Assembly (NCBI GenBank): GCA_029855935.1
Contig: JAGSHN010000012.1
Location: 192,001-256,000 of the forward strand
Length of the DNA stretch: 64,000 bases
Direction: 5' to 3'
From: Candidatus Thorarchaeota archaeon
GTDB taxonomy: Archaea; Asgardarchaeota; Thorarchaeia; Thorarchaeales; Thorarchaeaceae
The stretch's first letter is position 1; every line of letters begins with the position of its first letter. The notes under the pieces are model-generated. The model was not told the DNA's origin, did no database searches, and was given only the letters and a program-made list of their open reading frames with translations. Both the position numbers and the translations under genes were made by a program. Of this stretch, positions 1 to 64,000 are shown one piece after another.

Positions 1-34
1 GGTTGTGGATGTGGGGTGTCCAGCACTCGACCGA

Positions 35-436
35 CTATGACGACTTTACACGGGTGATGACTCGTCGGCCCAGCAGCTCCCAGACCTCGACACCAGCATT
101 GAGGGTGCACTTGGAGGCAATCTCCTCGTCCTTGGGTTTTGGTACCTCATAGGTTTCGTAGGTCTCAGAGTCCATGACCTGATAGGTCTCCCCCATATCC
201 GCAATTATCGTGCCACTGCGCTTGTCAATCACGGGCACATCAACCTGCCGGTCCGCCGGCATGATGGTATTGCGCTTTCTGCCATCAAAGAAGCCGATAG
301 CAACGATATTGACCTTCGCTGCCCCGTGCTTTCCCGGTTTCGACTTCTCAACTGAGACTACCTTACAGGGCTCGCCATCGATGATGAAGTAGCTTCCCGG
401 CTTCAGAGACTTTGCCTCGGTCTTCCTTATACTCAA
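35..436 (-). CDS. eif5a: Translation initiation factor aIF5A/eIF5A
   Basis: KSKPGKHGAAK hypusine-site motif, 133 aa, TTG start. Confidence 0.96.
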   Translation of the reverse strand: MSIRKTEAKSLKPGSYFIIDGEPCKVVSVEKSKPGKHGAAKVNIVAIGFFDGRKRNTIMPADRQVDVPVIDKRSGTIIADMGETYQVMDSETYETYEVPKPKDEEIASKCTLNAGVEVWELLGRRVITRVKSS

Positions 437-594
437 ACCTTCTCACCAACCAGTACCGGTTATGAAGTGGCTCCCTTGGGGCGACTCATATACCTTATGG
501 TAGTCTTTCCTCTGGCTCCAATGAATCCCTCGTCCATAGTGGCAAGAGTAAAATGCCGGCTTGGTCAGCGAAGTTGCAAGGGTCGTGCTGCACA

Positions 595-1464
595 ATGATT
601 GAGGAGACTCCGCGCATCCTGACTGACAGAGGCACGGTTGGTCTTGTATGCAAGCCGGGTCGCGCTGATATGGAGCGGACTGCTGCACGTGTGACGGACT
701 TCTTGGTGTCGCGGGGTCTTGAGGTGCTAGTTGATACAGGTTCGTGCAATGTTGCAGAGAGAGGTGCAGTCCCAACACTGATTGAGGAGATGAATGTCGA
801 CTTTGTAGTGACAATCGGCGGCGATGGCACGATTCTCCACACACTCTGTCTGCTACCCGACCGGGAGATCCCACTCTTCTGTATCAACCGGGGGACCGTT
901 GGTTTTCTCACGGAGGCGAGCACGACCAATGCCATTGACGCGCTTGAGCGTGTTCTGCACGGGGACTGCATAATCGAACGCTGCATCAACATAGTCTCCG
1001 GCGTCGGGGACATAACCTTTGGACAGGCCCTGAACGAGGTCTACGTCACGTCGCGGCTTCCGGGTCGTCTCCTGACCTTTCAGGTGTATCTTGATGGGAC
1101 CCGCGTCGACTACGGTCGTGCGGATGGTGCGATGCTGGCAACTCCCTGCGGCTCCACGGCATATGCCTTGGCTGCTGGCGGGTCCATTCTGACTCCGAAC
1201 GTCAACGGACTGATATTCGTACCAGTCTGCCCCCCAAGGTTCGAACTCAAGTCGCTCGTCATCCCGGACACCAGCACTCTTGAACTAGAGCTCACCAAGC
1301 CGGGGGCCGGAGCATATGCTGTTGTGGACGGCCAGCTCAGATACGAGGTCGAGGCTGGTAGTACTGTGTGGTTGAGGAAGTCCGACAAGGTGACACGGTT
1401 CATCCGTCTCTACGACAACTACTATGACCGCTTGAACACACGGCTTGTCCCACGGACGCTCTAG
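595..1464 (+). CDS. nadK: NAD(+) kinase
   Basis: GGDGT, GxVGFL, LNE and ATPCGSTAY motifs; start taken at ATG 595 (ORF open from 553). Confidence 0.93.
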   Translation: MIEETPRILTDRGTVGLVCKPGRADMERTAARVTDFLVSRGLEVLVDTGSCNVAERGAVPTLIEEMNVDFVVTIGGDGTILHTLCLLPDREIPLFCINRGTVGFLTEASTTNAIDALERVLHGDCIIERCINIVSGVGDITFGQALNEVYVTSRLPGRLLTFQVYLDGTRVDYGRADGAMLATPCGSTAYALAAGGSILTPNVNGLIFVPVCPPRFELKSLVIPDTSTLELELTKPGAGAYAVVDGQLRYEVEAGSTVWLRKSDKVTRFIRLYDNYYDRLNTRLVPRTL

Positions 1465-1980
1465 GTGGTGAGGGTGGTCCGGTTCTATGTGGTCGATGCG
1501 GGCGTGTTGTTCTCGACTTGGCCTCTTGATCAGAGAAACGCCCGTTTTGTCACCACTAGTGACGTTCTGAACGAGGTTGTCAATCGCCCCAGCAGGCAGA
1601 GGGCTGAGACGCTCGCTGCGCTCGGTCGACTGACAACAGACGAGCCAGAAACACTGTCATTGCGAACAGTCCGTGATGCTGCTATGAAGACTGGCGACGC
1701 CACAGTCCTGTCCCAACAGGACATCGGTCTTGTGGCCCTGGCCCTCACACTGAAGCAGCGGGGCGAGGATGTACGTCTGGTGTCCACCGATCTTGCAGTG
1801 CTGAACACAGCGGAGGCACTGGGAATCCCAGTCGAGGATCCATCAGGTCGCTACAGAGGGAAGGTTGTCTGGACATATGTCTGTCCGGAGTGTGGTCACA
1901 GGATGACCCCTGGTGAGATGGTCTCCGACGACATCTGCCCGGTCTGCGGCAGTAGAATGCGACGCAGACGACGTCGCTGA
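1465..1980 (+). CDS. nob1: Nob1-like PIN endonuclease with C-terminal zinc ribbon
   Basis: PIN acidic residues (VVD, NEV, LSQQD, STD) plus CPECG...CPVCGS. Confidence 0.88.
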   Translation: MVRVVRFYVVDAGVLFSTWPLDQRNARFVTTSDVLNEVVNRPSRQRAETLAALGRLTTDEPETLSLRTVRDAAMKTGDATVLSQQDIGLVALALTLKQRGEDVRLVSTDLAVLNTAEALGIPVEDPSGRYRGKVVWTYVCPECGHRMTPGEMVSDDICPVCGSRMRRRRRR

Positions 1981-2113
1981 TCACTCTACCACTTCGTTTC
2001 GGAGGTGTAGGCCTTGCCACACCGTCCACGGGCAGTAACATAGCGTCATTTGTGAGGACGAGCGGGGGAGCCGCAGCCCACTTGCGGGTAATACCGGGGA
2101 AACACCACGTGTT

Positions 2114-2398
2114 ATGTGTGGACGGAATAGTTTGTTCTCTGGTGGTCACCCGGTGTCAGACGGCGCTCTGCTACTCGACAGGGAGATTGAGGATGTGAAA
2201 GCCCAGGTCCGGCGAGAGCTCGCAGCCATAGACGAGATACTCGAAACACTGGGCTACAGATCGTCCCCGCCAGGTTGGAACACCCCGTATCAGCTCCACA
2301 AGTTGAGAAGAGCACTGCGTCTTCACTATCTGGCACTGAGAATTCGCGAGGGGGCACAACGCACCTGTGCGTCTCAGGAGATCACTTGGGACCTCTGA
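2114..2398 (+). CDS. Small hypothetical helical protein
   Basis: Amphipathic helical sequence filling the gap between nob1 and yjbQ; start uncertain. Confidence 0.4.
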   Translation: MCGRNSLFSGGHPVSDGALLLDREIEDVKAQVRRELAAIDEILETLGYRSSPPGWNTPYQLHKLRRALRLHYLALRIREGAQRTCASQEITWDL

Positions 2399-2405
2399 TG
2401 AGACC

Positions 2406-2837
2406 TCACTCTCCGATGACGACTGTCCGCAGAGTCCTCCTTCTCGGTCTGATGTCGAAGTCTGCAAAGACCATCTGCTGCCACGTTCCCAGTTCGAGTC
2501 GCCCGTCGACAACGGGAACGGTAAGGCTTGGTCCCACAACTGAGGCCCGTATGTGTGAGTGACCATTGCCATCACCCCACATGCGATGGTGTTCGTAGTC
2601 TATTCCCGTTGGTGCTATGCGCTCCATTGCATCGGGGAAGTCCCTCAGCAGTCCGGGTTCGTACTCGATGGTTGTGACCGCGCCCGTTGAACCGACGCAG
2701 AACACCGTGCAGATACCATTGGAGATGCCACTCTCACGCACCTGCGCTGCGACCTTGTCTGTTATGTTGATGAGCTCGCAGTTTCCCCGTGTGTCGAGTC
2801 TGATCTCACCGTGAAACACCGTCACTATGCTCACCAA
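2406..2837 (-). CDS. yjbQ: YjbQ/UPF0047 family protein (secondary thiamine-phosphate synthase-like)
   Basis: GNGHSHIRAS and LGTWQQ motifs. Confidence 0.92.
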   Translation of the reverse strand: MVSIVTVFHGEIRLDTRGNCELINITDKVAAQVRESGISNGICTVFCVGSTGAVTTIEYEPGLLRDFPDAMERIAPTGIDYEHHRMWGDGNGHSHIRASVVGPSLTVPVVDGRLELGTWQQMVFADFDIRPRRRTLRTVVIGE

Positions 2838-2874
2838 TCTTCAGAGAAGAAGCCAGCGCTAATGAATCACACTC

Positions 2875-4725
2875 TCACTGGTGTTTCTTGTCTACTCTCT
2901 TTCTCGACTCGATGACCTCTCTCAGCTGTGGCACGTCTGCCCCAATCACTTTCTCATGTTCCTGAAGCGCCATTGTGGCGATGAGGTAGTCGGAACGCTG
3001 GATTGGCACAAGAACGGCTAGGATTGCCCGCATGTACTCATCGCCCGTCAACACCACAATCTTCTGCATCTCGTTCACGATGGACTCAAGCGCATCGTCG
3101 TTGTGTGGGGAGTCCCTACACGTGAGGACGAACATAAGCAGGAGGTCCTTGAACGCCTCCTTGAGCTCTCCCATCTGCTTGAAGTTCTGCGAGGACTCAT
3201 TGAGCAGTTCAACAGCGTGTCTCCTGAGATGGTCCTCGTTGGTCTTCAGAGCCTCGTGTGCGGCAGTGCGTTTCCAGACTGCGGCAAGCGGTATAATCCC
3301 TTCCCTCTCATATCCCCTAGCCACGTACTCAGCCTTCTTGCTTGCTATCCAGTGAAATCCTGACCATCTGTCTATGTCGGCCATCAGTCTGGCACACTCT
3401 GCAGCCTTGCTGTAGTATCGTGAACTGTTCTCGGTGTCACCGTTCTCCTGAGTCATCTCGGCCAGCTGAATGTATATCTCCAAGGCCTCCTCAAGGACAG
3501 CATTGGCCCGCTCTATTTCCCCCATCTCGTAGAGCACCTCTGCTGCCTCCTTGAGCCGCATTGCCTGCATCTCATGTTCCTGCTTCTTCTCGTGCTGCTC
3601 TGCGCGCTCAAGGTAGTAGCTGATCACATGGTCGTAGAGCTCCTGTGCGTCCTTGTTGGCCCCCCATTTCTTCAGTGACATTGCCTCGTACTGCAGGTAT
3701 TTGTAACGGGAGTCATCGTCGCCGTCCTTCTTTGCCCTCTCGGCCAATTGATGGAACATCTCCGCAGCCCGTTTGTAGGCCCACTTGGCCTTTACTGGAC
3801 TACCAGCCTCGGTGAACATCTCTCCCGCCTTGACAAGCAATGGTGCCACGACCTCGGGCGTGCCAGTCATCTGCATATACGCCTCTGAGGCCTTCAGCAT
3901 AGCCTTCCTTCGGGCTGTCGTGAGGCGTTCTCTCTTGTATAGCTCCTGCGCCGCATCGTAAGTGTTTCCAGCCTTCTCGAAGTTACCTGCACGCTCGTAT
4001 AGCTCGCCAGCTCTCATCAACAGCTTGACGGCCTCGGCAAGATCGCCCAGCATCTGGAGAATCTGTGCGGCATCGGCCAGAGCACTTGCTGCCTCACTGT
4101 GGTCTTGCCTTGCCTCGGCCTCTGCAGCCCAGCGTTTCGCTATGTCTGTGGCACGCCTGTAGATTCTTCGACCAAGCTCCTCATCACCAGATGAATAATA
4201 GATGCGGCCGACCTTCTTGAGCAGCGCCACAGTCTCTCCAAGTTCCCCCTTCATCTCTCTCTCATCGGCCTCATTCTCAAGGGCATCGGCCGCCTTGACG
4301 GCCAGCTCTTGCCGAGCCTCGGGGCTCTCAGCGAAGTCCGCGGCCCTAAAGTAGAACTCCGCAGCCTTTCTGTGGTCGGCTGCCTCTTCTGCAATCTCGC
4401 CTGCGAGTCTGTTTATCCGTGCAATCTCTCTCCGTGTTGTCGGGTCCTGCCCCGCGCGGAGGAGCATCAACGTTGCCTTGTCCAGCGCCTCGTAGCATTC
4501 GTCGGCCATGTAGGCCTGTCTGTACGCCTGCGCCGCCTCCTCGTAGATCTTTGCAGCCTGCCTGAGCTTATCGTGTGAGACGAGGACATCGGCGGCCTTC
4601 TTGAGCAGTTTTGCACCTGTCTTGTTGTCGCCCTGCTTGACCTTCTTTCTGGCCGCTCTGAGGACTTCTTGGAGTGTCGTCAAAGTCTTGTTCTCCCACT
4701 TGACTAAACGTTTCGACCTGCTCAC
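2875..4725 (-). CDS. Alpha-SNAP/TPR-like alpha-solenoid protein
   Basis: 616 aa of repeated AAxxYxxAA helical hairpins. Confidence 0.75.
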   Translation of the reverse strand: MSRSKRLVKWENKTLTTLQEVLRAARKKVKQGDNKTGAKLLKKAADVLVSHDKLRQAAKIYEEAAQAYRQAYMADECYEALDKATLMLLRAGQDPTTRREIARINRLAGEIAEEAADHRKAAEFYFRAADFAESPEARQELAVKAADALENEADEREMKGELGETVALLKKVGRIYYSSGDEELGRRIYRRATDIAKRWAAEAEARQDHSEAASALADAAQILQMLGDLAEAVKLLMRAGELYERAGNFEKAGNTYDAAQELYKRERLTTARRKAMLKASEAYMQMTGTPEVVAPLLVKAGEMFTEAGSPVKAKWAYKRAAEMFHQLAERAKKDGDDDSRYKYLQYEAMSLKKWGANKDAQELYDHVISYYLERAEQHEKKQEHEMQAMRLKEAAEVLYEMGEIERANAVLEEALEIYIQLAEMTQENGDTENSSRYYSKAAECARLMADIDRWSGFHWIASKKAEYVARGYEREGIIPLAAVWKRTAAHEALKTNEDHLRRHAVELLNESSQNFKQMGELKEAFKDLLLMFVLTCRDSPHNDDALESIVNEMQKIVVLTGDEYMRAILAVLVPIQRSDYLIATMALQEHEKVIGADVPQLREVIESRKRVDKKHQ

Positions 4726-4796
4726 GATAGGTGAGCTACTGATAACGCTTATCGTGCGTCATATGTCGCCGTCTTTCAATAGACTCAAATATAACG

Positions 4797-5939
4797 GTGA
4801 TGGACTCCTGCGCGGCAAGGGATACTCAATTGAGTGGACCAGACAGACCTCTCAGGATAGGACTGATTGGGACCGGCAATATTGGCCGCACACACCTCAC
4901 TGCGCTCGCCTCTCTGGCGCACGCCGGGCTCGTCAATGTCCGGGTGACAGCGCTCTGCGATATCGACAAGGAGGCTCTCGAATCTGCCGCTCAGCTCTTC
5001 GATGTACGGCGTACGTACACCGACTATCAGGACCTTGTCTCTAGTGATGACGTGGATGTTGTATACGTCTGCACACCGACCAATCGTCATAGCGATATGG
5101 TGAAGGCTGCTGCTCGGGCGGGCAAGGCCGTGTTCTGTGAGAAGCCACTGGCCCACAGCTGTCCTCAGGCGCGTGATATGCTTGCTGTGACTCAGGACAG
5201 GGGCGTCCACGCTGGCGTCGGCCTAGTTCTTCGTTACGACCAGCTATTGGTGTATGCTCGTGACTTGATTCAGAACAACGACTTTGGAGAGCCTCTCCTC
5301 GTCCACATTCGTGACGATCAGCGATTCCCCATTGACTATCTGTACTACAGCAAGTGGCGCGGCGAGAAGGCTATAGCGGGCGGGGGGACTCTACTGGAGC
5401 ACAGTATCCATGATGTTGACCTTCTTCTCTGGTTCTTTGGTAATATCGAGAACGTCTATGCCCGCGTGGGATTCAGATCCGAACGCGAGGTCGAGGACAT
5501 TGCCAGTGTGAGCCTTCGGCATACGAGTGGTCTTTTGAGCACACTTGATTCTGTCTGGCACTGGGTGGAACGACCAAACGAGAGACTGCTGGAGATGTTC
5601 TTCGAGCGTGGCTACATCGCGATTCATCTTGAGTCGGGCGACAGATTCCTTGAGTACCAGCTACAGGGATCCACGCCCGTCAGGGTCGGTGTCAGGCAGG
5701 CCGATGATGCCCTGATGCGCCAGCTGAATCTCGACAGGTCATCGCTCTCGCAGGAGGCTATGGACGCCATCACACGGGTCGGACCGGAGAGATATGCGGC
5801 ACTGAACTATGCGTTTTTGAGGTCAATCTCAAGGAATGAGGGTCCGTCGCCCTCTTTTGCCGATGCGATAGCAGCGCACCGTGTCGTTGATGCTGCGTAC
5901 GAATCAGCGAATCTGAACCGTCCCGTTGACCTGTTGTAG
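4797..5939 (+). CDS. Gfo/Idh/MocA family oxidoreductase
   Basis: GLIGTGNIG, CEKP, GGGTLLEHSIHDVD. Confidence 0.92.
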   Translation: MMDSCAARDTQLSGPDRPLRIGLIGTGNIGRTHLTALASLAHAGLVNVRVTALCDIDKEALESAAQLFDVRRTYTDYQDLVSSDDVDVVYVCTPTNRHSDMVKAAARAGKAVFCEKPLAHSCPQARDMLAVTQDRGVHAGVGLVLRYDQLLVYARDLIQNNDFGEPLLVHIRDDQRFPIDYLYYSKWRGEKAIAGGGTLLEHSIHDVDLLLWFFGNIENVYARVGFRSEREVEDIASVSLRHTSGLLSTLDSVWHWVERPNERLLEMFFERGYIAIHLESGDRFLEYQLQGSTPVRVGVRQADDALMRQLNLDRSSLSQEAMDAITRVGPERYAALNYAFLRSISRNEGPSPSFADAIAAHRVVDAAYESANLNRPVDLL

Positions 5940-5983
5940 TCAGGCTTAAGTATTGCTCGAGTAATGAGAGGCTGGTCGTTGCG

Positions 5984-7360
5984 ATGAGAGAGATCCCACT
6001 CGCGAAGGTCAGCCCGGAGGAGTACGATGTCATTGTTGCAGGGGCTGGCGCAGGAGGACTGCTCACGGGTCTGGCCCTGACGGGTAGCGGGAAGAGAGTT
6101 CTCGTGATTGAACGTTCCGACCGCCTGGGTGGGGTGTGGCACGGATACTGGGTGGATGGCTATCGTGTCGACCAAGGCCTGCACGTCATCACTCGGGTGA
6201 CACGGGGCGCCTTCACACAGTTCCTGAGAGAGTTTCTGCCCGAGCCACCGAAGTATGTTCTGCATGAGGGCTGGTATTTCAGAGTAGGGGATCGTGTCGC
6301 GACCATTCCGACGAGCATTGGTCAGACTCTTCGCTGGCCGCTGACGGATCTGAGAGGTCGTCTCGCCCTTGCGCGGGTCGGGGCCAAGATCAAGACAATG
6401 AAGCTTGAAGAGATGAAGCGGTACAAGGACATCACGTTTGCGGAGTTCCTTGATCACCATAACATGACGAACCAGACGATTCGCGATGTTATTGAGAGCG
6501 CTATCTATCTTGCCGCTGGAGTGGGTATTGACAAGGCGTCTGCATACGAGGCGTTGCGTACGCTCAAGGACACGGATAGGGAGCAGTCCAAACTGGCCTT
6601 GCTCCGAAGGCTGCTGTTTGGCTCTCTGGAGTATGATGAGGGCTACGTCATAGGAGGAATGATCGGGCTTGTGGAGAAGGTTGCTGAGGCAATCAACGGA
6701 GACTACGTCCTCAATGCCCCTGTTGAGGCCATAGTGGAGCGTGATGGGCGTGTGACTGGCATCGAGGTGGCAGGCGACGAGATTCGGCACGAGCGGGTGG
6801 TCTCGAACATTCCCCTCTGGAGCATGCCCTCGATAGTGCAGTCTCAGCGCAACGATGTCGTGAACTTCTTTGAGCGATGGAGTCATATGCATATGACCCG
6901 AGGCGTGACCCTCTGGCTCGGTCTGGATGAGGTGGTGGTCGGCGACCGCAAGTCTCGTGTGATTGTTCACCCACGGCCAAGCCGGTGGTTGGTCTCAATA
7001 TCAAGCTTTGACCCGTCATGCGTGCCTGACGGAAAGGAACTCGTCGCGATAGCCACGATCGCCCATCCTGATCTCAGTCTCGATGAGCACGTAGAGATGA
7101 TCAAAGGCGGTGGACTGGAGAAGTATTATCCGCGGATACTAGAGCATGTTGAGATGGAGCATGCACAGATGTCATATGCGACGAGAGCGGCCTTGATCCC
7201 GGGCCAGACCGATCTTGACCGGCCCGGTCCTCGCACCCCGATTCGGGGGCTGTACATAGTTGGCACGGACACGGCTGGGGCTGGTGTGGGACTGCAGCAG
7301 GCGGCCAATTCGGCAAGAGGCGTCGTCAGGGCAGTTCTTGATGATATGTCAGGTCTATGA
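5984..7360 (+). CDS. FAD-dependent oxidoreductase, phytoene desaturase/amine oxidase superfamily
   Basis: GAGAGGL...VIERSDRLGG dinucleotide fold; TPIRGLYIVG C-terminal motif. Confidence 0.85.
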   Translation: MREIPLAKVSPEEYDVIVAGAGAGGLLTGLALTGSGKRVLVIERSDRLGGVWHGYWVDGYRVDQGLHVITRVTRGAFTQFLREFLPEPPKYVLHEGWYFRVGDRVATIPTSIGQTLRWPLTDLRGRLALARVGAKIKTMKLEEMKRYKDITFAEFLDHHNMTNQTIRDVIESAIYLAAGVGIDKASAYEALRTLKDTDREQSKLALLRRLLFGSLEYDEGYVIGGMIGLVEKVAEAINGDYVLNAPVEAIVERDGRVTGIEVAGDEIRHERVVSNIPLWSMPSIVQSQRNDVVNFFERWSHMHMTRGVTLWLGLDEVVVGDRKSRVIVHPRPSRWLVSISSFDPSCVPDGKELVAIATIAHPDLSLDEHVEMIKGGGLEKYYPRILEHVEMEHAQMSYATRAALIPGQTDLDRPGPRTPIRGLYIVGTDTAGAGVGLQQAANSARGVVRAVLDDMSGL

Positions 7361-7464
7361 GCATAGCACGCCTCCGCGTCTTGTTCGATACAACGAAAAG
7401 GTTTTACACCTGTGGGAGAGGCTTGTGGTCGACCGGCAAGGTCAACGTGAAGGAGTCTTGAGCG

Positions 7465-8022
7465 ATGCCAGTTATTGAGGTCCGATGGCACGGCAGAGGC
7501 GGACAGGGCGGTGTGACCTCTGCAGAGCTGCTTGCCAAGGCAGCGTACTACGATGGCTACAAGGGTGTTCAGGCCTTTCCATACTTCGGAGCCGAGCGGC
7601 GTGGTGCGCCCGTCAAGGCGTTCACAAGGATATCAGACAAAGAGATCAACGTTCGCAGTCAGATATACGATCCTGACGTTGTGGCAGTACTGGATGCCAG
7701 CATTCTCGATTTGATTGATGTGACGGAGGGTCTCAAGCCCAACGGCAAAGTGATTGTCAACACGCCCAAGAAACCCAGCGAGATTAGCGTGAAGCGTGGC
7801 CACGTGTACACATACGATGGTACTGGTATTGCCCTACGATACGGGCTGATGGTCGCCGGTCTGCCCGTTGTAAACACCACTATGCTTGGCGCCTTTGCGA
7901 AGGCCACTGGCCTGGTAAGATTGGAAACGGTCCAGAAGGTCATAAAGGAGAAGTGGCCGGGCCCTGTGGGCGAGAGGAACGCCGAGGGGGCCCGTGAGGC
8001 GTACGAGACCTGCACAGACTAG
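7465..8022 (+). CDS. porG: 2-oxoacid (pyruvate/ketoisovalerate):ferredoxin oxidoreductase gamma subunit
   Basis: EVRWHGRGGQG and FGAERRGAPV motifs. Confidence 0.93.
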   Translation: MPVIEVRWHGRGGQGGVTSAELLAKAAYYDGYKGVQAFPYFGAERRGAPVKAFTRISDKEINVRSQIYDPDVVAVLDASILDLIDVTEGLKPNGKVIVNTPKKPSEISVKRGHVYTYDGTGIALRYGLMVAGLPVVNTTMLGAFAKATGLVRLETVQKVIKEKWPGPVGERNAEGAREAYETCTD

Positions 8023-8044
8023 ATTGCGCCAACAGTTCTTTGGA

Positions 8045-8830
8045 CTACGCATACATTCTCTCGTAGGCGGGAGTACCAACTTCCCTACGCGGCCGCCTCA
8101 TGCTCTCTACCTGTCGGGCCATCTCTTCCATCTTCTTTCTTATCTGATCCGCACTCTCCACAAGCTCGCTGACGTCGATGTCGAACCCGTAGAGCCTGTT
8201 CAGTGCTTGCAGGAGTTGCACTGCTGCTCCAGGATCTGGCACAATCGCTATTGCCGGTGTCAGCAGAGCAAATCCAACCATGTCCCTACAGAGTGTTTCT
8301 GAGAGGATAGAGCCCGCGATGCCAGCTATCAGGCCCTTCTTGAACATCTCCAGCTCGGGGTCCTTCTCAAGCTCCGGAATCTTCTCCTCCTCCGCCGCGA
8401 ACAACACCTTCCTATCTGTCGGTAGGCCCTCAACAGGAATACCGTCAAGGACGACGGTCTCTCTCACTCCGACCTGCCACGCCCAGTCCAGCAGCGCCGA
8501 GCTCACCGCGTACATCCCCTCCTCGGCCACGGGAAGCTCCGTGGTGGCGACCAGTAGATTCTTCCCCTCATGTCCGTAGATTCGGAATGGATGTCTGAGC
8601 CGCCCGTCCAGAAATATCGCCGCAGATGGAATGTACTTGGAGCGGACATGCGCAATCTCAGTCATCTTGAACTGCTCGATGATTGTGTTGGCGGCTATTA
8701 TCCCGACCACTCCAGCGCTGGGAAAGCAACACACAAGGAGCGGTTCATCGATATTCAGTGTCTTGGTCTGTACGACCTTTGCCTCTGGTGAGCCGAGGAC
8801 TTTGGTCTCGCACTCTTCGGTCATTATCAT
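8045..8830 (-). CDS. PAC2 family proteasome assembly chaperone
   Basis: FPSAGVVG, PDPGAA and C-terminal HbYX motif (MYA); start approximate. Confidence 0.88.
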   Translation of the reverse strand: MIMTEECETKVLGSPEAKVVQTKTLNIDEPLLVCCFPSAGVVGIIAANTIIEQFKMTEIAHVRSKYIPSAAIFLDGRLRHPFRIYGHEGKNLLVATTELPVAEEGMYAVSSALLDWAWQVGVRETVVLDGIPVEGLPTDRKVLFAAEEEKIPELEKDPELEMFKKGLIAGIAGSILSETLCRDMVGFALLTPAIAIVPDPGAAVQLLQALNRLYGFDIDVSELVESADQIRKKMEEMARQVESMRRPRREVGTPAYERMYA

Positions 8831-8943
8831 TAGCCCACCTAATGACAGGGTCCCCAAGCGATATTAAGATTGGGTCTTGGTTATGCGATGAGTGATGCGG
8901 TGGATTAGTAAGGCGGTATAGTGCTATTGTTCGTGATGGCCCT

Positions 8944-10107
8944 ATGAAACTGCGTACCCGGAACATCAGACCGCCTCCGATAGTGCAGTTGATGCGTGCT
9001 GCCCAGCCGCTCGTGGGCTCTCCATCGTTCGTCAACATGGGACAGGGTGCGCCAGGACACATCCCGCCGCGAAATGTCCTTGATGCTCTGGCTGATCAGA
9101 TTCACAGTCCGTTTCTCCACGGGTATACTGCTGACCAGGGTCTCCTCGAACTGCGTGAAGAGCTGGCTCTCTATCTCCGGAGGGCTCATGAGGTTCATGC
9201 CGACCCCGAAGACGAGATTGTCATCACTGCGGGGGGGAATCAGGCACTTGCCGGCGCCCTGATGACGATTGTTGAGCCCGGGGACAACGTCATAGTCCTG
9301 GACCCGTACTACTTCAACTCGTACATGGCCATTCAGCTGACTGGTGCCACCCCCCGAGCCGTACCTGTCGAGACTGACTTTCAGCCCTCCGTCGAGTCTG
9401 TGAGCGAGGCCGTCGACGAGCACACCCGTGCCATCGTGATGGTTTCTCCAAACAACCCAACTGGCGCGGTCTATTCAGAGGATGTCGTGAACGGTCTGGT
9501 CGACCTGTGTCTTGAGAGGGGCGTGTTCCTGATCTCCGATGAGACTTACGCCCGGTTTGTATACGATGATATGATACATCACAGTCCGAGAAGACGACGA
9601 GACGCAGAGGAGAATGTCATCCTTCTTGGCAGCTTTTCGAAGGACTTTGGAATTCCTGGCTGGCGTGTGGGATATGTGGTCGCGAGTTCCTCGTTCGTGC
9701 AGGAATATATGAAGGTGCAGGACACGGTCACGATATGCGCCCCAACGGCCGGACAGGTCCTCGCCCTTGAGATGTTGCGTAGGGGGGAGGATCACGTTCT
9801 GACTGAGGTGGCACGCATTGGGCGTCTGAGACGCATTGCGTACTCACGTGCATCTGAGATCGATGCGCTTGAAACAGTGCGGACCTCTGGCACATTCTAT
9901 CTATTCCCCAGGGTGCGGGGATGCGCGGACTCGCAGAAGTTGGTCCTTGACATCCTTGAGAAGACCTCTGTGCTGGTGCTGCCTGGGTCCGTCTTTGGAG
10001 AGGCTGGCGAGGGTCACCTGAGAATATCTATCGCACATCTCACCTCTGAGGCCATCAATGAGGCCTTTGACCGCCTGGGGCGATTCTTCTCAGTCTACGG
10101 GCCCTAG
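8944..10107 (+). CDS. PLP-dependent class I/II aminotransferase
   Basis: SPNNPTG, SDETY, SFSKDFGIPGWRVG. Confidence 0.93.
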   Translation: MKLRTRNIRPPPIVQLMRAAQPLVGSPSFVNMGQGAPGHIPPRNVLDALADQIHSPFLHGYTADQGLLELREELALYLRRAHEVHADPEDEIVITAGGNQALAGALMTIVEPGDNVIVLDPYYFNSYMAIQLTGATPRAVPVETDFQPSVESVSEAVDEHTRAIVMVSPNNPTGAVYSEDVVNGLVDLCLERGVFLISDETYARFVYDDMIHHSPRRRRDAEENVILLGSFSKDFGIPGWRVGYVVASSSFVQEYMKVQDTVTICAPTAGQVLALEMLRRGEDHVLTEVARIGRLRRIAYSRASEIDALETVRTSGTFYLFPRVRGCADSQKLVLDILEKTSVLVLPGSVFGEAGEGHLRISIAHLTSEAINEAFDRLGRFFSVYGP

Positions 10108-10109
10108 GT

Positions 10110-11417
10110 TCACGCGCTGAGGTACTTCTCCCACTCCCAGTCCGTGACGGCCCGGTTGACATACTCCTCCCACTCCCTCGACTTGATGTCTATGAAGACT
10201 CTGACCAGCTCTTCTCCAAGTGCATCCCTGAGAACGGTGTCCATCTTGAGTTCCTCAAGGGCCTCGCCAAGATTCTTTGGCAACACCCCTATTCCGAGCC
10301 TCTGACGTTCTGTTTCGTTCATTGTGAAGACATTGTCATTTACGGCCGGAGGCGGCTCCAAGTTTCGCTTGACGCCATCCATTCCTACTGCTATCAGAGC
10401 CGCGAACAGCAGGTAGGGGTTGGTGAGCGGGTCTGGTGAGCGGAACTCGATGGCCGCCTTGTCGGGACCAGCAAAGAGTGGTACCCTGATTAATGCGGTG
10501 CGGTTCCTGTAGCCCCAGCAGATGTATACGGGGGCCTCGTGATGGGGCACGAGCCTCTTGTAGGAGTTCACGGTCGGATTCGAGATGGCCGTGATCGCCC
10601 TCGCGTGCTCGATGATCCCTGCGATGAAGTGCTTGGCAGTCTCGGAGAGTTCCCCGGGCCTATCGCCGCCGAAGAGGTTCGTGTCGCCCTCCCATAGCTG
10701 CAGGTGGCAATGGAGACCACTGCCCGCAATGTCTGCAATGGGCTTGGGCATGAATGTGACATCTAGGCCGTTCTCCTGCGCAATCGCACGGGCGACCTGT
10801 TTGAAACGTACGAAACTATCAGCCATCCGCCGTGCGTCATCGGATGACAGTTCAATCTCATGTTGTGCCACTCCGACCTCGTGATGAGCAACTCTGACGC
10901 GGATTCCCATCTCCCGGACAGCCGATGCTATCTCAAGCAGCGTGTCCTGCCCTGGCGCGTCAGGATAGATGTCTGCGTATTGCCCCTCGTCGAGTAGGTC
11001 CCCCTCTGAGTCGAGGAAAAAGAACTCGGGCTCTGTCTTGACCCTCAGATGTAGTTCACCCGGTAGGAGCCTGTCATACGCAGTCTGCAACACACCTCTT
11101 GTGTCCAGATGGTAGTACGTGTCTGCAGCGTCTGCCTTTCTCTGGACATAGCACATCACGGCAGCAGTCCTCTGTAGGCCGAAGGGCAGCTCGACAAGAG
11201 TGTCGACGTCAGGCCGGAGGTGCAGGTCTGAGGACTCGACTGAGGTGAGTCCGACTATTGAACTACCATCCACACTTGATCCTGCTGATAGAACAGGGTC
11301 GTCTTGCAGGTCGTCCAGCGACTCCACGGGACTACATGGGACGATGACACCCTTCAACTGACCAAGGAGGTCGACGAGCTGGAGCACTACGTATGAGATC
11401 TCGTGGGCCATTGGCAC
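10110..11417 (-). CDS. glnA: Glutamine synthetase family protein (type I)
   Basis: DGSS, EPEFF, HHEV, FMPKP, GSGLH, NSYKRL, IEFRSPD. Confidence 0.88.
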   Translation of the reverse strand: MPMAHEISYVVLQLVDLLGQLKGVIVPCSPVESLDDLQDDPVLSAGSSVDGSSIVGLTSVESSDLHLRPDVDTLVELPFGLQRTAAVMCYVQRKADAADTYYHLDTRGVLQTAYDRLLPGELHLRVKTEPEFFFLDSEGDLLDEGQYADIYPDAPGQDTLLEIASAVREMGIRVRVAHHEVGVAQHEIELSSDDARRMADSFVRFKQVARAIAQENGLDVTFMPKPIADIAGSGLHCHLQLWEGDTNLFGGDRPGELSETAKHFIAGIIEHARAITAISNPTVNSYKRLVPHHEAPVYICWGYRNRTALIRVPLFAGPDKAAIEFRSPDPLTNPYLLFAALIAVGMDGVKRNLEPPPAVNDNVFTMNETERQRLGIGVLPKNLGEALEELKMDTVLRDALGEELVRVFIDIKSREWEEYVNRAVTDWEWEKYLSA

Positions 11418-11508
11418 AACGCTCCATTGAGAGGTGGACCAATAGAGCGCGGTCTCTCCTTTTTTAACCTGTCCATCGCTTCAAGAAGCTCGCTCAGACG
11501 CGGGAACA

Positions 11509-11823
11509 TCATCCCCATATGGTCCTGAACCATTCCTCCGCGTCCTTTCCGAACTCGAGCCTGATTGACCCACTTACGACGCTCGGTTCTTCATCTCCCT
11601 TCACAATCTCGAAGTTCATTGCTGCTATTCTCACAGCCTTCTTCTCAAGCCACATATTGCCGATGTTGCGCGCGTGAATGCGGACTGTTCTCTTGTCGTC
11701 GGATATCTGTAGTAGGAGGTCCTCGTAGACCACGTCGGCCTTCATCTTGAACTTCGATTCGCGGAAGTCCCCCATGTGGGTTTCAAGGTTGAAGAACTCG
11801 GCCTTGACCTTCTCCGCTCTCAT
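11509..11823 (-). CDS. Hypothetical protein, possible PH-like fold
   Basis: Beta-rich 104 aa with C-terminal AEEWFRTI helix. Confidence 0.65.
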   Translation of the reverse strand: MRAEKVKAEFFNLETHMGDFRESKFKMKADVVYEDLLLQISDDKRTVRIHARNIGNMWLEKKAVRIAAMNFEIVKGDEEPSVVSGSIRLEFGKDAEEWFRTIWG

Positions 11824-11941
11824 TGCAAATCACTTGAGCAGGGGTGATGATGCCCTCTTAAGACTGACGACAGGCCTGCACATCGCTGCTACAGGCTTTG
11901 TGGCCACAACACAGAAACGTTAGAACATCATACTCCTTGAT

Positions 11942-12766
11942 GTGCAGCACATTCCTGAGGGCATTCACATAGGTACTAGCGGATGGTCCTATCCTGATGA
12001 CTGGGTAGGAGTCTTCTATCAGTCACGAGACTCGCTATTGCAGCAGTATCTGAGATATTTCTACACGGCCGAGATCAACTCGACCTTCTACGCTTTGCCA
12101 CAGCGGGGTTTCATTCGTCACCTGTCTCAGATTGAGAGTCCACGTGTATTCTTCTCAGCGAAACTCCCACGCGCTATCACTCACGATGCACGTCTCGTTC
12201 TGCAAGGCGAGGACGCACAGGTGATACACAGATTCTTCGACCTGATGCGTCCTCTTGCTGACAGACTTGCCTGTCTTCTAATCCAGCTGCCGCCATGGCC
12301 TCGTACCAAGATGGGCGACCTTGAGCAGTTTCTCTCCTCACTTGATGAGACTTTCAGGTATGCCATAGAGTTTAGGCATCACAGTTGGCTGGTCCCGGAG
12401 GTTCGCAAGGTGATTGAGGCATACAACATCGCTCAGGTTGTTGTGGACGAGCCTCTCTTGCCCGTCGACCTGACCGTCACCACAGACTTCGCGTATGTCC
12501 GATGGCACGGCCATGGTACCCGTATCTGGTACGACTATCGATACTCTACGGAGGAGCTCCAGCAGTGGGTCCCGCGTTTCAATGCTCTGCTCGATCAGGT
12601 CGGTACTGTTCTCGGGTATTTCAACAATCACTTCGAGGGCAATGCCGCTGTGAATGCACTTGAGATGCTTCATCTCCTCGGCTTGGCGAACAAGCTACAG
12701 GAGGCAAAGCTGGCACGAATGCATCGTCAGATGTCAGTTGATCAGACAACACTGGATGATCACTGA
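11942..12766 (+). CDS. DUF72 family protein
   Basis: IGTSGWSY, EINSTFY, QLPP, EFRH, YVRWHG, YFNN. Confidence 0.93.
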   Translation: MQHIPEGIHIGTSGWSYPDDWVGVFYQSRDSLLQQYLRYFYTAEINSTFYALPQRGFIRHLSQIESPRVFFSAKLPRAITHDARLVLQGEDAQVIHRFFDLMRPLADRLACLLIQLPPWPRTKMGDLEQFLSSLDETFRYAIEFRHHSWLVPEVRKVIEAYNIAQVVVDEPLLPVDLTVTTDFAYVRWHGHGTRIWYDYRYSTEELQQWVPRFNALLDQVGTVLGYFNNHFEGNAAVNALEMLHLLGLANKLQEAKLARMHRQMSVDQTTLDDH

Positions 12767-12853
12767 TGACCACGTTTCATGTGGCGTCTGAGAGCCTCCT
12801 CACTGCCATCTCTCTCGAAACTCTAATAAGCCGAGCCCAGGTAGCGCGCGTCG

Positions 12854-13069
12854 GTGAGTTGGATGGAAGAGGTCACAGAGGTCGCTATGGTCAAGTCGCC
12901 CGGTGACGGACGACGGCGCACGGGGCGGGGCTTCAGCCCAGGCGAGCTTAAGGAGGTCGGCCTCCGAGTGAGAGAGGCCCGTCGAAGAGGACTGCCCGTG
13001 GACCATCGCAGGAAGAGTGTCCATCCTGAGAACGTAGATGCGTTGCGTTCTTTCCTGTCGGAATCGTGA
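12854..13069 (+). CDS. rpl13e: 50S ribosomal protein L13e (short archaeal form)
   Basis: [16 protein letters not shown] and [13 protein letters not shown]. Confidence 0.92.
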
Positions 13070-14175
13070 GCTACGGCCACCGTGGGTCGGCTCGCGTCAG
13101 AGATGGACTCTGTGAGTTGGTCATCTTGACCGCTCCCACGACACTGCTCGAGGTGCTGTGCAACCCACCGGTTGTCCAGCGTCCTGTCATCATGCCTGAC
13201 TTCTTTGTCGATCATTTTGTCATTGGTGAATCGCTGGACGCCTTCATTGAGGGACTTAGACGTCTTGCTCAACAGGGCGGGGGCAATCTGATTGGCACCC
13301 GGCATATGTTGCGCCGAGGAGGGAACTCGGTCAACACCGCGTCGGCCCTGCTTCGACTCGGGGCTGATCCTGTGCTGATTGTGAAGACGAGCGCGCAGGG
13401 CCTATCACTGCTGAGAGCGCTCGTTGACCCGAATCTTGATCTATCGCACGTCAAGGCCACCGGGGCCCTCTCGTCGACTGTCTCGATTGAGCTGAACTAT
13501 GAGGACAGGCGGGTCAACTTGATGGTGAGCGACAGTGGCTCCGCGCGAGACTTCTCCATTCGTGACCTCACCGACTACGATGTCGGAGCCATTCGCGAGG
13601 CGGGGCTTGTTGCACTCTTATGCCTCAATCATAACGCGGACCCTGCACAGCTGGCGAACGACCTGTTCAGCCTCGTTCGTTCAGAGTCACAGGCGATGAC
13701 GTTCATGGACATTGGTGATCCCTCTGGACGGCCGGACATACTGCATCCTCTGCTCAGAAATGTCCTTGCTGAGGGTCTCGTGGACATCCTGAGCATCAAT
13801 GAGAACGAGATAGTCTGGCTTGCCCGAGCGATGGGTCGTGACCTCTCGTGGCAATCTGATGATGCGACGCTCCGTATGACTGGAGATGACATCTCTGAGG
13901 AGCTTGGCGTTCGAATCGACCTTCACACCCGAGGCTTTGTGTCGACGCATTGGAACGGAGAGGCTGTCCAAGTTGACACATTTCCTGTGGAGCCCCAAGT
14001 CACCTGTGGTGCGGGCGATGCGTGGAATGCGGGTGACATCTATGGATACCTGCTTCGTCTGGAGGTTTCGGACAGGCTGATGCTTGCCAATGCCGTTGCA
14101 GCACTGTACGTTTCATCCTCAGATGCCACTCATCCAACTAGGGAAGAGATCATCGAGTTCCTGACGGGAAGATGA
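13066..14175 (+). CDS. PfkB/ribokinase family carbohydrate kinase
   Basis: GGNSVN, NENE, intact [11 protein letters not shown]; start may be TTG 13126. Confidence 0.88.
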
Positions 14176-14311
14176 GGCTGCTGCTCAAGGCGGGCGAGTC
14201 CTCAGCGGCCTCATTGGCGTTGTTTCTGCAAGCGCGGTACGGCAGTCTGCGATGCTCGTGGTGGCAAGTTTCATATGTCGGATGTCATAGTTCCCCGCGT
14301 ATGCTGAGGAA

Positions 14312-15241
14312 ATGTCTCAGGCGGAGCGGCCCAGGATGGACTTGGAACGTGCTCTGACCAAGCTCAGATACGACGACGAGGTCAGTGGATACGCTCTCAT
14401 CACCAACGATGGCGAGCCGTTCCTGTCCTTCTCGCTGCCTGAGGAGATACTCCCCAGTATCCGCGGTGCGATGAAGATACACTCTACATCCTTGAAGCTA
14501 ATGAACATCATGGCCGGCCCCTGGACAGTTGTCTTGGCTCGCGTCAATCCTGACTGGGTCCTTGCGACGGTCTTTGCAGAGGTGCAGTTGGGTATTGCGC
14601 TCCAGAAGACGCGCGATGTAGTGCGTCTTCTTGAACAGGTGAAGCTGCCTCCGCCCCCGTCTGCAAGACCTGCAGAATCGGCTGCTGAGGTCCCAACGAC
14701 CGCTGAGGCCCCGGGGGCAACGGAGCCAGCACTATCTGAAGAGCCCGCGGTCGCTCCCGCTAAGAAGACAAGGGTGACTCACGGTTGTGTGGTACATCGC
14801 GGACCGAGGTACGCCGAGGCGATGCGTCTGGGATCGGAGTTGAACCACAGGCTGCGTGATCTTGGAGCGTTCGCCATTGATGTCCTGCTCCTTGTCGACG
14901 AGGAGCGGACCGTGTTCAAGATTGCAGAGACCCTTGCAAGGTCTGTTGACAAGGTCATCGAGGTCGTGCGCTGGTCTGTATCGAACCAGATTGTCACCGT
15001 GGAGTGCCCGGAGGAACAGGAGTCTGGCGAGCGTGTCATTGTCGAGGTCCCCATCTTTGAGGGCGAGCTAAGCAAGGCCAAAGCTGAGCACAGGCCTGTC
15101 CTGGAGCTCTGCAAAGGGGAGTTGACTCTCAATGAGATTGCCAATCAACTCGGGATGACATACTTTGAGGCAATGCAGTGCATCCTTCCGTACCGCGGCA
15201 AGACTCTACGCTTTGTTAGCACCAGTCGTGTAGTTTCGTAG
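14312..15241 (+). CDS. Roadblock-like domain + Pro/Ala linker + two winged-helix domains (paralog 1)
   Basis: N-terminal alpha-beta-beta-alpha-beta-beta-beta-alpha pattern ending QLGIA; LPPPP linker; LLVDEERTVFKIAE and LCKGELTLNEIA wHTH-like motifs; clear paralog of 17124..18089. Confidence 0.75.
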   Translation: MSQAERPRMDLERALTKLRYDDEVSGYALITNDGEPFLSFSLPEEILPSIRGAMKIHSTSLKLMNIMAGPWTVVLARVNPDWVLATVFAEVQLGIALQKTRDVVRLLEQVKLPPPPSARPAESAAEVPTTAEAPGATEPALSEEPAVAPAKKTRVTHGCVVHRGPRYAEAMRLGSELNHRLRDLGAFAIDVLLLVDEERTVFKIAETLARSVDKVIEVVRWSVSNQIVTVECPEEQESGERVIVEVPIFEGELSKAKAEHRPVLELCKGELTLNEIANQLGMTYFEAMQCILPYRGKTLRFVSTSRVVS

Positions 15242-15256
15242 TGGAGGTGACGAGAG

Positions 15257-15763
15257 ATGGGAGTGAAAGGAAAACTCGCGTGGACATTAAAGATTGACAA
15301 AGTGGCGAAGCCACTGTTTCAGGCGACCTACCGAGAGCTGATGAACACGCTCATACAGACGTGCGACAATATCGAAGAGGTCAACAGGCGAATGAAGGAG
15401 ATTGGCTTTCGCGTTGGACAGGACCTGTTGATGGAGTACGCAGACAAGATACGAAAGCACGCCTCGACATTCGTGGAGTTCAGCAAGACACTTCAGCTCG
15501 CCTACAAGGTGAACAGCGGACAGGAGTTTACCGATGTGTGGATCAGTGAGGACGGTCGCGTGATCAAATATACTGACGACCATTGTGTGTTGTGTGAGGG
15601 CGTGGAGATTCGCGACATGCCCGGACTCCAGTATTGCGGTCTCATCTCCGGCGTGTTTCAAGCGGTCATGGACCTGCGTGGATTCAAGGCCGAGGCCTAT
15701 CAGGAGTCCTGTCGCGCGATTGGCGACTCCACCTGTCGCTGGACCATCCGGCTTCTTGAGTGA
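15257..15763 (+). CDS. Bet3/TRAPP-like V4R domain protein 1
   Basis: LFQATYRELM...EEVNRRMKEIGFRVG Bet3-like N-terminus; CVLC, YCGLISGVF, ESCRAIGDSTC V4R cysteines. Confidence 0.8.
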   Translation: MGVKGKLAWTLKIDKVAKPLFQATYRELMNTLIQTCDNIEEVNRRMKEIGFRVGQDLLMEYADKIRKHASTFVEFSKTLQLAYKVNSGQEFTDVWISEDGRVIKYTDDHCVLCEGVEIRDMPGLQYCGLISGVFQAVMDLRGFKAEAYQESCRAIGDSTCRWTIRLLE

Positions 15764-15786
15764 CCCCTAGTGGGCTAGCGAACATG

Positions 15787-15792
15787 TATAAA
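15787..15792 (+). promoter_or_regulatory. Putative archaeal TATA box for the 15852 membrane gene
   Basis: TATAAA in a GC-rich intergenic region about 60 nt upstream of the start. Confidence 0.45.
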
Positions 15793-15851
15793 TGGCGGGA
15801 GGTATCATGCAGTGGTGAAACGGTCCACGGAGACCAAGAGGAGGCAATGGA

Positions 15852-16352
15852 ATGGGACAGATCTCTGGCACGCTTGTGGGAATGGTCGTCGCGTTCCTTA
15901 TCACGTTCCTGATACTCATGTTTGGTGGTTCGATTCACGAGGATCTCATCCCCCCTGAGATCGTCGCGGACTTTCTTAGCAGGCCTGATCTTGAGCTCAA
16001 GCTTGCAGTGGTGGGAACAGTGATGTATCCACCCTACCTGGGGATGCAGCTTGGTTTCGGCGCTCAGGGTTCCACAATCCTGATGTTCCTCGCCTGGGGA
16101 ACCGGCGGTCTTATTGCTGGAGCTCTGTCTCGCGAGATCATTCCCGGCGTATTCGCAGCCATCTTCGCAGTCATCATCGGTGCGTTTCTGATGTGGCTGC
16201 TGATATTCTTTATCAGCACAACTGACTTCATGGCAATCTTTGGGGGCACTTCAATGTTGCTCCTTCAATTCGTTCTTGAGGGTGCTATATATCCCGCAAT
16301 TGCTGCAGTCGTGGGGAGTCTCCTCGGGAGCGGTGTCACGCGTGAGCGGTGA
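15852..16352 (+). CDS. Small multi-pass membrane protein (about 4 TM)
   Basis: Hydrophobic segments; WGTGGLIAG motif. Confidence 0.8.
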   Translation: MGQISGTLVGMVVAFLITFLILMFGGSIHEDLIPPEIVADFLSRPDLELKLAVVGTVMYPPYLGMQLGFGAQGSTILMFLAWGTGGLIAGALSREIIPGVFAAIFAVIIGAFLMWLLIFFISTTDFMAIFGGTSMLLLQFVLEGAIYPAIAAVVGSLLGSGVTRER

Positions 16353-16914
16353 TGGTGTCGCAATCATCTTCAGTGCCCAGCTCGCGTCCGCACTCAGAGC
16401 ATATCAGGGGTCGGGACTTGAACACCGCCCCGCACTCGCATCTGGTGAGTATCGACTCGGGGGGAGGCACGGTTCCCCCACGCGTCAACACCTCAACGGC
16501 AATGCTGGTCGGGAGGATGGTGACAAGGCTGACCTGGGAGAGCAGAATCCCCTGTGCGAAGACTAGGAACAGTGTCGTATTTCTCTCGGGAGAGTCCCAC
16601 AGCGACGGGTTAGAGATCAATAGCGCAGCAATGGCAAGAGCTGAGAGAACGGCTCCCAGCCACAGAGATGATCTGACGCTATTCCACCCTCTCTTGGCCA
16701 CGACTCCTGCGATGACGCCCATCAACAGCCAGGTAGGAAGATGCGTCAACGGGTTTAGCACGTGATCAACCACGCCCTGAACGCTGAGAAGATATTCTCC
16801 TCCCCGCAGGATGCGTGTCAGCACATCCGTAGAGCCTCTTATGCCTGACACCCAGACATCTGTGAGATAGGCTCCTACCAGTGCCGCGGCCAGCGCACCA
16901 CCAAAGTTTCTCAT
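16336..16914 (-). CDS. Multi-pass membrane protein with C-terminal zinc ribbon
   Basis: About 4 TM, WLLMGVIAG motif, CECG...CSECG; start taken at ATG 16914 (ORF extends to 16983). Confidence 0.78.
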   Translation of the reverse strand: MRNFGGALAAALVGAYLTDVWVSGIRGSTDVLTRILRGGEYLLSVQGVVDHVLNPLTHLPTWLLMGVIAGVVAKRGWNSVRSSLWLGAVLSALAIAALLISNPSLWDSPERNTTLFLVFAQGILLSQVSLVTILPTSIAVEVLTRGGTVPPPESILTRCECGAVFKSRPLICSECGRELGTEDDCDTITAHA

Positions 16915-17123
16915 CTCTCTCGACCTGTGATGTTGTCTGTGGCGCGGTCTTCCGCCCCTCTGGTGTGGGCTGTTGTCAGCCATTTAATGTTTCTGAACTG
17001 TGAGGTCACAACTCATTCGCCACAACTCGCAGACACGTCACCGCAATCCTTTTCTGATGTGCCTCCTCCCATATTCTCGAAGGCGACACGCCAGCGCCAG
17101 GGACCACAAGGTGTGTATCTGAC

Positions 17124-18089
17124 ATGTCCGGCGACCTTGAAAGAGCGTTATCCAAGCTCAGGTTTGATGATCAGGTCATTGGCTACTCCCTGATGACCAA
17201 GGGTGGCAGGCCGTTTGTCAGCTTTTCCTTTCCAGACGACCTTTTCCCGCGTGTCAAGGAGAGCATCAGCCTGTACAAGACCGACCTGAGACTAATGACC
17301 ATCGATACGGACAAGGGCCTTGTGGTTCTCGCTCCGGTCGACGACAACTGGATACTCACAGTCCTGTATGTTCCCGAGCTACAGCTGGGGTTGGCGATTG
17401 CCAAGACCAAGAACGTCCTGCGGATGCTTGAGGGGATCGAGCTGCCCCCGCCGCCTGAAGAGTTCGAGGAGGCCGTAGAGTCCAACTTGGAGGTTCTAGA
17501 GAGCATTGCGATGCAGGCCGCCTCCACCGCTGCTGAGGCGGCACCGACTGTCGAGGAGCCCGCCCCTGCTCCTGCTCAAGAGGCAGAGGAGCTCTCTCCT
17601 GAAGACTTTGTCGTAACATCCGATACTGTCCCCAAGAAGGGCGAGGCATATGCAACAGCTCTCTCTCTCGACTCTGACCTATATGATGAGATGAGAAAGG
17701 CCTACCGCAACTTCGGCTTTGACATCCTCATGCTCGTCGACGGGCGGTCCACGGTTGCAGCCATCGCAGACGCAATGTTCCAGCCTGTTGTCAAGGTGGC
17801 CGAGGTACTGAAATGGGCTGCCTCGAAGCGGATAGTAGAGCTTCCGAGAGCTGGTGAGGCGGCAGCGGAGGGGGTCACGAAGAAGCCGTCCCGTTTTGTC
17901 AAGTGTCCGCGATTCGAGGGCGACCTCTCAAAGGTGAAGCCCGACCACCTGGCGGTTGTGCGGCTGTGTGACGGCACACGGACGACGGAACAGATTGCCG
18001 AAGCCGCCGGGATACCTGCTCCGCGGGTCATCCACATTGTGGCGCTGTACCGCAAGCACGGTATGAAAATGATTGGCAAGACCATCTAA
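17124..18089 (+). CDS. Roadblock-like domain + linker + two winged-helix domains (paralog 2)
   Basis: DLERALSKLRFDD start nearly identical to paralog 1; LVDGRSTVAAIA and LCDGTRTTEQIA motifs. Confidence 0.75.
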   Translation: MSGDLERALSKLRFDDQVIGYSLMTKGGRPFVSFSFPDDLFPRVKESISLYKTDLRLMTIDTDKGLVVLAPVDDNWILTVLYVPELQLGLAIAKTKNVLRMLEGIELPPPPEEFEEAVESNLEVLESIAMQAASTAAEAAPTVEEPAPAPAQEAEELSPEDFVVTSDTVPKKGEAYATALSLDSDLYDEMRKAYRNFGFDILMLVDGRSTVAAIADAMFQPVVKVAEVLKWAASKRIVELPRAGEAAAEGVTKKPSRFVKCPRFEGDLSKVKPDHLAVVRLCDGTRTTEQIAEAAGIPAPRVIHIVALYRKHGMKMIGKTI

Positions 18090-18125
18090 TTCCTCAAACC
18101 CGACACACACCAGAGGTTCAAGGCA

Positions 18126-18599
18126 ATGGCGCGAATAGAGAACCCCCTACTTTTGAGCATCTACGGTCAGCTAGTGGACAAGATTCTTGCTGAAACGCAG
18201 AACATCGAAGAGGCCAATGAGCGTCTCCGTGAGCTTGGTCGCACTATGGCCGAGCAAATCTATCTCACCACGGACATCGTTGAGAAGACCAAGGACGAGG
18301 TCCTCACGAGAGAAGATGTTGCGAAGTTGGTTGAGGTGGTCTTCAGGGTTCTATTTGACCGCAAGCCCACAGAGATTGACATGGAAACGGCCCGCGGTTC
18401 TGTCCGGGTGAGCGACTCGAACTGCGTCTGGTGTCAGGACGTGAACTTGGAGGGGATGCCCGGTTTTGGCTACTGCGAAGTCTTCAGCGGCATTCTTGAG
18501 GCAATACTGAAGTACAAGGGCGTGGATGCACGTGTCTTCGAGGAGACTTGCAGGGCCACAGGAGGCGTGACCTGCTCCTGGAATGTACGTCTCGTATGA
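18126..18599 (+). CDS. Bet3/TRAPP-like V4R domain protein 2
   Basis: IYGQLV...NIEEANERLRELG; CVWC, YCEVFSGIL, ETCRATGGVTC. Confidence 0.8.
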   Translation: MARIENPLLLSIYGQLVDKILAETQNIEEANERLRELGRTMAEQIYLTTDIVEKTKDEVLTREDVAKLVEVVFRVLFDRKPTEIDMETARGSVRVSDSNCVWCQDVNLEGMPGFGYCEVFSGILEAILKYKGVDARVFEETCRATGGVTCSWNVRLV

Positions 18600-18683
18600 T
18601 GGAGAAGACTCCGTGGCAGCCCATGTCACAGGAAAGCACTTATCCCCGGCTGTGGACGGGGTATCTGCCCGGAGGTATCTGAA

Positions 18684-19232
18684 ATGTCTAAAGAGCCTGA
18701 GGTTATCAAGTGGTGGCGTGGTAGGCTCAAGGAGCGCGACCTGATGCGTGCGTTCTTTGCCAAGACGTGGACGAAGATTGGAAACAGAATCGCAGTTATG
18801 TTCCCGGAGAGAGTACGTGATCTCTACTACAGCGCGGGACGGCTTGCTGGGCTTGAGGCGCAACAGGAGTACTTCAGGATTGGAAAGCAGAAGCCGCCTG
18901 GGGACTTCAAGGGCATCGTAGAATTCATCAAGATGGCCCTCTCCACCATCATTGTCCCCTTTGGAGATGTCGAGATCCAGAAGCTCTACAAGCTCTGGCT
19001 TGATGAAGAGGCCATAATTGAGATTCGTGACAACCCTTATGCATCGGGTCTTCACAGCGAAGAGCCCTCGTGCTATTTCCTCAGGGGTTTCATTGAGGCT
19101 GTTCTTGAATACCTGACAGACTTCAATAGAATCGAGTACGAGACGCTAACGGTCGTCGAGGAAACTTGTATAGCCACGGGAGCTCCATCTTGTACATTCC
19201 ACCTCAAGTTGACATACCCCGCCAAAGGCTGA
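18684..19232 (+). CDS. V4R domain protein 3
   Basis: YSAGRLAG, DNPYA, PSCYFLRGFI, EETCIATGAPSCTF. Confidence 0.8.
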   Translation: MSKEPEVIKWWRGRLKERDLMRAFFAKTWTKIGNRIAVMFPERVRDLYYSAGRLAGLEAQQEYFRIGKQKPPGDFKGIVEFIKMALSTIIVPFGDVEIQKLYKLWLDEEAIIEIRDNPYASGLHSEEPSCYFLRGFIEAVLEYLTDFNRIEYETLTVVEETCIATGAPSCTFHLKLTYPAKG

Positions 19233-19306
19233 CCCCGACTGGTACAAGCGTTGCCCAAACACATACCTTAACTTCAAACTTTGAGAAGGAGCGTAGAGGT
19301 GGTGCT

Positions 19307-20035
19307 ATGCGTCGCTCTGCAGCTTTACTCTGTCTGGCCTTTGCAATGACCGGGATAGTAATTCTACTCAACTTCCAGCTGCAGACCGGCAGCGACGCTC
19401 TCGCTCTCCACGATGCGAGTCCCTCTGTTCCAGCCAGTGGAAGTGGTCTTGCAGTCGCTCCGTTCGGTCTTGCTCTTGGGACGATGCCCCTCAATACTTG
19501 GACATCAGGTTCTCTATTGCTCTCCGGAGGATGCCTGTTTGTCATCGCGACTGTGGAGGTCGGAGTGCCATCTGGGAGAGCACAGTCGTTGCGAGAACGC
19601 GTTGTCGGCGAGATTGCTGCAAATCCGGGGATTCATCTCAGGGAGCTGTTGCGGAGCGTCGGCTGTGCGATGGGTGCACTACAATACCACGTGAAAAACC
19701 TGGAGAGGGAGGGTCTGATAGTGTCTGTGAGGACGGGCAACTTGAAGCACTTCTTCGTTGCTGGCTTCTCGTCTGATGCGAACGTGCTGCGTCTGGTTGC
19801 TCTTCTCAGGAATCCGACAATTGCTGCCATTGTCAGAGAGTGTACCGCCTCCGGGCCGACTACGCAGGCCAGTCTGAGTAGAACACTGTCGATGGACAAG
19901 AGCCTCGTCTCCTACTATGTGGGTCTTCTACTCAAGGCAGGAGTGTTGAAGACGATTCCTGTGTTTGGAAGGGAACGCCCACTGACTCTGACCGACTGGG
20001 CTCGTGATGCCCTGAGTCAGTGGTCGGCACAGTGA
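19307..20035 (+). CDS. Membrane-anchored winged-helix transcriptional regulator (double wHTH)
   Basis: N-terminal hydrophobic segments, then NPGIHLRELLR...GALQYHVKNLE and a second HTH; ATG 19307 follows a GAGGTGG SD-like sequence. Confidence 0.78.
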   Translation: MRRSAALLCLAFAMTGIVILLNFQLQTGSDALALHDASPSVPASGSGLAVAPFGLALGTMPLNTWTSGSLLLSGGCLFVIATVEVGVPSGRAQSLRERVVGEIAANPGIHLRELLRSVGCAMGALQYHVKNLEREGLIVSVRTGNLKHFFVAGFSSDANVLRLVALLRNPTIAAIVRECTASGPTTQASLSRTLSMDKSLVSYYVGLLLKAGVLKTIPVFGRERPLTLTDWARDALSQWSAQ

Positions 20036-20169
20036 AGCGACCGATATTCCTATCTTCATCCTTATCTTGACGACTGTACCCAGTGCAACCCACTGTACCG
20101 GCAATCCAAGAAACACGTCACAGGAACGTATCCAAGGTGTCCGACGATAGTACATCTGGAGGTCCCTCC

Positions 20170-20904
20170 GTGGAGGAGGATGATGAAGAGATCATACTGG
20201 TTGCTGAGAGCGAGTCGGCTGGCGTCAAGTATGCCACTCGGCTCGTAGATGTCTCTCGAGTCTACGAGATAGGGTCACGTAAGATTGTCGCGTTGCACGA
20301 TGTCAATCTTGAGGTACGCCCCGGTGAGTTCGTGGTGGTTGAGGGTCCCTCTGGATCCGGCAAGACTACTCTTCTCAACATCATTGGGGCGATTGACTAT
20401 GCCACAGAGGGACGCGTCTTTCTGATGGATGTGCCGATACAGGACTATGACGAGTCGTTTCGTGCCACGTTTCGTCTGACGAATACTGGCTTCGTCTTCC
20501 AGAGCTATAACCTGATCTCAACGCTGACCGCCCTGGAGAACGTGATGTTTCCGATGCAGCTCACAGAGCATCCTCGGGCAGCGCTGAAGGAGCGTGCCAA
20601 GTCGCTACTGGAGCGAGTGGGTCTGGACGACCGGTGGGATCATCTGCCGTGGCAACTCAGCTCCGGAGAACAACAACGTATCGCAGTGGCAAGGGCGATG
20701 GCCAATGATCCACCGCTAATTCTTGCTGACGAGCCAACAGCGAATCTTGACGAGGAGAGCGCGGACCTTGTACGTCGCATCCTCCGCGAGCTGAATGAGG
20801 CCGGCAAGACGGTCATTGTGATGACACACGACCCCAAGATAATTGGCACAGAGGATGCAAGGCACTTCAAGATGCAGAGAGGGGAGTTGACAGAGATTGT
20901 CTGA
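20170..20904 (+). CDS. ABC transporter ATP-binding protein (LolD/MacB family)
   Basis: GPSGSGKT, LSSGEQQR, ILADEPTANLD; start approximate. Confidence 0.92.
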   Translation: MEEDDEEIILVAESESAGVKYATRLVDVSRVYEIGSRKIVALHDVNLEVRPGEFVVVEGPSGSGKTTLLNIIGAIDYATEGRVFLMDVPIQDYDESFRATFRLTNTGFVFQSYNLISTLTALENVMFPMQLTEHPRAALKERAKSLLERVGLDDRWDHLPWQLSSGEQQRIAVARAMANDPPLILADEPTANLDEESADLVRRILRELNEAGKTVIVMTHDPKIIGTEDARHFKMQRGELTEIV

Positions 20905-22750
20905 GGCTCCGGACTACGCTCTGAAGGACCTCAAGAGACGCCCGTTCCAGTCGGGTGTCATGCTACTCTCTATGACTACTGTCGTGGCATTCACAGTCTT
21001 TCTGTTCCTCTTTGCCAACACATTGCTGTATGTCACCGCGTACGTCACATCGGCCGCCTTTATGGGGTCGCTCTATGTGTTCCTCGAGACTTTCATCTGG
21101 GGGACACTTCTCTTTGTTCTTCTACTGGGCCTAGTGGTCTTCTCTGCTGTCATCTCTCTTGAGATGGTCAGCCGTCGAAAGGACATTGGTCTGATGAAGG
21201 CGATAGGAACTCTCACCGACACTGTCTTTGACCACTTCATGGGTCAGGCTGTGATTCTGCTCGTCACCAGCGCGGTCCTCGGTGCGAGCATCGGTGTTGT
21301 GATGTATTTTGCGGGAACACTATGGTTGTCCTCCCTTGTACCTCCCGTCAGATTTGAGATGGCGTTCCCCTTCTTGCAGATACTAGTCCTAGTAGGGCTC
21401 TATCTTCTATCGGGATACTTTGCAGCCCAGAAGCCCATCTATGACGCTGTGCAGGAGTCTCCCATATCAGTACTGAATCCCCAGCTGGGGACACGTGTAC
21501 GCCACGTCGGCCTCCTTGACTCCTTCGGGCTCTCCTTTCGTGTGGCGACGAAGGCCATGGGCCGAAGGCTTCGAGGATCGCGGAGAACGCTCCTCTCTCT
21601 GTTCATGAGCATCGCATTGGCCTCTGCGCTCTGGGTTGGCGGCGGCATTGTCAACACTACGATGGACTCCTACATAGTGCGCTCAATGGGGTCGAATGTT
21701 GTGGCAATCGGTCACTCGTCCGTTCTATCAGCGTACTATCAGTCCTACTCGCTTGGCGAGGCCCCTCCCACTGTCAACACCTCGCTGACAGAGAGCTCCC
21801 TGATGGTCCCCACGGACCTCGTAGGGGAGGTGGCCTCTGTGGATGGCGTCAGAGCGGTCGAGCAGAGACTGATCGCGTATTCGGACGTCTCAGAGGGGCC
21901 AGCCATAGTCTGGAACCCCACTCTTCAGCAATGGGAGGAGATAGGTGACAACCGCAACGGTACTGCACTGCTCATTGGTGTGGACTGGGACAGTACCATC
22001 TCGGACTGGTACTTCGAGGGCGAGCCCATCAACGCAAGCAACCAAGTGCTAATAGGTGGTGAGATGGCCGACTCTATGTTCGAGGACCCACTAGTCCAGA
22101 CGCTACGGGTGCGTGGCGCCTCTTTCGAGATACGTGGCATTGCCTTCGATGTAGCCCACGGCGGGATGGTGGCGCTGATGCCCGTTTCTGCCATGCAGGA
22201 CCTGTGGGGAATCTCGGGGGCCAACCTTGTCCTCGTACAACTTGAGGAGTACCGGCAGGATGTGATCTCTCAGATCACCTCCATTGCTCGGAGTCACGGT
22301 CTGGACATCTTTCTCCAGGAGGAGGTCGTACGGCACAATCTGGCAGTGGTTGGCGGTCTGTGGCTGCTGTTGCAGCCCCTGCCAGTGATGGCACTGATCA
22401 GTGCCTTCTTTGCTCTCACAAACTATCTGCTCGTGTCGGTGTTCAGCAGGTTCCGAGACTACATAATTATGAGGTCCATTGGTGCCAAGCCTCTCTTCAT
22501 TGCGAAGACAATAGCAGCAGAGGGGATACTGATGGCGTCAAAAGCGGGAATACCCGCAATTGTGGGGTCCATCCTCTTCGGCGCCTACCTGCTGGTGCCA
22601 GAGGCGACCGTGCCCTCGGTGCTGTACTTGCCGCTCTCATTCATCCTGATGTTTGGTGCTCTACTGATGGTGTCCGTGCTGGCAGCCATCCCGGTGTATA
22701 TGATCTTCAGCAGGCGGATGGAGTTCAGGGTGTCAGAGTTCGGTGTCTGA
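20897..22750 (+). CDS. FtsX/MacB-like ABC permease
   Basis: Two FtsX motifs (RRKDIGLMKAIG, RFRDYIIMRSIG) and an extracellular domain. Confidence 0.88.
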   Translation: MSEAPDYALKDLKRRPFQSGVMLLSMTTVVAFTVFLFLFANTLLYVTAYVTSAAFMGSLYVFLETFIWGTLLFVLLLGLVVFSAVISLEMVSRRKDIGLMKAIGTLTDTVFDHFMGQAVILLVTSAVLGASIGVVMYFAGTLWLSSLVPPVRFEMAFPFLQILVLVGLYLLSGYFAAQKPIYDAVQESPISVLNPQLGTRVRHVGLLDSFGLSFRVATKAMGRRLRGSRRTLLSLFMSIALASALWVGGGIVNTTMDSYIVRSMGSNVVAIGHSSVLSAYYQSYSLGEAPPTVNTSLTESSLMVPTDLVGEVASVDGVRAVEQRLIAYSDVSEGPAIVWNPTLQQWEEIGDNRNGTALLIGVDWDSTISDWYFEGEPINASNQVLIGGEMADSMFEDPLVQTLRVRGASFEIRGIAFDVAHGGMVALMPVSAMQDLWGISGANLVLVQLEEYRQDVISQITSIARSHGLDIFLQEEVVRHNLAVVGGLWLLLQPLPVMALISAFFALTNYLLVSVFSRFRDYIIMRSIGAKPLFIAKTIAAEGILMASKAGIPAIVGSILFGAYLLVPEATVPSVLYLPLSFILMFGALLMVSVLAAIPVYMIFSRRMEFRVSEFGV

Positions 22751-22795
22751 TGGCAACGTTCTTTAGAACCGGCTGAGCGACCTCTGTCAGAAGAG

Positions 22796-24481
22796 GTGAC
22801 AGTGGTGCCTGTGCCCGCCCCGGAGGACGAGTTCTCCATTCATTGGATTGAGGATGTCGTCAGTAAGGTCCTCAAGCGCAATGTGGGCGACTACCTGATG
22901 TCTGCTGGCAAGAGTCCGAGCGGCAGCATTCACATCGGTATCATGCGAGAGCTGATAATCTCTGACGTGATAAAGCGAAGACTGCGGGACATGGGTCGAC
23001 GGGCACGGACAATGTTCATAGTCGACGACTACGACCCCGTGAGATCTTTCCCTCCAGGTGTTTCGCTCTCACTGGAGGAGTGGGTCGGAATACCGTATTC
23101 TGACGTGCCAGACGAGTTTGGCTGCTGTGAGAGCTATGGGGCGCACTGGGCGAACGAGCTGATTGAGGCCTTCCCCGACTTTGGCATCGACCCCGAGATA
23201 GTATGGACCTCCAAGCTGTATGAGACCCCCGAGATGCTTGAGGAGGTCCGAACGTGTCTGAGGCATACAGAGACCATTCGTGAGATAATGATTGAGTACG
23301 TGGCACGGGACTTCAGTCCCCAACAGCGTGTCCAGTACGTCGAGTCGATGAAGACATGGTATCCTGCGTCTGTGGTCTGCCCCAATTGTGGTCGTCTTCA
23401 GGCGGGTGCCAAGGGGTCCATATTGCCGAACCGGGTGCTGGACTACAATGTCGAAACGGACCAGATCACATTCAAGTGCCACTATTGCGGGCTCAAGGAC
23501 ACGCGTCGTCTGACTGACATCCGTATCAAGCTGACTTGGCGTGTTGACTGGCCCGCGAAGTGGCATTTGTTCAGGGTCACCTGTGAGCCTGCAGGCAAGG
23601 ACCACGCAGTCAAGGGCGGGTCGTACGACACGGGCCTTGAGATATCACGTCGCGTATTCGGCTGGGAGGGCCCCGTCAAGGTCCCATACGAGTGGGTACA
23701 GATTGGGGGCCGCGATATGACCACGTCAGAGGGAATCGTGTTCACGCCTAGGGCATGGCTAGACATAGCCCCTGCAGAGCTCTACAGGTTTCAAATGCTC
23801 AAGACCGACCTCCAACGTACAATCAACATTCAGCCGGAGAGAATTCCCGACTCTGTCGATCAGTACGACAAGTTTGAGCGTGTCTACTACGGTCTTGAGG
23901 AGGCGGACGAGGCGCGGCGCCAGTTGGCGAGACTGTTGTATCCATTGGCTGAGGCTCATCAGGTGCGTTCAGAGTACGTCCCGAAGCTTCCCTTCAAGTT
24001 CGCTGTCGTGATCTCGCAGCTGGAGGAGCTATTGGGACGGGACACGGTCATTGAGCGTTGTGTCACTGCAATCAAGAAGCGATTCTCATTGGGCACCATT
24101 CCGGATGAGGCATATCGGGTCATAGAGAAGCGTCTGGTCATGGCGCGCAACTGGGTCCGACAGTATGGTACCGATCGGGACCGTGTTGAGGTGTCTGACC
24201 ACGTCCCTGAAGAGATTCGGAAGACCATCACCGAACAGGACCGGGCCTTTCTCTCCAGACTGCTCCACACACTGCGGAGCGGCCCACTCACTGATGACGA
24301 ACTTCAGGGCGCGATCTTCTCTGCAGCGCGTGAAACAGGTCTGAAGGAACGCAGGGCCTTCACGGTGATGTATCGAATACTGATATCTCGGAAGTCTGGA
24401 CCGCGTCTTGGGCCGTTCATCAACCTCCTTGGTGCTGACTGGGTGGCCGACAGGATTGAGAGCGTACTTGTAGGGCCATAG
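22796..24481 (+). CDS. lysS: Lysine--tRNA ligase, class I
   Basis: SPSGSIHIG, WRVDWPAKW, EPAGKDH, SGPRLG. Confidence 0.95.
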   Translation: MTVVPVPAPEDEFSIHWIEDVVSKVLKRNVGDYLMSAGKSPSGSIHIGIMRELIISDVIKRRLRDMGRRARTMFIVDDYDPVRSFPPGVSLSLEEWVGIPYSDVPDEFGCCESYGAHWANELIEAFPDFGIDPEIVWTSKLYETPEMLEEVRTCLRHTETIREIMIEYVARDFSPQQRVQYVESMKTWYPASVVCPNCGRLQAGAKGSILPNRVLDYNVETDQITFKCHYCGLKDTRRLTDIRIKLTWRVDWPAKWHLFRVTCEPAGKDHAVKGGSYDTGLEISRRVFGWEGPVKVPYEWVQIGGRDMTTSEGIVFTPRAWLDIAPAELYRFQMLKTDLQRTINIQPERIPDSVDQYDKFERVYYGLEEADEARRQLARLLYPLAEAHQVRSEYVPKLPFKFAVVISQLEELLGRDTVIERCVTAIKKRFSLGTIPDEAYRVIEKRLVMARNWVRQYGTDRDRVEVSDHVPEEIRKTITEQDRAFLSRLLHTLRSGPLTDDELQGAIFSAARETGLKERRAFTVMYRILISRKSGPRLGPFINLLGADWVADRIESVLVGP

Positions 24482-24557
24482 CCTGCATGCTCAACACGTT
24501 TATTAGAGTGACCTAAGTCCGCCCCGCCGGCCGAAGAGGCCGGGACTGTGCTTAGTC

Positions 24558-25295
24558 ATGCTGGGTCGTCTACGAGAGAGATACCAGAGGGCCATGAGAC
24601 CGCTGGGTGAGGTCCTTGCAAGAACGGGCATCACACCGAACATGATAACGGTACTGACCGTGCTTTTGGCTGGGGTGGCCGCGTATCTGTTCTATGTCGG
24701 GAATCTGATGATGGGCCTCGTCTTCATGATTCTCACAGTCGTCCTCGATATGTTCGACGGTGCAGTCGCACGTGCTGCCGGCCTGTCGTCGCCCTTTGGC
24801 GCAACACTTGACCACACACTCGACCGATACACCGAGTTCCTGTTCATGTTCGGACTGATGGCTGGCCCCGTTGGTCCCACGGGCATCGGCTGGTGGCCCG
24901 TCACAGCCGGTGACACGTTCGTCCCCTGGTTCTGGGGATATGTCGCGCTGTTCGGGATGATCATGGCAAGCTTCACGCGTGCCAAGGCCGAGTCTGTGGG
25001 CGGAGTGGAGAGATGTACCGTCGGAGTTGCAGAGAGGCAGGAAAAACTACTGCTGCAGTTCGCTGGAATACTCCTCCTCGCTCTGCCTCCAACGAATGTC
25101 TGGATGGACGTTCTGAATCTTCTCCCCAACATTGTGCACGACATCTTCGTTGCCCTTCAGGTGACGAACATTCTCACTCTGTGTGTTGTGATGGTTGCAG
25201 TCCTCTCACACATCACGGTCCTCCAGCGCCTACTGTACACGAGGGAACACGCCCCCGCATCTTTGGGTCCTGCAGCAGCCACTGAAGAGAAATGA
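24558..25295 (+). CDS. CDP-alcohol phosphatidyltransferase (archaetidylinositol-phosphate synthase-like)
   Basis: TPN, DMFDGAVAR...FGATLDHTLDRY, RAKAES. Confidence 0.88.
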   Translation: MLGRLRERYQRAMRPLGEVLARTGITPNMITVLTVLLAGVAAYLFYVGNLMMGLVFMILTVVLDMFDGAVARAAGLSSPFGATLDHTLDRYTEFLFMFGLMAGPVGPTGIGWWPVTAGDTFVPWFWGYVALFGMIMASFTRAKAESVGGVERCTVGVAERQEKLLLQFAGILLLALPPTNVWMDVLNLLPNIVHDIFVALQVTNILTLCVVMVAVLSHITVLQRLLYTREHAPASLGPAAATEEK

Positions 25296-25378
25296 CAGCA
25301 GGTGACGTCCCACATTGTACCAAGCGGACAATGAAGATTCATCTCTTCGGCCTCTTGTTGTAGAGGAGGAGTAATCAG

Positions 25379-26275
25379 GTGTACAGCATTGTAGTGGTCG
25401 GCAACTTGGCTCGGCTGATCTCGGCCAGGGGTGCTGCCGATGGGCCATTCGTCGGACCGGCAGTGGTGGCTGCATCGACTGTCGCACGACTGGGTGTGTA
25501 TGAGATGGCACTCCTCGGCGGCACCACGCAGGAATGGAAGCCGGATGCTGTGTCGGACTTCGACCAGTGTAGCATCTCCGAGTTCGTTTCTATCACGCGC
25601 CCGGAGCATCTCACAACGGAAATTGTCAATGTCCGCGGGGAAACCCTACGTCTGGGGGTCATCACTGACCGGATAAACATCCGTGAGTTTCCAGACGAGT
25701 TCCTCGGTTCTCGACTGATTCTTCTCTCTCCCTTTGCCGAGGAGGTTGACGACGAGCTGATAGAGTGGATGAGCACCTCCGGTGACGCGACCATCGTCCT
25801 CGATCCGAGTCTATATCGTGTGGTGAAGCGACGCGTCATCAGGGTCCCCATGGACCCTATCGATGCAAAGCATATACTGCGCCACGTTGATATTGTGCTG
25901 CTCAACGAGTCTGAGGCGGAGTTCATGGTTGGCGACTCCGACCCGATGGTGGCTGCTGAGCTTCTTGTCGAATGGGGTGCTGGCACTAGTATTGTGACCA
26001 GAGGGGAACAGGGCAGCGTGATGTACGGGGGTGAAGACTTTGTGATGATTCCCTCTTTCAACAGTGGCGCCCCGCCGCGCTGCTGGACTGGGTCATCATT
26101 TGCGGCAGCCTTCTCAACGGCCCTGACAGCAGGTTCTAGAATGGAGGAGGCCATTGCCTACGGCTCTAGCGTGGCGAGCGTATATGTCGAGGAGAAAGAC
26201 CACTCATCTCCGATGGACCTGCGTGAGATAGAGCGTCGGTGGGAGCACATTCGTGGAATGATTGAGTACTGCTGA
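25379..26275 (+). CDS. PfkB-fold protein with degenerate catalytic motif
   Basis: LDP, NESEA, VTRGEQG motifs present; GAGD replaced by WTGS. Confidence 0.78.
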   Translation: MYSIVVVGNLARLISARGAADGPFVGPAVVAASTVARLGVYEMALLGGTTQEWKPDAVSDFDQCSISEFVSITRPEHLTTEIVNVRGETLRLGVITDRINIREFPDEFLGSRLILLSPFAEEVDDELIEWMSTSGDATIVLDPSLYRVVKRRVIRVPMDPIDAKHILRHVDIVLLNESEAEFMVGDSDPMVAAELLVEWGAGTSIVTRGEQGSVMYGGEDFVMIPSFNSGAPPRCWTGSSFAAAFSTALTAGSRMEEAIAYGSSVASVYVEEKDHSSPMDLREIERRWEHIRGMIEYC

Positions 26276-26285
26276 CTGGCCTGGA

Positions 26286-26639
26286 CTACACCTCTGTCAG
26301 GTCGAACACCTTGTTCAGGGTGTCGAGGAGAAAGGCCTTGGCCTCCCGCATGGCCTCACGTCCCCGCTGGGTGATCTCATAGTACTTCCGTGGCGACTCT
26401 GTGTTTCGCTGTTCCTGTATTAGCCCGTCCTTGACGAGACGATATATGATTGCATAGCCGCTCACCGTGGCAGGAGAGAAACCGAACCTCTTGCTCACAA
26501 GGGCCTTCAGCTCATATCCGTAGTGTGGCCGTTCTTGAAGCAGTCTCAGAATGTAGATCCACAGCATCTCCTTTGTCATCTTGTCGACAAGACGCCCGAT
26601 GGCCTTTGGCCGGTCCCTAGACGACTCCTCTCCTAGCAT
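26286..26639 (-). CDS. PadR family transcriptional regulator
   Basis: PHYGYEL, RKYYEITQRGR. Confidence 0.92.
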   Translation of the reverse strand: MLGEESSRDRPKAIGRLVDKMTKEMLWIYILRLLQERPHYGYELKALVSKRFGFSPATVSGYAIIYRLVKDGLIQEQRNTESPRKYYEITQRGREAMREAKAFLLDTLNKVFDLTEV

Positions 26640-27240
26640 TGTGCGTCATCCTCTCGAAGTGCGATATCACCATTGCGATACAGTGGCTGCTCAAGTAGCT
26701 TCTCGGCCCAAGTGATATGGCGGGGATGTGCATCTCCCCTATCACTCTCCGGGCCTGCGAATCAAAGCCCATGTGGTCTCCCAGCATAAAACTGTTCTCT
26801 GCTTTGTGAATACCAGAGTCAATCTCTGTCAGATCTCGACCTCCCTCATCCAGCACCCAGAGATGCCCGCCATGCCGTCGTATCTGTGCCACAACATCAC
26901 GGACGCTCGCGTTCTCAACGCTCACGAAGGGGGGAGGTCTTCCATCCAGTGAGTCCTTGATCGCCTTGGCCCAGGCGACCTCTCCTATGGGAGGACTATC
27001 TGGAGGGGCTGTGAAATGTAGGGCCTTGGTGTCGCCGAGGATGGCCACGAGCTCGATACGCTCCCTCGGCCATATGGTCGGTGCCCAGTCAAAACAGGCG
27101 GCTAGGTCTCTGCATAGAATGTCAATTCTGCGACCGCTGCCCGGGAGATCTTTTAGAATGAAGCGGGTTGCTGGTGGAGTGCGTGGCATGAGCTGGATGA
27201 AGCGGAGTATGCCCTGCTTCTTCGTCATCTGGAGTACCAA
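26617..27240 (-). CDS. trmY: tRNA (pseudouridine54-N1)-methyltransferase
   Basis: DLPGSGRRIDILCR, LGDHMGF, ISLGPRSYLSSHCI (SPOUT fold). Confidence 0.88.
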   Translation of the reverse strand: MVLQMTKKQGILRFIQLMPRTPPATRFILKDLPGSGRRIDILCRDLAACFDWAPTIWPRERIELVAILGDTKALHFTAPPDSPPIGEVAWAKAIKDSLDGRPPPFVSVENASVRDVVAQIRRHGGHLWVLDEGGRDLTEIDSGIHKAENSFMLGDHMGFDSQARRVIGEMHIPAISLGPRSYLSSHCIAMVISHFERMTHNARRGVV

Positions 27241-27308
27241 CTGCCCCCTGTGCCCGTGAGGACCTGATGCACAGACAGTATGTATGTCATTGTGACGTGA
27301 TGCGATGT

Positions 27309-27596
27309 CTAGTAGTATCCGCGCCTCGGCTTTCTCTCGGCCGCACTACGAATCTGCAGCTTGCCTGAGTGAATGGCGCAACTGATACAGTAGTACTCGG
27401 TCACGACGCGTGTGTGTATGAACGCGCCCTGTTTTCGCAGCTCACGTGCCAGCTGCGGGTCTACAGCCGAGACTCTGCGCGTGAACTTCTTGGCCTTGTC
27501 CGCAGGAACAATCCTGCCACACTTGGAACACTGTACCGTACCGGTCCTTCCGGAGCCGCCCTTTGCGCGGCCGCCAGACTTTCTCTTCTTACCCAC
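27309..27596 (-). CDS. rps26e: 30S ribosomal protein S26e
   Basis: KKRKSGGR, VQCSKCGRIVPADKAK, YCISCAIH. Confidence 0.96.
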   Translation of the reverse strand: MGKKRKSGGRAKGGSGRTGTVQCSKCGRIVPADKAKKFTRRVSAVDPQLARELRKQGAFIHTRVVTEYYCISCAIHSGKLQIRSAAERKPRRGYY

Positions 27597-27677
27597 AGTA
27601 GTCCACCAGCGGTGTTTTTCACGGCGCCCCCTACTATTTGCCTTAAAACCTTGTGGCTATCTCCATTTATCCCCCTG

Positions 27678-28751
27678 TCATCGGGTCTGTTTCTTGACAA
27701 TCCTCTCCACCTCGTCGATAATCTTGGCATTGAGTCGCACTATGTCCTCGTCCACAATCCGCTCGACCTGGTCGTGAAGCCGCGGACAGCGCTCTCCTGC
27801 GAGTCCTCTCATTGAGGCCTCCACAGATAGCCCGACGAGGAACGGGTTGTACCCCCCCTCCAGCACCCAGAATGATCCGGACGCGTCTGTTTCCTCAACC
27901 AGTTCTCTGATCAGTCGGCCTATGCGCCAGAAGGTGGAGCTGTCGACGTTCATGTTCCCCACGGGATCGCCGTAGTGGGCATCGTAGCCCGCGGAGACAG
28001 CAATGATGTCAGGGTTGAAACTGACTATTGCAGGTCTAACAACACGCTCTAGGGCCTCCGTGTAGGACTCGTCAGGCGAGTTTTCTGCAAGGGGGATATT
28101 GATGTTCGTGCCCAGACCGTCCCCGTGGCCTCTCTCAAGGAAGTGACCCGAGCTGGGATTCTCAAAGTCATATTCATGGATCGAGATGTACTGTACAGTA
28201 GAGTCCGCATAGAAGATCTCTGCCGTACCATTCCCGTGATGGTCGTCGAAGTCAAGTATTGAGACTCGCTTGGCCTCAGACTTCTGCAGCGACCTTGTTG
28301 CTATTGCCACGTTGTTGAAGTAGCAGAGCCCCATAGCAGTCGATGTGGATGCGTGATGACCAGGCGGGCGCATGATGGAGAAGGCATGTCTCGCCTTCCC
28401 CTCTTGGACAAGGTGAGCAGCCTCAATGGCTGCGCCCGCTGCAAGTCGGGCAGTCCTGTACAGCGCAGGACTGGCATAAGCAGCATCCCCCACCTCCCCA
28501 CCGCCAAGCTTCGACATCAACATCACCAGTTCAATGAGATACCGCGAGTGAACGGTTGCCAGCTCGTCTTGGGTTGCCAGTCTCGGGGTGATGGTTTCAA
28601 TAACGTCCCTGAATCCGCACCTGTCAAGATGCTGGAGAATCATCTGGACGCGAAGTGGCCGCTCAAATGACTCGAGATGAGGTCTCGGAAATGGCATTAC
28701 GTGTTCCGTGACGTCCGGATGGGTCACGACGACGATATCGGCGAGGGCCAC
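27678..28751 (-). CDS. Histone deacetylase family protein
   Basis: RPPGHHA, GLCYFNN, DFDDHHGNGT, SAGYDAH, LEGGY. Confidence 0.94.
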   Translation of the reverse strand: MALADIVVVTHPDVTEHVMPFPRPHLESFERPLRVQMILQHLDRCGFRDVIETITPRLATQDELATVHSRYLIELVMLMSKLGGGEVGDAAYASPALYRTARLAAGAAIEAAHLVQEGKARHAFSIMRPPGHHASTSTAMGLCYFNNVAIATRSLQKSEAKRVSILDFDDHHGNGTAEIFYADSTVQYISIHEYDFENPSSGHFLERGHGDGLGTNINIPLAENSPDESYTEALERVVRPAIVSFNPDIIAVSAGYDAHYGDPVGNMNVDSSTFWRIGRLIRELVEETDASGSFWVLEGGYNPFLVGLSVEASMRGLAGERCPRLHDQVERIVDEDIVRLNAKIIDEVERIVKKQTR

Positions 28752-28757
28752 GCGAGC

Positions 28758-30251
28758 TCACCACTCAAGACTCTGCAGCACGTCCTTATACTCTTGCCTC
28801 TGCGCCAACGGAAACCAGTCCTCTACCCTCATGACATATCTGTACAGAACATTCTCCGCGCGAGCCATTACAGTGTCTCTCCTCCTCCTACGGCTCAGCC
28901 CGCTGATGGGATGTCTCTCAAGATAGTACTCTATGAACTCGTCAACGTCTGTCCACCTTCTCGTGACGTCCACCCAGACGTATCCGTCCTTCTCGTAGGT
29001 GCGAGAATGTCGCTTCTTGAAGGCCCTGACGGCGTCTCCAAGGTCGAGCGGAGGTCCTCTCCTCTTGTACACAGGCTCAATCTTGGGCCGCTCCACGATG
29101 AGGGACGCTGCAAAGGTGTACCCCTCGAAGTACACCTCCCAGAGGACATCTCCAAACCTGACCTCACCTGTTCCCTCCCGGGCCAAGGCTGCGCTGAGGC
29201 CGCGCATGAGCCTGTAGATCTTGTCCCGGTAGAGAGTGTAGTGTTTCTCAGGGTCGCCGATGAACCTGATAGTCCTGCAGTGCGGTGCGAGCCAAGTTGG
29301 CAGAGGGTCGTCTGGTATCGGCTTCTCAATGACAATGGCGACCGCAGCGTTGTCGCGTCTATGTGCTGTCAGCTCCTGCAGATGGGCGAGCCTCTGCTGC
29401 ACCCATCTTATCGCCCTGGGAGAGAAACTTGCTCCCACGTTCCTATTCGGGTCGACAGGGTCTATTATGACAGCGAAGTCCTCCTCTATGGACGGTACCT
29501 GCTTGACTAGTTCTTGAGGGTTCCTCCGAAACGGATCAACCGGTCGTCTTCCAAGGCCACCAAGCAACGAGGCTGCGCCATCCAGTCCATCTCCAAGAAT
29601 GACCAGCACCTCAATGGCATAACCCGTGAGCCCTATCTGACCCACCGCACAGGAGTCACCGTAGGCGTGGGAGGCCCTGACGAACGACTTCAGTATCCGG
29701 ACATCCTCCCGCAGTTCGTCCGTCAGATGACTGACCACATAGCGCGTGTGATGGACAGTTCGGTCCACTGCTGTCAGGGGCCCCGTGTGCAACAACGTCT
29801 CAGCAGGCAGATCAAAACAGAAAATGATGTCTACGTCTATGCCATCTATCACTGCGCTCAGGTACGGATGCTGGGAGTAGGCCTTTACCATCTTTGTGGC
29901 CCCAGCGGCACGGGCAGCAGGTGCGAACCACTCGTTGACAAGGCCATCAAACTCTCTGGATATCAGGCGATCGCGCTCGGGTCGTGGGAGTGATACGATC
30001 TCCTCATAGTCTTCTGGTCGAAGCGCAACAAACAGGTCTATGTCGGCTGCACCACGGATCTGGGTCTGTTTCTCGCCAGTCGATCCCTGCGGCTCAATTG
30101 AGCTAAATCTCCTGCCCTGTTTCCGCCCAAGCTCTGCGAGATGCGTGGTGATCTTCTCGATGACCTTCCTCTGATGGCGTATCTCCTGAGGCGTGGGGGT
30201 GATATTGTCAAGTATCATCTTTCTTGCTCGTGACGTAAGGAGGCGCGCCAT
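28758..30251 (-). CDS. cca: CCA-adding tRNA nucleotidyltransferase (class I)
   Basis: GS...DIDLF, YSQHPY, TAVDRT, GYAIEVL, DPVDPNRNVGA; start at ATG 30251 avoids overlap with the NUDIX gene. Confidence 0.92.
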   Translation of the reverse strand: MARLLTSRARKMILDNITPTPQEIRHQRKVIEKITTHLAELGRKQGRRFSSIEPQGSTGEKQTQIRGAADIDLFVALRPEDYEEIVSLPRPERDRLISREFDGLVNEWFAPAARAAGATKMVKAYSQHPYLSAVIDGIDVDIIFCFDLPAETLLHTGPLTAVDRTVHHTRYVVSHLTDELREDVRILKSFVRASHAYGDSCAVGQIGLTGYAIEVLVILGDGLDGAASLLGGLGRRPVDPFRRNPQELVKQVPSIEEDFAVIIDPVDPNRNVGASFSPRAIRWVQQRLAHLQELTAHRRDNAAVAIVIEKPIPDDPLPTWLAPHCRTIRFIGDPEKHYTLYRDKIYRLMRGLSAALAREGTGEVRFGDVLWEVYFEGYTFAASLIVERPKIEPVYKRRGPPLDLGDAVRAFKKRHSRTYEKDGYVWVDVTRRWTDVDEFIEYYLERHPISGLSRRRRRDTVMARAENVLYRYVMRVEDWFPLAQRQEYKDVLQSLEW

Positions 30252-30342
30252 CGTGCTCACGGATGGCCCTCGGTCGAGGATAAAGAATCTGCCTCTCACG
30301 TAACATTGAACTGATGGCGGTAGCGCCTTTTCTCGGAAGGTA

Positions 30343-30843
30343 GTGGAGATGTCGTCGATACTACCAATTGCAATCACTATCTTGCGGTGTGATGGCAGTT
30401 TTCTATTCATACGGAGGAGGCAGGCCCCATACGAGGGGCTCTGGAGCCTCGTCGGTGGGAAGATCCGTCCTGGTGAGCACATTGCGGCTGCGGCGGTTCG
30501 TGAGATACTTGAGGAGACGGGAGCAGAGAGTGTGCACGGGTATCGATACCAAGGGGTTGTATCGGAGCGCCTTGTTGATGCTACTGGTCACCTGTTGCAG
30601 CACTTCTTGATCTTTGTAGGTAGCGCTGATATTGACTCGTACTCTCCTCGTCACCGAGAGGGCGATCTGCGTCTGTTCACGCGAGCCGAAACCCGGGCTC
30701 GACGGGCTGAGTTCCTTCCGTCGGACCTCCACATGTTCGAAACAATGAGTGGAAGCGACCACGACTGTGGCCTTTATGAGGCAGAGCTCGTACAGGTGAA
30801 TGGCTCCTACTCTCTCAACTACTATCGGAAGTATGACGGTTGA
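30343..30843 (+). CDS. NUDIX hydrolase
   Basis: GGKIRPGEHIAAAAVREILEETG Nudix box. Confidence 0.9.
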   Translation: MEMSSILPIAITILRCDGSFLFIRRRQAPYEGLWSLVGGKIRPGEHIAAAAVREILEETGAESVHGYRYQGVVSERLVDATGHLLQHFLIFVGSADIDSYSPRHREGDLRLFTRAETRARRAEFLPSDLHMFETMSGSDHDCGLYEAELVQVNGSYSLNYYRKYDG

Positions 30844-31811
30844 AGGTCGGCATGATTGACGTGGTTCCCATTGCTGCTGAGTCACTCGGGGTCAGATCTA
30901 TGTGCACACGAATTGTGACTCCTGACATCCGTCTGATTCTCGACCCCTCCGCTGCCCTGTCCCGACGCAACGGTCTCGAACCACATCCTGTTGAATACAG
31001 GCGTCTGCGTGAGACGCTCGAGCGCATCTTTGTTGAGGTTCGAGCTGCAGACCTCGTGTCAATATCGCACTATCACTTTGACCATGTGCGTCCGGGCTTC
31101 ACAGATTTTCGGTATACCTTTGGCTCCCGAGAGGAACTGCAGCGACTCTTTGAGGGGAAGCGGATCCTCGCAAAGGACTACAGAGATCACATCAATGCTT
31201 CGCAGAGGCGTCGGGCCTACTATTTCGAGAAGGACCTTCGTGGTGTGGCCGGGGAGATGGTCTGGGCCGACGCCTCTCGCCTTGAGGTTGGAAACACAAC
31301 GATCACGTTCTCCTCCCCGCTTCCTCACGGACCCGACAGGACCCCCTTGGGCTTTGTGCTTGCCACAACAGTCGAATATGACGGCACGCGTGTATTGTTT
31401 GCACCGGACCTCCAAGGCCCGGTCAGTGATAGTTCGTTGAAGTTCATCCTTGACACTGTACCTGATCTGCTGATCATAGGCGGTCCTCCGACATACCTCC
31501 AGCAATTTGCTCCACACCTGAGGACTGCTCGCGGGAACCTCATAGAGATCGTCGCTCGAATACCCCTTGTCGCCGTGGACCATCACCTGCTTCGGTCGAT
31601 GACTTGGCGGGAGTGGCTGGCTCCCGTGTCTGAAGAGGCCGAACGGAACGAGACCGACCTGAAAACACTCGCGGCCCTTGCCGGCCGCAGCGAGGACTGT
31701 CTTGAGGCACGTCGGCGACAGCTCTACGACGCAATGCCGCCCTCCGAGGAGTTTATAGACTGGACAAAGGCAACACGTGAGTACAAGATGCATCACCCTC
31801 CTCCCCTCTGA
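30840..31811 (+). CDS. UPF0282-like metallo-beta-lactamase fold hydrolase
   Basis: AAESLGVRSM, SHYHFDH, DLQGP, GGPPTYL, DHHLLR. Confidence 0.85.
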   Translation: MKVGMIDVVPIAAESLGVRSMCTRIVTPDIRLILDPSAALSRRNGLEPHPVEYRRLRETLERIFVEVRAADLVSISHYHFDHVRPGFTDFRYTFGSREELQRLFEGKRILAKDYRDHINASQRRRAYYFEKDLRGVAGEMVWADASRLEVGNTTITFSSPLPHGPDRTPLGFVLATTVEYDGTRVLFAPDLQGPVSDSSLKFILDTVPDLLIIGGPPTYLQQFAPHLRTARGNLIEIVARIPLVAVDHHLLRSMTWREWLAPVSEEAERNETDLKTLAALAGRSEDCLEARRRQLYDAMPPSEEFIDWTKATREYKMHHPPPL

Positions 31812-31862
31812 GGGTTTGTATGACATACCTTTTAGTAAAGAAACAACCCAGCCATCTCGAAG

Positions 31863-32126
31863 ATGAGTCCATCAGTGTCCTCTACCAATCACTTCGAGAC
31901 TGAAACAGTGAGGTATCTCGTGGGAAATCTCGGTCTGCAGGTGCTCAACCTGATTGACCAAGGCTGTACCACTGACACAGACCTCATGCGGTTCTCAAGC
32001 ATCAGCAAGACGTGTTTGGACGTCAAGGTTCCCCTTTTAAAGACGCTTGGACTGATAGTTGCGGACGAGTCCGGATATAGGGTCACGAGTGAAGGCCAGA
32101 GAGTATTGCGTGAGATCTACGGGTGA
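31863..32126 (+). CDS. Small winged-helix protein
   Basis: LLKTLGLI...YRVTSEG wing motif. Confidence 0.7.
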   Translation: MSPSVSSTNHFETETVRYLVGNLGLQVLNLIDQGCTTDTDLMRFSSISKTCLDVKVPLLKTLGLIVADESGYRVTSEGQRVLREIYG

Positions 32127-32536
32127 TGATGTTGAAACATCTTACAACGTCAGTAGTGTCACGCCTCCAAGATGGCAACCTCGATCTGAGAGGCGTGGCC
32201 GATGCGGTGGGCATCAAGTCAGGATCGCACGTCCTTCTAGTCGGCAATCGTAGTGGAACAATCCGCATCATTCCGCTTGAGAGTGGCTCGGCAATTGAGT
32301 TGCGCGTTGAGTTCTCACTTACGGCATTCCCTGAGTCGGCGCGAAAGGTGCTCGCAAAGGTCAAACAGTTCGGTCTCAGTATACTTCACTCCACGGGATT
32401 CTGTCCCGTTGAAGATTGTTGTATCTGGGAGGCCTTCTTTGAGGGTCCTCACGAATCGAGAGTTGACGAACTTGTGGCGTGGCTGAATGAACAGGACGCG
32501 GTTATGAACGTGGAACATAACAGACTGGGGATGTGA
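32123..32536 (+). CDS. Putative AbrB-like + ACT-domain regulator
   Basis: DGNLDLRGVADAVGIKSG N-terminus; beta-alpha-beta-beta-alpha-beta C-terminal pattern. Confidence 0.6.
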   Translation: MMMLKHLTTSVVSRLQDGNLDLRGVADAVGIKSGSHVLLVGNRSGTIRIIPLESGSAIELRVEFSLTAFPESARKVLAKVKQFGLSILHSTGFCPVEDCCIWEAFFEGPHESRVDELVAWLNEQDAVMNVEHNRLGM

Positions 32537-32540
32537 TAGG

Positions 32541-33113
32541 GTGTTGACTACCGCTCGGGATGATGATGATGCAGTCCTCGGCTTGTCTACACGTGACATT
32601 GTTCAGAGGTTCAGAGACGCGGTGTCAGAGGCCGACAGACTACTGAGAGGAGAGCAGTATCAGCAGGCAATGGCATTGTACTTTGATGCGAGTCAGTCGG
32701 CCGACGAGCTGTTCGGGCGGTTCGTCAACCTCTTGATGCGTACCGCGCCCAGTGATGCATATCGCGACCTGTTGATAGAGATACTGGGTTGGCGACTGAG
32801 ATACTACACTACCCAGTACGACTATCATCTCTCTGTCGCGCAGACACTGACAGGTCTTCCACGAGATGAGTGGCTTGCCCGTCTGGAAACAATTCTTGTC
32901 CTCTCGCAGACCCTAGTGGAGAAGATGATTCCTCTTGTGGATGAGGCGCGGGATCAGGGCACGCGTGAGCGCATTCGCACCCTTCTCAGTGACTGGGTGA
33001 CCGGGGTGAGGGATCTTGTTGATAAGCTGAGGACGTGGGGGATGTCGAGCGCCCAGGCTGCCCAGATTCTAGAGTGGGCACTTGACAACGGATTGACACC
33101 GGAGAAGCAGTAG
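32541..33113 (+). CDS. Hypothetical all-alpha protein
   Basis: 190 aa helical ORF 4 nt after the preceding gene. Confidence 0.7.
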   Translation: MLTTARDDDDAVLGLSTRDIVQRFRDAVSEADRLLRGEQYQQAMALYFDASQSADELFGRFVNLLMRTAPSDAYRDLLIEILGWRLRYYTTQYDYHLSVAQTLTGLPRDEWLARLETILVLSQTLVEKMIPLVDEARDQGTRERIRTLLSDWVTGVRDLVDKLRTWGMSSAQAAQILEWALDNGLTPEKQ

Positions 33114-33140
33114 GTCTACACGGCCACACGGTGGTGGCTT

Positions 33141-33362
33141 CTACGTTTTCACGTCTGCCTCCACAAATGCGGCCACAGCCTCTGTGTCGGCGAGTTGCAG
33201 ATGGCTGTCCAAGTAACAGATGAGATAGTGGTCGTGATGTCTTATGACGATGGCCGCGGGGAATCTCTTCACGTCCTTGAGGGCTTCTTTTGGTATCTTC
33301 CAGTAGAGTGTCTCCTTGCACACCGGACATTGCATCCACTTCAGCCCTTCGGCCATAGTCAA
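33141..33362 (-). CDS. Small putative zinc-binding protein
   Basis: CPVC plus HHDH in 73 aa. Confidence 0.72.
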   Translation of the reverse strand: MTMAEGLKWMQCPVCKETLYWKIPKEALKDVKRFPAAIVIRHHDHYLICYLDSHLQLADTEAVAAFVEADVKT

Positions 33363-33453
33363 CCACCGGCTTGTGGGTCTTTGAGAAACATACTAAAAAC
33401 GTTTTCCGCTATCTTTGCAGCCCGCGAAACGCTCCTACAGGGCATCTGCAAGC

Positions 33454-34302
33454 CTATTCTTCGTCCTCCATGTCCCAAGCGCCCGGGTCCTCGATATCTC
33501 GGCTGAGAATGGGTCTCTTCCGGTGGATTAGTATTGAGACGTCGGTTCGTTCTGGGTCCACGACAATCTCCTTCGAGTCCTCGTCAAGTACTCCTGGGAT
33601 GTAGCCTCTCTCTATTCCGCGACGCACCAGTCGCTCGACCTTGTCCTCTGGCAGTCCGGAGCTCTCTGAGAGGCTCTTTATTGATATTGCCAGCTCTGAC
33701 TCAAGCGTAGTCCTGACAAAGCCCGTGAAGACGAGCTCGAACAGTTCTAGAATCTCACGTATTCCCTGTTTGTCAGTCACTCTCGCCACGGCTGCCCTAA
33801 TGTACATGTCAGCGTCGCCGAACTGATACTCACTCAGCATCAGGGCAAGGTTGATCAACTCTTTGTTATGACCACTGGTGGTTTCGGCAGCGGCGTGTAT
33901 GAGATGGCGCGCTAGATCGATGTCACCGCCCAGTATGGCGCAGAACGCGCCATCGACGAACTGTGTGGGGTCCTGCTCGTTCTCCGCAACAAGAATGTAT
34001 GCCTCTGCGGCAATCTGACAGTCAATCTCGAATTTCTCATGTTCCCCCTGTCTGAGCCAGGCCCTGCTGGCCTTGCGCATCGCCTGAGCCGCCTCTGCGT
34101 ATCTCTGGGCCAGCATCCCGTGCTCATACGCTCTCTCGTAGCTCGCTGCCGCCTTTCCGAATTCTTCCCATCCCTCCCAACATCTGGCTGCCTCTAGGAA
34201 CAGGTCCATTGCTTCAGAGTTGAGGCCATCTGAGGCCATATCTTCAGCAAGCTCTTCCCGCACACGGCAGTCTGTGCTCTGCATCTGGCATTCCTCTAGC
34301 AC
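33454..34302 (-). CDS. SNAP/TPR-like solenoid with C-terminal PCI-like winged helix
   Basis: AAxxYxxA repeats; ISIKSLSESSGLPEDKVERLVRRGIERGYIPGVLDEDSKEIVV. Confidence 0.72.
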   Translation of the reverse strand: MLEECQMQSTDCRVREELAEDMASDGLNSEAMDLFLEAARCWEGWEEFGKAAASYERAYEHGMLAQRYAEAAQAMRKASRAWLRQGEHEKFEIDCQIAAEAYILVAENEQDPTQFVDGAFCAILGGDIDLARHLIHAAAETTSGHNKELINLALMLSEYQFGDADMYIRAAVARVTDKQGIREILELFELVFTGFVRTTLESELAISIKSLSESSGLPEDKVERLVRRGIERGYIPGVLDEDSKEIVVDPERTDVSILIHRKRPILSRDIEDPGAWDMEDEE

Positions 34303-34342
34303 GGAAGGGACGGAGGCGCATGCCGCGACGAGAGTTCTTATG

Positions 34343-35020
34343 CTATGTGATGCGTCCGTCCTTCATCCTGAGTACTCTCTTGGCGTACTTCACGAGGTCC
34401 TCATTGTGCGTGACGAGGACCACCGTCATTTTCCTCTCCTTGTTCAATCGTGCAATAATCTTCAGGATGTTCTCTCCGGTCTTTGAGTCGAGATTGCCGG
34501 TCGGTTCATCGCAGAACAGAATTGGGGGGTTGTTGACCAGCGCACGGGCTATCGCCACTCTCTGCTGCTCGCCCCCGCTCATCTGCCTTGGGAAGTGGTC
34601 CTTGCGTTCAAGCATATCGACATCGCGGAGCACCTCAAGTGCCATGGCCTCCTGTTTCTCCTTCGGAATCTCTTTGCTCGGCCATAGTACCGCCTCGACG
34701 TTCTCGAACGCTGTGAGATCCTCAATGAGCAGGAAGGCTTGAAAGACGAACCCTATCTTCTGGGCACGTACCTTCGGCATATCGCGCTCGCTGATCAGGG
34801 TGACATCGACTCCATCAATAAGGACTCTGCCGGAGGTCGGTGCCTCTAGCCCCGACAGCACATGAAGCAGAGTTGACTTTCCGCAACCGCTGGGTCCAAC
34901 GACTGCGACGAACTCGCCAGGGAATATCTCAAGATTGATGTCCTTTAGCGCAGCCACGGTCTTCTTTCCGCGCCCGTATTCCTTGTTAACCTCTTGTGCC
35001 TGTATTATTGGATTGGCCAT
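34343..35020 (-). CDS. ABC transporter ATP-binding protein (LolD/FtsE family)
   Basis: GPSGCGKS, MSGGEQQR, DEPTGNLD. Confidence 0.94.
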   Translation of the reverse strand: MANPIIQAQEVNKEYGRGKKTVAALKDINLEIFPGEFVAVVGPSGCGKSTLLHVLSGLEAPTSGRVLIDGVDVTLISERDMPKVRAQKIGFVFQAFLLIEDLTAFENVEAVLWPSKEIPKEKQEAMALEVLRDVDMLERKDHFPRQMSGGEQQRVAIARALVNNPPILFCDEPTGNLDSKTGENILKIIARLNKERKMTVVLVTHNEDLVKYAKRVLRMKDGRIT

Positions 35021-35024
35021 CGTA

Positions 35025-35549
35025 TCACTCCTCCCTCAACGCCCTCATTGGTGGGATCCTCATGGCCCTCCATCTGGCAAGGAGAAGGCCAGGTATCTGC
35101 AGAACAACAATGAAGATCAGTGCAAGGGCCATTGGCATGGCGTCCACAACCATCAGCCTCTGGAGGTCGCTGAGAAACACAAAGTCTGTCTGGAAGTATG
35201 CAACGATTCCGAGAATCTCCACGCTGAGCTGGAAGACCACCAGATAGGCCGCCACGGCTACTATGACAACCTCTCCCATCAGGAGCAGGAAGATCTCCGG
35301 GTTGCTCCACGACACGCACTTCAGGATGGCGATGTCGCGGGCCCTGAACTGGCTGATGAGAATGGCGTAGACGGTGGACACGATCAGGGCCATACCCAAC
35401 CACGGTAGATATCCTGATAGCGTGCTGGCCTCTTGCAGACCTTTGCCGACGACCACAAACAGTATCGCGTATATGACTATGAACGCTGTGACTCTCTTTC
35501 TGGCGCGAAAAGCGAGTCGAAAACTTCTGAACAGTATTCTAATGTTCAA
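35025..35549 (-). CDS. Minimal FtsX-like permease
   Basis: FRARDIAILKCVSW, IPPMRALREE; 4 TM, no large loop. Confidence 0.8.
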   Translation of the reverse strand: MNIRILFRSFRLAFRARKRVTAFIVIYAILFVVVGKGLQEASTLSGYLPWLGMALIVSTVYAILISQFRARDIAILKCVSWSNPEIFLLLMGEVVIVAVAAYLVVFQLSVEILGIVAYFQTDFVFLSDLQRLMVVDAMPMALALIFIVVLQIPGLLLARWRAMRIPPMRALREE

Positions 35550-35607
35550 TGATTCTATCCTCCATCGGACGTGCGGGTCAATCCTCTATTCAATCGCCTA
35601 AAGTGTG

Positions 35608-35862
35608 TTACGGGTGTATATGGCCTCTCACGGCCCCTTGGCTCTCAGGTGACGGCTCTTCCTGTCGCATCCGCTGGAGGTCAGTCACAGCGATTCCATT
35701 GACCCAGAGCTCTCTCATCAGCAGGTCACGAATTGCGACACGAATGACTTCGCTGCGGCTCGGATACATTCCCATCTCGACAAGCTTGTCAATGCCATCT
35801 ACATAGAGCTCACTCATCTTCACCGTGATCAGCTTCAATGCTGCGTCCTCCCGGTACGGCAT
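35608..35862 (-). CDS. Ribbon-helix-helix (CopG/NikR-like) regulator
   Basis: LITVKM...IDKLVEMGMYPSRSEVIRVAIRDLL. Confidence 0.9.
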   Translation of the reverse strand: MPYREDAALKLITVKMSELYVDGIDKLVEMGMYPSRSEVIRVAIRDLLMRELWVNGIAVTDLQRMRQEEPSPESQGAVRGHIHP

Positions 35863-36064
35863 ATCCTGGTGTTACCAGATATAATCCCTTCGCACATGTG
35901 TACCGAATGGCGCTCTCCAACGGGAACTTGTCCACTCCAGCGCACTGCGGTAGTCTGGCCGGAAAAGGCTTAATACGCATCTTCCACTCAGACCCTCTCC
36001 TAGTGGAGGGCGGCCACAGTCGCCCCGGGCCGTCCCTGCGACAAGCAATGCTGGGTGCTGAGGA

Positions 36065-36598
36065 TTGACCGATACCTTTGATGTCATGCGGAAGGTCGTT
36101 ATGATTGGAGCGGGCGGGAGCGGCAAGACAGCTCTTGTCAATAGGTTTCTCACTCAGAAGTTCAGCGAGCAGTACATTGTCACAATCGGATCTCAGTTCG
36201 CGGTCAAGACTGTCAGCGTGAAGGATGGCCGGGGCAATGATGTTGTCGTGAAGCTCCTCGTATGGGATCTCGCAGGTCAAGAGCGTTTCGATTTTATTCG
36301 CTCCAGCTACTACAAGGGTGCAAAAGGTGCTCTCCTCGTCTATGATGTCACTCGCAAGAGCACTTTCCTCGAACTGCCCAAATGGATTGAGGAGACAGAG
36401 GCGGCTTTGGGCACGAGAATCCCGATAATCCTTCTGGCCAACAAGGTCGACCTTGTCAACGAGCGCGTCATCACATCCGAGATGGGGATGGCCTTTGCGC
36501 GAGAGAACCGTCTCGATGGCTATCTTGAGACGAGCGCTCTGACAGGCCAGAATGTGGAGGAGGCCTTCCATCGTCTCGCCGAAGCTACGATCAAATGA
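36065..36598 (+). CDS. Rab-like small GTPase
   Basis: GAGGSGKT, TIG, WDLAGQERF, NKVD, ETSA. Confidence 0.93.
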   Translation: MTDTFDVMRKVVMIGAGGSGKTALVNRFLTQKFSEQYIVTIGSQFAVKTVSVKDGRGNDVVVKLLVWDLAGQERFDFIRSSYYKGAKGALLVYDVTRKSTFLELPKWIEETEAALGTRIPIILLANKVDLVNERVITSEMGMAFARENRLDGYLETSALTGQNVEEAFHRLAEATIK

Positions 36599-36665
36599 CT
36601 GGCCCACTACTTTTATTGGGTGGGGCTGTGAGCGTCACGCCTAGAATTGACCAGGAAGGATAGAA

Positions 36666-37808
36666 ATGTCTGACTCAGGACTAGACCTTGGGCTCCTAGA
36701 GGAGCTATGCAATGCCTTTGGTCCCAGTGGGTTTGAACACGAGGCTCAGCTGATTGCTCGGGACCGGGGTGCAGGATTTGCCGACAAGGTGCTCTACGAT
36801 CGGATGGGATCGGTCATCTTCCAGAAGGGTGACAAGGGCCCCAAGATAATGATTGCTGGCCATGTTGATGAGATCGGGTTCGTCGTGACCGACATTGACA
36901 AGAAGGGTTTCCTTAAGTTTCATCGGCTCGGCGGCTGGTGGGACCAGACTCTTCTGACTCAAGAAGTCGTCATTCGGCCATCCGAGGGCGACGAGAAGAT
37001 TGTGGGAATCATTGGTGCTCCTCCACCGCATGTGCTGACCCCTGAGATGAGGAACAAGGTCCTGACTATGGACAAGATGTACATTGACATCGGCTGCACA
37101 TCAGCTGACGAGGTCCGTGAACTGGGAATTCGTGTGGGCGATCCTGCTGTTCCCTACTCCAAATTCCGGACGATGCGCAGGAAGCGCAAGGAGAAGAAGA
37201 ACCCGGATGAGGAGGACTCCGAAGAGATTGAGCGGGATGTGACGGTTGCTGTGGCCAAGGCCTTTGACGACCGCATTGGTGTCTTCATAGTTCTTGAGGC
37301 TCTCCGAAGAATCACAGAGGAGAACATCGACCATCCCAACACGGTCTACTTTGTTTCGACCACCCAAGAGGAGGTCGGCCTGCGTGGTGCGAGGACCGCA
37401 GCTCAAATGCTTCAGCCTGATATTGGCTTTGCCGTTGATGTTGACATCTCAGGAGATGTGCCTGGTGCCGAGGGTCTTGTCCAGAAGATGGGCAAGGGGG
37501 TGTCAATATCTGCTGGCGACGGCTCGATGATACCGAATCCACGCCTGCGGCGTTTCGTCCTGGATCTGGCGGAGAAGAATGAGATTCGTCATCAACCGGC
37601 ATTCCTGAAGCGGGGCGGCACGGACGCAGGAGTGATTCACATCACCGGGATGGGCGCTCCATCGCTCTTCCTCGGTGTTCCCACAAGACACATTCACTCC
37701 CATCACGGTATGCTTGACATAAGTGATGTCGAGAGTGCTGTTGACCTTCTGGTGGAGATAATCCGCAATCTGGACGAAGACACCGCAAAGAGCTTCACTC
37801 AGCTCTGA
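36666..37808 (+). CDS. M42 family (TET) aminopeptidase
   Basis: GHVDEIG, KAFDDR, QEEVGLRGA, GGTDAG, HIHS. Confidence 0.94.
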   Translation: MSDSGLDLGLLEELCNAFGPSGFEHEAQLIARDRGAGFADKVLYDRMGSVIFQKGDKGPKIMIAGHVDEIGFVVTDIDKKGFLKFHRLGGWWDQTLLTQEVVIRPSEGDEKIVGIIGAPPPHVLTPEMRNKVLTMDKMYIDIGCTSADEVRELGIRVGDPAVPYSKFRTMRRKRKEKKNPDEEDSEEIERDVTVAVAKAFDDRIGVFIVLEALRRITEENIDHPNTVYFVSTTQEEVGLRGARTAAQMLQPDIGFAVDVDISGDVPGAEGLVQKMGKGVSISAGDGSMIPNPRLRRFVLDLAEKNEIRHQPAFLKRGGTDAGVIHITGMGAPSLFLGVPTRHIHSHHGMLDISDVESAVDLLVEIIRNLDEDTAKSFTQL

Positions 37809-37848
37809 GCGGAAGAACGAGAAAGAGTCCAGAGGGGGGTGGGCGCTC

Positions 37849-38937
37849 CTATCGCTCCCTCTTCCCCTCTATGAACTCGTCGACTCTCCTTCTGGCCTCA
37901 AAATCGTCAATCTGATATCGTGGATGCTTGAAGCTGTACGAGCTGATACTTGACAGCTCACCGCCTATTCCCCTGTCAAGGGCAATCTTGATGGCCCTCA
38001 CGACGTCTATGATCACGCCGGCCGAGTTGGGCGAGTCCTGTACTGAGAGCTTGAGGTGAAGGTCCAGTGGCAGGTCGCCGAAGGCCCTTGCTCTTATCGT
38101 GATGTAGCAGACCTTGTTGTCACCAAGGAAAGGCACATAGTCGCTCGGACCAATCTTCGTCGGCAGCTCGTAGTCGACACAGCTCGTCACAGCCTCGGTC
38201 TTGCTGACACGCTTTGTCTTCAGACGGTCCTCGACCTGCATGTTCTCAAAGTCTGTGTTGCCGCCGATGTTCAGCTGATACGTGTTCTCAAGGATGAGGC
38301 CCCTCTTGTCATACAGCTGCGTGAGCACACGATGAAGGATAGTGGCACCAAGCTGGCTCTTGATGTCATCGCCTGCACACGGTATCCCTCGCTTCTCGAA
38401 CTCCTTGGCGTAGGGACTGCTCGGGTCCGACACGATGAACTCTGGAATCGCGTTGATGAAGGCAACGCCAGCATCAAGTGCCGCCTGCGCGTAGAGCCTG
38501 GAACCCTCGGCGCTTCCCACCGGCAGATAGTTGATGAGAACATCTGCCCTTGCTCGCCTGAGTTCCTCCGCAACATCCACCGGCTCGATCTCGTTCGGGT
38601 CATAGGTGTAGAATGATTCTCTCATATGGGGGGCAACGCCATCTGCTATGGGCCCCGGTAGCACTTTCGCTCCCGTCTTCGGTACATCTGGTGCAAACTT
38701 CCAGCAACAGTTAGGCTCCACCCAGATTGCATCGGCAATGTCCAGTCCTATCTTTCTCCTGTTGACTTCAAAGGCGGCGACAAACTTGAGGTCTCGCGGA
38801 AAGTATCCGCCGAAGTCAACGTGCATGAGGCCGGGAATCTCCTCATCAGGTTTGGCGTCCCTGTAGTAGTGGACGCCCTGAACGAGGGCGGAGGCACAGT
38901 TTCCAAGCCCAGCTATAGCGACACGAATCTCACCCAT
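37849..38937 (-). CDS. ino1: Inositol-3-phosphate synthase
   Basis: GLGNCAS, GDDIKSQLGAT, QLNIGGNTDF, DSPNSAG. Confidence 0.95.
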   Translation of the reverse strand: MGEIRVAIAGLGNCASALVQGVHYYRDAKPDEEIPGLMHVDFGGYFPRDLKFVAAFEVNRRKIGLDIADAIWVEPNCCWKFAPDVPKTGAKVLPGPIADGVAPHMRESFYTYDPNEIEPVDVAEELRRARADVLINYLPVGSAEGSRLYAQAALDAGVAFINAIPEFIVSDPSSPYAKEFEKRGIPCAGDDIKSQLGATILHRVLTQLYDKRGLILENTYQLNIGGNTDFENMQVEDRLKTKRVSKTEAVTSCVDYELPTKIGPSDYVPFLGDNKVCYITIRARAFGDLPLDLHLKLSVQDSPNSAGVIIDVVRAIKIALDRGIGGELSSISSYSFKHPRYQIDDFEARRRVDEFIEGKRER

Positions 38938-39000
38938 GAGGCTTCACCATCCAAAGTATTCTCTGGCCATAGAATAGTCGTTTCTTTTAAAACTATCGAG

Positions 39001-39858
39001 CTATGATTTGTCCTCAGAATCCCCCTCCGTTGGTGGCCCGCTGTCCTCTCCCCGCGGATAGTCTGAGAATAGAATGCGGCGCACCGAGGTCACAGTCTTG
39101 GGTCCGATGCCGGGTATCTGTATCCAGTCCTCAGTACGGTTTAGTGCCTCGATGGGAGAGTGGAACCCGCTGAGTATGCTCCGAGCACGCACAACATTGA
39201 CGCCCGGGAGTCCAGCAAGAAAGAACTCCTGTTCATCCGCCAGAGTGTCCCTTGTCTTCCGTGTTCGAATCACGGGGAGGCGCTCTCCCTTTCTCATATC
39301 GGGGCGTACGTCAGGGACGAGGATGGAGAGAAGGAGTCCCGCTGAATGCACTGCGTTGTAGCCCTCTATTATCTCAATGCCCCTGTCCCGTATGCTCTGA
39401 ATCAATGAGTCGAGTGACGATGGATGTATCCTGCTGACAAGTTCCATCGTCACCACATAGGGCTTTCCCTTTGTAGGACGGGACTTCATAGGGATGTAGA
39501 TGCAACCCTTGACTGGGTCACGGCGAATGGACAGTATGTTCTCGATGAGCAGATACGGCCTCTTGTACTCCAGCAGCCCCTCGAGCTGTCTTGTCAGTCT
39601 GGGCACACCAGTGGAGCTTCCCTGCAATGTGTGGACCAGATCGCTCACGGTCTTTCTCTCGATGACAATATCATCCGGACCGAGGATGTCGCCGATGGGT
39701 ATCTGCTCTACCGTGTACGTGACTCTCTCTTGGTCCAGTAGCCGCATCAGATGTTTGACGGCATTTTGTTTCTTGCCACGGGTCTCGTGAACATCGATTA
39801 CAATCTCAGGAACATTTCCAAAGAGGTCCGCCTGCATCTCTCCTTCACTCGTCCTCAA
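39001..39858 (-). CDS. ERCC4/XPF-family structure-specific nuclease with (HhH)2
   Basis: GD...IERKTVSDL; LPGVN and IPGIGPKT HhH motifs. Confidence 0.88.
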   Translation of the reverse strand: MRTSEGEMQADLFGNVPEIVIDVHETRGKKQNAVKHLMRLLDQERVTYTVEQIPIGDILGPDDIVIERKTVSDLVHTLQGSSTGVPRLTRQLEGLLEYKRPYLLIENILSIRRDPVKGCIYIPMKSRPTKGKPYVVTMELVSRIHPSSLDSLIQSIRDRGIEIIEGYNAVHSAGLLLSILVPDVRPDMRKGERLPVIRTRKTRDTLADEQEFFLAGLPGVNVVRARSILSGFHSPIEALNRTEDWIQIPGIGPKTVTSVRRILFSDYPRGEDSGPPTEGDSEDKS

Positions 39859-40483
39859 ACAGTGTCATGACTGCCGCCATGGCCACTTCTCGCGCAAGGT
39901 TCGGGTCATCCGATGCTCCGATGATCACAACATCGCCGTCGTTGGGACGCAGGCTCTCAAGTATCAATGTCGCCTCTCTCTCGTTAGACAGTAGTACATT
40001 GTGGTCATTGGGCGGCATCAACAGCAGCCCGTCGCGCATCACGAGTGTTGTCGCGCCTGCACGGTTTCGACCACCCTGAATGATGGCCTCATCGCGCTGG
40101 CGGACTCCATCAGTCACTAGATGGGCACGACCTCTGACCAGATTCGCATATGTGTGAGGGAAGACTGCCAGGGCTCCGACATCGAGGTATAGGCCTATGG
40201 GGACATCCCTCAGAATATCCTTGAAGACCCTCTGTCCCCTGGCCGTCAGCCTCTGGCCCTGTCTGCCATCAGCGACGATCAGGCCCGCGTCTGCTAGACG
40301 CTTCAGGAGCGTACGAACGCTGCCCTCTCCTATAGACATATTCTGACGCAGTTCGTAGCGTCCTACCGGTTGCTGCCGTCCGATCATAATGAGGGCCACA
40401 GCCGCGTGGAATGGTCTGAACACGGGCGGGACCCGTCCGTCCGCCGGGCTGGCAAGTTTCTCCAGCGTCTCTCTCCACGACAC
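39845..40483 (-). CDS. Winged-helix protein, DUF4443/DUF2111-like
   Basis: PVGRYEL...IGEGSVRTLLKRL; GVRQRDEAI, GATTL. Confidence 0.78.
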   Translation of the reverse strand: MSWRETLEKLASPADGRVPPVFRPFHAAVALIMIGRQQPVGRYELRQNMSIGEGSVRTLLKRLADAGLIVADGRQGQRLTARGQRVFKDILRDVPIGLYLDVGALAVFPHTYANLVRGRAHLVTDGVRQRDEAIIQGGRNRAGATTLVMRDGLLLMPPNDHNVLLSNEREATLILESLRPNDGDVVIIGASDDPNLAREVAMAAVMTLFEDE

Positions 40484-40525
40484 GCCAGTAGTCTCCTTCT
40501 GTGTGTACGCACTTGCCGTCTCTTT

Positions 40526-41107
40526 TTACTCTTCGCCTGTCAGTTCTTCCGATGAGATGTCCCAGATTTGCGGTCCAAACTCGCGCTCAATAGTCCGACT
40601 CAGGAGTGGTATGACAGTCGCGAAGAGGACGGAATTCGAGATCAGATGGACGACGTGAAAGAGGACTCCTGCAATGACGGCAACGAAGAAGGGAATGCCG
40701 AATGCAAGAGAGTATCCTATGTCGGTGATGAGGTCGAACTCTAGGGTCAGCGCTGCACCGAGGAGAGCAAGCTCCCCAGAGGTGGCCGCGTGACCTGGGC
40801 GCCTTGTCAGATCTGCAATGATGACAATATAGACCCATCCTATCATTTGAGCGAACCAGATCTGAGGGATAAATGCGCCCCACGGATTGATCATCGCAAA
40901 TACCAGCGATGATATCACCGCGCACGGGATGCCGACCTGGCCTCCAAAGACCATGCCCGTGAGGAACAGGACAGTTGTCCCGAGCTCAACACTCGGCACC
41001 GCCACGAGGGCATATTCTCCCACCAGTGTCACGGCTGTCATCAGCGAGGTGATGGCGACCCGCCGACTGGGGCTGAGGGCCATCGTGTCAGCGGGCTTGT
41101 TCATCAT
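40526..41107 (-). CDS. ECF transporter S component (CbrT-like)
   Basis: VPSVELGT, about 5-6 TM, HLISNSVLF. Confidence 0.78.
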   Translation of the reverse strand: MMNKPADTMALSPSRRVAITSLMTAVTLVGEYALVAVPSVELGTTVLFLTGMVFGGQVGIPCAVISSLVFAMINPWGAFIPQIWFAQMIGWVYIVIIADLTRRPGHAATSGELALLGAALTLEFDLITDIGYSLAFGIPFFVAVIAGVLFHVVHLISNSVLFATVIPLLSRTIEREFGPQIWDISSEELTGEE

Positions 41108-41120
41108 ATCAGAACATCTC

Positions 41121-41900
41121 CTATCTGCGCAATACGCGCGTGGCTACCATCACCGCCACGACCACCACAGCAACGACACCCACAACCACGAGAGGTAGCA
41201 CTGGTCCAAGACCTGTTGCGGGCGTCACTATTCTCGCGAGTTCCAGGGTGAGAACATACGGTGTACCAAAAGAGTAGCTCGAATTCGCCCAGACAAGGAC
41301 TCCAGATTCCGTGTCGTACGCCAGCGTGGTCCTCTGTGACTCGCCATACGGGGTCGGGTCCTGTTCATAGTCAAAGACTATACAACTATAGGTGTGTCCC
41401 CGCACGGCGATGTCTTCGTATCTCGACTCCATAGTTCCATTCAGATAGTTTCCCTTCACTCTCGCGGCTGCTGCGTAGGCGGTCTCGTTCAGTGCATTGA
41501 TACTCTTGCTGTCTGTCTCGATCACAAGGCCTGGGAAGAACTGAGTCTTGCCCCACACACCAAGGACGAGCTCTCTAGCGATGGAGGTGTCATTGGCATT
41601 CACTGTCAGGTTTCCAATCGTCAGAATGCCCTCAATATCATCAGTCACATTCTCAATTGAGAACACCATCTTCTCACCGGGGGTTGTGAGCCACTTCTCG
41701 TCGCTCGACCATCCCCACGAGAACGGAACATCCGGGCAGTCTGTGACATTCCACTCGATCACAGTACCAGCACTGGCGCCAGAGCCTCCCTGAATCACCG
41801 GGCTATAACTCATCATCAGTGCCCTGCTGGGGATTGCAGGTGCAACCAGCATCACCACCAGCAGAGCGACCAGAACAGAGCTAGTCGTTGTTCTCGACCT
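41121..41900 (-). CDS. Secreted, membrane-anchored hypothetical protein
   Basis: Signal peptide, beta-rich body with several NxS/T sequons, YDTESGVLV, C-terminal TM; start approximate. Confidence 0.72.
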   Translation of the reverse strand, partial: RSRTTTSSVLVALLVVMLVAPAIPSRALMMSYSPVIQGGSGASAGTVIEWNVTDCPDVPFSWGWSSDEKWLTTPGEKMVFSIENVTDDIEGILTIGNLTVNANDTSIARELVLGVWGKTQFFPGLVIETDSKSINALNETAYAAAARVKGNYLNGTMESRYEDIAVRGHTYSCIVFDYEQDPTPYGESQRTTLAYDTESGVLVWANSSYSFGTPYVLTLELARIVTPATGLGPVLPLVVVGVVAVVVVAVMVATRVLRR

Positions 41901-42412
41901 CAATTGCGTTTCCTCCTTCCGTACTGAATCAGCAGGATGAAGAGGCCCCACCCCGCGACGAGGGCCGATCCCAGATATAGCGACGTATCTTCGTACGTCA
42001 ACGACGTACCGGGTTGCACCGTGCTCGTGTCAATCCCATGACTTGGCAGGCGCCACTCCACAACATCCCCGTCGCTGAGGATGTACTTGTTCGCCGCCAC
42101 GGGACCCAGCTCTCCGTTGACCCAATACTGCCACCATAGGTCACGGTCGGGATCATTGGACACCCCCGCGATTGATGTGACAAAAACAAGATCGCCGTAC
42201 CACTCGTATTCAACCGGTACTGCCGCCTCTGTGACATTCAGTACAGTCATTCCGGTCAGCCCGTCGAAGTGGAGGGTTGTGCCATTTCCGAAGTCGATTA
42301 CGAGCTGGACATCGGTCGCTGAGGTCACATAGGTATGCGTCGGCGCGGCTACGGCCGTGTTGCAGCCAAGAATCGCCAGCAGGAGAATCGCTGACAGTAT
42401 CTGTGGCCACAA
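41900..42412 (-). CDS. DUF4430 (transcobalamin C-terminal-like) surface protein
   Basis: FVTSIAGV...WWQYWVNG...AANKYILSDGDVVEW; signal peptide and C-terminal TM. Confidence 0.85.
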   Translation of the reverse strand: MWPQILSAILLLAILGCNTAVAAPTHTYVTSATDVQLVIDFGNGTTLHFDGLTGMTVLNVTEAAVPVEYEWYGDLVFVTSIAGVSNDPDRDLWWQYWVNGELGPVAANKYILSDGDVVEWRLPSHGIDTSTVQPGTSLTYEDTSLYLGSALVAGWGLFILLIQYGRRKRN

Positions 42413-42571
42413 TAGTCGCAGAGTGATTCCTCCTTGTAGGATATGTTGACCTATGACACAGAGAATCGGTTTTTAAGGATTCCTCTACGATGGGAGATCA
42501 GTTTCCCTGGCGAATGGCAGCAAGGCCCCTAGGGGATTCGCTGCAAGGACATAACAGGACGATGAACTCCA

Positions 42572-43216
42572 TTGAGGAAAGATATCAGAGAGGGACATCG
42601 TGGGCACCTATTCGTTCTTGAGGGGATAGATGGTGCTGGGAAGACATCGGCAGCAAATCTCCTGCGGGACAGGCTCGTCCGGGATGGCCTCGATGTGGTG
42701 CTGCTGCGTGAGCCGACGACAGAGAGTCCCTGGGGCCAGGAGATACGTCGACGTTCGCCGTCTGGTGAGCTGACGCCGATGGAGGAGCTAGACCTGTTCT
42801 TGCGGGATCGCGAGTGGAACGTCCGCCATAGAGTCCTGCCCGCGCTTGAGAGTGGTCGCGTGGTGATAATGGATCGCTACTTCTTTGCCTCCGGTGCCTA
42901 CCAGAGCACAAGCACTGGAATACACTGGTCAGAGATACTCCGTCGGAACCGCGAGGAGATTGGTGCACCCGAGCCTGACATAGTCTTTCTGCTTGACGTG
43001 CCCGTCGAGGTCGCTCTGTCCCGTCTGCACGGGCGTCACGAGGACAGGAATCTCCAGTTTGAGCTTCGCGACCGGCTTGAGGCTGTCCGTGCTGCGTATC
43101 TTGAGATGGCCGCTGAAGATAGCGCCAAGTTCGTCGTCGTCGATGCTACGAGACCTCTGGAGGAGGTCGTCGATACGATAGCCCGTCACATCCTTGATAG
43201 GTTGAAGTCCTCCTGA
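42572..43216 (+). CDS. tmk: Thymidylate kinase
   Basis: EGIDGAGKT, REP, DRY, AYQ, PD. Confidence 0.95.
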   Translation: MRKDIREGHRGHLFVLEGIDGAGKTSAANLLRDRLVRDGLDVVLLREPTTESPWGQEIRRRSPSGELTPMEELDLFLRDREWNVRHRVLPALESGRVVIMDRYFFASGAYQSTSTGIHWSEILRRNREEIGAPEPDIVFLLDVPVEVALSRLHGRHEDRNLQFELRDRLEAVRAAYLEMAAEDSAKFVVVDATRPLEEVVDTIARHILDRLKSS

Positions 43217-43324
43217 GGCCCAGAATGCGAGCATTTGAGTGACAAGCTTTTTTAGGCGTGCCTCAAGATGGCTTTCGAAGCTTCCTCTTAACGCAGCATC
43301 TCTCAGCGATGCTTGGAGACTGTA

Positions 43325-44470
43325 ATGATGCCCGTCGCGCTGCTCCTCATAGACTGGGACTCGAAGATTGGTGCCGTATTGAAGGCAAAGGTGCCAGCTG
43401 ACTTTGCAGACTATTACAGGGAAGATCTCAACACAGAGATCATGAGGATATTCACCTCCCACGCAATGGGGGATGCGTCTGCAGGGTTCGCCTCACTGAG
43501 CGTCAGGATTGGGGGCGAGGAGTACAATGTCGCCTCCTACTACACTGGCATCGTGCGTGAAGAAGAACAGTACTGCGTTTCCCTGCTGCTGGCACCGAAC
43601 GAGGACCCCAAGGCCTATGAGGGTGCCCTGACGTCCGTCGTGTCACACATCACGAATGCAGTCGTGTCGATGACCGATGCGGAGCTCCAAGAGGAGCTGG
43701 AGAACACCTATCGACGTATCATCCGCTTGGCAGGGATGACCGATGAGAGTCGTCTGGCCCGTCTGTTTGCCGACGAGGTGACACGTGCGGTCTTTCCCAA
43801 GCTCTGGAAGGGCGGGGTCTCGAAAGAAGATCTTGAGGAATGGCTCAAGATGGTGACGGGTCTCCCGAGCATAAGTGTCGACTCTATCATCGCACCGTTC
43901 GAGGAGCTCGGCTTGGTGAAGACAGAGTGGGTCGATGAGATTGGTCGAACGTGCGTCTTCCTGATCAAGGACATCGAGATATTCCGTGCTCCACCTCTTA
44001 TGGCGATGGAGGCTGCAAGCTCCATGCTCGACCCGGAGCTTGCCGCTGAGTACAAGACAGAGGTCCTAGAGTTCCTGACAGAATGGCAGAAGACGCCTGA
44101 GGACACGGTCGCCATAGCCGAGATACTGGCAGATCCAGACTGCTACGACGTACTCTCAGAGTTGCGCAGACGCCCTGTCAACCTTGCGGAACTAGAGGCC
44201 ACACTGAAGATGATTCCCGCAAGGGACCTACGAATAGCAATTCAGAAGATGAAGAAGTATCGTGTCGTGACGGAGAAGCGACGCAAGGGTCCCTCTGGGG
44301 AGTATGACAAGTGGTTGTTCCTGCTCAACGACATCAGAGTGCGGCTGTTCTTCCCCGAGTACTTCCTGCGTACTCTCGTGTCTGACCTTGAGAAGAATCC
44401 GGACGATCCAAAGATGCGCCAGCTTGTGCAGCATCATCTCCGCCTATTGCGAGAGAATTTTCCGCGCTAG
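43325..44470 (+). CDS. Longin/uDENN-like domain protein with C-terminal winged-helix-like domains
   Basis: LLIDWDSKIGAVLKAKVP N-terminus; longin-type secondary-structure pattern; two HTH-like segments. Confidence 0.65.
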   Translation: MMPVALLLIDWDSKIGAVLKAKVPADFADYYREDLNTEIMRIFTSHAMGDASAGFASLSVRIGGEEYNVASYYTGIVREEEQYCVSLLLAPNEDPKAYEGALTSVVSHITNAVVSMTDAELQEELENTYRRIIRLAGMTDESRLARLFADEVTRAVFPKLWKGGVSKEDLEEWLKMVTGLPSISVDSIIAPFEELGLVKTEWVDEIGRTCVFLIKDIEIFRAPPLMAMEAASSMLDPELAAEYKTEVLEFLTEWQKTPEDTVAIAEILADPDCYDVLSELRRRPVNLAELEATLKMIPARDLRIAIQKMKKYRVVTEKRRKGPSGEYDKWLFLLNDIRVRLFFPEYFLRTLVSDLEKNPDDPKMRQLVQHHLRLLRENFPR

Positions 44471-44940
44471 GGGCGGTTCCCCCGCAGTGGCCACAGATGT
44501 GGCTTACTGCTGGTCTCAACAGTCTGCCGCCGCGTGCTGATTGCTCTTCTGCAACAAACAACCCCTTTTGAGCCAGAATTCCTCACAAGTAAATTTCATA
44601 TGTGATTGTGCAGATGATTATGACGCAGTTTCTTAGGAGACTGCAGAGCTCAAACCCAAGATGCGCGAAGCTCCCCGTCGGAAACTCGCATGTCCGAACT
44701 TGGTCCCTACATAGAGTTTCTAGCATTGGTCCCCTTGCAATACTTGCGCATACGTGTTTTGTTTCGCGTATCTTGGAGTGCGAGCGGGTCCATGTGACCT
44801 GTGGATGCGGGTGGTTCGCCTCTCACGGCCTCTGGCCGGCGGCCCCCTCATCCCTATCTCTGGTTGTTGTCCTGTCGGTCTGCTCTCAATGAGCCATTAG
44901 GCATCTGCACGAGAGGTGGTGGCCGGTTTCACCTCTGGCT

Positions 44941-45894
44941 TCACGCGAGACGCTTCTCGAACCAGATTCTCCAGTATCTGGTGACGTAACCCAGTTTCCT
45001 GTAGAGTCGTATGGCGGGCTCGCTCTTGTCATTGACCACCAGTTCGGAGGTCTTGAGTCCCCTCTGGGCAGCCCTGTGGAGGACCTCCTGAAGTAGCGTC
45101 TTGCCATACCCTCTGCCACGGTACTCGGGCAGGACCCCAATACCGTGGATTAGGACACTCTTTCTGTCCTCCCGTCCTCGCGGCGTGAAAGGCCAGCCAA
45201 CGCAGTATCCCACGGCACGGTCCTCCACTCTCCCAAATATGCAGAGCTCCCTGACAAAGCCGGGGCGTTGTGCCCGTCTCAGAAATGTTTCAGCAGTGAC
45301 CTCCTCGTACTGAAATGCGCCACGGAAGATAGTGTTCTGAAGATTGGCCCATTCCTCTGCGTCCCTGTCCTCAATCTCACAGATCCTCAGCTCAGGCGGG
45401 ATGTCGGGCTTCGATACACTGCTGATATCAGGATGCAGCATCTTGAACCAGCGTCCCACCTCTCTGAACTGGTGATGTTGTGCAAACCTGACCGCTGGTT
45501 CCGAGAAGGATGGGACATTACACTGGAGCAGTGTAGCACCGCGCTCTCTGGCCATATTGTCTATCCGCTGAAGTATGGCGCTACCGATTCCGTGTCGTCT
45601 GTGAGTTGGGTGGACGAAGATGGAGAAATATGCCGTTGGTGGTGTGACAGAACGTACTCGGAGGTGTCCCATACCTATGACATCGCCCCTGCTGCTGACT
45701 GCGATGACAACATCACGCTCGGGGTCGATTCCGAGCCCAGCAAAGCTCTTGCGAAAGTAGTCACCGTCGATGTCCACGTGGTCGGGATTCTCGTGGCGGC
45801 TGACGGCATTGTATAGTGCGGCAATATCATCGTAGATCTCACTGTAGCCCGTTTCAATTGTGACTCCTGGAATACGCATGACTCCACCACGCAT
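44941..45894 (-). CDS. Tandem GNAT N-acetyltransferase
   Basis: VHPTHRRHGIG and VLPEYRGRGYG; AIRLYRKLGY. Confidence 0.92.
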   Translation of the reverse strand: MRGGVMRIPGVTIETGYSEIYDDIAALYNAVSRHENPDHVDIDGDYFRKSFAGLGIDPERDVVIAVSSRGDVIGMGHLRVRSVTPPTAYFSIFVHPTHRRHGIGSAILQRIDNMARERGATLLQCNVPSFSEPAVRFAQHHQFREVGRWFKMLHPDISSVSKPDIPPELRICEIEDRDAEEWANLQNTIFRGAFQYEEVTAETFLRRAQRPGFVRELCIFGRVEDRAVGYCVGWPFTPRGREDRKSVLIHGIGVLPEYRGRGYGKTLLQEVLHRAAQRGLKTSELVVNDKSEPAIRLYRKLGYVTRYWRIWFEKRLA

Positions 45895-46000
45895 AACTAC
45901 TGCATAGATTTCCTTATTACCTCCACTCTGCCTAGCAGACCCATAGAACTGATAATCAACAAGAGATTGTGAGATTCAATTCAGTCCCTGGTGAATTAGA

Positions 46001-47821
46001 TTGATTCACAATACGTTCCTTGTACGAGAGTCGACGAAGGAGGTCTTGGCTCACACTAGGTACTGGCCGGTTGAGGTCGATGAGAAGGACCTTGAGGAGT
46101 TCATCCAGACACGCGCCGAGCTGATGAGTGCCGACGAGGAGATAGAGGAGATTCCTCTGATTCTTGGCGACCACAAGTTTCACGGCTGGCCCTGCGGTGA
46201 TGACCTGCTCTTGGTGTTCGTCACCGACACGCGGGAGGACGAGCACGCAATATTCGAGCGAATGGAGAAGGCCGCCAAGTCGCTGAAGAACAGCATCAAG
46301 AAGCTGGGACTAGAGGAGACAATTGAGAAGTATGAGAAGATCATTGAGCCATCGGTCATCACCCGGCTGAAGATTGCACTGGTTGGCGAGGGTGGTGTGG
46401 GCAAGACGACAACTCTCCATCTGCTGTTGGGCGACACTCCTCCTACGCAGTACGTGCCGACAATTGCGCTCAATCTTGAGACTGTGGAGAACATCCGCTT
46501 TGGCAACTACTCACTCGTGCTCTGGGACTTTGCCGGCCAGGAGCGGTTCAGAAACCTCTGGAGGTTCTATTTCCACGGCGCTGACGTGATCTTTCTCGTA
46601 TGTGACTCTACCCTCAGGAACGTGCTGATAAGCAAGGACATACTGAAGCTCATCAAGCGTGACGCACCCAAGGTCCCAGTGTTTGCGCTTGCCAACAAAC
46701 AGGACCTCCCGAACGCGATGAAGCCCGAGGTCATCCAGAAGATACTTGGCATACCGACCTATCCCATGGTCGCAATTGACAAGGAACGTCGGGATGAGAT
46801 GCTACGTATTCTGATGAACGCAGCAGCCCAGTACGTCGGTGTGGCTCTTCCGGACCTGCCAACATCGGAGCTTCTCAAGTTCAGCGAGGAGGCTGCCGAG
46901 CAGGCCGCGGCGACGCCAAGCCTACGGGCAAGTTCAAAGGGAGCAGCAGTGGCGGCCGAAACGGGGGCGATTGACTCCGGAGCAGAAGATGAGGAAGAGG
47001 ACTTTGGCGACATCGAGGTCGACGACCTTGAGACAATCGAGATAGTGGAAGAGGTACTCGTGGACGAGGAGGGCCACGTAATCGACGAGCTCTCCGATGA
47101 ATACGAGGTTGTCGAGGAGGTTGTTGAGGAGGTCGACGAGGGAGTCTCCGTGTCAGAAGGGCAGGAACCCGTTTCTATCGCATCAGCCGAGGAGACAAGC
47201 ATGTCCGAAGAAGAGGGTGGGGTGGCCAGCAGCCGCGAGATTGCAAAGGCCATCATATCCGAGAGGTTGGACGCGGACGAGATCATAGAGGAGGAGCTAG
47301 AGCAGGCTCCGGATGATGCCCTGCAGAGCGCCCTTGAGGCCCTGTCCTCAGACGAGGTCCCTGCTAACCACAGTGAGATGCCACCCCCTGTTGTGAGAGA
47401 GGAGGAGAAAGAGGAGCTGACGAAGATTCTTGGGCTTCTTGATGACAAGGCCCCAAGCTCTGAGGAAGAGGACGAACTCGCGCCCACCTCAGTTAGACCC
47501 GATGAGATTGAGGACTTCACCCGTGTTCTGGAATCACCCCCTGAGGCTGGCAAGGAGGAATCAGCGCCCAGTGAGGAGGAGGCCGAGTCTGTCTCTGCTG
47601 GTGAGGACAATGTTGGGGGACCGGAGTCCGCCTCTGCTCGTGAAGGTGATGTGGAGCTGGAGGAGTCGGCCCCTGCCGGTAATGAAGATGTGGACGAGGC
47701 CGAGTCTACTCCTTCCGGCCACGTAGATGTCGAACAAGAGGAGACTGCCCCTGCTGGTACCAAGGAGGCGACAGAGGACGACACAGACGACTACTACGAC
47801 TATTTCGTTGATGATTGGTAG
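46001..47821 (+). CDS. Longin-like + Arf/Sar-like GTPase fusion with long acidic tail
   Basis: GEGGVGKTT, YVPTI, WDFAGQERFRNLW, NKQD; about 120 aa N-terminal domain; about 300 aa D/E-rich tail. Confidence 0.87.
   Translation: MIHNTFLVRESTKEVLAHTRYWPVEVDEKDLEEFIQTRAELMSADEEIEEIPLILGDHKFHGWPCGDDLLLVFVTDTREDEHAIFERMEKAAKSLKNSIKKLGLEETIEKYEKIIEPSVITRLKIALVGEGGVGKTTTLHLLLGDTPPTQYVPTIALNLETVENIRFGNYSLVLWDFAGQERFRNLWRFYFHGADVIFLVCDSTLRNVLISKDILKLIKRDAPKVPVFALANKQDLPNAMKPEVIQKILGIPTYPMVAIDKERRDEMLRILMNAAAQYVGVALPDLPTSELLKFSEEAAEQAAATPSLRASSKGAAVAAETGAIDSGAEDEEEDFGDIEVDDLETIEIVEEVLVDEEGHVIDELSDEYEVVEEVVEEVDEGVSVSEGQEPVSIASAEETSMSEEEGGVASSREIAKAIISERLDADEIIEEELEQAPDDALQSALEALSSDEVPANHSEMPPPVVREEEKEELTKILGLLDDKAPSSEEEDELAPTSVRPDEIEDFTRVLESPPEAGKEESAPSEEEAESVSAGEDNVGGPESASAREGDVELEESAPAGNEDVDEAESTPSGHVDVEQEETAPAGTKEATEDDTDDYYDYFVDDW
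47585..47758 (+). repeat. Degenerate 39-bp (13 aa) tandem repeat in the acidic tail
   Basis: Units at 47585, 47624, 47663, 47702, 47741: ESVSAGEDNVGGP/ESASAREGDVELE/ESAPAGNEDVDEA/ESTPSGHVDVEQE/ETAPAG. Confidence 0.75.
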
Positions 47822-47910
47822 GAGGTACCTACAGTCACCATCCCTCACCTCTGGGATTCAATACATTTCGCAACACTGATTTGTCACACGGTCACGTAGT
47901 TGTATCGGCG

Positions 47911-48288
47911 TTGTCGGTGAAGATTGCAGATGTGGAGCCAGGCAAGAATGTGGATGATCTCTTGGTACGTGTCATCTCTGTGGCTCCTCCGAGGGTCGTG
48001 AGCACGCGCACGGGTAGAAAGACACAACTGACAGAGGTTCTCGTCGGCGATGAGACTGGCACTGCTGTTCTGGTTCTTTGGGGCTTCGGAGGCGCATCCG
48101 CCCTACACGCGGGCAAGGTGATTCGGATAGTCGATGGATGGGCCAAGGAATGGCAGGGCAAGGTGCAGCTATCTCTTGGTCGTTCTGGCCGCTTTGAGGA
48201 GGTTCCCGACGACGGCTCCCTACCGGAGATAACCGAATTGCTCAATAGGCGCAACGCGGGGGAGAATACTACCGAATCCCGCGGGTGA
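47911..48288 (+). CDS. ssb: Single OB-fold single-stranded DNA-binding protein (SSB/RPA-like)
   Basis: KIADV.PG, LVGDETG, LVLWG, GWAKEWQGKVQLSLG; TTG start 47911. Confidence 0.87.
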   Translation: MSVKIADVEPGKNVDDLLVRVISVAPPRVVSTRTGRKTQLTEVLVGDETGTAVLVLWGFGGASALHAGKVIRIVDGWAKEWQGKVQLSLGRSGRFEEVPDDGSLPEITELLNRRNAGENTTESRG

Positions 48289-48298
48289 ACCTCTCAAG

Positions 48299-48796
48299 AT
48301 GGTACAAGCATATCTATCAGGTCCCATCATCCACGACCATCTTCGCCAAGACGACTTCTATCGAGTAGTTGTCGACACGCTGGAGAACGCTGGGGTGACA
48401 GTCTTTGCCCCCCAGTTTCTTCCGAGAACCACTCCCAGGAAGATCTTCATCCGGGACACAGGCGCCGTGCGTCAGAGTGACGTTCTCATCGCTGAGGTGA
48501 GCCATCCCTCACACGGTGTTGGGATGGAGATCATGCTTGCGGTAGAGATGATGATTCCTGTACTGTTGTTCCGCATGTCCGATGCACCGCCTCTATCGTA
48601 CATGGTTCAGGGAGCCAGCTGTACTGCTCTGTTTAACTATGACGGGCTTGAGGAGGTTCGCCGGATACTGTCGGATCTGTCGTTCGACTCGCTTCTCGTC
48701 CGCGACTGTCCGTATTGTTCGTCTCACGTCGTGGAGGTGTCTGAGAACGGAGCGAGGTGCATCGTCTGCGGGTCTGACATCACGATTGGGGACTGA
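48299..48796 (+). CDS. Nucleoside 2-deoxyribosyltransferase/RCL-like protein with zinc ribbon
   Basis: YLSGPI, SDVLIAEVSHPSHGVGME; CPYC...CIVC. Confidence 0.85.
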   Translation: MVQAYLSGPIIHDHLRQDDFYRVVVDTLENAGVTVFAPQFLPRTTPRKIFIRDTGAVRQSDVLIAEVSHPSHGVGMEIMLAVEMMIPVLLFRMSDAPPLSYMVQGASCTALFNYDGLEEVRRILSDLSFDSLLVRDCPYCSSHVVEVSENGARCIVCGSDITIGD

Positions 48797-48801
48797 TACG
48801 A

Positions 48802-49749
48802 TTGAGCGACTTGAGCGATGGCAATGGGGTGATCACCCCACGGGTGGTACTGCTCCTCATTCTGTCGGTCTCTATGGTATCCAGTGCCAGTATCCTGATC
48901 CGACTCAGTACGTCCCCCCCTCTGGTGATAGTATTCTGGCGCACATTCTTGGGCGCTGTGTTGATGGCATCGGTGGGACTGCTGAGGAGCGATCATCTTG
49001 GGTACGACAGGGCCGTCCTGAGTAGAAACTGGCGATGGCTTGTTGTGGTCGGAGTCATTCTCTGTCTTCACTTCTCAACGTGGTTCACATCTCTCTTTCT
49101 GACAACAGTTGCTGCCAGCGTGGTACTCGTCAATACATCTCCCATTCTCACCGGGGTCCTCTCGACGATGCTGCTCGGAGAGCCCCTTGGTCGCCGTTCT
49201 TGGGCAGGCATTGTAGTTGCGGTTCTTGGCTCTGTACTGTTGGCCTGGGGTGACCTTGTTGCCTCGGGCCTTGGGGCTCTGACTGGTGACATCTTGGCTA
49301 TGCTGAGTGCGCTGTTCCTGGCTGCCTACTTTATTGGGGGCCGCCGTTTCGCCTCCGACCTCCCTATTACCGTATACACTACGATAGTCTATCTCACCGC
49401 CGCCTGTGCGACACTTGTCCTCTGCTTGCTCTCGGGGCTAGACGTCATAGTCACTGCACCGACTGAGATACTCATCTTCGTCTGTCTCGCCGTGTTCCCG
49501 ACCGCTCTCGGGCACTCTGTCAACAACTATCTTCTCACACTTGTGCCAGCCTACGTTGTCTCCTCAGCTGTTCTTGGTGAGCCAGTGGGGGCCAGCCTAT
49601 TGGCAGTAGTGTTCCTCCAAGAGGTGCCCTCTGCCGTGACAGTGTTGGGGTTCGTCATCATTCTGTGCGGGGTCGCTATGGTGCTTGTGGACCTTGCGGC
49701 CCGCGAACGCGTGTCGGTGCTACCCCTTGATGACCCCAATCGGCCGTAG
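48802..49749 (+). CDS. DMT/EamA family transporter
   Basis: About 10 TM; FWR, HFSTW, LGEP motifs. Confidence 0.9.
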   Translation: MSDLSDGNGVITPRVVLLLILSVSMVSSASILIRLSTSPPLVIVFWRTFLGAVLMASVGLLRSDHLGYDRAVLSRNWRWLVVVGVILCLHFSTWFTSLFLTTVAASVVLVNTSPILTGVLSTMLLGEPLGRRSWAGIVVAVLGSVLLAWGDLVASGLGALTGDILAMLSALFLAAYFIGGRRFASDLPITVYTTIVYLTAACATLVLCLLSGLDVIVTAPTEILIFVCLAVFPTALGHSVNNYLLTLVPAYVVSSAVLGEPVGASLLAVVFLQEVPSAVTVLGFVIILCGVAMVLVDLAARERVSVLPLDDPNRP

Positions 49750-51186
49750 GCGAACCACCTTTGTCGCTATTCCTACGGTGTCCGAGACTCTGACGACCTC
49801 GTCGACATCCTTGTAGGCGCCGGGTGCCTCTTCTGCAATCCCAATTGCTTTTGGCGACTTGACAATTATGCCCTCACGAGCAAGCTGTCTCTGGATCTCG
49901 CGGCCGTGGAACTTCGACACAGCCTTTCGTCTGGACATGAAGCGCCCCGCACCATGAGCTGTGGAGCCAAACGAGAGCTCCATACTTCTCTGGTTCCCCA
50001 CGAGAATGTATGATGCTGTTCCCATCGTACCGGGGATTATCACGGGCTGTCCGATGCTCTTGTACTTGGGCGGAGTCTCTGGATGACCTGGGGGGAAGGC
50101 CCTAGTAGCGCCCTTCCTGTGCACAAGCACCTTTCTTCTCTTGCCATCGATGCCGTGCTCCTCTACCTTGCCGATGTTGTGGGCCACGTCATAGATCAGG
50201 TGCATGTCGAGGTCCTCTGGCGATGCGCCAAACACCCTGCCAAAGACCTCGCGTGTCCAGTGCATCATGGCCTGCCTGTTGGCCCACGCAAAGTTGGCTG
50301 CAGCACTCATTGCGCCAAGGTAGGCCTGCCCCTCATCAGAGGTGACCGGGGCGCTGCAGAGCTCTCTGTCCGGGACGTGTACGTTGTACTTGCGCATAGC
50401 TTGCGTCATCAGCTTGATGTAGTCGCTACAGACCTGGTGGCCAAGTCCTCTCGAACCACTGTGTATCATCACAGTGACCTGCCCGACGTGAGTGATGCCC
50501 ATCGCCTTGGCCGTCTTCTCATCGTAGATCTCGTCCACCATCTGGACCTCAAGGAAGTGATTTCCGGACCCAAGAGTGCCGACCTGACCCTTACCTCGCG
50601 CCTTTGCCTGTGACGATACCTTGGAGGCGTCTGCGATAGTGAGGTGACCCCCAGCCTCTGTGTGCTCTAGGTCCTCCTCCCAGCCGTAGCCGCTATCAAC
50701 AGCCCATCTGGCACCACCGTTGAGCACCTCATCAACACCGCTTGCCCCGTGCAGCATTATCTTGCCTGTGCGGCCAACGCCTGTGGGCACATCCTTGAAT
50801 AGCTGGTCTATCAGTTCTCTTATCCGTGGTCTGACATCCGATTCGTCAAGGTTCGTCCTCAGGACTCTCACACCGCAGTTGATGTCGTATCCGACACCAC
50901 CGGGCGATATCACACCAGTCTCGTAATCAGTGGCCGCGACCCCACCAATGGGGAATCCGTAGCCCTGATGACCATCTGGAAGGATTATACTTCTCTTGTA
51001 GATGCCGGGGAGACAGGCGACGTTGATGCCCTGCTCAAAGGTTGCATCCTGTCGCATCTTATTCATCAAGGCCTCCGAGGCATAGATGGTCACAGGAACC
51101 TTCATACATTGTTTTTCTCCCTTCGGAATCTCGTAGACGTTCTCGGCCACCTTTCTGATGTTCATCTCTCTGTCACTCCCAGCCAA
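49720..51186 (-). CDS. rtcB: RNA-splicing ligase RtcB
   Basis: PDGHQGYGFPIG, GYDINCG, GNHF, HSGSRG, HGAGR, AYKD. Confidence 0.97.
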   Translation of the reverse strand: MAGSDREMNIRKVAENVYEIPKGEKQCMKVPVTIYASEALMNKMRQDATFEQGINVACLPGIYKRSIILPDGHQGYGFPIGGVAATDYETGVISPGGVGYDINCGVRVLRTNLDESDVRPRIRELIDQLFKDVPTGVGRTGKIMLHGASGVDEVLNGGARWAVDSGYGWEEDLEHTEAGGHLTIADASKVSSQAKARGKGQVGTLGSGNHFLEVQMVDEIYDEKTAKAMGITHVGQVTVMIHSGSRGLGHQVCSDYIKLMTQAMRKYNVHVPDRELCSAPVTSDEGQAYLGAMSAAANFAWANRQAMMHWTREVFGRVFGASPEDLDMHLIYDVAHNIGKVEEHGIDGKRRKVLVHRKGATRAFPPGHPETPPKYKSIGQPVIIPGTMGTASYILVGNQRSMELSFGSTAHGAGRFMSRRKAVSKFHGREIQRQLAREGIIVKSPKAIGIAEEAPGAYKDVDEVVRVSDTVGIATKVVRLRPIGVIKG

Positions 51187-51295
51187 GATTGCGTCTTCTT
51201 AATCGGCAATTGCTATAAGGCTTGTGACATCTCCCCTTTTCGTCTTCCGTATGAAGACCTGACCGCCCGAGAACTTGTAGGAGGTTGATAGCCAA

Positions 51296-52330
51296 GTGCC
51301 GAACGTCAGACTGACAGCACTTGTGACATCCCACGGCTGAAGCTGCAAGGTCCGGCAGGATGATCTCACACGACTGCTCCAGCAGGCGGGGCTGCTACCA
51401 GAGGGCTCTGTGTGTCACGGTGGTATCGGTGACGATGCCGTGGTCAGGATCGTCAGTGACTCTCTCGCTGTCGTCGAGAATGTGGATGTCTTCACTCCGA
51501 TTCATGACGATCCCTTTGTGCAGGGGCAGATAGTGGCCTGCAACGCCACCAATGACATCTTTGCGATGGGCGTCACCGATGTCCTGTCCCTTCAGGCGTT
51601 CCTCGCCCTTCCTAAGGACCTCCCTGAGGAGATCTCCGTGGGCGTACTTCGTGGCATGAGTGCCTTCGTGAGCGATCTTGGCGCGGAGGTGACAGGTGGT
51701 CAGACCATAACCAATCCGTGCCCTGTGTTTGGTGGCATCTGTCTTGGCATTGCTCAACCTGAGGAGATTGTGTACTCCTCGGGTGCAAGGCCTGGTGACG
51801 TAGTCCTGCTGACCAAGCCCCTCGGCATCCAGCCAGCAATGAGGTCATATCGGGACCTGAAGGATCCAGAGAAGCGTTCTCCCCTTCTCGAGAGATTCTC
51901 TGAGAAGGACCTGCTGAGGATGCAAGACATCGCCGTGCGTGTGATGACGGGCAGCAACCTTCAGGTCGCGAAGGTGATGAGGGCGGTCGGTGTTGACGCG
52001 GCCACTGACATCACAGGCTTTGGCCTACTAGGTCACGCCAACAACGTGGCCGTACTCAGTGGTGTCGACATAGTCATCGACGCAATGCCAGTGATTGCGG
52101 GCACGCTGGAGCTGGCCAGTTTCTATGGTCATCGGCTCGCGAGCGGCCACGGTGCCGAGACCGCAGGTGGAATGCTTGTCTGCGTCCCCGCGGATCGGGC
52201 GGAGCAGTTCACCAAACAGCTTGGTACGGAGGGACTTCCGTGCTGGACCGTGGGCAGGGTCTTGGCCTCCGACTCGCCCCGTGCGTATCTCGCAGAGGGC
52301 GTGCAGTACATCGAAACCGAGTTCCCGTGA
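51296..52330 (+). CDS. selD: Selenide, water dikinase (selenophosphate synthetase); selenoprotein with Sec at codon 15
   Basis: AGGAGG SD at 51279, GTG 51296, reads MPNVRLTALVTSHG-U(TGA 51338)-SCK in frame with the 51410 ORF; GDDA, DVFTP, NATND, GGQT, LTKPLG, TDITGFGLLGH, ETAGGML. Confidence 0.94.
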
Positions 52331-52368
52331 GGGCGTCCGAAACCCGCAGGGCTGTGGCGCCTGAGGAG
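52322..52368 (+). promoter_or_regulatory. Eukaryote-type SECIS element candidate (type II-like)
   Basis: GUGAG/UGAG tandem GA core, GGCGUC:GGCGCC stem, unpaired GAAA, CCC-GCA-GGG mini-hairpin, UUCC:GGAG lower stem; folded by eye. Confidence 0.7.
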
Positions 52369-52509
52369 TTCCGCCGCAAGCGGACGGTTTCCTCCCCCTG
52401 ACTCTGCATCAGTCTCCTCTTGGATGGATAGATTCAACGGCAAATCATTTAACACCCAGAAGTGTACGGGTTTCCAGAAAGGAACGAGCTCAGATTCAGG
52501 TGCAGTCAA

Positions 52510-53211
52510 ATGAAGATTGTAGTCACGGGGCCCCGGGCGTCGGGCAAGAGTCGTCTGATACATAACATAACGAATGGTGCTTGCATTAACATTGAGCGTG
52601 GTGGGGTCACCATTGCTATGGATCACGGTGTGGCCGATGTTGATGGAATGACGGTCTTTCTCTTCGGTACTCCTGGACTCCTTCGTTTCCGGACGATGCG
52701 CAAGATTCTGAGCTCAGGTGCTGACGGTATCATCTTTGTTGTGGACTCCAGCGATGCAGAGGCGGATGCACGTGCCAAGCTCTTCTTCAGGGAGATTGCG
52801 TTCTTTCTCCCTGGTGTTCCGTGCGTTGTTGCGGCAAACAAGCAGGATCTTGAGAACGCCCGATCTGTCGACAAGGTCCGAGAGAGTATGAAATTCCTCG
52901 CGGGGGTCCCGGTCATCCCGTGCTCTGCAGAGACGGGGCTCAACGTCGACAGCATGCTGCGCACCCTCCTGTATCTCACTATGATGCAGTGGAGTTCGGT
53001 CTTCGCCAAGTTCGCCGAGTACAGCGGCCGCAGTGATGGAATGAAGCGTCTGATGCAAGACCTCAAGATGGAGCGTGAGCAGGTCGTCGGCTATCTTCGC
53101 AGGTTCGAGCTCCGCAAGATCCTCGATGTGAGCCTTGGCGACGAGCAGTTCACTGTTCGGGAGCCCGTGAAACCGATACTTGAGAATCCAGCACTCCTCA
53201 TTCGTCGCTAG
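52510..53211 (+). CDS. MglA/CvnD-like small GTPase with C-terminal winged-helix-like extension
   Basis: GPRASGKS, TIAMDHG, LFGTPG, FVVDS, NKQD, CSA. Confidence 0.87.
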   Translation: MKIVVTGPRASGKSRLIHNITNGACINIERGGVTIAMDHGVADVDGMTVFLFGTPGLLRFRTMRKILSSGADGIIFVVDSSDAEADARAKLFFREIAFFLPGVPCVVAANKQDLENARSVDKVRESMKFLAGVPVIPCSAETGLNVDSMLRTLLYLTMMQWSSVFAKFAEYSGRSDGMKRLMQDLKMEREQVVGYLRRFELRKILDVSLGDEQFTVREPVKPILENPALLIRR

Positions 53212-53281
53212 GCGTGCTTGGCCTGTAGTTGTAGAAAGAATCAAAAGATGGCGTCGGGGCAACCTTCTCATAGCACCGGAT

Positions 53282-54148
53282 GTGGCAGCAGTGGAAGAGA
53301 GCGAAGATGTAGTAGACCCAGCTGATCTCCTTGAGATGGCAGCAGAGGCCAAGAACAAGGGTGACAGTCACGCCGCTGCACGCCTGTTCAATACTGCAGG
53401 AAACATCTACATGTCCGTTGGCGAATACGAGGACGCTCTGGAGGCCTTCCAGAGGGCCCTGCAGCTTTTCCGTGAGGTCAACGATGAGGCTAGCGTGGGC
53501 GACGCTCTCTACAATCTCGGTGCCGCGCAGATGAATCTTGAGAAATGGGAGGAGGCTGCCAAGTCCTGCGAAGAGGCGGTCAAGATATTCAAGCGGATAT
53601 CGAATGACGCAGGATCGGCCGATGCGACATACGTCCTCGCCCTTGTGAAGAAGGGGATGGGTCAGTTTGAGGAGGCATTGGGCCTCTTCAAGAAGGTCCA
53701 GCGGGCTTACAAGGCTTTGGGAAACGACCAGGGCGTGGCTACGGTTCTGATGGACATAGGCAGTGCCTACGCAGACAGAGAGGACTGGGTCAATGCTGAG
53801 AAGTTCTTCAAGAAGGCACTGAAGATATACCAAGAGCTCGAGGATGCTGCGGGAATTGGTGATGCATACTCCCTACTCGGTGACATTGCTGAGGTGAACA
53901 ACAATCAGAAGAAGGCGGCTGAGATGTTTGTAGAGGCCGCCGAGAGCTATCTCAAGGCCGAGCTGTTTGACGTGGCCCGTGAGGCTGTGGAGCGTGCAGA
54001 GGGCAAGCTCTGGGACATTCCGAAGTCCACCCGTCGGAGACTGAGGCGTCGCATCGATGACATAATTGATGCTCTTCCCGAGGAGACCTCGACGGAGGAG
54101 GATGACACAGATCTCGACGATGACCTTCTCGACCTTGGTCTTGAGTGA
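53282..54148 (+). CDS. Tetratricopeptide repeat protein
   Basis: About 6 repeats of roughly 40 aa (GNIY..GEYEDALEAFQRAL); acidic C-terminal tail; start approximate. Confidence 0.87.
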   Translation: MAAVEESEDVVDPADLLEMAAEAKNKGDSHAAARLFNTAGNIYMSVGEYEDALEAFQRALQLFREVNDEASVGDALYNLGAAQMNLEKWEEAAKSCEEAVKIFKRISNDAGSADATYVLALVKKGMGQFEEALGLFKKVQRAYKALGNDQGVATVLMDIGSAYADREDWVNAEKFFKKALKIYQELEDAAGIGDAYSLLGDIAEVNNNQKKAAEMFVEAAESYLKAELFDVAREAVERAEGKLWDIPKSTRRRLRRRIDDIIDALPEETSTEEDDTDLDDDLLDLGLE

Positions 54149-54314
54149 CTCGCCAAGAGTCGGTCAGCTGGTCTTCAGTCACGGGCCTATGGTGAGGTGT
54201 ACGGCCGAACCCTGAAACATCGGTGTGTGTGGTCGGAGTGGGTCGGGTGCTCAAGAAAACTCTATTTGAGTTGGCCGACCATTACGTCCTGCTATCGCCA
54301 GGAGTGTACGTCAA

Positions 54315-57300
54315 TTGATTCGGCGGCCCCCCTTTCCCGTTCTTGTCATCTTCCTCGTCGTGATTGGTGGCATTGCGATGCTTCCGACTATGCCTCGCAA
54401 CACTTCACCTTCGACAGACACCTCCAGTGTTTCGCCTCGTCTGGCCCAGTCGGTATTGGCATCGAACCGAACCCCTCTCAGATCATTGACGGCCGTCGTC
54501 AGCGATCCCACCTCCATCACGGACGAGCTCGCGTACATCGCCGCAGTGCCAACCGGTGTGTTCTATGCCGCAGGAAAACAATATGTTTCCCCTGTCCTGA
54601 TGGTCGATGGCTCCCGGTCCGAATCGTGGCTTGTCGATGACTGGGTCGAATATCTTGAGACTGACGGGGGTACCACACAGTTCACGGTCATTGGGCCCTC
54701 CCCTAGTGGTGACATTGACTCCATCTGGGCTCGTCTTGGCGCCCAGCCGTTTCCGTGGATTCAGTCAGCCTCGCCGTACGATGTGGCTGCACAGCTTGCC
54801 GTCGCCAACTGGAGACACTCCGATACGGCCGTTGTGGCAGTTGTTGAGTCAGGCTTCAGTCCTCTGGTCACCACAAGCGACTCATCATCCTTCACGTTGT
54901 CAGACGACCCGATGACGGAGATTCATCCCTCGGTCACAGTCACGTCCTCGGACCCTGTTCAGGTCAAGTTCACTCCTCCAACTGGGACTGGCTGGATACA
55001 GGCATCATTCGATTGGACCGGGTCGGCATATTTCACTCACACACTCACCGACCCCAACGGGGTAATCGTAGACTACTCGGTCCGCAGCCAGACCTATCAG
55101 GAGCGATTCTCCTCCTACGTGGACCACCCAGTGCCGCTCCAGTTCTGGGTGCCGTGTACAGCGGAGGGCGAGTGGACGCTCACATTGTATCCTGAGGTGG
55201 ACATCTCCTCTCCTGTTCCGCTCGATAGCACTATAGTCTTTCATCCCGGGCGTTCGGTGACCATCACCGTGCCAGCCAACGCACGATCTCTTGAGGTGAG
55301 TGCATCGTGGGATAATGCCGCGACCGACATCAACCTGGCACTGATCGATCCCACTGGGCATCTGAGTGCATGGGCCCCAGCTGGCAGTGTGATATCAAAT
55401 CCTGGGTCAGAGAGCGCCTCTGTGGACTTTCCTATGCCCGGTGAGTGGACTCTCATTGCCGCATGGCTCAATGCTACAGGAGAGACAAACAATGGTCAGT
55501 TCGAGTGGGATATCACAACAATTGATGGAAACCTCGGAACCTACATGGAATCCGCCGCGAACGGTGCGGTCTTGGCCTCGCTCTTGAACGCACCTCTACT
55601 GTACGTCACTCCGTCCGATGTACCGGATGTCACTCTGTGGGCCATCCAGCGTCTGGGTGTTTCCTACCTCTTCCTTGTCGATCCGTCCTCCATGCAGACC
55701 TCCTCGCTGCTCTCGACACTGAGCGCAGAAGCGTTTGTCACCAATCTGAACAACTATCCCCTTGTTTCTCACTGGATTCGGGTTCTCTCCTCCACCTATG
55801 ACGTCGTGGTGACAGCACCACTCGGTGCCGGCGACGAGCTCTTCGCAGCAGCCGCCTATTCAGGGGCGGTCCACGGCGCACCAGTGTTCTCGCTGTGTGG
55901 TGACGACAATCTCGTGACTACCCGTGCCGCAGCGACTTGGGTGCCATATCTCATCGGACCTGAGATTGACGTCTATGTGACGAGCAGATACACGACGAGG
56001 ACCGAGAACGGTTGGTACGACGAGCGAATACCCAACCGATACGCGATGGAGCTCTCCGCCACCACCTTCAAAGACTTTCTCGATGGCCGGAATGCGTACA
56101 ATGAGAGTGAACCTCAGTCGGTCGTCATTCTCTCGCCTGTTGATGTGATCAAGCCGAGCTTTGATCGCTCTCTTCAGAGTCACTTCTCGCCTGGTCGAAT
56201 CCCGGCCACGACCGCAGCACTGGCCACCGTGATGGTGGCGCGTGCGGCACTCCACCGTTTTCTGTTTCTTATCGCCGACTCTGCTGAAGACGCACTGGTG
56301 ACTATGTATGCCTACACTCAGGACGCTGGCTTCGTGGATAACAACTTCAACTACTACGTAGTCGACCAGTACGAGAACTCGACACGTATCATTCAGGAGT
56401 CCGGTCTCACCGCTCTGTCGCACATTGGCGTGGATGAGGTGTTCTCAGCAATTGCTTCGCAGGTGTCACTGTGGACAATCAGTACGCACGGGACACTGAC
56501 TAGATATCCTACGGATCCGCCTGAGCGGCCAGGCGGCACGGGCCTCTTCTCTCTGCGTGATGTTGATGCGCCCTATGGTATGGAGACATCCTCCGAACGT
56601 GACGCGAATGGCGACCATCTCGTCAATCCAGTTCTCTTCGATCCCGAGGCCTCGCATCACGTCATCAAGAACACCGACGACCTTGAGGGTGCTGTGGACA
56701 ACATCGGTTCTCCCATTGTGATCATCACTGCCTGCCTGCTGGGCGGTTCCCGGCTACCGCTGATGCTCATGGAGCACGGTGCAGTCGGCGTTGTCGCCTC
56801 TCCGCGTACCGTCTATTTCCAGCCTGCTGCAATGCTGTCCCTCTTCTTGATGGACCGCCTGAGGGAGGATGCTCCCATTGGTCAGGCGCTCAGCTATGCC
56901 GTACGAATGGTCTCAATCGACTATACGGACCCGTTGCCCTCAGGCGACCCACGCGACTACGCCAATCAGCATATTCTCTATGGAGACCCTGGGGTCAGGC
57001 TGTTCGCCCCTTCGACCGACCCGCACGTGCCCGCTGTCGACGCCAACACTCTGGATATCAGTGGTCACAGACCGGGGCGTGGTCTACCACTTGTGGCGGC
57101 GGTCGCTGACAATACGACCCTTCCCACGCTGCTGGAGGGTCAGTCCGTGGATCACATCACCTACACCTCGTCGAACATCTCAGCTCTCTCACCGTGGATG
57201 TTCCTCCATCGCGCTGTCATCATCGAGCCTGACTACTCTGCCGCGCTTGCAGGCAGTCTCCAAGCGATGTCCGTGTCGCTGCACGAGTATGTCCGCGGAG

Positions 57301-58154
57301 GAGGCGCGCTCGTTGTGATGGGAGTCACACCCGAGTCGACGTGGATACCCTGGCCTGTCTCATATGATGGTTCCCAGACGGGTGAGATCATATCGATTGA
57401 CGATCCTGGCCATCCTCTTGTCTCTCTACCGAACAGCATCCCCGAGAGTACTCCGTATGCGGGTGTTCTCACAGGCCTGTGGGAGAACTTCACAGTCGTG
57501 GCATCCACTTCAGACGGCCAGGGCGCAGTGATGGTGGCTGGAGTGATGGGTCACGGCAAGATTGCCCTGATGACCCTCAGGCCCACTGGGGACGCGCTGG
57601 CAGCACTAGCTCAGAATGTTGCAACATGGTATGTCCGGCCGTCAATCTTTCTCTCCTCTCTGTCCCTCAGCGAATACATCATCTGGGGTGGTGACAGAGT
57701 CTCGGTGCTGATTCACCTCCTTGATGGTGAGGGTCGTGGAGTGACGGGCGCCAGTATTCGTGCATCGATAAACTCCTCAGATGTCAGTGCCTACGTATCG
57801 GAGACTGGCGACGGCTACTATCAGATACTGTTGGACGAGGGGTGGACAACTGCGCACCCAGGTGTCCTCACAATTCGTATTGAGGCCTCCAAGGAGGGCT
57901 ATGACACTCTTACAGCCATCATTCCCGGCTTCATGTACATTCGTCCCTCGCCGTGGCTGGCCATAGGGATTGTCGGCGCCGTCTTTGCCGGAATCATGGT
58001 CCTGTACGTATATCGGAAGCGGAAGAGGGGCGAGAGGGTCCTGCCGTCTCTTCGTCGCGGAAAGAAGTCGAGGCATAGGCCACCGAGAGAGGGCAAGAAG
58101 CGTCCCGAGAAGGCGGAGAAGGAGGAGGACTTGAAAGAGTTCTTTGGGGTGTGA
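54315..58154 (+). CDS. Large membrane-anchored surface protein with CWB2-like repeats, beta-sandwich domains and a C25 (gingipain-like) peptidase domain
   Basis: N-terminal signal/TM; PVLMV, APLLYV and APVF repeats; THG...TAC...LYGDP; GGGALVV; C-terminal TM plus basic tail. Confidence 0.72.
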   Translation: MIRRPPFPVLVIFLVVIGGIAMLPTMPRNTSPSTDTSSVSPRLAQSVLASNRTPLRSLTAVVSDPTSITDELAYIAAVPTGVFYAAGKQYVSPVLMVDGSRSESWLVDDWVEYLETDGGTTQFTVIGPSPSGDIDSIWARLGAQPFPWIQSASPYDVAAQLAVANWRHSDTAVVAVVESGFSPLVTTSDSSSFTLSDDPMTEIHPSVTVTSSDPVQVKFTPPTGTGWIQASFDWTGSAYFTHTLTDPNGVIVDYSVRSQTYQERFSSYVDHPVPLQFWVPCTAEGEWTLTLYPEVDISSPVPLDSTIVFHPGRSVTITVPANARSLEVSASWDNAATDINLALIDPTGHLSAWAPAGSVISNPGSESASVDFPMPGEWTLIAAWLNATGETNNGQFEWDITTIDGNLGTYMESAANGAVLASLLNAPLLYVTPSDVPDVTLWAIQRLGVSYLFLVDPSSMQTSSLLSTLSAEAFVTNLNNYPLVSHWIRVLSSTYDVVVTAPLGAGDELFAAAAYSGAVHGAPVFSLCGDDNLVTTRAAATWVPYLIGPEIDVYVTSRYTTRTENGWYDERIPNRYAMELSATTFKDFLDGRNAYNESEPQSVVILSPVDVIKPSFDRSLQSHFSPGRIPATTAALATVMVARAALHRFLFLIADSAEDALVTMYAYTQDAGFVDNNFNYYVVDQYENSTRIIQESGLTALSHIGVDEVFSAIASQVSLWTISTHGTLTRYPTDPPERPGGTGLFSLRDVDAPYGMETSSERDANGDHLVNPVLFDPEASHHVIKNTDDLEGAVDNIGSPIVIITACLLGGSRLPLMLMEHGAVGVVASPRTVYFQPAAMLSLFLMDRLREDAPIGQALSYAVRMVSIDYTDPLPSGDPRDYANQHILYGDPGVRLFAPSTDPHVPAVDANTLDISGHRPGRGLPLVAAVADNTTLPTLLEGQSVDHITYTSSNISALSPWMFLHRAVIIEPDYSAALAGSLQAMSVSLHEYVRGGGALVVMGVTPESTWIPWPVSYDGSQTGEIISIDDPGHPLVSLPNSIPESTPYAGVLTGLWENFTVVASTSDGQGAVMVAGVMGHGKIALMTLRPTGDALAALAQNVATWYVRPSIFLSSLSLSEYIIWGGDRVSVLIHLLDGEGRGVTGASIRASINSSDVSAYVSETGDGYYQILLDEGWTTAHPGVLTIRIEASKEGYDTLTAIIPGFMYIRPSPWLAIGIVGAVFAGIMVLYVYRKRKRGERVLPSLRRGKKSRHRPPREGKKRPEKAEKEEDLKEFFGV

Positions 58155-58247
58155 AATGCGCAAAATGACCCTGTTCTGAGCATCTGGGGACAAGAAGATT
58201 TTATAGCATTGCTCGTGGAGATTCCATCTGCTCCGAGAGGTATTGGT

Positions 58248-58610
58248 ATGACGAGTCGCGTCGAGAAGATCAATGCTGCAATCCGGGACTTCGACACTGT
58301 CCCAGGCGTGGAGGGCGCCGCCCTTGTCTCGCTCGATGGTCTAATGATTGCCTCAGCACTGCCCGAGAGTGAACAGGAGCGAGTGGCTGCAATCAGTGCA
58401 GCAATTCTCTCCCTTGGCGAGAAGGCGACAAAGGAGCTCTATCGTGGAACCCTTCAGGAGATATACGTGAAGGGGGACAAGGGCTACACCTTGATGACAT
58501 CTGTTGGCGATACGGCACTGCTTCTCGTTCTTGCCAAGGCCGACGCTCAAGTGGGACTGATATTCGTCGATATGAAGCGTCTCGCCTCCAGCTTGGTGGA
58601 GATTCTCTGA
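58248..58610 (+). CDS. Roadblock/LC7 (MglB-like) protein
   Basis: GVEGAALVSLDGLMIASALP, RVAAISAAILSLGE, VGLIF. Confidence 0.93.
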   Translation: MTSRVEKINAAIRDFDTVPGVEGAALVSLDGLMIASALPESEQERVAAISAAILSLGEKATKELYRGTLQEIYVKGDKGYTLMTSVGDTALLLVLAKADAQVGLIFVDMKRLASSLVEIL

Positions 58611-58637
58611 GGGCCATCTCACAGGTGTGGGCCCGGA

Positions 58638-59876
58638 CTATGATCTCACTCTGCTGGTAATCTCGTCGACTATGCGACGCGCCACCTCTCTCTTGGGCGC
58701 AAGCTCGACCTTCTTGATCAGTCCCTCAGGGCCAACGATGACGACCTCGTTTGTGTCCGTGCCGAAGGCAACGCCTCTTCTTCTCTCATCGTTGGCCACC
58801 ATCAGGTCACACACGCCCGCGTCGATCTTTTGCTTGGCACGACTCACCAGTTCCTCATCGCTGACACCGGACTCGACCTTGAATCCCACAATGAACAGGT
58901 CCGGATGAGTGGACCGCACCTCATCGATGATCTTCTTTGTCGGTACAAGGACCACCTCGTAGGGCTCGCCTGAGGGGCGTTTCCTGTCCTCTCGCTCGCG
59001 AGGTGTGAAGTCCAAAACGGCAGCTGCAGACACGAAGAGTGAGGCCTCTGTTCTCTCAAGGGCATCCCTGACGGCGGAGAGCATCTCCTCTGGCGTGTCG
59101 ACCCTCACGGTCTCCACTGTGGCTGGCGGTTTCTCGCAGGTCGGGCCCAGCACCAACACCACCTCGCCACCACGCAGGGAGATCTCACGTGCTATCTCAA
59201 TCCCCATCTTCCCTGAGGACGGGTTTGTCACGAATCTGACCCTGTCTATCCAGCCACGTGTTGGTCCAGCAGTGACAACAGCTTTGACGCCCTGCATGTC
59301 GTTTGGCCCGAGTATGCGCAACACGTGTTCCAGTATTGTCTCGGTGTCCGGTATCTTTGCCTTGGCCTCCTCCATCCTTGGCGTCAGGACTGTGACACCG
59401 AAACGCCGCAGACGCTGGATGTTCTCGGTCACCGCTGGATGGTCATATAGCGACCTGTGCATAGCTGGGACGACAATGACAGGGATTCCAGCACCAATTG
59501 CTGAGGAGACGGTTGTGGTGACCGGTGTGTCGTCGATACCGTTAGCAATCTTGCCTATGGTGTTAGCAGTCGACGGCGAGACTATGACGAGGCTGGCTGC
59601 GTCATCGTGTTTGCCTGCGAGCGTGACATGTTCTATCTGTCCGGTCAGCTCCGTGACAACAGGATTGCCCGTCGCCCACTCCATCAGATAGGGGTGGATG
59701 ATCCTCTGGGCTGTGGGGCTCATCACAACGTGAACATCGGCTCCGTGGCGCATCAACAGCCTTGCAAGTGAGGGACATTCCACAGCTGCGACGCTGCCTG
59801 TCACGCAGAGAACAATCTTCTGACCATCAAGTGAATGGCTCAGTGTTGAGGTGATTAGTTTTGACGTGTGTTCCAT
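58638..59876 (-). CDS. coaBC: Bifunctional phosphopantothenoylcysteine decarboxylase/ligase
   Basis: TGSVAA, TANTIGK, PAMH, TAGPT...NPSSGKMG, AAAVLDF, VGFK; ATG 59876. Confidence 0.95.
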   Translation of the reverse strand: MEHTSKLITSTLSHSLDGQKIVLCVTGSVAAVECPSLARLLMRHGADVHVVMSPTAQRIIHPYLMEWATGNPVVTELTGQIEHVTLAGKHDDAASLVIVSPSTANTIGKIANGIDDTPVTTTVSSAIGAGIPVIVVPAMHRSLYDHPAVTENIQRLRRFGVTVLTPRMEEAKAKIPDTETILEHVLRILGPNDMQGVKAVVTAGPTRGWIDRVRFVTNPSSGKMGIEIAREISLRGGEVVLVLGPTCEKPPATVETVRVDTPEEMLSAVRDALERTEASLFVSAAAVLDFTPREREDRKRPSGEPYEVVLVPTKKIIDEVRSTHPDLFIVGFKVESGVSDEELVSRAKQKIDAGVCDLMVANDERRRGVAFGTDTNEVVIVGPEGLIKKVELAPKREVARRIVDEITSRVRS

Positions 59877-60203
59877 CCCACTCACACCTCTCTCTCTATC
59901 ACCGACCCTGATAAAGTGAGCCCACCTGTTGAGTTGGCCTGCCTCTCTCCTCTCGGAATCCTTCAACCACTATCACGTCATCTCACGTTTCTCTTAGACC
60001 TAGCACACGTGTTGGCAGGATCTCACACAATTCTTGGTGTTGGTCAGCTGGCGGTTAGCAAAGAATATATGCAGCTCAGATTCCTTGGCGATATGTTGTT
60101 GTGTCGCAATGTGTCCGCCCCAAGGCGTTTGATACCTCTCTATGTGTGCGGGGTGGGATAGTACAGCGACTGTCGTCAGGTGGGTGCACATACTTTGGCT
60201 AAT

Positions 60204-61028
60204 ATGCCTGTGGACTGGCATTCGATACTATCTCGGTTTCCGTCCGAGAAGCGTGCCCGTTTCCAGGCATATGCGAACACAATGGCCGAGATGGGTACTC
60301 CCACCCAGTCGCTCTTCATCCTTGACAGCGACAACGAGTTTGACACGTTCCTTCGTGACTTTGATGAGTTTCTGACAGTCATCGGCAACATGCCTGAGCG
60401 TGGGCGCCCATATCACGTTCTGAAGATTGGCTATGACGGGGACATGCTCGACGACCTGTTTCGCCTTGTTGTCTCGGAGGAGGCCAGTAGCTTCCATCCT
60501 GCAGAGCTCGATGCCAGTCTATTGTATTCGAAGCAGGCAATCTTCCAGCACCTATACCAAGTCGTTTCAAAGAGGAAATTCCTGATATTTCACATCACAG
60601 AGTTTCCGCTCGCCTATTACTTTGAGACGGCTGTGGCGGTGGACGTCGAGGAACTCAGTGATGTGATGGACCCTGCCACTCACGACCAGACAATCGTACG
60701 GTACCTCAATGACCTACGTACGAAGGGGGCCGAGGAACACCGCCGCACGTACAGCTTCTTCTACAGGATCAGCACGTCCCTACTTATGGAACTGTCCAAT
60801 GCCTTTCTTGTCGTTCCGACAGCAGGCATGTATCGCCACTTTGTTGTTTCAAGCTGGCGGACCCAGACGCTACTACTGGGCTTCAGTCCCCTCACGTGGA
60901 GCTCTGGAAGCTTCAATGTCTACGATCTCAGCGGCAGGGACATCGATGCCCGGTGGGCCTATCCTGCTCCTCTGACCGATGACCCCCGTGAGAAGGGCTA
61001 CACAAGCCTCGTTCCCATTGAGCGTTGA
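60204..61028 (+). CDS. Hypothetical protein within the CoA gene cluster
   Basis: About 274 aa ORF with protein-like composition and no recognisable motif. Confidence 0.65.
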   Translation: MPVDWHSILSRFPSEKRARFQAYANTMAEMGTPTQSLFILDSDNEFDTFLRDFDEFLTVIGNMPERGRPYHVLKIGYDGDMLDDLFRLVVSEEASSFHPAELDASLLYSKQAIFQHLYQVVSKRKFLIFHITEFPLAYYFETAVAVDVEELSDVMDPATHDQTIVRYLNDLRTKGAEEHRRTYSFFYRISTSLLMELSNAFLVVPTAGMYRHFVVSSWRTQTLLLGFSPLTWSSGSFNVYDLSGRDIDARWAYPAPLTDDPREKGYTSLVPIER

Positions 61029-61208
61029 GCTCTGCTGCATTGTTCTGTCTGTGCGAATCAGCCGGCCCGCCGCTCAGGCGGCTCTAGGTCCTCTCACTAC
61101 CGATGCGACGATGCGGTCCACACTGTCGCACCAGCTGATGTATATATATTATATATCCAGCGAGTCCTGTATGTAGAAAATCTATATACCCGCCCTCACT
61201 GAGCAAGT

Positions 61209-62144
61209 ATGGAACAAGACTTGACCGGCACTATACTTCAGGCACAGGCGTTCGTCCCCGGTCATATCACGGGCATCTTCCGCATATTTGATGACTGCGC
61301 GGACCTGCTCCGTTGCGGATCGAGAGGCGGAGGCTTCTCGGTTGCCGTGGGGACGAGGACGACGGTCGTGCTTGAGCCTGAGGTCCCCAGCAAGATTGTG
61401 GTGCGATACAACGGAGAAGATGTTGACGCCCCGGTTACCACGACTGTGGTGAGGGAGATGTTGAAGGCCTACAATGTGGAGGCAAGGATTCGGGTAGATC
61501 ATGACTCTGACCTGCCCATAGGAGTCGGCTTTGGTGCCTCCGGCGCTGGGGCCCTCGGTACCGCTCTTGCTCTTGGTTCGCTTCTCGACAGCGACATTGA
61601 CATAGTCGCAGCCGGTCAGTACGCCCACAGAGCAGAGGTCGTCAATCACACGGGATTGGGCGATGTAATTGCCCAGACTGTCGGAGGGGTTGAGGTCCGG
61701 ACGGAGCCTGGAGCGCCAGGCGTCGGCAAGGTCACGAGGGTTTCATACCCGGAGGATCTACGCGTCGTGCTTGCTGGAGCTGAGGGGCTCTACACGAGGG
61801 ACGTGCTGACCAATCCCGAGAGCCGACAGAGAATCAACGATGTGGGCGACACGCTCCTGAGGTCACTTCTTCGACAGCCCACCTTTGAAGCACTCATAGA
61901 TGTGTCCAAGGAGTTCGCCCTGTCCACAGGGCTGATGACAGAACGCGTGAGGTCTGCGCTTGAGGAACTCTGGGACATAGGTCTCGACGCATCAAGTATG
62001 GTAATGCTCGGCGATTCTGTCTTCTGTGTCTGTGACCCGTCGGAGACGGAAGTGGCAGAGCGTGTCCTCTCAGAGCACTGGGACAGTTCCCTCATCGCAG
62101 TGACATCGATTGCTACGAATGGCGGAGGCCTGATTGGACCGTGA
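61209..62144 (+). CDS. Pantoate kinase (GHMP family)
   Basis: FVPGHITG, GSRGGG, PIGVGFGASGA, TGLGDV, SMVMLG. Confidence 0.92.
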   Translation: MEQDLTGTILQAQAFVPGHITGIFRIFDDCADLLRCGSRGGGFSVAVGTRTTVVLEPEVPSKIVVRYNGEDVDAPVTTTVVREMLKAYNVEARIRVDHDSDLPIGVGFGASGAGALGTALALGSLLDSDIDIVAAGQYAHRAEVVNHTGLGDVIAQTVGGVEVRTEPGAPGVGKVTRVSYPEDLRVVLAGAEGLYTRDVLTNPESRQRINDVGDTLLRSLLRQPTFEALIDVSKEFALSTGLMTERVRSALEELWDIGLDASSMVMLGDSVFCVCDPSETEVAERVLSEHWDSSLIAVTSIATNGGGLIGP

Positions 62145-62953
62145 GCGACATAGAGATTCCGGAAGACCACCCACGACGGGTGTCGCTTGAGATACGTCAC
62201 AAGATAATCCGCGGCCATGGGTTGAACATCGTCGCAACAGCGGGGCTTCTCGCTCACGGCCGGGGTGAGGCCTTCGACTACCTATTGGGAGAGCGGACGA
62301 CGGAGATTGCGAGGCGGGCTGCAGAGGTTGCCGTGGCCACTATACTTCTTGCGGAGCATCCTGTAATCAGTGTCAATGGAAATGTATGTGCGCTCGTGCC
62401 TGAGGAGATGGTCGAGCTCTCGCGTCTGACTGGGGCCCCGCTGGAGATCAATCTCTTCTACTATCGGCCTGAGCGGGAGAGGGCGATACGTGAGGCACTG
62501 CTGAGGGCGGGCGCCAGTGAGATTCTTGGTACTTCTGACCGGCCGTCCACCACGATTCCCGAACTCAGTAGCAATCGCAGAAAGGTAGATCCTGAGGGGA
62601 TTGGCAGTGCTGATGTTGTGCTTGTTCCGCTTGAGGACGGTGATCGGACGGAGGCCCTTCGCCGGATCGGGAAGCAGGTGATCACGATCGACCTCAACCC
62701 GATGAGTCGTACCGCGAGATACGCCAACATCTCGATTGTAGACAACATAGTCCGTGCCCTTCCACTGATGGTGGAGCTTGCTAGGGATATGCGTTCCCTG
62801 AGCCGCCAAGAGCTGGAATCGATAGTGGCTGGGTTCGACAATGGTCGCAACCTGCAGACTGCTGTGCGGACCATCCTGCAACATCTCAAGGAGCAGGCAG
62901 AGGCTGTGAGAAGTCCTCTCGAATTGGAGGTCCTAGAGGAGGTAGTGGATTGA
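62141..62953 (+). CDS. Phosphopantothenate synthetase (4-phosphopantoate--beta-alanine ligase)
   Basis: AHGRGEAFDYLLGE, SVNGN, VPLEDGDR, IDLNPMSRT. Confidence 0.94.
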   Translation: MSDIEIPEDHPRRVSLEIRHKIIRGHGLNIVATAGLLAHGRGEAFDYLLGERTTEIARRAAEVAVATILLAEHPVISVNGNVCALVPEEMVELSRLTGAPLEINLFYYRPERERAIREALLRAGASEILGTSDRPSTTIPELSSNRRKVDPEGIGSADVVLVPLEDGDRTEALRRIGKQVITIDLNPMSRTARYANISIVDNIVRALPLMVELARDMRSLSRQELESIVAGFDNGRNLQTAVRTILQHLKEQAEAVRSPLELEVLEEVVD

Positions 62954-63930
62954 AGATTGTGATAATGGGTGCGGGCGCGATTGGAAGCCTCTATGGCGGT
63001 CTTCTCCGTCTTGCGGGTCACGATGTTATATTGATTGGGCGTCCCCCACACGTGAGTGCGATTCACGAGTCGGGGCTTCACATAGATGGTGTGATGGGAC
63101 GGCATGTTGTCCCCATACCCGCCTGTGACTGCGCTCGCGAGGTCACCGACGCAGACTTCGTGGTTATCACGACCAAGTCTTATGACACGGCCGAAGCAGC
63201 CTCTGAGGTGGCGCATATTGTAGATGGCGGTGCTACCGTAGTGGTGCTCCAGAATGGTCTGGGTACGGAACGTATTGTCGAGAAGGAGCTTGCCACCAAA
63301 CGAGTCCTGCGAGCCACGACCTGTATGGGGGCAGTTGTTTCCTCTCCGGGTCACGTAGTCGCGACTGGCAGTGGTCTGACCGAGGTCGGCACCCATCATA
63401 CTGAGAACGCTGAGGCTCTCTCTGTCTTTGTGAACATTCTTCGGGACGCAGGTTTCAATGTCCGGGCATCTGACAATGTCGACGGAGTGGTCTGGACAAA
63501 GGCCATTGTCAACTGCGGTATCAATCCTGTCGGCGCTCTCACGGGCCTGACGAACGGCGAGATCTACCGGAGTCGGCATCTCCGTCATGTTGTAATCGAG
63601 CTTGTCAATGAGGCTGTGTCTGTGGCTACGGCATTGGGCGTGTGCCTGACGACCGATGACCCGATTCGCTATACCCTTGGTACTGCAAAGGCGACAGCCG
63701 AGAACTTCAATTCGATGCTTATGGACATCCAGATGGGCAAGAGGACGGAGATTGACTATCTGACGGGAGCAGTGCTCCAGATTGGCGAACAGCTCGGGCT
63801 TGATCTCCCGGTAAGTGCGACGGTCTACGCGCTTGTGAAGGCCATCGAACGACGTGCCGTCGGAACGGAGGCTGAGGCTGCGGAGTTCTTCGCTCCACCA
63901 GAGCTTGTAGGACTCATATCGGGCCTGTGA
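62950..63930 (+). CDS. panE: 2-dehydropantoate 2-reductase
   Basis: GAGAIG, TKSY, LQNGLG, WTKAIVNCGINP, SMLMD, RTEID. Confidence 0.94.
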   Translation: MKIVIMGAGAIGSLYGGLLRLAGHDVILIGRPPHVSAIHESGLHIDGVMGRHVVPIPACDCAREVTDADFVVITTKSYDTAEAASEVAHIVDGGATVVVLQNGLGTERIVEKELATKRVLRATTCMGAVVSSPGHVVATGSGLTEVGTHHTENAEALSVFVNILRDAGFNVRASDNVDGVVWTKAIVNCGINPVGALTGLTNGEIYRSRHLRHVVIELVNEAVSVATALGVCLTTDDPIRYTLGTAKATAENFNSMLMDIQMGKRTEIDYLTGAVLQIGEQLGLDLPVSATVYALVKAIERRAVGTEAEAAEFFAPPELVGLISGL

Positions 63931-64000
63931 ACATCGACGCCGCCATCTTGTACGAGTGCATTGCTGAGATTCTTGCGTCCCTTGTTATGGCATTCATGTG

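Follow-up and report, generated by a model that had tools for sequence, protein, structure and literature searches.

A recurrent archaeal gene pair encoding Roadblock-winged-helix and Bet3-like proteins in a Thorarchaeota locus, with a possible role in small GTPase regulation

Background

The core of the eukaryotic TRAPP complex, a Rab GEF, contains the three Bet3-family paralogs Bet3, Trs31 and Trs33 together with the longin proteins Bet5, Trs23 and Trs20. Eukaryotic Bet3 has no zinc site and functions within TRAPP together with these longin subunits. NPRL2 and NPRL3 (Npr2 and Npr3 in yeast) are paired subunits of GATOR1/SEACIT, which is a GAP for RagA/Gtr1. Roadblock proteins such as LAMTOR2, MglB and the Asgard Roadblocks are GTPase platforms, and actinobacterial conservons encode a Roadblock protein (CvnB), a DUF742 protein (CvnC) and a GTPase (CvnD). 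In Asgard archaea, crystal structures of Thor-TRAPPC3 have been determined for proteins from AB25 (7YH2) and SMTZ1-45 (7YH3) (Tran et al. 2024, PMC10933270). The protein was diffuse in HeLa cells, and only ligand binding was proposed for it (PMC10933270). An "NPRL2-like" family present in most Thor MAGs has been described by Liu et al.

A seven-gene Thorarchaeota locus is described here that encodes relatives of both families. The explanation judged best, with a probability of roughly 0.5 as a whole, is that an archaeal two-gene module is present here in two anciently duplicated sister copies and that its products form a membrane-associated hetero-oligomer regulating a small GTPase, perhaps under the control of a ligand.

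Organization of the locus

The window, which is the whole stretch of 64,000 nucleotides analysed, contains seven open reading frames in the order A1-B1-M1-(M2 reversed)-A2-B2-B3. All were recovered at the positions and on the strands given by the first-pass annotation. A1 (14312..15241, + strand) encodes a Roadblock domain, a Pro/Ala/Glu-rich linker (LPPPP) and two winged-helix domains, and A2 (17124..18089, +) encodes its paralog, with a Roadblock domain, a disordered linker and two winged helices. Since A1 orthologs begin at the second Met (MDLER...) in the family alignment, translation of A1 probably starts at the ATG at 14336. Each A gene is directly followed, as had been noticed, by a gene of the Bet3/V4R fold: B1 (15257..15763, +) after 15 nt, encoding a TRAPPC3/Bet3-like protein with a CxxC...C...C zinc motif, and B2 (18126..18599, +) after 36 nt, encoding the ortholog of Thor-TRAPPC3, a zinc-binding homodimer. 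A third protein of this fold, of V4R type, is encoded by B3 (18684..19232, +). Between the two A-B pairs are M1 (15852..16352, +), a small multi-pass membrane protein gene, and M2 (16336..16983, -), which overlap convergently by 17 nt; M2 and A2 are divergently transcribed.

The locus is followed by a gene (19307..20035, +, with an internal ATG at 19307) for a membrane-anchored protein with two hydrophobic segments and two winged-helix-turn-helix domains of the HVO_0163 type (Pfam HTH_HVO_0163_N, 1e-13), and then by an ABC ATPase and permease. This winged-helix gene is kept downstream of the locus only within Thorarchaeaceae and is absent after B3 in the sister family f2.

The A family

A1 and A2 can be aligned over their whole length with 36% identity (E 7e-55), bearing out their proposed paralogy. 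In the Thorarchaeaceae genomes searched both paralogs are present, about 2.9 kb apart. The AF2 model of A2 (pLDDT 86) comprises a Roadblock domain (residues 1-105), a disordered linker (about 112-160) and two winged helices (about 170-240 and 256-321). Its N-terminal domain has the Roadblock topology (a-bb-a-bbb-a) and not that of longins; in structure comparison it matches LAMTOR2/p14 (Z 13.5) as well as MglB and Asgard Roadblocks (these three at Z 12-13.5), with MglB and a Streptomyces Roadblock at Z 11-12. The top Foldseek matches of the whole chain are NPRL2/Npr2 (6.7e-7, about 354 aligned columns). When the C-terminal half was folded alone, NPRL2 (Z 9.9) and Npr2 (Z 9.7) ranked first and second among 48,161 chains, the next reaching 8.0, and the nine best Foldseek matches were all NPRL2 or NPRL3. 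This likeness is at fold level only, as no sequence-level match of the A family to NPRL2 chains was found; neither did the family match Pfam NPR2, and IML1/DEPDC5 had no match in the genome. The A family probably corresponds to the "NPRL2-like" family of Liu et al. Rather than a TRAPP-type longin subunit, A is a Roadblock protein whose two winged helices follow the arrangement of GATOR1 NPRL2/NPRL3.

The winged helices also bear on the main alternative, a split one-component transcription regulator, in which B and B3 would sense a hydrophobic small molecule in the V4R/Bet3 pocket while A dimerises via its Roadblock domain and binds DNA through winged helix 2, the pair switching the transcription of neighbours such as M1/M2, the ABC transporter or the pair's own genes. 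V4R domains sense ligands in regulators of the PoxR type, and Thor-TRAPPC3 contains cavities (PMC10933270). Winged helix 2 is basic (mean charge +4.6 in the A2 clade and +3.1 in the A1 clade) and so may bind nucleic acid; most sub-threshold Pfam matches of the winged helices are to HTH families that bind DNA, and the neighbours of the A-B pair differ between lineages, as for a portable regulator. However, winged helix 1 is net acidic (mean charge -1.5 and -1.2), which argues against DNA binding by it, and the third helix is largely hydrophobic in both. The C-terminal half, moreover, best resembles the protein-binding winged helices of NPRL2/NPRL3, with PqqD/RRE-type peptide binders also matching and DNA-binding regulators behind (Z about 6 or less). 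Such a regulator is considered unlikely, though it survives better than the other alternatives.

Classification of the Bet3-fold proteins

B1 and B2 are paralogs (27% identity over 155 aligned residues, E 2e-31), and the similarity of B3 to B2 is confined to the C-terminal, Cys-bearing part (E 2e-6). Pfam TRAPP (PF04051, cut-off 27 bits) is matched by B1 with 35.5 bits and by B2 with 28.1 bits, the only two matches in this genome, and B3 matches Pfam V4R (PF02830, 7.9e-10). Among PDB entries, B2 matches 7YH2 (7.6e-73) and 7YH3 (4.8e-71) over its full length, B1 matches 7YH3 (2.2e-24) and eukaryotic TRAPPC3 (6AQ3, 6.6e-8), and the sole match of B3 is the V4R protein MJ1460 (0.037). The four Cys of the zinc motif are invariant across 31 B1/B2 sequences. 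A B1/B2 profile search of 1.84 billion proteins gave only 128 hits, with eukaryotic TRAPPC3 at about 1e-10. When the 102 hits of 140-320 amino acids were aligned with B1-B3, 77 of the 105 proteins matched TRAPP and 24 matched V4R.

By sequence, B2 is orthologous to the Thor-TRAPPC3 of the crystal structures, B1 and B2 belong with the TRAPP/Bet3 proteins of the superfamily and not with ordinary V4R sensors, and B3 is an ordinary V4R-type protein. Because B3 is of this type, the earlier comparison with TRAPP and its three Bet3 paralogs is superficial. PF04051 is present in 72 of 76 Thorarchaeaceae genomes, mostly with two matches per genome, and in those for which both matches were listed, both adjoin A genes.

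Membrane proteins M1 and M2

Hydropathy indicates about four hydrophobic segments in each of M1 and M2; a comparison of the two sequences detected no similarity (E 3.2). M1 matches no Pfam family. M2 has a basic N-terminal tail and a C-terminal CxxC...CxxC zinc ribbon, and its atlas neighbours are Asgard-only hypothetical proteins, some also with a zinc ribbon. M1 adjoins A both in Thorarchaeaceae and in Hodarchaeota-labelled genomes (family f12), where M1 and M2 stay together with a short A form in all nine loci (9/9), in a different orientation. Association of the suggested membrane partners with the A family extends to a second lineage.

These proteins invite another explanation, lipid or hydrophobic-ligand handling at the membrane with no GTPase, in which the Bet3/V4R-fold proteins would carry or present a lipid-like molecule to or from M1/M2, and perhaps the adjacent ABC exporter, and A would be a scaffold only. 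Palmitate is a ligand of mouse TRAPPC3, and Tran et al. speculated on ligand transport for the Thor protein (PMC10933270); M1 and M2 are conserved with A, and in every Thorarchaeaceae locus examined the ABC ATPase and permease genes come after the seven-gene set. However, M1 and M2 accompany A in the Hodarchaeota-labelled family, in which PF04051 is matched in none of 19 genomes, and the ABC genes are unlinked to the A-B pair outside Thorarchaeaceae. This explanation also accounts for neither the Roadblock domain nor the NPRL2-like winged helices, and is improbable, more so than the transcription regulator.

Distribution of the A-B pair

The order of the locus is identical in 18 of 18 Thorarchaeaceae loci examined, at 45-85% protein identity. 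Unrelated flanking genes (DUF72, PfkB kinase, LysRS-like) are also syntenic there, so family-level synteny by itself is weak evidence. Beyond the family, a Bet3-like gene is immediately preceded by an A-type winged-helix gene in Borr-, Frey-, Jord-, Baldr-, Njord- and Odinarchaeia, as well as in some MAGs with a TACK label. In a GTDB-wide scan this holds for 10 of the 11 closest B loci, those with the pair being from Baldr, Jord, Frey, Njord and one Nitrososphaerota-labelled MAG. The pair is also found on contigs with a B protein that groups with those of Bathyarchaeota, and on others.

Family f2 has the order A-B2-B3, with B3 kept after B2. In Freyarchaeum the order is [Roadblock-like + wHTH]-B-B; in Odinarchaeia a zinc-ribbon-like or longin-like N-terminus with wHTH precedes B; and an A-type wHTH and Bet3-like pair is also present in Baldrarchaeia. 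Borrarchaeum has the order B-B-[longin-like + wHTH]. Both gene order and the N-terminal domain vary outside the family. One protein of 296 amino acids (P0128/P0262) has an N-terminal domain that reads as longin-like from the sequence, fused to a Bet3-like domain. A Heimdall longin-TRAPPC3 fusion has been published (PMC10933270).

Inherited synteny without functional coupling, the seven genes acting independently, could account for the conserved flanks in Thorarchaeaceae but is already disfavoured and very improbable, as the pair occurs in at least eight differently named lineages with varied gene order, exchanged N-terminal domains, stop codons that overlap start codons, and a fusion protein. 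These comparisons indicate that the coupling of A and B is real and old, in agreement with the first-pass annotation. No published description of the coupling was found. That annotation had known of no such architecture; the pairing does appear undescribed, but both protein families have already been published as eukaryote-like Asgard proteins.

Association with small GTPases

On contig L057, from a lineage other than Thor, an operon with overlaps of 11 and 4 nt between its genes encodes a B-like protein, a Robl_LC7 protein (3.6e-10), a [longin-like + A-type wHTH] protein (1.2e-9) and a Ras/Roc GTPase (2e-27). This is a single, rare lineage, and the search for close homologs of its wHTH protein gave only two. 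There is also one adjacency in a sister family: a small GTPase gene of f2 is divergent to A-B2-B3. Its ortholog in the window (52462..53211, +; Pfam Ras/Arf/SRPRB), 33 kb from the locus, encodes a small GTPase with a C-terminal extension that is 58% identical to the f2 protein (L031:8003-8713), and the GTPase, a TPR/SNAP-like protein and a roughly 1270-amino-acid protein form the same gene trio in both genomes. It is tentatively put forward as a candidate client of the A-B module.

GTPase genes are usually not adjacent to the pair, a point in favour of the transcription regulator. None adjoins the module in this genome, the nearest being 17, 27 and 33 kb away; none was found within about 7 kb in Borr, Frey, Odin, Jord and Hod loci, or within the roughly 3.5 kb fetched per side in Baldr loci. 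The Rab-like gene at 36065, whose product the first-pass annotation had proposed to model with the A and B proteins, is the one 17 kb off; it is not conserved beside the module and nothing ties the locus to it. Against the transcription regulator, Roadblock and longin domains and the longin-like-Bet3-like fusion are hallmarks of GTPase platforms, and the L057 operon holds a Roadblock gene with a Ras-like GTPase gene. Regulation of a GTPase by the module is suggested by homology together with this operon and the f2 adjacency.

Proposed function of the module

Gene content, paralogy, folds, conserved adjacency, the fusion protein and one GTPase operon elsewhere were directly observed; a physical complex, membrane tethering, a GTPase client and ligand gating are what we infer for the GTPase-regulating hetero-oligomer. 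A would be an adaptor, resembling NPRL2/NPRL3 of GATOR1, in which a Roadblock platform domain is joined by a disordered Pro-rich linker to two winged helices, and B a zinc-stabilised protein of the TRAPPC3/Bet3 fold with a hydrophobic pocket. In Thorarchaeaceae the two A-B copies flank M1/M2, with the V4R protein B3 added. A1 and A2 may pair through their Roadblock domains, as in NPRL2/NPRL3, MglB or LAMTOR pairs, each A holding a Bet3-like dimer, probably via its winged helices. Kept at the membrane by M1/M2, the assembly would be a platform that regulates a small GTPase as a GAP, GEF or scaffold, and a lipid or another hydrophobic ligand held in the Bet3/V4R pocket may gate it. The diffuse distribution of Thor-TRAPPC3 in HeLa cells, and the fact that only ligand binding was proposed for it (PMC10933270), count against this reading. 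The first-pass interpretation is supported in part, and the observation on which it was built is confirmed.

Comparison with known systems

Four described systems resemble parts of the module. The A Roadblock fold matches MglB and the Streptomyces Roadblock, the A-type winged helix of relatives has sub-threshold matches to DUF742 (0.0026-0.0045), and the L057 operon combines a Roadblock protein, a wHTH protein and a small GTPase, as in conservons. Thor A differs in fusing Roadblock and winged helices in one chain and in the addition of a Bet3-fold protein, and the Thor locus has neither a CvnA-type sensor kinase nor a GTPase. With NPRL2/NPRL3, A shares the collinear arrangement of an N-terminal longin/Roadblock-class platform domain followed by winged helices, and A1 and A2 are encoded together, comparable to the NPRL2-NPRL3 heterodimer; the N-terminal domain, however, has the Roadblock and not the longin topology, and GATOR1 has no Bet3-fold partner such as that encoded beside A.

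Thor-TRAPPC3 is the closest relative of the B proteins, with B2 as its ortholog and B1 as a paralog, both passing Pfam TRAPP. The published study considers the protein by itself, as a homodimer that may bind ligands, and no mention of gene neighbours, B1 or A was found in that paper (PMC10933270). Differences from TRAPP itself are that the Thor platform domain is a Roadblock with winged helices, which TRAPP longins lack, that B3 is V4R-type and not Bet3-type, and that the module is also found on contigs whose proteins cluster with TACK-labelled MAGs. The likeness to TRAPP lies in Bet3-fold subunits encoded with a longin/Roadblock-class platform protein, several Bet3-fold paralogs per locus, and the longin-like-Bet3-like fusion in relatives. 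The recurrence of the pairing across many archaeal lineages makes it testable whether the module is a forerunner of eukaryotic GTPase-regulator complexes.

Organization of the locus

The seven ORFs between positions 14312 and 19232 belong to a Thorarchaeaceae assembly of 2.97 Mb (97% complete) and are laid out exactly as the first-pass annotation gave them: A1 (14312-15241, plus strand), B1 (15257-15763, plus), M1 (15852-16352, plus), M2 (16336-16983, minus), A2 (17124-18089, plus), B2 (18126-18599, plus) and B3 (18684-19232, plus). The A proteins comprise a Roadblock domain and two winged helices, B1 and B2 are TRAPPC3/Bet3-like, B3 is of the V4R type, and M1 and M2 are membrane proteins. A1 and A2, which had been described as paralogs, align from end to end with 36% identity (E = 7e-55), and each A gene indeed lies directly 5' of a B gene, at distances of 15 nt and 36 nt. 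The alignment of B1 with B2 spans 155 residues (E = 2e-31), and the similarity of B3 to B2 is confined to the C-terminal part that bears the cysteines. The annotated start of A1 is probably too early, because every ortholog begins at a Met eight codons further 3' (MDLER/MELER; window 14312-14336).

The M1 and M2 ORFs are convergent and overlap by 17 nt, and the C-terminal end of M2 is a zinc ribbon. No Pfam family was assigned to either protein, and the possibility that they are paralogs found no support at sequence level (BLASTP E = 3.2). The region at 19307-22750 encodes a protein that is anchored in the membrane and has two winged-helix-turn-helix domains (HVO_0163-type HTH), followed by an ABC ATPase and a permease of 617 amino acids. 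These genes are located 3' of B3 in every Thorarchaeaceae locus examined and are absent from that position in the sister family.

Bet3-like and V4R proteins

B1 and B2 match the TRAPP family (PF04051) with 35.5 and 28.1 bits, respectively, the curated cut-off being 27, while B3 matches V4R (PF02830) only, with 39.1 bits over a cut-off of 31, and has no PF04051 match. B2 is the ortholog of Thor-TRAPPC3, the Thorarchaeota Bet3-like protein whose crystal structure is a zinc-binding homodimer (PMC10933270); its match to PDB entry 7YH2 reaches 7.6e-73 and covers residues 1-157. B1, a paralog, is uncrystallised. In a PDB search it matched 7YH3 at 2e-24; it also reached chains of eukaryotic TRAPPC3 unaided, at 6.6e-8, and no V4R chain was among its matches at E-values up to 1. 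At the zinc site, Cys 110, 113, 127 and 160 (B1 numbering) do not vary among the 31 B1/B2 sequences.

A profile of B1/B2 searched against 1.84 billion representative proteins found only 128, among them an insect (beetle) TRAPPC3. The B-family alignment contains 105 proteins, namely 102 hits of 140-320 amino acids together with B1-B3, and 77 of these match TRAPP and 24 match V4R. In a quick tree rooted on B3, B1 and B2 stand next to the clade that contains the eukaryotic sequences, a placement that is weakly supported (SH-aLRT 81-86). On the TRAPPC3 matches, the profile search and the tree, B1 and B2 therefore fall outside the ordinary prokaryotic V4R sensors and closer to eukaryotic Bet3, whereas B3 is V4R-like.

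Domain structure of the A proteins

In the AlphaFold2 model of A2 (pLDDT 86), a Roadblock domain is joined by a disordered linker to two winged helices. The predicted topology of the N-terminal domain is a-bb-a-bbb-a, that of Roadblock, and in structure comparison residues 1-110 are closest to p14/LAMTOR2 (Z 13.5), MK-D1 Roadblock3 (Z 13.4) and MglB (Z 12.3); the Pfam family Robl_LC7 is reached by A at a sub-threshold value of 0.07. With the whole A2 chain, the best Foldseek matches are NPRL2/Npr2 of GATOR1/SEAC (9o5a_H, 6.7e-7, about 354 aligned columns).

The C-terminal half of A2 was also folded alone (pLDDT 91) and compared with 48,161 representative chains, among which NPRL2 and Npr2 were the top two: NPRL2 8fw5_B with Z 9.9 (rmsd 2.3 over 75 residues) and Npr2 8adl_S with Z 9.7, the next chain having 8.0. 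The best nine Foldseek matches of this half are all NPRL2 or NPRL3, with E-values from 1e-3 to 0.09. The modelled C-terminal arrangement, behind an N-terminal platform domain, is thus NPRL2/NPRL3-like at the level of fold.

Distribution and conservation of the A-B pair

Within Thorarchaeaceae, synteny was confirmed in all 18 loci, which share the order DUF72, PfkB, A1, B1, M1, M2 (reversed), A2, B2, B3, a transmembrane winged-helix-turn-helix gene, two ABC genes and a LysRS-like gene. Since the flanking genes are syntenic too, this conservation alone is weak evidence. Both A paralogs are found in 75 of 76 Thorarchaeaceae genomes, PF04051 matches in 72 of the 76, mostly two each, and where both PF04051 matches were listed, both adjoin A genes. 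The sister family possesses one full-length A copy, and its A-B2-B3 block stands on its own.

Strong support for coupling of A and B comes from loci outside Thorarchaeaceae. In Borrarchaeum, Freyarchaeum, Odinarchaeia and Baldrarchaeia, a gene whose product has the A-type winged helix at its C-terminal end directly adjoins one or two Bet3-like genes, and the same adjacency occurs in further contigs, some of them with a B protein that clusters with Bathyarchaeota proteins. The A-type winged helix was recognized by its motif LCDG..T...IA and by HMM E-values from 1e-7 to 3e-13. Gene order varies among these loci, and the stop codon of one gene often overlaps the start codon of the next. In a scan of GTDB with one genome per species, an A-type gene lies directly upstream in 10 of the 11 closest Bet3-like loci; the pairs come from the Baldr, Jord, Frey and Njord lineages and from one MAG labelled Nitrososphaerota. 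The N-terminal domain of the A-type genes outside the family appears Roadblock-like, longin-like or zinc-ribbon-like, as judged from sequence and sub-threshold Pfam matches. As the adjacency recurs while the platform domain in front varies, the constant partner of the Bet3-like protein is the A-type winged helix. In P0128/P0262 a domain read from its sequence as longin-like is fused to a Bet3-like domain in one protein, which echoes the published Heimdall fusion (PMC10933270).

Two further arrangements were encountered. In some Jordarchaeales and Baldrarchaeum, two tandem Bet3-like genes have no adjoining A-type gene (contigs L054:3434-4513 and L070:5001-6039); other loci of the same classes carry the pair, so several paralogous loci per lineage are likely. 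In a Chloroflexota MAG (L083:4268-5294), a Roadblock gene is located directly upstream of a V4R/Bet3-like gene, an arrangement by which the Roadblock-V4R adjacency may extend to bacteria.

In a family labelled Hodarchaeota by protein name, a short form of A is present in 19 of 19 genomes. In 9 of 9 loci, which represent two genera, it adjoins genes resembling M1 and M2, in an orientation unlike that of Thorarchaeota. PF04051 had no match in the 19 genomes searched. Because this family keeps A, M1 and M2 without a PF04051 match, M1 and M2 are linked to A rather than to B.

Candidate small GTPase partners of the module

The Rab-like gene of the window denoted 36065, which had been proposed as a partner, encodes a genuine Ras-family GTPase (4e-49), but neither conserved adjacency nor any other link connects it with the locus. 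A separate ORF of 606 amino acids at window 46001-47821 contains a small-GTPase-like region with 34% identity to the 36065 protein over 126 residues.

Two leads to a GTPase come from other genomes. In the sister family, the gene for a small GTPase that bears a C-terminal extension is oriented divergently to A-B2-B3, and its ortholog in the window is located at 52462-53211, 33 kb from the locus. There it is accompanied by a TPR/SNAP-like protein (53180-54148) and a protein of 1279 amino acids that weakly matches peptidase C25 (54315-58154); this set of three genes directly adjoins A-B2-B3 in the sister-family genome G025. Contig L057 (3501-5773), taken from a public run, carries a tight four-gene operon, with overlaps of 11 and 4 nt, that encodes a Bet3-like protein, a Robl_LC7 protein, a protein with a longin-like domain and an A-type winged helix, and a Ras/Roc GTPase. 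Proteins of this contig are likewise encoded by a MAG labelled Thermofilum sp. ex4484_82, and only two close homologs of its winged-helix protein were found, the lineage being rare. Apart from the sister family and L057, no GTPase gene lies within about 7 kb of the module in the Borr, Frey, Odin, Jord and Hod loci.

Proposed function of the locus

The locus is best read as encoding a membrane-associated hetero-oligomer that regulates a small GTPase and is possibly ligand-gated, to which we assign a probability of about one half. Its core would be an A1-A2 pair formed through the Roadblock domains, and the winged helices of A would carry the Bet3-fold dimers; the possible gate would be a ligand occupying the Bet3/V4R pocket. 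A predicted complex of A2 and B2, each with its own alignment, scored 0.23 relative to a mark of 0.32 and speaks neither for nor against binding. Neither the locus nor A2-B2 was listed in any RNA data set; the sole data set listed is a hydrothermal-vent metagenome, a possible source of this DNA. The main rival is a split ligand-sensing transcription regulator. The second winged helix of the A proteins is basic (+4.6 and +3.1), as such a regulator might require, but the first is acidic and the third helices of both are largely hydrophobic, and we consider this explanation unlikely.

A literature search found no paper on the A-B pairing, in agreement with the first-pass annotation, and its parts themselves have been published. 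Both the A and the B family belong to what is regarded as the eukaryote-like protein set of Asgard archaea, and they have so far been studied singly; for regulators of small GTPases, genome layout could not assign partners (PMC10933270). The present analysis contributes the trio of A, M1 and M2 in genomes labelled Hodarchaeota, the GTPase-containing operon and the count across GTDB. Together, the conserved two-gene module, the fusion protein and the Roadblock/Ras-like GTPase operon allow a concrete and cheap experiment, and one component, Thor-TRAPPC3, has already been expressed and crystallised. Should the complex prove to be a ligand-sensing transcription factor, it would caution against taking eukaryote-like folds as evidence of trafficking. 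If GTPase regulation is its role, TRAPP-like and GATOR1-like regulators would share a pre-eukaryotic assembly.

Comparison with TRAPP and GATOR1

In the eukaryotic TRAPP core, Bet3-fold subunits are partnered by the longin-fold proteins Bet5, Trs23 and Trs20, whereas the proposed partner here, A, carries a Roadblock domain. The expectation of a TRAPP-like longin subunit in the locus was accordingly not borne out, as the N-terminal domain of A has the topology of Roadblock, with LAMTOR2 and MglB-type Roadblocks as the closest structures. Domains read as longin-like precede the winged helix in related loci of other lineages, on sub-threshold matches to Pfam Fuz_longin_1 (0.012 and 0.039).

With regard to GATOR1, Pfam NPR2 gave no match to A1 or A2 at E-values up to 1, and neither single-sequence nor profile searches of the PDB with A returned an NPRL2 chain, so a link between A and NPRL2 at sequence level is unsupported. 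PF06218 had no match in the genome (97% complete) at E-values up to 0.1, and control genomes likewise had none; PF12257 (DEPDC5/Iml1) had 0 matches in the genome and 0 in the controls, hence a comparison with no positive control. In the loop that precedes strand 2 of A, residues G28 and P30 hardly vary and take the form G-x-P, with an Arg between them in the A2 clade only, and this motif is lost in the sister family and in the Hodarchaeota-labelled form. A catalytic arginine finger and a GP motif have been described for the GATOR1 platform domain (PMC12290439). The NPRL2-like family that Liu et al. described "in most Thor MAGs" is probably the A family; TRAPP and V4R are unmentioned in the main text of that paper.

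A broader possibility, which we put forward tentatively, is that Roadblock/longin-winged-helix and Bet3-fold proteins formed one archaeal hetero-oligomer, the common forerunner of two regulator classes that are separate in eukaryotes, TRAPP (Bet3 and longin, a GEF) and the longin-winged-helix GAPs (NPRL2/3, GATOR1). The thorarchaeal assembly would be tethered to the membrane, gated by a lipid and active as a switch regulator on Asgard small GTPases, its pseudo-symmetric A1-A2 core flanked by B dimers. Compared with NPRL2 and NPRL3 of GATOR1, A lies outside Pfam NPR2/NPR3 membership but, at the level of predicted fold, shares with them the order of a platform domain followed by winged helices.
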